This document shows positions 1 to 64,000 of a stretch of 64,000 nt of DNA, piece by piece. A model generated the notes under the pieces. That model did no database searches, was not told the DNA's origin, and saw only the letters and a list, made by a program, of their open reading frames with translations. Source of the DNA: Saccostrea cucullata (lineage: Eukaryota); the NCBI RefSeq assembly GCF_032062105.1, contig NW_026924391.1, positions 62,001 through 126,000 of the forward strand, in the 5' to 3' direction. The stretch's first letter is position 1; every line of letters begins with the position of its first letter. The position numbers and the translations under genes were made by a program.

Positions 1-11864: not shown

Positions 11865-14800
11865 ATGGTGATTGTGTTGATTATTTATGCCTTGGTCTTT
11901 TTTACAAGTCATGGATTGAAATTAGGACAAGAAATCGAAAGTAAGTTCCTCTAGGCTAATGATATTTACACATACTTTGTCGGAAATGTATAGCTTCAAA
12001 TTCTATGAAAAGTAAAACAATATTTTTGTTGCGATTTTAGAGGTTAACGAGTTTGCAACAAAGGAAATGATAGCTGAAATGACTTCAGGAATCACTGGTC
12101 TGGCAAGGCGGATCCAAAACACTAATACAATATGTATTGACGAAATCAACAGAATTCGTAACTACGTCTGTGCTAAATGTACTGGAAATCCGTGAGAGTT
12201 AATTTTTGAAAATTATGAATACATCTATTCCACAACCTGTCCTTTATCTCTTTAAAGATTGTGCAATATAAAATAATTTTTCTATTTGTGTTAAGATTCT
12301 GAAATTTGTTTATGAATTGAATTTAATTTCTGATGTTTAAATAAATGACATTGACATTGATTGTTGTGTCAACGATTTCAGAAAATGACATTTCAAAATG
12401 TATTATCAAATTTAATCATTAAATAAAATTTTTCAGTGTCTTGCCATCTCTGACCGATATAAAACAAAATTTGAATAGACCGGTTCCAAAGATTTTGAAG
12501 CTCTTTTATGCTTTGATGGATGCTTTAACACCCGAGGCAATAGAGTTAGTGGGAGAACGGAAATTCATGATGGAAGAAGACTTTGGAAGAATGGCTGATT
12601 ATCTTAAATTAGCAACAAAACCAGGTGAATACTGGGTAATTTTAAAACAAAAGCCAGAAATCAAAGATGATTAACTTTCAATTTTTTAGCTACTTATTGA
12701 TACACACTCCAGAAAAAGTAAATGTTATGTAATTTTTCATAAATAGCAGTATTGCTTTATTTAACTCGATATTCATGCATTAAATAATAGTTTCTTTTCT
12801 GTCAATTTAATATTCTGAAATCCCAGTTTAGCGTTTCAATAATGATATTTCTATTTTAAAGAACTAGGAACACCGCTCGAAGAATCAAAACGCATAAGCG
12901 AAGAAATTGATTTAAAACTAGGGAATGTGACTACCAACTTTCGAAATGCAGGTAAGGAGAGAGAGAGTTTCTTAACCTTTTTCTTCATAAATTCTTCATT
13001 GTGCCTTATTAAAAGATGGATAGGACAAAAGATGCTTATTTCTGTATGGCACCTACTCCCACTGCAATTGTTTTTAGAGATCATTATCTTTTCTGCTCCA
13101 CTTTATGTGGGTTTAATGTACTTATGGGCTTGCTCTCTATTTGTTATCTACATACTGTTTGGCAGGTGTTGTAGGAAGACGAAAAAGACAATCTACCATC
13201 ACTATAATCAGATCTTGTCCGCAGTGTGATAGCCTGGATGGTGTGGACATCGAACAATACATTGATATAGGTAAATAGAATTGTTTTGGTTGCTTTTATG
13301 TTTGGCTGTGTTTCTGTTTAATTATCTGTGAATTGTCGCATCAGATGCATCTTCTTGCGGATGGTTTACTTTAGGTACATTTTTGTAATATTTTAAAATT
13401 TTTATTTTCATTTTCCTGCAAATCAATTACACACTTTATTCAAGTCATGAAAAAAAGATTTATTTTTGAAAATCTTGCTTCTAGAAAACAAGTACTTTTA
13501 CTTTTAAAATGTCAAATAAAATGAGAAAATGATTCTATATCAAACCAAAGAAACTACATTCTACCGGTCATGTAGCCTGGTGGTAAGACGTCCTTCAAGC
13601 ACCCTGCATTAGATGTGAAAGCCATGGGTCTGTCATGGTGTGAACTTGAAAACCGAGGTAGTGACTCTTCCTTAGCCAATTTCCGGCAATAGAGCAAAAT
13701 TCACGGTTCTTTTTGACAACTGACAAGACTTCAAAAACCGTTGTCCACCGATACGGTGGGCGTTAGCATGATAAAGAAACCTGACTGCTCAATGGTCACG
13801 AGAAGAGATATTAATTTTTAAGTTATATGAGACGTAAATCAACATGCAGTCAAACATTCCATATTATATTTGAATAAAAACTACATATGATTATTAGTGA
13901 TATGTTTGTCAATCCTGACAAGGTCAGAATCAAAGCAAAAGATTTTTCTGAAGCTGAATTATTTAAACAGAGGGATATTGGGATATAAAAATATATAAAT
14001 AATTTATACAGAAAAAGGTTTTAATAACTTAGGGACGATGTGTCGATTGATTGACTATACATGTATGTTGTTTAACTTCGCTCTCGAATTTTTCTCTCAA
14101 ATAGAGACGCCACCACTTGCTGGTGGAGAGCTGAATATTTTATCCTGTGATCGGCACTCAGTGCCATTGAGCGGGGAGCTCGAGGGGTCTTTTTCGTGCC
14201 AGCATCTACTGCGATAGGAGACTTCGGTTTATTCGGTCTCTTGCGAAGGACAGGTTTCCACGTCCCACAGTGGGATTCGAATCCGCTACGTAAGGATTAA
14301 CTTCTTACTTCGCAACTCTGGAGCAGCCGCTTTAACCACTACGTCACGCATACGACTTACATGTGTAAAAAAAAAAACTGCGTTTATACATCAAATCTTT
14401 ACTTGGAAATTGTTAGATCATCATCATAAAAAAGCTATAGGATAAAAAACTATATTTACATTTTATTAAAAAACAAACAAATTATTATAAGTTAATTTTA
14501 CATTTTCACCTGATCCTAATCCAATAAAGAGATATTAACGCGATTTTCATGTAAAATTTGAAAATCAAATGCTTGTGTTTATTTATGCTAGTTTGTGGAC
14601 CAACAGTGTTATTAAGCATCGACAGCATCATGGAACTGGCTGACCGGTATCGACTAATATTTAACACAACATTAGATTTAAATAATTACGACCCAATCAT
14701 TCAAGAGGTAAGGAATAGTTCTTTAAAAAAACAATAAACGATTTTATTAAAATTTCCAATTGATTGATAAAAGCATGTTTCTCAATGTTGAACTTGAAAG

Positions 14801-15144
14801 AAGAATGTGTTTTTAACTTTATTTCTATTAAAAAAATATGAAAACGTGGGGGAAAAAAGAATCTTTTTGCGATTGAAACATTCACATAATTATATCTATC
14901 TTTTTCAATTTCATTTTAGGTGGACTTTGATGAAAAAAGTGTCATATATCAACTTACACCGTATTTCAGCGTTGTAGCTGACATCAAAAGTTACAAATAT
15001 AGAATAGAGCAGACCATCTATACAAAGGATTCAACACCAGTTTCTCTTCATTTCAACAACTTGAACGAAACTGCTAAGTTTTTAGCCGGAGAAATCATGG
15101 AGAAACACGTTTATGGTCCAGGCACAGGATTTGGCTTTGCATAA
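11865..15144 (+). CDS. Secreted 316-aa proprotein (family 2, copy A): signal peptide, Cys domain, helical middle, RRKR site, conserved CxxC...VCG C-terminal domain
   Basis: Exons 11865-11940, 12041-12191, 12437-12624, 12862-12951, 13166-13270, 14592-14707 and 14920-15144 total 951 nt in an open frame. Protein: MVIVLIIYALVFFTSHG...ICIDEINRIRNYVCAKC...GVVGRRKRQSTITIIRSCPQCDSL...VCGPTV...VDFDEKSV...HVYGPGTGFGFA*. TATAAATA at 11247-11254. Confidence 0.85.
13565..13840 (+). mobile_element. Degenerate tRNA-derived SINE
   Basis: A-box-like tagcctggtgg head and a body related to the inverted copy at 14050-14355 (ctgctcaatgg motif). Confidence 0.5.
14050..14355 (-). mobile_element. tRNA-derived SINE
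   Basis: On the - strand: A-box-like tagtggttaaagcgg, B-box ggattcgaatccc, a body matching the fragment at 28697-28805, and a short microsatellite tail. Confidence 0.6.
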
Positions 15145-15647
15145 TAATGGTTTATGTTTCATGTTTCTTTTATAAATGATCGAATCCATGTAATATTCAG
15201 TACATGAACATAATAAAGGACTATTTCGAATTCGATATTTTTGATTTTTTAAAATCATAATATCGTGTAAAGGGTTGAAGATAAATCCTTTATTTATAGA
15301 GAATAGCTACATGTATATATCAGAAATGAAGTCCATATTGCCACAAAAACCTTAAGAAAGGTATTTTAAAACTTACCAAAGAAAACTGTTGGTATCGAGT
15401 TTGATTAATCAAAAATTATGTTATCATATTCGTTTAATTGTATATTTTGCACAGCTCTATTAATTCTTCTGTACTTTTTTGCCATAGGTGATTTTTATAT
15501 CCGTAATTCATCGATCTTTGAAAAATACACTTTTTTGCAATTTTTTGTCTTCAAATAATCGCTTATGATCAGTTATAGGCTCTCTATTCCCTGTACTTGG
15601 GAGAAAGAAATAGATGATGAGTTAGATAAAATATGAAAAAATACATT

Positions 15648-15995
15648 TAAGGAATGAATTTAATAGCTACCCATTTTATACGGTATAAACTGGGTTGGGG
15701 CAGTTTACGCTTTATAAACCGCGACGCGGTTTATAAAAAAGCGTAAACTGCTCCAACCCAGTTTATACCGTATAAAATAAATTCATTGCTTATAATTTAA
15801 TTTTCATTCATTTGATGTAAGAAAAAAGATGATTTTCCAGCAAAATGACTTCAATTTGTACAAATTTGAATGTAACGTCCCGCGGATTGATACGTTTTTG
15901 ACGAAAGTCATTGTGACGTAGGCAACCCATTTTATACAATATACAGTAAATATTTTATCCGACCAAATACAGCGTTACAATCAGAATTAAATTAT
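15648..15995. mobile_element. Short foldback element with a ~140-bp palindrome
   Basis: attttatacggtataaactgggttgg...tttataaaccgcgacgcggtttataaa...ccaacccagtttataccgtataaaat centred near 15724. A second inverted pair (ataatttaatt / aattaaattat) lies at ~15793 and ~15985. Confidence 0.6.
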
Positions 15996-17918
15996 ATACA
16001 TATAATTAAAACAATAAATCATTTCTTTGAAATCGGAACACTTCTTTTCTTAAGAACTTAAATTTCAAAGACTTGAAGAGACATACACTACCAGAAGTAG
16101 CACTAACTTCAGCATTACTTTTTGATCTCTTCGACTCATGTGAGAAAACGCAAGCTTTATTTTTTTAATAACCTCAATTCAAATAAGCATTACCATTTTT
16201 GATTTTGTAAAACATATCACTATTACAATGATCTAGTTGGCAAATATAATCTATCATTGGGTTGTATTCAACTAACATATTCCATACAAATCATTAGGGG
16301 TTTGTTATTTTTATTCAAAATTTGACTGTAGAACGTTAAACATGCATTGCATGGTAGTGAGGGAGACACTTTTTCGCTCTTAAAAAATCTCATATTACTT
16401 GAAAGGAAAATGATTGTTCGTGGGCGAGAAAACTTCATATCTCCCTAACATTCATTCGAAAACATTTTATTATCCAAGATGCACGAAATTTCAAGAAAAT
16501 TAAATGAATAGAACAATGTGAAACAGATATCAGTCATACCGTTAGCATCGCTTATAAAAATTGCTATATTCCTACTTGCAAATTCTGTTTGATTTATAAA
16601 CCAGTAACTTTAAACCCCATCCCTTATACAAATGTAATTTTTTTGTTTAATTTTACATCTTTGAATCAACACAATCAATCGACGATAGAAAGAAACTAAT
16701 TCACTAAATACGCTTTTAGTTGCCTTATTGAAACATCACAATCAGTTTTCTTTGCATAACAAAGACAATTGTCAAATGACTTTCGCGACCAATCGCATTT
16801 TGCCAAACTTGTGATAGTTTATACAACTACATATATATATGTATATAGATACATTAATTTCATGAAGTATAATGAAATACTTTTATTGCATAAGGGAATT
16901 AAATTGGAAGATTTATCCAACCAAGAAAAGTGATATTTCGGGAGGACGAAGGGAAAACAATTTTTTTCTTGGTTGAATTTTTTTCACAAATTGATGCAAC
17001 GAATTGTTTATCAAACCGAAGCAAACCAACTCTTTAAAAAATGAACACTCGGTTTCAAATTCAGCACTGTTATAACGTCACTATCAGTTATTAAATGTCT
17101 ATGAAACATTTAACTGAAGTCTTTTTGAAATTCAAAGGCGTTTCCTTGATTATTCATTCAAAGCATCCTTTTCGAAAAATGATCATTTATTTTATCAATG
17201 CTGCTCTCGGGAGTTTTCATTTAACGAATGAAAACTATTACGGCAACATTCATGACATTTCCGAAAAGGTTTATTTTATTGAATAACGAAAGAATGTTTT
17301 GTTGCCCTGTCACGTGACTGTCTAAAACCAGTTTCAAACGTGTCTTGTAGAATAATTATAACGACGTATAATTGTCCGTCCTATGGCTCGTGGTGGGTAA
17401 GACCGGTCAAAAGTGGGATGCTTATATACTCATATTCTTCTCATCCCACTTGTTCAATTACCATAAATCCTTGCTTTATAGCCTGTTTACAGATTTTAAT
17501 GGTTCAAAATTTTTTTTAAGTTTTCATTTAAAAACGTAAAAAAAATATGTCAACAAAAACTATAAAAGCAATCTTTATGTAAAAATAGTTTTAAAAATAT
17601 TGCTTACATGTGTTATAAGAGACAAGTAAAAAAGTATGTCTTTAGAATTTATTAAAATATTATATGAAAGCTTTCACAGAGATGAACGTAAAGAAGAGAA
17701 TATAATGAAAATATCATGACATAACATACTGTCAAAGTGGCAAAGTAAAGAACGGTAATTTTCAGTGTCTTCTGAGAACTATTAGGCAAGGAAAATATCT
17801 CTATATTTATGTGTGAATATTGCTTTGGGAAAGGAATACATACTATGGTCTAATATTCTTTAAGGAATAATTTTTTATTTAAGCAGTAATACATTTTTAG
17901 AAAGTCCTCGGGTTATTT

Positions 17919-19969
17919 TCATTCTGTGTCGTCCGCAAACTCCTCCTTCTTCTGATCTAATTCACCGTCTTGCTGATCATCTGCTTGTTTCAAAAAACAT
18001 GAAATCAATGAATAGCTCTGTGTCAATTTACAAAATAAGCAAAAAATGTTTAATTTTTAATATTAACAATTTATGCTTCAATGCTTTAGTAATGATAGTT
18101 TTAATGAAAGTTTACTTTTGAACAAAAAATATGTTTCAAGACAATACTATTGAAATGATTTGATTTCAAAACTTCCTTTCCAATTACTGCGTATATGGTA
18201 GGTGGAAATCTGATTAGAGGCCTAAAGATGAAAAAAGATGTGAATTGGGCACAAAGACAGACAATAAACTCACCTTCCGGGTCTCCAGCACATACGTCTT
18301 CATACAGGTCCATGTACTCCTCCTTGGTCAGGATATCATCTGTAGGGTAAACATTGTTATGTCGTAAAAATTTTTTTATTCAGTGAAATAATAAATCTTT
18401 AATCTTACGACAGAGTGATACATTAAAGATCAGTGTGATTTAATTTACTTCGAATCCTTCATAAAACTTTTACTATTATCATCTCTCTCTAGTTTAAAGA
18501 TTACAAAAAGTAATAAATTACTACATGTATGACTACCCGGTAGATTTCACATCGAGTCATTCGTCATGTATGTTTACAAGTAATTATAATGCCCCATTTT
18601 CTCTGAGTACATTATTTGCGAGCAGTATCATTAATTTTAGGAAGTTTTATGACTAATTTACACACCACTGTTCTGGTCCAGTTTATCAAATAGGTCTTCT
18701 AACTCCACTAGTCCTGTACTTTGAATCAAGGTTGCAAATTCATCCTTGCTAACATTGTTGTCGAAGTTCAAATCAAGAGTGTTGAATCTACAGATATCTA
18801 TATCAGGTATTTCCTGCACAAAAGATAGAATAAATACATATTTACCTCTTACATATTGAAAAGATAAAAATTAATTTATAGAAAAAATAAATTATCTAAA
18901 AAAAAATGGAGAAGACTTTTATTAGAGACGCAAATGTTTCGAGACTTTGGTTATTATTTTTTCTGAATAACGTTCATATTCATACTGCGTTTAAAACATA
19001 ACTTTATGTAACCTCAGAGTACATTTCCTTTCATTTTAGATTAAAAAAGCACAGCCTTAAAAAGTGGCATCAGGTATGAAAACCTTAAAAAGAAGAACTA
19101 TTTTTAAAAGTTAAGATGTTTAAAATGATAGATGGCTTTTTTCAGACTATCTAAAATTAAGATATTTCTATTTGTTTTGCTACTTTATATTAAGATAGGA
19201 CTTTCCTGTAAATTACACTATTTAAATCAATCGCGTTTCATATAGATATCACAGATTTGAAACAATAACTGATTTATTTCCGACTCAGAAATAAATACCA
19301 GACACAGTTTAAAGTCAATTTAACTAGTAGAAACGTGGGGTTATTTAAGTTCAAAATAGTTGGAATTTTGAATTCGAACGTAAATAACAGATATCATGTT
19401 TATTATCTCGTATTTTTATTTTTTTAGCCCACATACAACAAATATAGCTTTAGAAATTAAGGATTATTAATACGTTTACATAAATAGTATACAAGAATAA
19501 GATTTTTCAAACATACGCTTTCTACAGATCGCTTTCTGTCTCTCCTAAACATGTCCCGTAATCTTCTTGCCATGGAAGCTACTGTAATCACAGTGCCTGC
19601 AACCTTTATTGCTCTACCCAAACCACTGGATCGGGACCTAGACCTTGATCTAGAAGAACGCCTCCGGCCCCACGATTCCGCTTGGTCAATTGTCAGAAGA
19701 CCAATCAGGCAAAGTACAGCGAGGGAACGGAAAATAAGCTAATTATAAAAAATTTAAAAAATTAATTTCATTGTACTATGTATGAATAAAACGTTGGCAA
19801 AACAATTTTGTCAGAAAAATTCTTACAAGAAATATTCACTTAATTACAAAAGATATAATACAATGAAAATATATATATTATAAGAAAATATATTTTGGCG
19901 TTGACTTATATTCTCTACCATATTTAATTGAGGTGGGTTACACTTTAACTTAATTAAAGCACTTACCAT
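17919..19969 (-). CDS. Secreted prepropeptide (family 1, copy B): strongly cationic Arg/Ser-rich amphipathic peptide plus two-EF-hand acidic pro-domain
   Basis: Exons ATG 19969-19967, 19738-19517, 18813-18666, 18339-18274 and 17983-17919. Protein: MLIFRSLAVLCLIGLLTIDQAES|WGRRRSSRSRSRSRSSGLGRAIKVAGTVITVASMARRLRDMFRRD-RKR-SVESEIPDIDICRFNTLDLNFDNNVSKDEFATLIQSTGLVELEDLFDKLDQNSDDILTKEEYMDLYEDVCAGDPEADDQQDGELDQKKEEFADDTE*. Exon phases match both paralogues. Confidence 0.9.
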
Positions 19970-20023
19970 GACTTCAGATGCTGCCTCTCACCTCTAAGAT
20001 AAAAAATGAATGTATGGAGAACT

Positions 20024-20049
20024 TATTTATACTGACGACAACTTCCTTG
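20024..20049 (-). promoter_or_regulatory. TATA box with adjacent ETS-like site (copy B promoter)
   Basis: The - strand reads CAAGGAAGTT-gtcgtcag-TATAAATA, the same arrangement as in copy C. Confidence 0.65.
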
Positions 20050-21978
20050 TGAAAAGAACAATGACGTACGTCAAACATCTTGCATATACTTAATTTCTAC
20101 TTAAAAATTGGTTTCTTATCAAACTTACTAACTTATTTACAAGTATTTTGCATGATAAATTTCATTGGTGCTTTAAAAATGAGTTTATGAAAGTGAAACT
20201 ACTTCAGAAACATTTCTTAGAAAGATGCTCTTTGGACGAGGTCAAAATTTGAAACATGTTAAAATCGTGTAACTTAGAAATCCCGTAGATACTATATTAT
20301 TATAAGTATTTCATAGTTTGAAAATTTTCAGTACGAAAAACATTTATTGTTAGATAAGACTTACTGTCGATGATGTATGAAAGAAATAAAGTTTTAAGAC
20401 AACGTGATTAAGGTTTAAGGATGCCGATTGCCAGAATGTTATCATTTTTACAACGTAATAAATATATATTTGAGTCTGTTTTAAAACAGAAACGTGTACA
20501 ACATTTTTAAGAAATGTGAATGATAGACAAAACAATGGAGAATACCGTCATGCAGACTGATTTCTTTCTTTTTAATTCCATAAATACTCATTAAACAGAA
20601 TACTGTTTCGCGTAATTACATGAAAATAAAGTTCTCGCGAATGAAAAGTAATAATTAACAGTATGAGACAATGGTATAAAACGTAATGTTTCAAAATATA
20701 GACCTGAATCTATACTCAGAGAGTCGTCAAATAATATGTTATAGCAATCGGTATGCCTCATGCAACTCATAATGTCTCAATTTTTTCAACACATTATTTC
20801 AACAAGTAGAATTGATGCAAAGCATCAAATCGGCCGCAAACATAACATTTCAAAAAGTACTTTCAATTCTTTAAAGCATCCATGCAATGAAAGCGCAAGA
20901 TATTCAAAGCTGAAATAGTGATCATTTTTATTGCAGGCTGTCTTCAAAGCAAAATAAATAATTTTTTTTTTAGTAGAAATAAATAGAGTCATTGATGTAT
21001 ATAATGAAGTCAATGATAAATGTTAATTTATTGTCATCAAAATGAAGATGTAGGCCTATCAAGATGAACCACGTGCTGATACATTGGACCTTTGTCAAGT
21101 GATAATGCCATGGTTTCTGCAGAGTGGACTAGGCTGCAAGGCGAGGGCGGTGCAAAATGTAGAGAAAGATATCCTTCTGCAGCTGTGGCACATTCAAAAC
21201 AATTTTTACTTCTTGAACAACTTTTAAATTTTATTTTTCAGCAGGTATACGTTTACGTCATTATAATCCGGAAAATAATGACGATTTTCCTTCATATCTT
21301 ACACACTCCCAGGCTTGGGAGTAGCTATTGTAAAGTCTTTTTATTTAACCATAAATAATCAATTATCTGATGAGAAATGATAATTAAATTGAATCATAAT
21401 AACAGCAATTGATACTTATGGTTTAAAGCATGTTATTGAAATATTTTACTCCTGATTTTAAAGATGTTTTCATTTCAGAATTATTTTAATGAGCCGTTAT
21501 AAAAAATAATCTAATCTAGTTTCATTTCTCCATGTGCACTTTCTAACACAACCATAAATAGATCGGCCGCTGCTGCGGCCGATAATAATTAAAAAGATTT
21601 GACAAATTTTGATAAAGGCAAATCATATCCAACTGTGGACTCCTTTCTTACTTAAAATTTTCAAACAATGAAAATATAATGGTACATTGATTAGATAATG
21701 GTACTTTTAACATATAAGTTTCAAAATTTGACTTTTGTAAAAAGAGTAGCTTTCCTAGAAAGCCCTGGAGTTTTAGGTCACCCGATGTCGAATCATCTTA
21801 AAGTGGTTTCACTTTAAGGAACAAACTTTAAAATACTTGTAGCAACGAAAGAAAACTACGCAAAAATTTTACTAAAAAGCGTGATAAAAAAAGAGTTGTT
21901 TAAAAGTGATAAGTAGATGTTAAGTAGATGCTGATTTTGTTTTGGAGATACCCAAGTTGTGATGTCATTGTAATATAT

Positions 21979-22005
21979 CAAGGAAGTTTATCATCAATAT
22001 AAATA
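21979..22005 (+). promoter_or_regulatory. ETS-like site plus TATA box (copy C promoter)
   Basis: CAAGGAAGTT-tatcatcaa-TATAAATA, with the TATA ~60 bp upstream of the ATG. Confidence 0.65.
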
Positions 22006-22066
22006 CCGTCTACGAAATAACATAAGCATATCTTCATCTTCGCGGCTAGACGCATCATCTGAAGTC

Positions 22067-24535
22067 ATGGTAATTACTTTTTTTAGCATGCTTATTTAAT
22101 GTAGTAGGAGAATATCACCCTTTTAATTTTCTTTCTTTCTTTTTTGGTTATTCCAATATTTTTGAGTTTTGAGAGATATCATTAATCTATTTATATTTTT
22201 TTTTTATTAAATATAAGCTCAACTCCCGTTACCTCAATGTTCTTCTCCTGATTTGTCTTCTGACAATTGGCCAAACAGAATCCTGGTCACGAAGGCGCTC
22301 TTCACGTTCTAGATCCAGATCTAGCGGCTTGGGCAGGGCATCAAGAGTTGCAGACACAATATTTACCATGGCTGATTTGGCACAAGTATTCCGTGACATG
22401 TTTAGAAGAGACAGAAAGCGATCCGCTGAAAATGTATGTTTGAATATCTATGTAAAATTAAACCACACTAATATCCCTAATATCTAATATTTTTGAGGTT
22501 TATACTAGCAAAAGTTAAGGGAATCGGTAAACATATATGCCTTAAATTAAGAAAATTTTATAATGTTGAATTTCAATCATAAAAATTACTCAATCCTCAT
22601 ATCAGTTGACAATGAATTTAACTGTTGGATTAAAAAGTTACCTGTGAATTTTTAAAAAGATTAATTTATTTACGAGTAATAAGAAAGGGATCAAATAACG
22701 ATAAGCTATGCTTTACTTTCTTTTATACAGGCAATACCTAATATAGATATATGTAGATTCACCACACTCGATTTAAATGACGACAACAACGTTACCAAGG
22801 AGGAATTAGACACTCTGATACAAAGCACGGGATTACTGGAGCTGGAGGAATTATTTGAACAGCTCGATCAAAACAATGGTAGGTATTTAAAAAAATGAAT
22901 TGTGCTCACAAGTAATCACATGTATCCAGAAAAAAGGTGAATAATAAATTTTAAAATATATAATATATACGGTATTTAAAAGTTTTGGAAACAGAGTAAA
23001 AATAATCATAAAAGAAAATTACTATGCACAATTTCCAACTTAATTAAATTCGATTAATTTTATTATTTTGTCGAATCAAATAGACGGGAAATATTTCTTT
23101 TTTACCTTACAGATGATATCGTGACAAAGGAGGAGTACATGGACTTGTATGAAGATGTATGTGATGGAGACCCGAAAGGTGAATTTATCTTTTTTTTCTG
23201 AGTGTTTGATATTTATTCGACATATTTATGTAATTTACATGTATTTTATTTTCAATATCTCGAGTTGCTTTTTGCACCCCATTATTAGCAAACCTACTTA
23301 CAATGTATCAACATGAAGAAGAGTTAATTCAAAAACCTTTTTACTTGAAAAGAAGTCTCTTGAAATGGCCTTCAATTCAACATTGAAACAAATTGACATC
23401 GTTTATTCACAAAACGATAATTTATTTTCATTCGTTAATTGATTTTGATTGGATATTTTGCTAGAAAAGAAATAAATTTTTGCAACTGTACAACTTTATC
23501 ATAGATGTGATGACATCATCTTTTTTTCTGTCGTGAACTTGCTTTATTCATTTAACAATACATACAAGCCCACTCTCACTTTTTTTCCTGACTTTACTTA
23601 TTACTAATAGAAATGTCAGTGAAAGTCCGCTCCCTTTCATTGCAGGTCAGCAAAGGGTAATGTAGCATGTTTGAGTAAAAGAGTAAAAAATAAACTTAAA
23701 GAAGTTGGACACCTCCCTCTCGTATACACAAATACGAAATAGGATTTTCGAATTTGGACTATTTTCCATTTTTTCTAAAATGTAGATTTTTAATTTATTT
23801 TTTTGGCTGGATCCCCAGTTTCGAAAACAATGCTACGTCACTGCAATATACCATTATCTCCTGTATATGCTGTACATATCTCTTAGTTGAGTTGTACAGA
23901 AGCAACATGCTCTACATGTACTACTGAAAATTTCTAAAACGAGGGAATCTATTGACAAAAAAATAGAAAATACAGGAAATCAATAGTTCCGTAAAAAATC
24001 ATCAGTTTGCAAAAATAATAACCATATGGTCAAACAACGACCTTGTTTGCAAATGCAGCCATTAACTCCCATGTTGGCTGAGGTTATCATACAAAGAAAT
24101 CAATTCTTTCACCCTTAATAATCCTCATACTTTTCAATCTGCTGTACCATGATATGGAGCACAAAGCGGGCGAGGCTGGTTGACAGGGAATGCTCACTTC
24201 TTCCTGAGACCTAATCCGACCTTTGGTGTTTTAGAGATCCGTGTTTGTTCTATCCTTTAAATTTTATTCCAGTTGACTTTTGAACTGGATTACTGTTATC
24301 ATCATAATTATTTCAATTTCCTAAATCTCAGTCAGAAAATGAAGTATTGAAATCGAATCAAATCAATAATAACGAAAGGGGTCATACATCACGTAAACTT
24401 CATTTCGCTTAATTTATATCGACAAATAATTCTTATTTCGTTGATTTTTCAAACATTTTTTTAACTCCAGCAAACAACCAACAAAACGACAAACCAGACC
24501 TGAAGAAAGATGAACATACAGAAGACACAGTTTGA
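22067..24535 (+). CDS. Secreted prepropeptide (family 1, copy C): cationic Arg/Ser-rich peptide plus two-EF-hand pro-domain
   Basis: Exons ATG 22067-22069, 22218-22433, 22731-22878, 23113-23178 and 24471-24535. Protein: MLNSRYLNVLLLICLLTIGQTES|WSRRRSSRSRSRSSGLGRASRVADTIFTMADLAQVFRDMFRRD-RKR-SAENAIPNIDICRFTTLDLNDDNNVTKEELDTLIQSTGLLELEELFEQLDQNNDDIVTKEEYMDLYEDVCDGDPKANNQQNDKPDLKKDEHTEDTV*. Confidence 0.9.
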
Positions 24536-25062
24536 AAATAGTTAGAGGATTAGGAAACTTTTCAAATAATTTCTCTTATCAGTATAATACGTTAGAGTAG
24601 CTTTCACTATGTATAAATTTATTTCATTTACCAACGCAGTATTTCTACACATATAAAGAATACTTTGCCTGAATGATATTCAAAAAAACTGAAAATCAAC
24701 TTGGATTACTTTACCAAATTTACGATTTAAATTGAATGTATATACATTTTTATTGTATTTTTATTATTCTCTTCACCTTTCATGAGACTTTTTGTATAAT
24801 CTTTCAATAAAATGCTATAAATAGTAGATATTTGTTTTTATTTGTTTCTAATTACAAGACTGGTCGTCTTTTTAATATTTAAGTTTCGAAATGCAGAAAA
24901 TGATACTTATGTTTCCAAATCTGAGTTGTGATCAAGTCAATAGAATTTATGTGTTTTATGTGTCTGATGTGCAACATGTTTTATCATTGGCTAATTTAAA
25001 AAATAAAGTAAATGTAATGTATCATGTGCATTCTTTTTATTATGAATAATGATTTTTAACGA

Positions 25063-25379
25063 CAGGCACGTAGCAACAGGGGGGCCTGCCCCCCCCCCCC
25101 ACCACTTTTTCCCCAACAATACTTATACTTAAGGAAGGTTTGTTGTCTAAGGTAAATTTAGTACAAAAAATTGGTACCAAAAAAAAAAAAATTGGCACCG
25201 AAAAAAGAAAAAGTTGGCCTCTACCCCCCCCCCCCACACACACACAATAAGGTTTTTGACTTTGGCAACTTTTCTTTTTTCCTTTTTTTCTTTCTTTTTT
25301 TGCATGTCAACTATTTCAGTTAAGTAAAAAAAATTTCTCTGTCTGGCCCCCCTCCTTCAAAAACGATGCTACGTGGCTG
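25063..25379. mobile_element. MITE with short TIRs and 5-bp TSD
   Basis: caggcacgtagca...tgctacgtggctg, with TSD aacga on both sides and poly-C tracts inside. Inserted into a small pre-existing inverted repeat (25019-25476). Confidence 0.7.
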
Positions 25380-36486: not shown

Positions 36487-37339
36487 CTTGGAAGATCACC
36501 TTTGTTCAACATTAAAAAAAACGAAATTAAGTTTCTTTTGTATAACTAACTTGATACAGATTACATAAGAAATTAAAGAATTTAATTATTATTCCAAGAA
36601 TTAATTAAGGAAGTTGGAAATTACTTAACTGACATGCCATGAAATGAATGAAAATAAACAGTTGTGTATGGAGAAAAAATAGTTTTTGTTTTTAAACGAT
36701 ATAATTACCTTTTCTTGCAATGCTTCTATGCACTGTGTTCTTTTCCTATGCGATGTAAAAATGCCCTTTTCACTGCCTGTTGTGTAATTTCACGATTTGC
36801 GGTTTTAAAGTGAATAAATTATTAGGTTTTGTTGACTTATATAATTATATTACTTCATTCTACTAAGAACTGATCAGTAAAAATAGGACACATCTATATA
36901 ATAATGAAAACAGTTTTCTCTTTGATGGTTATAAAGCAATAAAACATGATTGAATAGATTGATCATTGATACTTTGCAGAATTCATTCTTTATTTAGTTC
37001 ACCTTACTACATTTCAAATGATTTACAGGCTGAACTAAAATTATTTTTCGACACCTAAAGATTAATGAGCAAAAAATAAGAGATTGTGGATTTGATTTCA
37101 TTCGGATAATCTAGTTGAATAGTCGCGGGGTCTAGCCGATTAGTACAGTCGAGTACTCGTAACATATTTTTTATTATATTAAGACTGTTTAGATGAAGCT
37201 ACTGACACATACAACGTAATTTAGGGGTCTGACGAAACGTAATATACAGTGAATGTATCTTGCGTGATACATGATGGTACGACAATTTCTCACCTTTCAT
37301 ATTTAAAAAAAGTGTTTAAAGCTAATTAAATACTGCTTG

Positions 37340-37795
37340 GTTGTATTCTGATTTGAAGAAATTCTCATTTATCCTTTCACAATTTGATAGAAAATTTCTT
37401 ATTTCAGAAAAACACATAAATTCAGAATATAATGTTTTAAAAACACAGGAATAACAATAAACACTGCTTTCCAGCATTCTTTGTAAAGAAAATAAATAAA
37501 ATACATCAAACCCTTCACATTTATAGTAACCTAATTTTTTTTTTGTTTATAACATATTATTGTTGAAAGTACTATAAGTATTGTAAAATTGAAAATAATA
37601 TGATTGGTTTATTGGATTTGAAGAAATTTTCATTTATCCTTTCACAATTTGATAAAAAAAAATTATTTCAGAACAGAACATAAATTCTCATGATACACAG
37701 GAATACAAGTTTCCAGCATTCAGTACATCAAACCCTTCGAATTCATAAAGTATAATTTTGAAAGTACAAGTATAAACATTGAAAATAATACATAT
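37340..37795. repeat. Degenerate ~265-bp tandem duplication
   Basis: gatttgaagaaatt.tcatttatcctttcacaatttgata at ~37350 and ~37616, with shared downstream ttccagcattc and tacatcaaacccttc. Confidence 0.65.
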
Positions 37796-38784
37796 CTTTT
37801 TTTTCTATATCAAATCCTGTATCAGGATGTGATAAGGAAAGGAAATCTTTTATTACATCTATATCTTGTTTTTCAAAATAAGCACGCATCTTCTGAAGCA
37901 AATAAGAATAAATAATCAGTGAATATAGCTTATTGTATCATATTTCTCTAGAATTTAAAGAATTTGAACAAGGAACATACATTCATGTAGTTGCAATATC
38001 AAAAGTACTGTTTTTATAAAGTTAAGTCACAAAAAGTGGTACATGTTATATCAGCCCTGCAGATTAATAGCTAGTATAGGCTTTTAATTGTGACAACAGC
38101 TTATTGTATATGCAAAAAAGTTACTTTAGCAAGAAAATGTGTTTTTGGGTCGTTACAGGATATGATAAGGAAAATATTGAAATACTTCAACGACATATAC
38201 GTGATTTATTTTATTTTTTTTTTTGTGCATAAAATTAACGTTACACACTTTATCAAATTATATAGATTGTCATATCTATCAGATGCTAATTCCAGGTAAA
38301 TAATTGGCCCAAGATTGAAATTACATTGTACTCATAAAAAAATAATTAAAAACATCAAGAAATCTTGATTATGTAATTTTGTGCTATGTTCACACAACTT
38401 GAAATCATGAAATTTATTCATGTGATACATCAAAAAATATCATCAAAATACGCCCATACCTTTCTCTTTGACTAAATTACAAAACATCCTAAAAAAGCAA
38501 AGGAGTGGTGAAGATTTGAATATGAACAATCTAAAAATTATTTTTGACGAAAATCAATTTGTTTTGAAATCAATATGAAATTTTAAGGAGTTACAGTAAA
38601 CAAAAAAGTCGATATATAGTCAGCATAACCATGCGCGAGCCGGGCTCTCAACTACTCGTTGAATCCCCCCCCCCCCCTTTGACCTTGAATAAGGAGATGA
38701 TGTATATTTGTGTAGGCAGTGCTGCTATTATGTTCATTAATAAAAATGTTATTTAATTTGTAAATTCAAGCTCAAAAATCCACT

Positions 38785-38882
38785 CAAACAATGCAAATTA
38801 GGAGCAGAGCAACCACGGACCTCAGAGGTGGGATCAGGTTCCATGGAGGAAAGAGCATCTCCTGCTGACCGGTCACACCTGC
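38785..38882 (-). repeat. Short dispersed repeat (retroelement 3' fragment)
   Basis: ggtgtgaccggtcagcaggagatgctc...cctgatcccacctct. Related copies lie at ~24165-24300 (+) and ~44195-44260 (-). Confidence 0.55.
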
Positions 38883-39525
38883 AGTTTTCTCCTTATCATG
38901 ATCATGGAATAGCGAAAAAAATCGTCGACAATTCAGACATTTGTAAATAATGGCCCAAAAATCAGTAGGAAAATCGTCAATCATCGTTTGATTTAATGAT
39001 AAATTGTAATTTGTCGACAATGTCATATATATTGTATTGACCATAGACAACTTACCAAAATGATGACTTTAAATGATGATTTTAAACGAAACTATTCGGT
39101 CTATTCATTGTTTCTCAATAGTTGTTCATTTCATGCATTTTATATGGCCTGTATAATGGTTCCATGACATTTAACACTATTACTCCCAAGAAAATCCATA
39201 AAAGACTATGCAAATCATAAGACAATACTTTGGTATGTATTTTCTTACAATTAACCCTTTACTTTCAAGTATTAAAAAATGCTCATCATAATAAATTTGA
39301 ACACCATTTGGCAATAAAAGACAATAATAGTGATTTATAGAGTTTTACTCATCATAATCATAACCATTAAAAAACACACACACACAGTTTTGTAATTTTA
39401 CAGGAATACATGCATACAAAATACTCTAGAAAAACATTCAATATGAACGATTTACATATCAGAAAAAACAGGAATCACTTCCTTTTTCTTATTTAATTTA
39501 ACTGTCATTTCAGTTTTTTTTAACT

Positions 39526-40041
39526 TCACTGTCGTTTTTGATGCCCGAAACTTTGTGCTGGTATTGAATACTTGTCTAATTGAACGGAATACAATCGTCG
39601 TAACACTGGCTGTCTTTTAGGGGGGTACACAAGAGAGGTTTTCCTTGTATTCCGCTTCTTTTCTAGAATACTGTCATTGTTTGTGTTAACACTGAAATCA
39701 TCCTTGACAATATCATCATCATCTTCCATCTTCTCTTCTTCCATCTTACTGACTCGTACCTTCTCTTCTTCCTCGTCTCTGAGAATTCTCAAGTATTCTA
39801 GCATTGCCTGTTGAAATAAATTCGATCCGGAAGGCAGAGAACCTCGTTTTGAATTCTTTATAGAATGTTCCATTTCCATTTCCACCAGATAATCTGGACG
39901 GGCTTGCTCAAAGAATTTTTCTTCTTCTAGGTCCTGATCAAATTGTTGGCAGTGTCGTTTCAGGACTTCGTCTTTCACAAAAGTTGTTTCTGTTTGTAAT
40001 CTTTCTAACCCTAACTCACAAGCAATGCTCTGTAACTCCAT
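39526..40041 (-). CDS. Intronless 171-aa acidic protein of unknown function
   Basis: Uninterrupted ORF starting acgATGG, with protein-like Glu/Asp-rich composition. TATAAAA lies at 40229-40235 on the same strand, ~190 bp upstream. Confidence 0.7.
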   Translation of the reverse strand: MELQSIACELGLERLQTETTFVKDEVLKRHCQQFDQDLEEEKFFEQARPDYLVEMEMEHSIKNSKRGSLPSGSNLFQQAMLEYLRILRDEEEEKVRVSKMEEEKMEDDDDIVKDDFSVNTNNDSILEKKRNTRKTSLVYPPKRQPVLRRLYSVQLDKYSIPAQSFGHQKRQ

Positions 40042-41499
40042 CGTAAAATCTAATTAAAATCTTGGCACCTTCACAATCGTTTGTAAATAATCATCGATTC
40101 CCTTCGTAAAATCTTAATTTAATTTACTCAAAAAGATTTTTTCCAGCTTGATTATTTTTCGTTTAATCCAGCAGCGTTCCATCTAACTTTCGTCTGTAGT
40201 TGTAACGACAGTTAGATTCCTTGATCTCTTTTATAGACGGGCCAGAGTGCGGTCGGGTTGGAAAAATAAAAATATTGTTTCTATTGATTATAGGTTATCA
40301 ACTTTCACACGAAAATAATCAGTTTGAAGGCCATCACTTATTTTCTCTTTAATAGAGTGCTAAAAGTTTCTGTATGTATTTTAATTAAAAGTATTGTCCA
40401 CGAAAAAGTCTTTCAATTTTTTCCTTTCTGTCCGGAGATTTAAATTTGAATTATCATGCAGTGAAGATAGGACGAAGAGAGAGATATCTTATATGGGATT
40501 TTGGTTTGTTTATGAAATCAGCCCATAACTCTAGCCAAAGCTTTCTAAAAAAAAAATTAAATTCACAAACACGACAGATACTCACCTTTTCATAGACTTA
40601 TCTCTAGTTTACTATTCTTCTAGTACGTCCAGTTTACTTGAGTGATTAACTCAAATATTCTTGTTCGTGTATTGGACAACACGTATAGTGTAGTATATAG
40701 GATGTTGATGGGTTTTAATTGTTGTTTGAAATAAATAGATCAAAATGCAATGTCATTTCTGGAACGAAAAAAATTAACTTTGATAAACATATTTATAGTT
40801 TTCTATATACTCGTACATGTATACACTGTATTTTTATTTTCAAATAAACAGAATGGGCATTTTCTGAATATTCAATCCTAAAAAATACTAAATCTTCACG
40901 AAAATAAATAACCGATTTGTTTTCTTCCAGTCCTTGAAACAGAAAGTGTGACTAACTTTTGACTTTAACATATATTTAAAAATACTTGCATTTTTTTTAA
41001 AAACAAGAATTGAGAGTTAAAAAGGGGAAACAAGAACAGAAAACATACATGCATATAGTTTGAACGACGATAATTATTTATAACACATATCAAGAATATA
41101 ATCCAATGTCCATTTCTTTGTGATTTTTTGGAACCAAATTTATACACACGATTTACCCCGATTTTAGGGTGAGGGCGTCAATGGATGGGGAGGGGTGACA
41201 AGTGAAAATAATTCTTGACACTTTTTATTGGATCTTAGTCATCTTCAAATTCTTCCAGATATCAAGGCTGTTAGAAAGAACGAAGCATGTTTTTTTCCTA
41301 TTGGAAATAGTGATGTCGAAGAACATTTTATATAAATGACTAAATAAATACATGTAAATAAATGTTATAGTTCCTATACACTCCTTGGGAATAACAATCT
41401 AAGTGTCATTTCTTGTGAAAATAATTAGAAATAATGTTAATTAAACAATGTTTAAAAATGGTACATCTATGATTTATTTGATAATTAAAACCCCTTCTC

Positions 41500-41795
41500 C
41501 CCCCGCTTGAAAAGTGGGAGGGTATACATGTATAGTGACTAGGATGTCCGTCCGTCTGTATGTTTAGCTGTTCGTACGTCTGTCCGTTACGCTTTGGGGT
41601 ACCCATGTCTTATCCGCAGCTCCTCTTATAATACTGAATGAAATTTAATAAGACTTGCACAGAATTTTTGCTACATTATCCCATTCTGCACCTCCTAGTC
41701 AACTTTTTTATCCGACACATTTTTAATTATGGGTTTCCCACAGCAAAACATTGCCACTGCCAGTCTTACTATCATATTGAATCCATCTCTTATCT
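41500..41795 (-). mobile_element. HINE-like fragment (same family as 35660-36065)
   Basis: Shared ccccgcttgaaaa, gtccgtccgtctgt and gggtacccat..cttatccgca. Confidence 0.55.
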
Positions 41796-44499
41796 ATAAA
41801 AAAAATCATATAGAACAAACGATTCTTTTTAAAAGTTTTAAAATGATCTTACACTATTTTTCTTATATATTTGTAAGCTCCTGTAAAATTTTATTCACTT
41901 TCTAAGGCGGGTCCATCGTCCCCTCTGATACTAAAACAGAAGTATGGATTTTTATCAAAGGCTTGTTTTAGCTTAAATTTAGGATTTTTTATATAGTAGT
42001 AATACTTTGTAAATATGTCATAGAAAAATATTTTCATCAAAAAAGTCAAAGAACCCTTGGAGAACGGAACACGGAAAGGGGGGGTCTCGTCCCCAAGCAC
42101 CTGTGGTAATTATAGGCAAAATTGTAAAAATGTACCCCACCCTTGGGGGCCATTTTTAAAATAATAATGATTGTTTAGAAAATGTACAAGAGAACAGAGC
42201 GGATTACATTGTATATATGCCACTATGGATGATACTGTCAAAATTCAACGTCAACAACGACTGCAAATGACCGGGATTGGGCCATCTTTTAAAACATGTA
42301 AAAACTGTTTGCTTTCCGTTTTATTTGCTGATTCAGTTGAACTTTAATATGGATGTTCACAAAATTCCTGCATTAGAGAATGGTCATTTCTATAGTGAAC
42401 CAAGTTCAACCAACTTTCACATCCGTTGAAGCTGAATTCAAATCCTCAGAATTTAAACTTGAAATTTCATATATGGTGATACATGTACATATGATACTAA
42501 ACTTGACATCATTTTCAGGAATTTTAAGTCATTTTAATGATCTTTCAATTATGTGTTTGAAATTCTAACATTCTAACACAATTCAAACTTTGAAAACAAA
42601 AATTTAAAAAAGTTTTAGTTGAATTGAGGCTTGTGAAATACAACATCAAATGAATGGTAACACCTCATCCTATAAATTCATTTGCAGTGCTTCAAATTTA
42701 TCTTCGTGGATTTTGTTTTTGTGAAAGTACTTCAAATTATTCTTAAAACTTACTAATTTTTATATCACATCCAAGACTTTTCACAAGAAAAAATTGGCAC
42801 GCAGATTGAGTTGTCGCTCTTGCAATACTAAAAAAGTATCAAGCTATTTCGCTCTCTCTCTCCCTGCTCTCTCTCTCTCTCTCCATTATGTGTAATGGCC
42901 GTATTTAACCGTGGGGAGGGGTCTCACCATAATTTTGCCGATATATAGTATACTATAGAAAACATACAGTTTACTACAGAAAACCATGCAGTAATAAAAT
43001 ACTATAGAAAACATTGCTACTATACATTTGTGCCACCTCAATGGCTTGTCAAGTTGAGTGCCCTCAACTGAAACATATGGCTGTGCCCCCCCCCCCCCCC
43101 ACTGAAACTGCTTCCTACGGGCCTGTATGCAATAACGGTGGTAGATAGAAGTAAATACAGAAAAAAAGAGAGAATTTAATTGTCATTTATGCGAAGCCTT
43201 TATTCCAATACACCACCAAATTTGACCTCTTTGCCTTGGTGTTTGACTCATTCGTACCTAAAATTTCCAAATTTTAACCTTACGTTATAAATTTTAAATA
43301 GTTGGTGCTAGGGCTTTCATAGTTTACATGTGCATTCACTGTGACAAGAGCTTTCAATGGGTATAAGTTTTTTGACCTTTTGACCCACTTTAAAAAAGAA
43401 CAACTTTAATCTTGAATTAACTTTCGAACAGTTATAGTACCTCAGAACTTTCATTTTTCAATGTGCATTCCTTCTGACAAGACTTTCATTTGGATACCAA
43501 CAATTTTGAGCTTTAATTTTAACCTTGACCTTGGAGCTTCACTTGCATTTGAGAAACTTTTACCCTCGCCATAAGCTGTCACACGGGGGCATCAGTGCAT
43601 GCTGCACAAGCATATACAAATGTAGTATTATCAAAACGTTAGTAAAGTTCCAAATAAATGACATTTAAGCACTATACATATATGTATTTACAAATGCATC
43701 TTAAGCTCCAAAACATAGTACATGTGTATGATGGCACAAAATGCATGTATAATATATTTGTTCAAACACAATACATGTGTATGTCACTCGTGGTAAAATC
43801 ACCAGTTTGGCCGGCGTACAGCGAGGGGAAGCATATCGTGAAATACATTATTTTATCTTTCATCAAGTACATTTTACACCAGTCTAACGCGCGCGTGCGA
43901 TCGAGGTCTTTCGCATCAAACAAAGCATCTTATCTTTCAGAAAATACGCAAGAAAAATGCATATTATGTACAATGGAGCTAAAATGCAGCTGGAGGGCAT
44001 AGTGTTTCTTTCAAACCCCTTTATCTCTTATCTCTATTCAACATCTGTTTCATCTGATGTTCCATTTTCAAAGAATGTCCTACTCTTAATCAAGTAAAGA
44101 ATTCATATACTGAGTATCCAGAAAATACATGTAAATTAATTTACACGTACATTTAACAGTTCATATGTAATTAATCCATTTAAATAATACAAACTGGGAG
44201 CTGCTATAGACCAAAACCCCAGAGTGGGATCAGGTGCCATGGAAAAGAAAGCATACCCTTGTGTATAAGTGCTTGCAAAAGATTTCTTCTTTTTTTACCG
44301 GTGCTGGTTGACATTGTTAGAAAGCCTTCAAAGAAAATGTTCATTTACTGATAATTATTCAAAAATTAAGATATGATTATAAGAATGATTAAATAAAGTT
44401 TATTTCAAAAGTATTATATATCTAAAAATTATTAAATTTAATTTTTTCCTACTTATGAACATTAATTCATATTTTAATTTTAAAAATATTATTTTTAAT

Positions 44500-44795
44500 G
44501 CCACAACAATTTTATTTCTTGTTCGTCGGATATTTGATGAAAAAAATTACGAGCGGGCAAGCGGTTAAATAATAATATTATTACTCTTTTGTAAGCATTA
44601 TTTGAGCGGTCAATTATTTTTTTTTTTTGATTTGAAGAGTAATCAGATTAAAATTTAAAAAATAGAGCGGAAATGGAATAGAAAAAAGCACAGAATTCCC
44701 ATGGTGCGGGAAATTTAAAGAAATATTATTTACATAGTTTTGTTCAAATACGAGCGCGCGGGTCCGACGAACAAGAATTTTAATTGGTGTAGCCT
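44500..44795. mobile_element. Degenerate inverted-repeat MITE
   Basis: tcttgttcgtcgga (44517) versus tccgacgaacaaga (44763), with flanking complementarity. Confidence 0.5.
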
Positions 44796-45216
44796 AAAAG
44801 AAAAATGAATGAAAATATTTATATGCTTATGCATGTCAAAAATAGTCGTTTAATTTTTGCTTCATGTGATACATTTAACAAATAATTTTTTTTTCACATT
44901 GCAAGAACTTATACACGTTGATCTCTCCATCTCTCTCTCTCTGAGGCTCTCTCTTTATTTCGTTATTATCTCAAACTCAGAGAAAAATACTATATATAAA
45001 ATAATCTACATTTAAAAAGTTAGGGTGCTCCAGACAAGTGACTCAGATGACCTTAAATTAAAACTGGGATGAGTGTATATGTTGAATCGGATTTATATTT
45101 GGTTAACCGCGCGAAATTGAGTTTTGAGCCAATCCCTCTTCAGCTGCTACTGTTTTGAGGTGCCCAATTAAATCAGTGCATACCATTCACTGCGGCATTG
45201 TAAGAATGGGACCAAC

Positions 45217-48200
45217 ATGTCGGATGTAAGCTGTGTTGTGACAGAGGGCAGAGTGAAATATCGAGAGGGGAAAAAGGTAAACATTGCTGTCATAGTTTTA
45301 TTTTGCGAATTTGTTAGTTTTTTTTTGTTAATGAAAGTTTATGTTCTTTTAGTGGAAACGGCGCTGGTGTATATTGAGAAAACCTTCTCCCGTAGCTGGT
45401 GAGTAAACTTTTTGTTTAGTTTTTTAAGGGGTAATGTCAACACTATATAGTTTATCAGGGAATACAGCATATACTTTCAATTAACAAATTTCTTATTTTA
45501 ACTAAGCGTTTAATTATCTGTGACATTAAATTCTGAAAAGTGCACATTCTTTACTAATAAAGAAATGTGTGTAAATGTGTAACATCCTAGTTTGAGTTTG
45601 TCCCTAGAAATCGGAAATTTTGGAACTCAGTTGGAGGTTTTAGATGCCACGGAAACACATTGATTTTTGACACACTCCTGAAAAAGATAATCTTTTAGTC
45701 ATGTTGGTTCAGGAAATAGAGACTGGGTTAGACTAACCCAACACAGTTATAATTCAAAACATGTGGAATGAGTAAACAAAGCTCAAGTCATCCAAAAATC
45801 TTTTATCTGTCACTTCTTCATGAAGGGCCCACCATTGATGTTTTTTTTTATTTTATGTGTCTTACATTTTTTTTAATTCATTGATTTTCTTTCCTGTTTT
45901 TATTTTTAATTTGTAAATTTAATATTGAATATTGAATATTTTTGTGCACACTCGTATATAATAGCATGGTAATTAATGTGACAGAACCCAAGTTTCTTTT
46001 TCTCATGAAAAGGACAAATACTAATTTTTAATATGAGAGAGACAGGAAATTCCTTTATAAGTTAATGCATCTGTTTTAATACCACAACAAAATTAATTCT
46101 GCTACTTGGTATTGGTCATAAAACATTATCAGTAACAGACACACTGTCCTGTCTCAAGTGTGTTCGGAACTGATTGCGGAAATTATAACAGACATTTCAG
46201 TTGCAAAAATAATGAAATTCTTGTAGGGGTTTTAAAGCAAATTAAAAGATTTACTTCAAATGGTTTTATTTTTATTTTCTAAATCCAAGAGGATGGAGTT
46301 TTCTTCATCACTCTTTGTAATTGGTTGAAAAATACTGCTTTTTTCCCGGAAATATTCTGCATCTTTGTAATTTGAAGTAGGGAAAAAAAGTCGGCAAAGA
46401 CTGCTAGGTAATCTGGGTTAACGCTTTTTGTTTGCAAACATTTTGAAGAAAAGCAGGAACTGGAAGTCTTCAAATTTCGACACAAGTCTAGGACTTGGTT
46501 TCGCACAGAGCCCCTGTTCTAATTATGCCACAAACAACGAGAACAGCTGTTTCACAATCTTGTTTGAAATATTCCCCTTCCCCCACTTTTTATGTATACA
46601 AGAGAATATTTTTGGATAACAGGATGATACACAAGAGAATGCTTTCAAATTCTTTGTAGTTTCAGTAGTAGATGTATTGAAAGAAAGGCAAAAAAATCTT
46701 TGTTTTAAAAGGATAGAAATCATAATTTTAAGCACTTGACTTTCTTTTAGTTTGATCCACTAGGTAGCTCTTAAACCATTCAAGTTTCCATCTTTTCATT
46801 TTTTTAAAATAAGATATTTCTTCTAGTCAATAAGCTTTTTACCACAAAATTCTATTACGCCACTTATATAATTATTTATTAAATCATTAGAGAAATGAAA
46901 TAAACAGAGGACAATCACTTTTTTGGACGAGAAGGCACTACTGAAAAACGTTTTATGTTTATTTTAACATTCAGAAAAGGAGTTTGATTGATGAATTTTC
47001 CTTACTAAGATATAGATGTTTGCCAAGATGAAATTGAATTTGTCAACAAATCGAAAATACTGAATTTCAGAAAACTTTTAAATTTATACACACCTGTACA
47101 TCCTTTAATGATTTGTATGCATGATAAACTTGGGTGGTTCTGTGGTAAAATAATTGCATGCATTCACAAATTTTAGTATTAAAAGCTGAAAATGTCTCTG
47201 CTAATTTTGGGATAAATGCTGCCTGCCAGTTGTAGTTTGGACTGACTGGATTTCAAAGATCAAACATTAATTTATCATATTTTTTTAATGGAATTATATA
47301 TTTACTTTGGTGAGGAAGATTAACTGAAGTGCATTTTCCATTTAAGTAATATTAATGTTGAATACAGAAAGGGTCATGAAACCATCCTGTCCCATTATCA
47401 ACATTTTATTTCTCAATTTCTTCACACATCAGTACCCAAAATATTTTTTTCAAAACTGCTGTGAATTGTCCAAATCATTTTTTAGGTCGTTATATTCTAA
47501 ATTTATTGATAGGAATTTAAAACATTTGAGACTTAAACACTAACATGAGATGGATGAAGAAATCAGTTGGATGAACAGGTCTTGAAAGATGTTTAGTATA
47601 CATAATTGATACAGAATTGAAACTGTTTTGGTGACTGTGCTTAAATCTAAAATAGTAAATTATATACACAATGTATCACAGGGGCTCCTTTAATAATTTG
47701 TTACCCCTACTATAAAAATACACTTGGGAGGTTCTAAAAATAGGTAAATTAATACCACAAATTTTGACAGGAGTTCTATCTTTAAAAAAGCTGACTTTCG
47801 TTGCGGATCAAGTAGCTGATTTTGGAGATATAGATTCAATTTTAATATTCTTCAGACAACTGGATTTCAAAATCAACGCGTACCGTTAGTCATATAACAA
47901 CCTCTTTTTATATTTGGAATTATATATTTCCATATGCGTCAATTGAAAGCAGCGCTCTGATTGTTTGCTTTCTGTAAACAAAAAATAAACTGTAAGGATT
48001 GACATGCTTCGTGAAGGATATTCAACATGTTTATATAGATAAATGTAACCAAATATAGTAAAATACGTAAAATGAAACCACACCTGTATTGTTCAATGCC
48101 ATCACGACAGTTTGATTTTCCCTCCGTTTTGGTGCACAAAATTAAAGAGCTACTTTGTGTACGAGTTATCTACAGAAAGCAACCAATCAGAGCCCTGCAT

Positions 48201-51200
48201 TCAAAAACGCCGGAAATTCATATGGTGACTGTCGCCAGATCCAAATATCGAGAAAAGAGGTTAGTTATATGACTAAGGATACGCGTTGATTAGAATTTGA
48301 CTGAAGAATATTAAAATTGAATAGGATACTCCACTCACTCCTACATTCCGCAACGAAAGTTACAAGATAGAAAGTCCTGTCAAAATTTGTGAGAATTTCC
48401 TATTTTTAGATTCCTCCCTTGTGTATTTTTATAGTAGGGAAAGATGTTTATTAAAAATAAATAAACTGTTTTTCTGTGCTTAAACTAAAAAGTAAATTAT
48501 ATGGAATGATCAATCAAATATAAAAAAGCTGATAAACAAAAATGTTATGTCAAAATGTTGAATTGATAAGGTCACCATTGCACTCTTCAGTCTTGAAGAT
48601 ATTGGACAAAATTGGAAGTGAAATGTATGTGATTATAAATATATATAACCCCCCCCCCCAATGAACATTGTAATTATTGTGTAGTGTGTATATTCTAAAG
48701 AGTGGAAATTCAAATGTATTAACAGATGCAGCATGTTTAATCCCAGCATGTATTTTGATAGCCGAGTGTCCTATGCACTGGGATCCTGGTAGGATGTTTC
48801 ATATTATTTCTATATGAATGAACTAATGATGGGAATATTTGTTATTTTTTGTAATATTCACACACTGATTATCTGCTGGCTTCCTGCTGATACATCAGCA
48901 AATGTTCTGTTAATTCTGATACAAGGGGACCCCCAGTAGTCATTTTCTACACTAGAGACAGCTAGAAAGATGAACTTTGGCTCCTAGAAGCTGCTTCTAT
49001 TTATCTGGTAGTTCATTTTGAAGATAATGAAAATGATGTGACCTATATGTAACTGAAGTTTAGTGTGAAAGGCAAATTGTCAGAATAGCAGGATTCCAAA
49101 AATTACCCAAGTCAAGAATTTTTGTTTGGGTGTAGAGTCTTTATAGATTTAGAAAACATTTATGGCAGAAAAAAGTTGACTGTAGAGCTTTCTGTTTAGG
49201 GAGGACATATTGCTTAAGCTAGATTGTCTTTAAAAAATGTGATGTACATTCTGTATGAATCCAGAGTTTATAAAATGTTAAGAGTTTAATGGTTTGGGTG
49301 GAGTTGTGAAATTCAGAAACTGAGAAAAATTTAAGATGTAAAAAGTTTGGTGTTTATTGATATTATTGACGTATACAAGGTGATTAATGTAATATTTAAT
49401 GTCAAAATTGCCTGGCTTTATTAGAAGGAGGCAGCTTAGGAAGAAAAGTATAAAAATGGTGTGAGGATGTTTTTTTCTCTGTCTGGAATTCATTATTGCT
49501 TGATGAGGTCTGGGGATTCTTTATCAAATAATTAATGTCAAAGTCTGTCTAAAAGAAAAAAAAATGTGTTACAGAAGTTGATGCAGCTTTGCTTAAATAT
49601 GTAGCAGTATTGTATTAAGATTTGAATGAATATATGTTTACGTTAATCTTGGAGATTTCAAAAATTCTGAATCACAGTTTTCGTGACTGTGTAGTTAATT
49701 CACTTACAGATTCGCCCTTAATGCATCAATTATTGTAACCCTAATTTATTTCTTGTTTTTATTTAATTTGTTCTAAAATACATTGTTTCGATAATGAAAG
49801 TAAATAATTAATTTGTAGAGTGTTATCTGTGCTTTAATTTTCTTTAGCACGAAATAAGTTATAAAAAGGTATTTGGTGTCAGTTTCTCAGTTTTTCAAGT
49901 GCACTGGATATTTGTTGGATCAAACATGGTAAATGATTTTGGAATATTTAAGTATCATAATAAAACAATCTACGTGATCTATTAATAGCGTATGCCTTTA
50001 GTTGTTAAAAAACGGTTGCCATTGTCTTGTTTTTGCAACCCATCTTTCTTTTAGAAAGAAATAAGGTAATTAGAAGTCTTTTGTGCTCAGATCTCTAAAG
50101 TGAAAGCTTCGGAAATGAAGGAAGCCATGTAATATGTATGGGGCACTTCCTGTCTCGGAAATCATTTGTTTTGTATTAGCGTGGAACAGATGAGCAATGT
50201 TTTGTTATAAATCGGAACACTTTGGAATGTCTGTCATACTAAATGGATTCTATTTTTTTCCCCTATCTTGTCTTGTATGCAATGATATCATGGCTGAAAT
50301 ATGCAATTATTTTCCTTTATACTGCAGAAAGCAATAATCTTGTCTAAGGTGAATTTATTTAACACACGTACTCTACCTAGAGCAAGACTCCCAATTTCTT
50401 TTTATTATTTCGTCTTTGATTTAAGATACAATTTCTGCCTTTATTTTACTATAGATATAAAGGAATGTGTGCACATATTTCTTTTTATGATCTATACATA
50501 TGTAATGTATCAAATGATGGATAGGGGCTGTTGAACACACATAAATTAGGTTGATGTTTAATCTTCTCCAGACAATGGGAGTTCTGTGAAAGCTTTATCA
50601 GTTATAAACCTGCTAAATATATGTCTTGTCAGAAACTTCTATTTCATTTTTTACCTAATTATGTAGACATTTATTTCAGCAATTTAAAGAATTTGGAGTT
50701 TATATGATAAACACATTTGTTTAATATTTCAGAAAAAAGTTCATTGTTAAATTGTCAAGGTTTATACTTCAGTAAGTGCATGATTATATTAGTAGGGGAA
50801 TTATAACTAGATGTTATTAATGTATACAATTTGAAAGTTACAGAGTGTACATGCATTTCACATTTGATATTTTAACATTTGAAATGTTCACATCTAAAAT
50901 ACTTTTCTTTTAAATAATGTTTAAAGTATTTATTACAATTCATGCTACTAAAAATCACAGTAAATTAGTATACATCTACCATTTCAAAATATTTTCAACA
51001 ATTCATTATTTGTCCGACATATACTGTAAACATTATTCTCAGAAAAAATTAAAGCTACGTACTTGTATATACACTTAGTCTGTCACAATTGTTTTTTGTG
51101 GAAATTTGTCAAAATATACTTAGGTTCTTTAAATACAAATAAAGCCAATCCAAGAAATCCTCATAATTTTCTTCCGGCTGATTAAACAAATATTGCGATT

Positions 51201-54200
51201 ACTCAGAATTATGACCCCTTAGCTTGGAATAAAAGATGCAGTATGATCTTTAATTGGTTCCTGGAAAAAAAAAATGAGTATATTGATTCAGCACCAACAT
51301 GATTCAGGAAAAACAATGAGACATGCTATCTCTACATACAATTTTTGATAGCCATTCCATTAATTTAAGACAGGCTTACTCACTGATTATTTTAGCTTTT
51401 GTAAATAGGTTTGGTATCTCTTGTATACCAGATAATGATTGCCAGGAGAATAGCTGATTAAGATGTCTGTTGATAAGCAGAGAAGGTCTATTATTGACAA
51501 TGTTTTTGTCTGGTAGAAGATCGGCCCATATATACTGTACTACGTACTCTGTTAAGTATGCCATTTTGTCCCCTCCTTTGACGTGCCACACTTCTGGTTT
51601 TATTTAATTTTTTAGGCCTTTGGTGCAGGGTATTCGGGGTTCCTTTGGTCTCTGGAAAAATGTTCTCTTTTATATAGTGATAAAAATATTGAATTAGATT
51701 GACTAGAAGTTCAAATTATGAATGCAAAAAATCATACATGCATTTCACTATCTGCACTCATAGCCTGTACCTTTAAAATGTCAGGGCTGCACTCCAAAAC
51801 TTTGTACTTGATTACTTTAAATTAATATGTTATTGAACAAAACATTGCCATATTTATTTAAAAGGCTCCAGGGTTTTCGATTGTCTATAATTGGGGTTGT
51901 TCAAGGTCCCCATTGGCAATTCAAAAAAGGTACCTTTTTTTCCCAAATGGTACTGAGTGAATGTGTAAATTTTTCCAGTAGTCATTTTTTTCCCCAAAAT
52001 TGAAGAAAATGCAGTTTGATATATGAAAAGTTAAAATTGATAACTAAACTTGCTATTCATATTCTTAAATTTAGTTGAAAAACCCAGCTATATCATGATT
52101 TTAAAGTATGATGGTTATCCTTAAATTTCCTGATATGTTGCTATTTGTTCATTATATAGTCTTCATGTTTCTGGCTCTATTGCCATAAAGTGGCAAGCCT
52201 GGAAAGCATTCAGCATGCAGTTGTGTTTAAGCCCTTTGACCCTAACTAGCTGAGCAATGGGTACGTTTTAAGTGAAAACTTGAAGCAGTTGAAAAGAAAG
52301 AAAAAGAAATTGATTAAAATCTATATACCCCATTGAAATCCTACACCTTGGTAATGCTATACAGGTTTTCATTGTGTGTGATCATGCCAGTTTTTATTCT
52401 GCATAATTGTTCTTTTTATTATTTATCTAAAACTGTTCATATTGCATGTTGGTCTTGCAGAAACACTGCATTCGATTTTCTTTTATGCTGTAATATGTCG
52501 TCATAAGTTACGGTTTGGTGTACCCGAGTTTACATATGCTCCAGACCTGACAATAATTGTAGTGATTTATCATGAAGGCCCTTCAAAAAAAGAACCCAGC
52601 CAGGTACAATGTAAAGAAATGAACTGTTAAAACCTTTAAACTTCTTCATTGGAGATGTTTATGTTAACAACAAAGAAATGAGCTGGTACAATACCTTGTG
52701 TTGAAAGAGCCGCAAAACCAGAACAGGGGGAGAGAAAAAAATAAGGTGTAAAAGGGTGGCTTGCTGTGCTAGACAACTGCTTCTTAAGCATCAACAGGCA
52801 CTCAGATCTATTTCTCTGAGCCCTGAGTTTGAGGCCAATTAAACCACACAGACTAGTTACAGGATACTTTTTTAAGTTTTCCAGATGTTCTCCGTTTTTA
52901 ATATTTGAGAGAGCATCTCATCTTTTTGAAGGCAGATTTTCTGACCAAGTTTAAGTGGGTCATGATTTTTGTAAGCGAGAGATCTTTCCCTTGATTTAAG
53001 TTTTTATCTATCTTCATTTAAAAAAGCTTATGAGTCACATTAAGAGATTTCATTCTAGTAGGAGATGAAGATTATCTGATGGTTTCGGCTTCCTTTAATT
53101 GATATGCAAGAAGTTTTGTTAGTTGAATTCTGCTTTTGATGTCCAAAGACTAATGGGACATGCAGGAGGTCAAGCGAGCTAATAGGCTGTCTTAAGATGG
53201 TTTATCTTTTGCTAAGTGATTATGGGAAAACAGCAATTATCTAATTGTTTTTCCGCATAGGTACATGTGCTTGAAGTGCACTCTGAAATACATCTGGATA
53301 ACAACTTTTTTCCTCAACTTGGGAGGATAAAATTAAGTTTTCAATTCTTTTCATGCATTTTGTAAAAGAATAATTTTTATACAAAAGTAGAAATCTCATT
53401 GCTTGTAAATAAATTGTTTGTGATTATTATGAGGTATGATTTATCAAGATAAAGTTGACATTGTTTGTTCAACTCCTTTTTGAAAGATGTATAATAATTA
53501 CTATAAATACAAAATATATTAAAAATGAAATTTGGGTCCATTTAGAGCTTTTTTGAAAGGTTAATTGTTTACATTTAAGATGCCAAAGACTTCTTATAGA
53601 GAAAAATTAGCATTGACTCTGGCTTACTTCACCTATAGCTATTAATGTTCTATAGTGTGTCTGAATCATCCAAAATCAACCAAAGGAAAAAAAAAGAACA
53701 CACTATGACAAACATTAACTGATTCATGATTTCTTTCTCCCACTTAAACTTGTTTTTTATCTGTTAAAAAACAACAAATTTTCGCCTCAAACACAAACAG
53801 GATAAATTTCAGACACACAAAAAAACAAAGAAACATGATGTTTCTACACACAAAAGACGTGACTCGACACACACAAATCACTAAATCTGTAACCCAGTGT
53901 TGATTTTGTCTTTCAGATCAGCTCAATGTACAGCTATTTAAGGTGGATGTTAAGGATGTCCATAAACGACAGCCCAAGACGAACTTTAATCTGGAGGGGT
54001 TTTTTGGTGTGGAGACAGGGTTCAGCTACGACAAGGAGACCAATGTCTTAGCCATCATCTGTCAGAAACAAATCACACTCTTCTCTTTTGAAAACAGGGA
54101 TAATCTGATACAGTTCGAGATCAAGATCAGAAGAAGTCTTGGGGAAGGTATCAAAAGTTTTAAATTTCTATTATCCATTATCTAAAATAAAACTCATTTA

Positions 54201-57200
54201 AAAAAAATTGATTTGAAAGTAAATTTATCTTTTAAATTTAAAACCTCGTGTTATTTGTGTCTTAGCATCTTTGCTGAATTTAACAGTTTAAAATTTTTTT
54301 TATTAATAAGATTGAAAGTTTTGTTCATATTTGCAAAGAGCAGTATCATAAAATAAAGGATGTCAAGTGTTTCTAAAGATGTCTTTTGTGGTTCTTAGAA
54401 ATATTACTCACAGGAAACACAACAGAAAGTGACAGATTAACTGTTCACACAATAGCAAGTGACCTTGTGATGGTGTAGCCTCTGTACTTTTCTTTAAGTG
54501 CAGAGTCACTCGGGGAGAAATCTTAAAAGCAAATAGAATTGGAGATTCATTCACAAAAATAACAGGATGTTTCTTATGTGAAAGATTAGAAATGGCATAT
54601 AGGGTCTGTTTATATCAAATAAATTAAGTGTTTTTCCTTCTTTAAAAGTATGACATATCGTTAGACTCAAAAAGTGCACAGCTAAATTTGTTTTATGAAT
54701 TGAAAAACATCCTCGATTACGTTATTGAATAAAAAGTGCAGTCAATCTATTGGTCGTAACATGCCATATAAAATCTAGTGCACTGAGGTTGCACATCGTC
54801 AGTTCTATGTAGAAAAAGCTGAGACTGCATGTCTGTAATAATTTATGAGTCAAGGTATCAAGGCAAGTTTTTATATAAATTTTATGTAGGGAAGCTCTCT
54901 TTGAAAGTTTTTTACATGTATGATTAAGACTTCTCTTTCAACATTCAATATTATACCCTGTATAAACATTCTTTTGTTTCATCATTGTAAATCATTTGGG
55001 AGAAATTTTTTATTTTTCATTGCTTGAGGGATGGAAATTTCATCATATTCTGCTTTGATTTTGCAGAGGACCAATTCAAGGTACAAGTTACTAATGTCCC
55101 TAACAACAGTAAGCTCCCTTTGGATGATCTCCGAATGCACATTCATGGCCAGAAGTTCTGCTTGACAAACGGAATCCCTCCAAAAGTCCTGGCTGCCTGG
55201 CAGATCTCCGATTTAAGACGATTTGGGGTCGTGGATAAAAAGTTCATCTTCGAAGGAGGATCTAACTGTGGAAAAGGTTGGAGAAAAAGATTTGTATTTC
55301 TTTAAACATGTAGATAAGTACGTAATTTCTATGTGCTTGTGCCAGATACATGGGTTAGTAGTGGTATTTTTTGATTGATTTACACTTCTTGAGTTGACAT
55401 ATTAACTTTACTGATGCATTTTATGGCCTCAGATTTAAACTTTTGAAGGTTCTTTTCTTGTATATTTTTCAACATGATTTTTTTCAGAGATAAAAATTGT
55501 ATTTTTTAAAATTTATTAATAATTTGTTACAGGGGGAGGAGTTCATGCAATCTCCTCAGAACAGGCTGAACTGATTAATGAAATTGTCAGCTTAGCGAGC
55601 CTGGGAAAGACTGCAAGCTGTAGGAAATTCATTATAAGAAGTACGTGTTTATATTTGATGCCTTTCTAATTTTTGATGAAAAATACATTTTTATAAAAAT
55701 ATTTATATTGTGGGCATAATCTGAAAGATGTTTTTATAATGCTGGTGTTTTCTGTAAGATTTCACAGATTTTACTTCAAGTTGAAAATTTTATTTTTATT
55801 GAACTGTTGAAAAAAAGTGTTCAGTTACATAACTTAAAATTGCCAATGCCATACTTGAGGGACTAGTACAAATCAAAGAAAATAACATATTAAAGAAAAA
55901 GAGGTTTTTTTTTCTATAAATGAATGCACATAATAATTAAGATCAATCTTATTTTTCCCTCTGTAGGATCTCAACTGTATGACTACCATTTGGATCCAGT
56001 CAGCAGTTCTTTTAATGATAATAGCCAGTTCAGGGACTTTCAGAGCTGGACAACTGCTGGGGAACAATTGTACCTGGAAGATAAGAGGTCCAAGCGCCAC
56101 TCTCTTAGTTTTACTGATTTCTCTCATGCATCTGCTTACAACGAAAAGCTCCTGAAATACAAAACTGAACTAGAGTTGGAGAAAAGGAAATACCTCAAAT
56201 ACTTCCTGTACGATGTACCTCCTAGCCGTGTAAGGAAAGTGGACAATTGTAGTCTTTATCTCAATACCAAACATTTTCAACAGCCCGACCATTTCTCATC
56301 TCAAAACTCTCAGGAAGTTAAAAATGTCTCAAATATCTTGTCTCATAAACTCAGCAAAGAATGTGTAGACAACAGAATTGAACAGTGGATCGAGGCCGAG
56401 GCCTGTATGAGCTCTGCTAGTGGACCGAGTTCTGAATCTCAGATGAGTATATCCTCGGGAGACAATTCGGTGTCCACTCTGGGACAGATGGTGAAAGTGT
56501 CGGCCAGTGCCCCCTCCCTCTGTGGCTATGGTGTTTATAGCTGTAATGGCGAGAACAGTAAGTCATTGTCTGTCACCTCAGTGCCATCTAGAATTGAGGA
56601 GGAGTCAGAGAGTTGTAGGCGGCTAGAGCTGGAAAATCTACAGAAATCTGAGCAAGAGCTGCAAAGGGAGATAAGCCTTCTAGAGGAAATCATGAAGGTA
56701 CATGTATTAAGGGCTATTCCAGAAAAAAATGTATGGGAGGGTTGGAAGGCACTTCATGTATTTTTGTATGGGTAATGGGGACTGGAGCAATTAAACTTGC
56801 ATGGGTGGTTGTCCTCATCCATTATATTTTTAGATGGGTGGTTGCACTTTTTTTATTTAAAAAAAAAACTCTCGTCCTAAAAATGTGTTTAACATTTGAC
56901 CCATTATTACAATTAATTCATTTAAAATGAATTAAAAATTATATATTTCAGAAACGATAACCTGTAGTTGTTAGGTGGGATTTAGACTTGGTATTTTTCA
57001 CATTTCCACTAAATAGATAATGCCCTACATAACTTAAATGTGCCCCCTCCCCAACCCCTCCAAAAAAAAAGAAAAGAAAAAAAACCCAGAATTTTTTGTT
57101 GTGAAGAAGGTATAAACAGGGACCTATATACAAAGTATACTTAGAATATACATGATATAGGTCCCTGGTATAAACAACATAAGGATAGGCTATAATTCAC

Positions 57201-60200
57201 AATATATATTTTAATTATCATAGGAATATTATTTCTACTAGTAAATGTTAACATGTATTAGTTTTACTCAAACTTTACAGATTACAAAGTCAAGCATCAG
57301 AACAGATAAATACAAATCATTATTTATAGGGCTTTCAGTGGTATGTATGACAGACCTGAAGGGGTACATTTTTTAACCTATAGGCTATAGCAGCAACCCT
57401 GTGATCTGTTTAAAAAAAGAACTTTGGACTTGAACTAAAAAATTTTAGTTGATTGTATAGTCTTAAAAAGCTTTTGCTTCTGTTAAAATTTATTTGCATA
57501 AAAATATCTTTCTAAATTCTTTTCAAAAAGATTAAATCATTTTCAAAGTAATGAAAAAAAGAATTTTTTGTGCATATTTAGATTTTCATCATATTTATTA
57601 AGTTTTCTCTTTTTTAACAAGGCTCTGGTTTGGATAGATCCCAAAAGCTAACACTCAATTCAAATCGTGTGAAGTGCAAATGCTAGAAAAAAGTACTGGT
57701 ACATAAAATTTTATTTTTATATATAGATAACTTGAACACAACTCTTAAAAAAATATTTTAAATTTAGATGAGTGGTTGTATTAAAATCATTTTTATTTTG
57801 ATGGGCAGTGGGGGAGAAAGCAATTAAAAATGTATTGGTGGGGTAGAAATAAAATTGCCTTCCAAACCCCCCCCCTACATTTTTTTTCTGGAATAGCCCT
57901 AAGCTTATTAAAAGAAATTGCATGTTGTAGAAGCAAGTAATGTGTTTGATTTCAAATGTAACCTCAATTGTATAAAGCATTTTCACTGTATGCTTAAAAT
58001 ATTAATTGTATATATTCTTTATACTATATTTGCAATTTTAAAATGCAAGTACAAATCATATTTAAACCTGAAATTACAAACTTAGAACTATTAATTTTCT
58101 GCATAATATGCATTTTGAATTAATTATTTGGACTTTCATCATTGATGTCAATCTATACATTTCTTTCATTTAAGAGAAATAATGCAAGTTGTTGAAACAT
58201 CAGTTGAAAAATTCAATAATATTATGCATTATCACAGCATTTTAAATTTAATTTGACAATAATTTTAACAATATTTCATTCCAGGGTGTAAAAGAAAAGC
58301 CTACAGAGAAAAAACAGGAATCCCTGAAAGAAAAACCACCACCTTTACCCAGGAAAAAATCTAAAAATAACCGCCGTGCCACCCTTAGTCCCCGACATGA
58401 TCGCTACTCCACAATAAGTTCTCAGGGTAGCATTTCTGGTTATTCAGACAGTGTTTTGTTGAGTCCCAATCTGGTGTCAAGGTTACGCAAAATACCCTCT
58501 CATTCCAAAATGTCTGCTCCGCTTCCTTACGTCAATTTGGACAAGTATGATGGTGGTGTACAGGTGGATAAATGTCATGTGTATGTTAGGAATCAGTCAG
58601 ATGATGACACCTGCAGTATCATCTCTCAGAGAAGTTACGAAAGTGAATCAAAATCTCCAAAAGATCGAATGAGTGCAAAAGCTAAGATGGGTTATGGGAA
58701 AAGGACTGATAGAGAATCTCAGAAACTTCCTATTGATCTCCCTGAATCAAACTATGCAAACACAGAATGCATTTACGCAAATGATTATGCTGCCATAGAA
58801 GCCTCTCGACAACCGCCAGCACTGCCTCCAAAAGGACCAGCTCTTCTGAGTAAGAGTAGACCCCTTTGTCCACCTCCTGTCCCTCCAGGCAGACACAGAG
58901 CTCATTTGAATAAAAGAAATAAGTATTCCTCACAATATTCAAGTCCACGACAAGGTATCAACCCAGTGATGAATCCAAAAAGAGAGCAAAATTATTTCTT
59001 GATGGCTGGAGTTGATTCATCACCTAGCAGCAGAAGACGATCTGAAATTGGGCTCCATACACCAAGAGGAAGTTCATCAGAGCTGTCCGATTATAAGGAT
59101 GGGCCACTGAAAGTGAGGCTTCCTAAACGTTCTCCTTCTGCAGCTGGGAAGGAAAATCTAAACCCTGATGATACTTGTGGTTACATGGATATGAGCGGAA
59201 TGTTCGAAGATGAAAGGGTGACAATGAAATCCAAAGATGAGGTCGAATCTTCTACATCCTCTCCTCAGAAAGTGTACACAAGATCCAGTAGTGCTTCCTC
59301 TATCTCTGAAAATATCTTCTTCAGACCAGTGTTTCAGCATTCACTCAGTTTAACTGACACTCCAAACACACCAGTCAGAGAAGAAAACTATTTACTTATG
59401 CATCATCTCACTAGTCCAAAGAAATCTGTGCTCGAAAACCTACAGTCCCTGCAAAGTTATGTTAGCAATACCAAGGCAGTAAGAGACTCTGTTATTGAGG
59501 GTGATGACCCATCAGCTTCACCAAAAATCTCCAGACGCAATTCTGAAGAAGAAGCATCAAAACAAAATACATCTTCTGAAAATGCCAAAGAAATCTTGAA
59601 GGGGAAGTCTTCTTTGCCTTTCCCAAACTTGATCAACTTCCAGAAACACAATATTCTAACAAGTTCTGAGGATGTTCATAAAAGTGCCAGTGCAACATCA
59701 GTGCAATCTGTTAATAGTGACAAAAGTACTGAAAATTCAGGAAAAAGTCCTGGATTTCTGACAAGATTGATCAGAAGAAATTCAGGGAACAGGAAAAGTA
59801 TGTCTCAGAGTCAAGAAAATCTTTTGAACTCAAGTTCAAGTGAAAGTTGCCTAGACAAAACTCTAAGCAACATTTATGGAAGCAGAGACAATGCAAATGG
59901 GAAGGACATTTCAACATCAAGTGTAGCTTCAACAAACAGTAGCAGTGGTGGCCAAAGTCAGTCTGAAATGCTGGAAAGAAGACGTTCCTCCAGCTTTCCA
60001 AACAGATCTAGTTTTATGGAGATGAATGCTTCCAAAGACAATTTTCATCAAACCTCACAAGATTCATTTAACTCTAATGGGACCACTGATGAACACAGTC
60101 AATTGATTGGACCACAGCAATCAGAACAGACAAAGGACACAGACAGTTGTGAATCCAGTTCCACCAATAGAACTGGGTACACAGGGCCTTGTGATGGACA

Positions 60201-63191
60201 GACAGATTCAGAGGATTCAGCATCAAAAAGTAAATCAGAAGGAAAATGTCTGTCTCCAAAATCTTTTCAAAAGTTTCGCAAAACACAGGAGATGGGAATT
60301 TTCACAGTGTTAAGAGTGGATGAACCTTCATATAAAATGCCACTTTGTCAGACTTCTAGCAAAACAGATGATGAAAAACTTATTGACCTCATGAAATATT
60401 CGAAGGTGAAGGACTACTATGGAGACACAGATTCTGAAAAAACTAATTCATTGAAATCTGATGACTTTAAGCTGAATATGTGTCCCAAAAAAGCTTTTTC
60501 ACCATACGAAGAAGCAGCAGCCATTGCAAAGTATGTAGCTTCATTACCACCATTTATACCTCCGAAGCAAAAGAGCTACCCTTGTTCTGCATTGTCTCCT
60601 GTTTTGGAAAGTGCACCTTCTCTTGGGAAAGAGGAAGTCTTGAAAGAAGATAATACTTTAGACAATAAGAGTATTTCCTCATTCAGATCTGAGCACAGCT
60701 ATGCTATGATTGCTCCCAGTGACCAAGATGATGCTAAACCTGGTGAAAAAGTAGAAGAATCAATATGGGTGCCAAGACAAGGTATTTCAATTTTATCTAT
60801 AACTCGTAACTTTTTATAATTTTATTCTGGTATTATTAGGGCCCCGCAAGGATTTGCGGGTGCCCTATAGTAATCACTCTGTCCGTCCGTCTGTCTGTCT
60901 AGCTGTCTGTCTGTCCGTCTGTCACTCTTCCGTCCACAAATTTTCTGTTTTTTTCTAATAACTTTTTTTATGGTTGCCCAATCAAGTTCAAATTTGGTAT
61001 GGTAGTTCAGTAGGCAGAAATACATATTTTGATGCTAAGTTTGGTTCTCTATGTCTTCTGGTTTGGAGCTGGGGTGGTTGGGTAGATTCCTTAACTATGC
61101 ATAAGAATGAATGGGCAACTTTTTTTATGGCTGCCCTATCAAGTACAAATTTGGTATGATAGTTCAGTAGGCAGAAATACATATTTTGATGCTCTATGTC
61201 CCCTGGTTTGGAGCTGGGGTGGTGGGGTAGATTCCTTAACTTTATATACAAAAGCATTGGCAAAGAGAGATAACTGCTGAAGATGTTCCTATTGTAAAAC
61301 TGAATGCTGCTATTGGGATTAATTAGCTTTCCTCCTGAAGAAAATCCAGAGCATTATCTTTATCTGTCAAATAGAGATGAATTACCACCTCTGTCTGCAA
61401 ATGAAGTTTGTTTTTAAGTTAAGTCAATTTGGAATGCTATGAACACTCTGAAATGTGGATTTAAATATTATAATTTTTTATAATTTATATTTGTTAAATA
61501 GTTATGATTTCATTGAATTCTAATAACAAGAAATAGATTAAAGAAGATTTTTTTAACCATCTTTTGATTTACTTTTTTCACTTTATGTTAATTCAAGCAT
61601 ATTATTAATTTTTAGAATAGTTGTATAAAAACCCCATTCTATCATTAATACTGAAAAAGTTCTTATTGTACTTTAGAAGAAAATGAGGAGAGAGGTACAA
61701 TTAATCCCTTGGGATAGCCAGCTGCAGAAAATTTAGTAGGCTTTTCTTTATTCTGTCACTTTAAGATTAATGAAAACCTTTGTCTGCAACTGCTGTTTGT
61801 TTGAAGTTAAGGTCAAGCCTTCATGTTATTTGCATTCATTCAAGGCTGGTATTTTATATAACACAAATTCTTCATAATAATTTACTGCCTAATGTAAGTA
61901 CAAGGATATTATTTTCAGGTTTTTGAATATTCAGGAATTATCTTGAAATTTTAAGAATACAGTTGCTGTTGCTGTTGCTTATTCTTCGTACATTTTTTAA
62001 TCATTCCGTAAGCTGCACCCTATTAATTCTACCCCATGGCGGGGCCCTTGCTGACTGGTCAGTTTTCTAGTTTATGTTCTGTTATTTGTTTCATTCAACG
62101 TATCTGAAAGTTTTGGGATCCATTGGATGTTGATGAATAGCTATTTACATTTATGTTGGTAAATTCGAATTGTAGCAGTGAAGGAAAGATCACCTGCATC
62201 TGTAAGCAGCACTGTGGAGGACCAGGAATCTAAGTCAACAGCAGTAGTTGTAGAGTTGGACCATGACAGCCCCTCTGATGATGAAATTTCTCTGTCTTCT
62301 TCCTACTCGGACAGTGTTAGCAGTGAAAGTGCATTACGGAACAGTGCAGCCTACACTTACATGAGACCAAGAGCAGGCAATTGCTACGTAGTTCTGGAGA
62401 GGAAGCGGCCACTAAATGAAAGTCTCAGTTCTAGTCCCTCACAAACTCCCAATTCTCCCTCTGTGAATTCCAGCGTGTTTACTTTTGATCAAGTGTCCCA
62501 GTTCAGCTCTTTCAGCAGGGAAAGAGATTCTCCCAATTTACCAAAGTTTTCTCGTTCAGAGAGTATGCACTCAAAATTTTCAGAAAGAACTAGTTCTCAC
62601 AAAATGTCCTACATGAACATTGACCTGACACCACCTTCATCGCCTCCATTTTCCCAGTCACTTTCTCTTCCAGCAGAGCAACTGGAACGTCAGTTAAATT
62701 ATGCCGAGATTGACCTCCGAGAGAAGCCCACACGTAAAAGCAGAAAGTCTTCCCAAAAGTCCCTCAAAATGCAGAAGTCTACTTCCATTGAATATGCCAT
62801 GATTGACATGCAAGCCACCATTGCCATTCAAAGAGCTGGTCAAGAGCACAAGATGTCCCGTGTGGACAGCTTGAAAAGATGTGACCAGAAACTGTCTTTG
62901 TCCATCCCAGAACAGGGGACAGACACCGAAGATGTTCCAGAACCATCCCCCTCCAGCACCAAAGATGAAACAGTCTCAAAGGAAGAGAGTACCTTCCTTA
63001 CAACACACAAATACGTCAATGTTCCACCGCCAAAGGAAGAGAAAGTTGAAGAGGAGGAAAAGGATGAACATGATGATCTTCCAGAGAAAATTCTGCTGCC
63101 AATCAGAGAGAACCAGGACACGTCTAGTAGTGAGAGTGAGGCTGAGGAAGACTCAGATTCCTCCGATGGTGAAGTCATCATCTATGAGTAG
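45217..63191 (+). CDS. DOK7: Docking protein 7-like PH-PTB adaptor, ~1632 aa, with a very long Tyr-motif-rich tail
   Basis: Exons 45217-45276, 45353-45398, 53917-54147, 55067-55276, 55533-55640, 55967-56697, 58285-60781 and 62176-63191 total 4899 nt in an open frame. The N-terminus EGRVKYREGKKWKRRWCILRKPSPVAD...LAIIC...IRRSLGE...IPPKVLAAWQISDLRRFGVVDKKFIFEGGSNCG closely follows the vertebrate DOK7 PH and PTB domains as I recall them (EGQVKLRDGKKWKSRWLVLRKPSPVAD...SDLRRYG...FIFEGGTRCG). Confidence 0.9.
47688..48455. mobile_element. Foldback element with ~220-bp degenerate arms in DOK7 intron 2
   Basis: cctactataaaaatacac...aatcaacgcgtacc.ttagtcatataac versus gttatatgactaaggatacgcgttgatt...gtgtatttttatagtagg. 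Confidence 0.7.
56711..57899. mobile_element. TTAA-type TIR element in a DOK7 intron
   Basis: ttaa-gggctattccagaaaaaaatgta...ggttggaaggca versus tgccttccaaacc...tacattttttttctggaatagccc-taa. Confidence 0.7.
60836..62070 (-). mobile_element. HINE-like element in the last DOK7 intron
   Basis: Hairpin agggccccgcaaggatttgcgggtgccct, GTCC/GTCT microsatellite, ~160-bp internal duplication (60960-61240), and subterminal IR gcggggccct at ~62039. Confidence 0.7.
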
Positions 63192-64000
63192 AAGATGATG
63201 GAATGATAAGAATTATTTATTCTTTATATTTTTTACCAGATGCAAGTAGGCTGTGCCAAAAAATTTTGTCATAAAAGAGATATGCACCAATATGTTGGAC
63301 ATGAAAGAAAGTGTCCTATTGATTTGTTGATCATGATTATTCTGATTAATGGATTTTCATAATGTATATTTTTTGTTTTGAAAATAAGGATATTTTCAAT
63401 TGAATAAAATACAGATTTTTTTCAATATTTTTGAAGCTTTTCAGAAGTCTTCCAAATGATTTCTTTGTATATTGAGTAATATAAAGATTCAGAGTTTAGA
63501 CCAGCGAAAGCATGTTACTTAAGTTATTTGTAGACCAAAACCATTGATAGAAGAGCTGCTGTTCTTTGAATAACCATTTATGCAAACAAACCACAATCTG
63601 AACAAATGACATGACCACTGGGCTGGTATTTTATACATACTTTGAATATTTTTCCTAGTGCTTTAACTGTAGGAACATGATGAAAAAAATATCTTTTTAA
63701 TTTACAATGACAAATTGATTTTGTAGTTTTGTTTTTCATGTATATTTTTTAGAAGAACATTATAACATCATCAAAAATGTTGAGGTTGAAGTATTTTTAA
63801 GGTTGTATTTCCTTATATTTCTAAGGGACTAGATTGCCAAATAGATTATACACAGCTGCCAAAATATTTTCCTTACTTTGTGTGTGATTGTTGTTTAGTA
63901 TTTTGTTATTGTTGTGGACCATAGAAAAAGGACTTCATTTAATATTTAATGGTTGTATTAAAAGAGGCATAATGTGTGGAACATTTTTTTTCAAGGTGCT

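What the first reader, a model, noticed from the sequence alone, without database searches (positions are those of the whole stretch)
19538..19672. Predicted 45-aa, net ~+12 bipartite peptide: protamine-like RS arm fused to an amphipathic helix
WGRRRSSRSRSRSRSSGLGRAIKVAGTVITVASMARRLRDMFRRD has 13 Arg, 1 Lys and 2 Asp. RS dipeptide runs normally mark nuclear SR proteins or protamines and are unusual in a secreted peptide. The C-terminal half looks like a cecropin/piscidin-style amphipathic helix. Inference: it may both insert into membranes and bind nucleic acid or LPS, and Ser phosphorylation could switch it off.
Basis: partly seen in the sequence, partly recalled or inferred. Interest (0 to 1): 0.8.

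Follow-up and report, generated by a model that had tools for sequence, protein, structure and literature searches.

The report
Arginine-serine peptide on oyster EF-hand precursor
The 45-residue arginine/serine-rich peptide is real: it is the cargo of a secreted precursor from an undescribed oyster gene family that joins fast-changing, mostly cationic linear peptides to a conserved calcium-binding pro-domain, probably for host defence, though its helix is not clearly amphipathic and no function has been shown.

Summary
Window 19538-19672 (minus strand) encodes the stated 45-aa peptide: 13 Arg, 1 Lys, 2 Asp, net +12. It lies in exon 2 of Saccostrea cucullata gene LOC134266338, between a signal peptide and an R-K-R↓S site.

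By homology the gene continues into a disulfide-stapled two-EF-hand acidic pro-domain of 96 aa, net -26. I found about ten loci of this family in the genome, plus members in S. echinata and Ostrea edulis. All are annotated "uncharacterized". K-R-S and two Cys are invariant. Cargo charge ranges from -2 to +15.

The RRRSSRSR core of the RS arm is identical in paralogues B and C of both species despite saturated synonymous change, so it is under selection. The peptide is two-part: AlphaFold predicts coil for residues 1-16 and a helix for 17-43. Over the whole helix the hydrophobic moment equals that of shuffled sequences, and it is the lowest among the cationic family members. The "cecropin/piscidin-like" reading is therefore only partly supported.

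The closest known precursors are mytimycin (EF-hand pro-domain, Cys-rich cargo), myticalins and pleurin/HCS2; none fits. I found no paper on this family. A host-defence role is inferred, not shown, and I could obtain no RNA or peptide evidence.

The parts
20024..20031 (-). TATAAATA box upstream of exon 1 (putative core promoter)
   Evidence: Read directly from the sequence. Its function is inferred.
19967..19969 (-). Start codon at the very end of exon 1, followed by the donor gtaagt
   Evidence: NCBI model P0157 starts M-L-I-F, which equals this ATG plus the start of exon 2.
19673..19738 (-). Start of exon 2: the remaining 22 residues of the signal peptide, ending A-E-S before Trp
   Evidence: Translation. 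It has a hydrophobic core and small residues at -3 and -1. The region is conserved across the family. The cleavage site is inferred.
19616..19672 (-). RS arm: residues 1-19 of the predicted mature peptide (WGRRRSSRSRSRSRSSGLG)
   Evidence: The RRRSSRSR core is conserved with synonymous codon turnover. AlphaFold predicts coil here.
19538..19615 (-). Helix module: residues 20-45 (RAIKVAGTVITVASMARRLRDMFRRD)
   Evidence: Predicted helix 17-43. It is homologous to a helix module whose charge runs from -5 to +6 in the paralogues. It is 23/25 identical in the S. echinata orthologue.
19517..19537 (-). R-K-R processing site followed by S-V-E-S; exon 2 ends in phase 0 with the donor gtatgt
   Evidence: K-R-S is invariant in 21 family sequences. 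Splice context.
18666..18813 (-). Exon 3: conserved Cys, EF-hand 1 (loop DLNFDNNVSKDE) and the first half of EF-hand 2
   Evidence: Pfam EF-hand_5/6 match just below the cut-off on this exon alone. Family alignment A1. The donor G|gtgtgt is the same as in the spliced S. echinata orthologue.
18274..18339 (-). Exon 4: the rest of EF-hand 2 (the loop DQNS-DDILTKEE spans the intron) and the second conserved Cys
   Evidence: The frame is intact in both haplotypes. NCBI model P0157 does not include it.
17919..17983 (-). Exon 5: acidic tail and TGA stop, with a tandem aag/cag acceptor
   Evidence: The boundary is set by homology with the gene C product P0151.
17874..17879 (-). AATAAA polyadenylation signal
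22227..23177 (+). Head-to-head paralogue C (LOC134266339): the same RS arm, with a less basic helix module
27509..28610 (-). Paralogue A (LOC134266340): net-acidic cargo ending G-K-R, with the same pro-domain

Best explanation
The peptide is the cargo of a five-exon gene (LOC134266338, minus strand, 19969-17919) of the hooded oyster Saccostrea cucullata.

The gene encodes a prepropeptide of about 167 aa, in this order:
- a 23-aa signal peptide;
- the 45-aa cationic cargo (+12);
- an R-K-R↓S site;
- a 96-aa acidic pro-domain (net -26) made of two canonical EF-hands bracketed by two conserved cysteines.

Shown here:
- the gene structure;
- the conservation of the peptide across alleles, paralogues and species;
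- membership of a multigene family found only in oysters, in which signal peptide, K-R-S site and EF-hand domain are conserved while the cargo is hypervariable;
- protein-level constraint on the RRRSSRSR core.

Inferred:
- Signal peptidase cuts after A-E-S.
- A furin/prohormone-convertase-type enzyme cuts after R-K-R, and a carboxypeptidase trims the basic residues. This releases the 45-mer together with a Ca2+-binding acidic pro-piece that neutralises and escorts it during synthesis and storage.
- The released peptide is a host-defence effector. The disordered Arg/Ser arm supplies polyvalent electrostatic binding to polyanionic microbial surfaces or nucleic acids. The apolar 15-residue stretch with its Arg-rich tail supplies the membrane interaction.
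- Within the family this peptide is a derived form. The strongly amphipathic W-RRR-hydrophobic N-terminal helix seen in both family clades has been replaced by RS repeats.
For: Gene model:
- NCBI models P0157 (this gene, exons 1-3), P0151 (gene C, five exons) and P0156 (S. echinata orthologue, five exons, same gtgtgt donor) agree with it.
- The organism was identified by exact protein look-up.

Family:
- The EF-hand exon matches 14 places in the genome, about 10 loci once the two haplotypes are merged. The loci where an upstream cargo exon was found carry a linear, mostly Arg/Lys-rich cargo.
- Relatives were found only in S. cucullata, S. echinata, Ostrea edulis and unnamed Logan contigs.
- K-R-S and two Cys are invariant. 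Many cargos end in G-K-R, an amidation signal.
- Mean pairwise identity is 19% for the cargo, 37% for the signal peptide and 49% for the EF domain.
- Cargo charge runs from -2 to +15, while the pro-domain is always acidic, -5 to -27. For this gene the figures are +12 and -26.

Pro-domain: full-length members pass Pfam's cut-off for EF-hand_7 and are borderline for the secreted-type SPARC_Ca_bdg. The AlphaFold EF-hand pair has pLDDT 70-77. The closest solved chains are generic EF-hand lobes.

Constraint on the arm.

Two-part fold.

Derived state of the arm: both clades of a tree built without the cargo contain W-RRR amphipathic cargos.

Expression of the family: an intron-less Logan contig encodes a full-length member, so that member is transcribed and spliced as in the five-exon model.

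Precedents in the literature: mussel mytimycin precursors carry an EF-hand C-terminal extension after a dibasic site (PMC8004829). Myticalins have a signal / cationic linear peptide / dibasic site / anionic extension layout (PMC12294457).
Against: - I have no expression, tissue, induction or peptide evidence for this gene.
- NCBI's model for this gene and for its allele stops inside intron 3. That would leave one EF-hand and one unpaired Cys, so the five-exon form of this particular gene rests on homology.
- The cargo has internal RR/RRR sites that could be cut.
- Its amphipathicity is the weakest among the cationic members, and over the whole helix it is no better than shuffled sequence.
- No known antimicrobial family matches the cargo.
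- One paralogue has a net-acidic cargo, which does not fit a purely cationic-antimicrobial family.
- Between species, part of the arm changed (RS to G-L-S-R) and dN/dS there is about 1, on very few sites.
Confidence: 0.55

Rival explanations
1. It is a signalling-peptide precursor (neuropeptide, hormone or pheromone type). Like the gastropod HCS2/pleurin precursor, it would place bioactive peptides directly after the signal peptide and carry an EF-hand region at the C-terminus. The cargo would act on a receptor, not on microbes.
For: A molluscan neuropeptide precursor with an EF-hand region exists (Bogdanov et al. 1998, cited in PMC8398477 sections 2.5.3 and References). The family has convertase sites and frequent G-K-R amidation signals.
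Against: - The cargos are long (33-83 aa), highly charged and hypervariable between paralogues and species, unlike conserved neuropeptides.
- No PRX-amide motif is present.
- No pleurin-like protein appeared among the single-domain hits of the exhaustive search.
Confidence: 0.12
2. The protein is not cut. It would work whole as a secreted calcium-binding matrix or mucus protein, for example in shell formation. The EF-hands would bind Ca2+ and the basic RS domain would bind polyanions such as acidic matrix proteins, chitin-associated polymers or carbonate surfaces.
For: It has a secreted EF-hand pair with a disulfide and a borderline match to the SPARC extracellular Ca-binding domain. Its charged domains are low-complexity.
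Against: K-R-S is invariant in every member and many carry G-K-R amidation signals, which only make sense if the site is cut. The cargo is hypervariable next to a conserved pro-domain, the pattern of effector peptide families.
Confidence: 0.12
3. It is a degenerating or idle paralogue. The B/C lineage lost the amphipathic helix that makes the family's cargos active, and the RS run is what remains. The truncated NCBI model would reflect a gene that no longer makes the full precursor.
For: - Amphipathicity is the lowest among the cationic members.
- NCBI models of both alleles end in intron 3.
- dN/dS is about 1 in the arm between species, and there are length changes in the RS run.
Against: - All five exons are open, with intact splice sites, in both haplotypes.
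- The RRRSSRSR core is identical in four genes despite saturated synonymous change.
- The helix module is 23/25 identical between species.
- The orthologue, which has the same donor, is annotated as fully spliced.
Confidence: 0.12

Closest known systems
Mytimycin precursors (Mytilus and other Mytilida)
   Same: Both have the layout signal peptide / cationic mature peptide / dibasic site / acidic C-terminal extension that folds as an EF-hand domain (PMC8004829). Both are lineage-restricted multigene families of bivalves.
   Different: The mytimycin cargo is a 54-aa peptide with 12 cysteines; this cargo has none. Mytimycins are reported from Mytilida, whereas this family was found only in oysters. 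No mytimycin appeared among the hits of any search. Homology of the two EF-hand pro-domains is therefore untested and at best distant.
Myticalins / modiocalins (mussel linear cationic AMPs)
   Same: Both are cysteine-free, strongly cationic and compositionally biased peptides. Both have the tripartite precursor with a dibasic site and an anionic extension, hypervariable multigene clusters and frequent C-terminal amidation (PMC12294457).
   Different: The myticalin extension is low-complexity with no domain, and the word 'EF-hand' does not occur in the paper. Myticalin genes have three exons, with a non-coding exon 1 and a phase-1 second intron. This gene has five exons, the ATG at the end of exon 1 and a phase-0 intron after the cargo exon.
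Pleurin / HCS2 neuropeptide precursor (gastropods; Cragi-pleurin in oysters)
   Same: It is a molluscan secreted precursor with peptides right after the signal peptide and, in Helix, an EF-hand motif region.
   Different: Pleurin peptides are short and end in PRX-amide. No such motif is present here, and the cargo is long, poly-cationic and fast-evolving.
Cecropin-type linear helical AMPs
   Same: The resemblance holds at family level. Typical members, such as P0163, start with Trp, have a basic amphipathic N-half (moment about 1.1), a Gly hinge, an Ala/Val/Gly-rich C-half and an amidation signal.
   Different: No Pfam match was found. In this particular peptide the amphipathic N-half is replaced by RS repeats, and the C-terminus is charged and not amidated.
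Protamines and SR-protein RS domains
   Same: The composition is similar: Arg clusters interrupted by Ser, and predicted disorder.
   Different: This peptide carries a signal peptide and convertase site and is fused to a secreted EF-hand pro-domain. It shows no nuclear-protein features and no detectable homology.

Membership tests
Oyster EF-hand-pro-domain linear-peptide family (unnamed; includes LOC134266338-40, LOC134256470-73, LOC133190832, LOC125671279) | Conserved signal peptide followed directly by a cysteine-free cargo | tested here: met
Oyster EF-hand-pro-domain linear-peptide family (unnamed; includes LOC134266338-40, LOC134256470-73, LOC133190832, LOC125671279) | Invariant K-R-S junction between cargo and pro-domain | tested here: met
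   Here it is R-K-R-S at 19537-19526. K-R-S is invariant in 21 sequences.
Oyster EF-hand-pro-domain linear-peptide family (unnamed; includes LOC134266338-40, LOC134256470-73, LOC133190832, LOC125671279) | Acidic pro-domain with two canonical EF-hand loops bracketed by two conserved Cys | tested here: met
   Exons 3-4 carry both loops and both Cys. Full-length relatives pass the Pfam EF-hand_7 cut-off. For this gene, exons 4-5 are included by homology, not by RNA evidence.
Oyster EF-hand-pro-domain linear-peptide family (unnamed; includes LOC134266338-40, LOC134256470-73, LOC133190832, LOC125671279) | Shared exon plan: ATG at the end of exon 1, cargo in exon 2 (phase 0), EF-hand 2 split by a phase-1 intron | tested here: met
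   The junctions match those in P0151 and P0156.
Mytimycin | Cysteine-rich mature peptide (12 Cys) | tested here: not met
   The cargo has no Cys. The definition comes from PMC8004829.
Mytimycin | EF-hand-containing acidic C-terminal extension after a dibasic site | tested here: met
Mytimycin | Detectable sequence homology to mytimycin precursors | tested here: inconclusive
   No Cys-rich or mytimycin-named protein appeared among the hits. I had no tool-derived mytimycin sequence for a direct comparison.
Myticalin | Low-complexity anionic extension without a domain; three-exon gene with a phase-1 second intron | tested here: not met
   This gene has an EF-hand pair, five exons and a phase-0 intron after the cargo. 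The definition comes from PMC12294457.
Cecropin / piscidin-type amphipathic helical AMP | Helix with a segregated polar and apolar face (high hydrophobic moment) | tested here: not met
   The moment is 0.21 over the 28-aa half, equal to the shuffle mean, and 0.57 for the best 18-mer. Only the last 11 residues reach 0.95.
Cecropin / piscidin-type amphipathic helical AMP | Match to the family profile (Pfam) | tested here: not met
   The 45-mer matches no family even at E <= 10.
Pleurin / HCS2 neuropeptide precursor | Peptide(s) ending in PRX-amide after the signal peptide | tested here: not met
   The cargo has no P-R-X-G-(K/R) motif. The definition comes from PMC8398477.
SR proteins / protamines | Nuclear protein (no signal peptide), RRM domain or sperm-chromatin context | tested here: not met
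   Pfam finds only EF-hands.

The most novel reading that the evidence does not exclude
The family would be the first linear or alpha-helical host-defence peptide system of bivalves. Its EF-hand pair would act as a calmodulin-like, Ca2+-dependent clamp that holds the basic cargo inactive inside the cell and lets it go on secretion. Within that system, the B/C lineage would have turned the membrane-active N-terminal helix into a protamine-like RS arm. That would shift the target from membranes to polyanions (nucleic acids, LPS, viral particles), possibly tunable by Ser phosphorylation.
Probability: 0.12. Interest if true: 0.8.

Novelty: new variant of a known kind. Interest (0 to 1): 0.58.

Why it matters
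A 2025 survey states that no amphipathic alpha-helical antimicrobial peptides have been described in bivalves, and that cysteine-free ones are very few (PMC12294457). The role of the EF-hand extension in mytimycin precursors is also unknown (PMC8004829).

This oyster family pairs the same kind of structured Ca2+-binding pro-domain with many unrelated-looking linear cargos. The same scaffold carries strongly amphipathic, Pro/Arg-rich, Arg/Asn-rich, acidic and Arg/Ser-rich cargos. That makes the pro-domain's role directly testable.

The RS peptide is the oddest of these cargos. It is a secreted, protamine-like arm kept under protein-level selection. If it is active, it would be a new sequence type for marine-salt-tolerant polycationic peptides and a lead on oyster defence against Vibrio and herpesvirus. 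If it is inactive, it shows how such cargos decay.

Tried and rejected
- **RNA evidence.** No reads were laid, so neither expression nor the exon 3-4 splice of this gene could be checked.
- **Joined gene model.** I used exon references and the stored NCBI models: P0157 for this gene and P0156 for the S. echinata orthologue. The precursor fold is therefore of the orthologue, not of this gene.
- **Mytimycin and pleurin homology.** No tool returned their sequences, and I did not type any from memory. They did not appear in the exhaustive EF-hand-exon profile search or in the three word-index searches.
- **Pfam on the cargo alone.** Nothing matched the 45-mer. One relative gave a sub-threshold Moricin hit (E 0.027), which I dismissed as chance.
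- **Structure and sequence searches of the pro-domain.** Foldseek against the PDB and a PDB sequence search returned only generic EF-hand lobes.
- **Cargo docking onto the EF-hand domain.** The precursor model is too poor in the cargo region (pLDDT below 50) to judge this.
- **Literature.** Ten searches, including Ostrea edulis LOC identifiers, found no paper on this family. Only open-access papers and bioRxiv were covered.
- **Taxonomic spread.** The Logan, ENA and JGI hits carry no organism names. Absence from Crassostrea/Magallana is therefore not established.
- **Simple-repeat origin of the RS run.** Tandem Repeats Finder reports nothing there and the codons are heterogeneous.
- **Antisense ORF.** The plus-strand ORF 19551-19742 has no support.
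Full report
**1. What is at the coordinates**

The reverse complement of window 19538-19672 translates to the 45-residue string in the finding. It has 13 Arg, 1 Lys and 2 Asp, net +12. The plus-strand frame has stops.

The window is AT-rich (about 31% G+C) and has eukaryotic gene structure. Exact look-up of the proteins it encodes identifies the hooded oyster Saccostrea cucullata. The window is contig C6528:62001-126000 of a 1.17-Gb assembly.

**2. Gene model**

All features are on the minus strand.
- A TATAAATA box lies at 20031-20024.
- Exon 1 ends with ATG (19969-19967), followed by gtaagt.
- Exon 2 (19738-19517) follows an AG acceptor. It encodes the rest of a signal peptide (22 residues ending A-E-S), the 45-mer, then R-K-R and S-V-E-S. 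It ends in phase 0 at a gtatgt donor.
- Exon 3 (18813-18666) encodes a conserved Cys, a canonical EF-hand loop (DLNFDNNVSKDE) and the first four loop residues of a second EF-hand.
- Exon 4 (18339-18274) completes that loop (DQNS-DDILTKEE, with the split codon giving Asp) and carries the second conserved Cys.
- Exon 5 (17983-17919) is an acidic tail with a TGA stop. AATAAA follows at 17879-17874.

The exon lengths add to 504 nt, or 167 codons plus the stop.

NCBI's model for this gene (P0157, LOC134266338) uses exons 1-3 exactly as above. It then reads into intron 3 and stops (…NSGV*), and the allele on the other haplotype is modelled the same way. I prefer the five-exon form for three reasons:
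- Exons 4 and 5 are open and conserved in both haplotypes.
- The S. echinata orthologue P0156 has the same G|gtgtgt donor and is annotated as fully spliced.
- The truncated product would leave half an EF-hand pair and one unpaired Cys.

This point rests on homology, not on RNA. I worked exon by exon and with stored NCBI models.

**3. The gene belongs to a family**

Within the window there are three members: B (this gene), C (head-to-head with B, exon 2 at 22227-22433) and A (exon 2 at 28610-28410). A second contig, C10937, is the other haplotype of the same cluster at about 99% identity.

Genome-wide, the EF-hand exon matches 14 places, about 10 loci once haplotypes are merged. Where I found an upstream cargo exon, it encodes a linear, cysteine-free and mostly Arg/Lys-rich peptide ending in K-R-S.

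An exhaustive HMMER search with the EF-hand-exon profile against 1.84 billion representatives gave, among the single-domain hits, only proteins of this architecture. The named ones are all "uncharacterized protein", apart from two generic EF-hand names: "EF-hand calcium-binding domain-containing protein 1-like" and "protein S100-G-like, partial". They come from S. cucullata, S. echinata and Ostrea edulis.

One Logan contig encodes a full-length member without introns. That member is therefore transcribed and spliced as in the five-exon plan.

Across 21 sequences the invariant positions are K-R-S, the two Cys and EF-hand residues. Mean pairwise identity is 37% in the signal peptide, 19% in the cargo and 49% in the EF domain. 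Cargo net charge runs from -2 to +15, and the pro-domain is always acidic, -5 to -27. For this gene the cargo is +12 and the 96-residue pro-domain is -26.

Full-length members pass Pfam's cut-off for the EF-hand pair and sit on the cut-off for the secreted SPARC-type Ca-binding domain. The AlphaFold model of the orthologue shows a normal EF-hand pair at pLDDT 70-77. Solved relatives are generic EF-hand lobes.

**4. The peptide itself**

It has two parts.

*Fold.* AlphaFold2 on the isolated 45-mer (single sequence, so biased towards helices) gives coil for residues 1-16 and one helix for 17-43 with pLDDT about 85-88. In the precursor context of the orthologue, only the last ~17 cargo residues are helical and confidence is low.

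*Modules.* The clade alignment shows a variable Arg-rich arm joined to a helix module of about 27 residues around a G-R-A-I motif. The charge of that module ranges from -5 to +6 among paralogues. In the Pro/Arg-rich paralogue the two modules are separated by a K-R site; here the junction is G-R.

*The RS arm is under selection.* W-x-RRRSSRSR is identical in B and C of both Saccostrea species while most of its codons differ synonymously. B versus C gives 14 synonymous differences over 14.8 sites in the arm, against 3 non-synonymous over 39.2 sites. The helix module shows dN 0.33 and dS 0.66. Between species the distal arm changed (RS units versus G-L-S-R), while the helix module stayed 23/25 identical. 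All of these counts are small.

*Amphipathicity is poor.* The 28-residue C-terminal half has a moment of 0.21, equal to the shuffle mean. The best 18-mer reaches 0.57, against 0.84-1.11 in typical cationic members. Only MARRLRDMFRR is clearly amphipathic. The real layout is Arg arm / apolar AIKVAGTVITVASMA / Arg-rich tail.

*The arm is derived.* A tree built without the cargo splits the family into two well-supported clades (98/99 each). Both clades contain W-RRR-hydrophobic amphipathic cargos, so the RS arm of the B/C lineage is most simply a derived replacement of that helix.

**5. Most likely mechanism**

Shown: the gene structure, family membership, conservation, and the charge complementarity between cargo and pro-domain.

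Inferred from what is established about signal peptidase, prohormone convertases, carboxypeptidases and amidation signals:
- secretion;
- cleavage after A-E-S and after R-K-R;
- trimming to the 45-mer;
- an acidic Ca2+-binding pro-piece that neutralises the cargo en route.

Inferred by analogy: a host-defence role. The pattern of conserved prepro-regions around a hypervariable cationic cargo in tandem clusters is shared with mytimycin and the myticalins (PMC8004829, PMC12294457). For this member I expect electrostatic binding through the arm, with the apolar core adding membrane interaction.

I put 0.55 on this overall. That it is a real, secreted, processed family member is much more certain than that it is antimicrobial.

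**6. Rival explanations**

- A signalling-peptide precursor of the pleurin/HCS2 kind. That precursor also has an EF-hand region. Against this, the cargo here lacks PRX-amide and is long and fast-evolving.
- An uncut secreted Ca-binding matrix protein. The invariant K-R-S site and the frequent G-K-R signals argue against it.
- A decaying paralogue. The open exons in both haplotypes and the codon-level constraint on the arm argue against it.

**7. Comparison with what is known, and novelty**

The precursor architecture matches mytimycin, but the cargo has no cysteines, and no sequence link to mytimycin was seen or could be tested. It resembles the myticalins in cargo type, but not in pro-domain or gene structure. 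No Pfam antimicrobial family matches.

A 2025 paper states that no amphipathic alpha-helical AMPs are described in bivalves. Ten literature searches found nothing on this family.

I class it as a new variant of a known kind. The present peptide is its most unusual cargo.

Noticed in passing
window 33717-34346 (minus strand): A 209-aa ORF built almost entirely of short repeats of the type (I/L)PK(I/V)xxP. It ends with a G-K-R-S site and a short Cys-containing tail. It could be another secreted, processed repeat protein near the cluster.
   Followed up: no
window 17981-17986; gene A products P0002 vs P0153: The last intron ends in a tandem aag/cag acceptor. NCBI lists two isoforms of gene A that differ by one Ala at exactly this junction, and gene B has the same tandem acceptor.
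   Followed up: partly
G000 contig C10937 (loci L001, L004, L006, L016, L017): A 35-kb contig repeats the A-C-B cluster at about 99% identity, with one amino-acid change in each cargo. It looks like the uncollapsed second haplotype, so genome-wide copy counts are inflated about two-fold.
   Followed up: partly
L009 (G000:C19098) and L008 (C2060): In these paralogues the cargo is a long Pro/Arg-rich or Gln/Thr-rich arm, separated by an internal K-R from an acidic helix module. The arm and the helix module are therefore separable units in this clade. L009 also has a long (TA)n microsatellite in the intron.
   Followed up: partly
G000 contig C22997 (L010-L012, L014) and P0163, P0165-P0167: A second cluster of four members has strongly amphipathic, cecropin-like cargos (Trp start, moment up to 1.1, G-K-R end). 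Two of them have an extra cargo exon. These are the best candidates for testing the family's activity.
   Followed up: partly
L019 (Logan contig of run SRR16709593): The contig joins the end of an unrelated ORF to a full-length, intron-less family member. It looks like a chimeric transcript assembly.
   Followed up: partly
L020 (S. echinata, 3296-3448): A third EF-hand exon lies upstream of the C orthologue, with a two-residue insertion before the conserved Cys. It is probably the orthologue of gene A, so the three-gene arrangement would predate the split of the two Saccostrea species.
   Followed up: no
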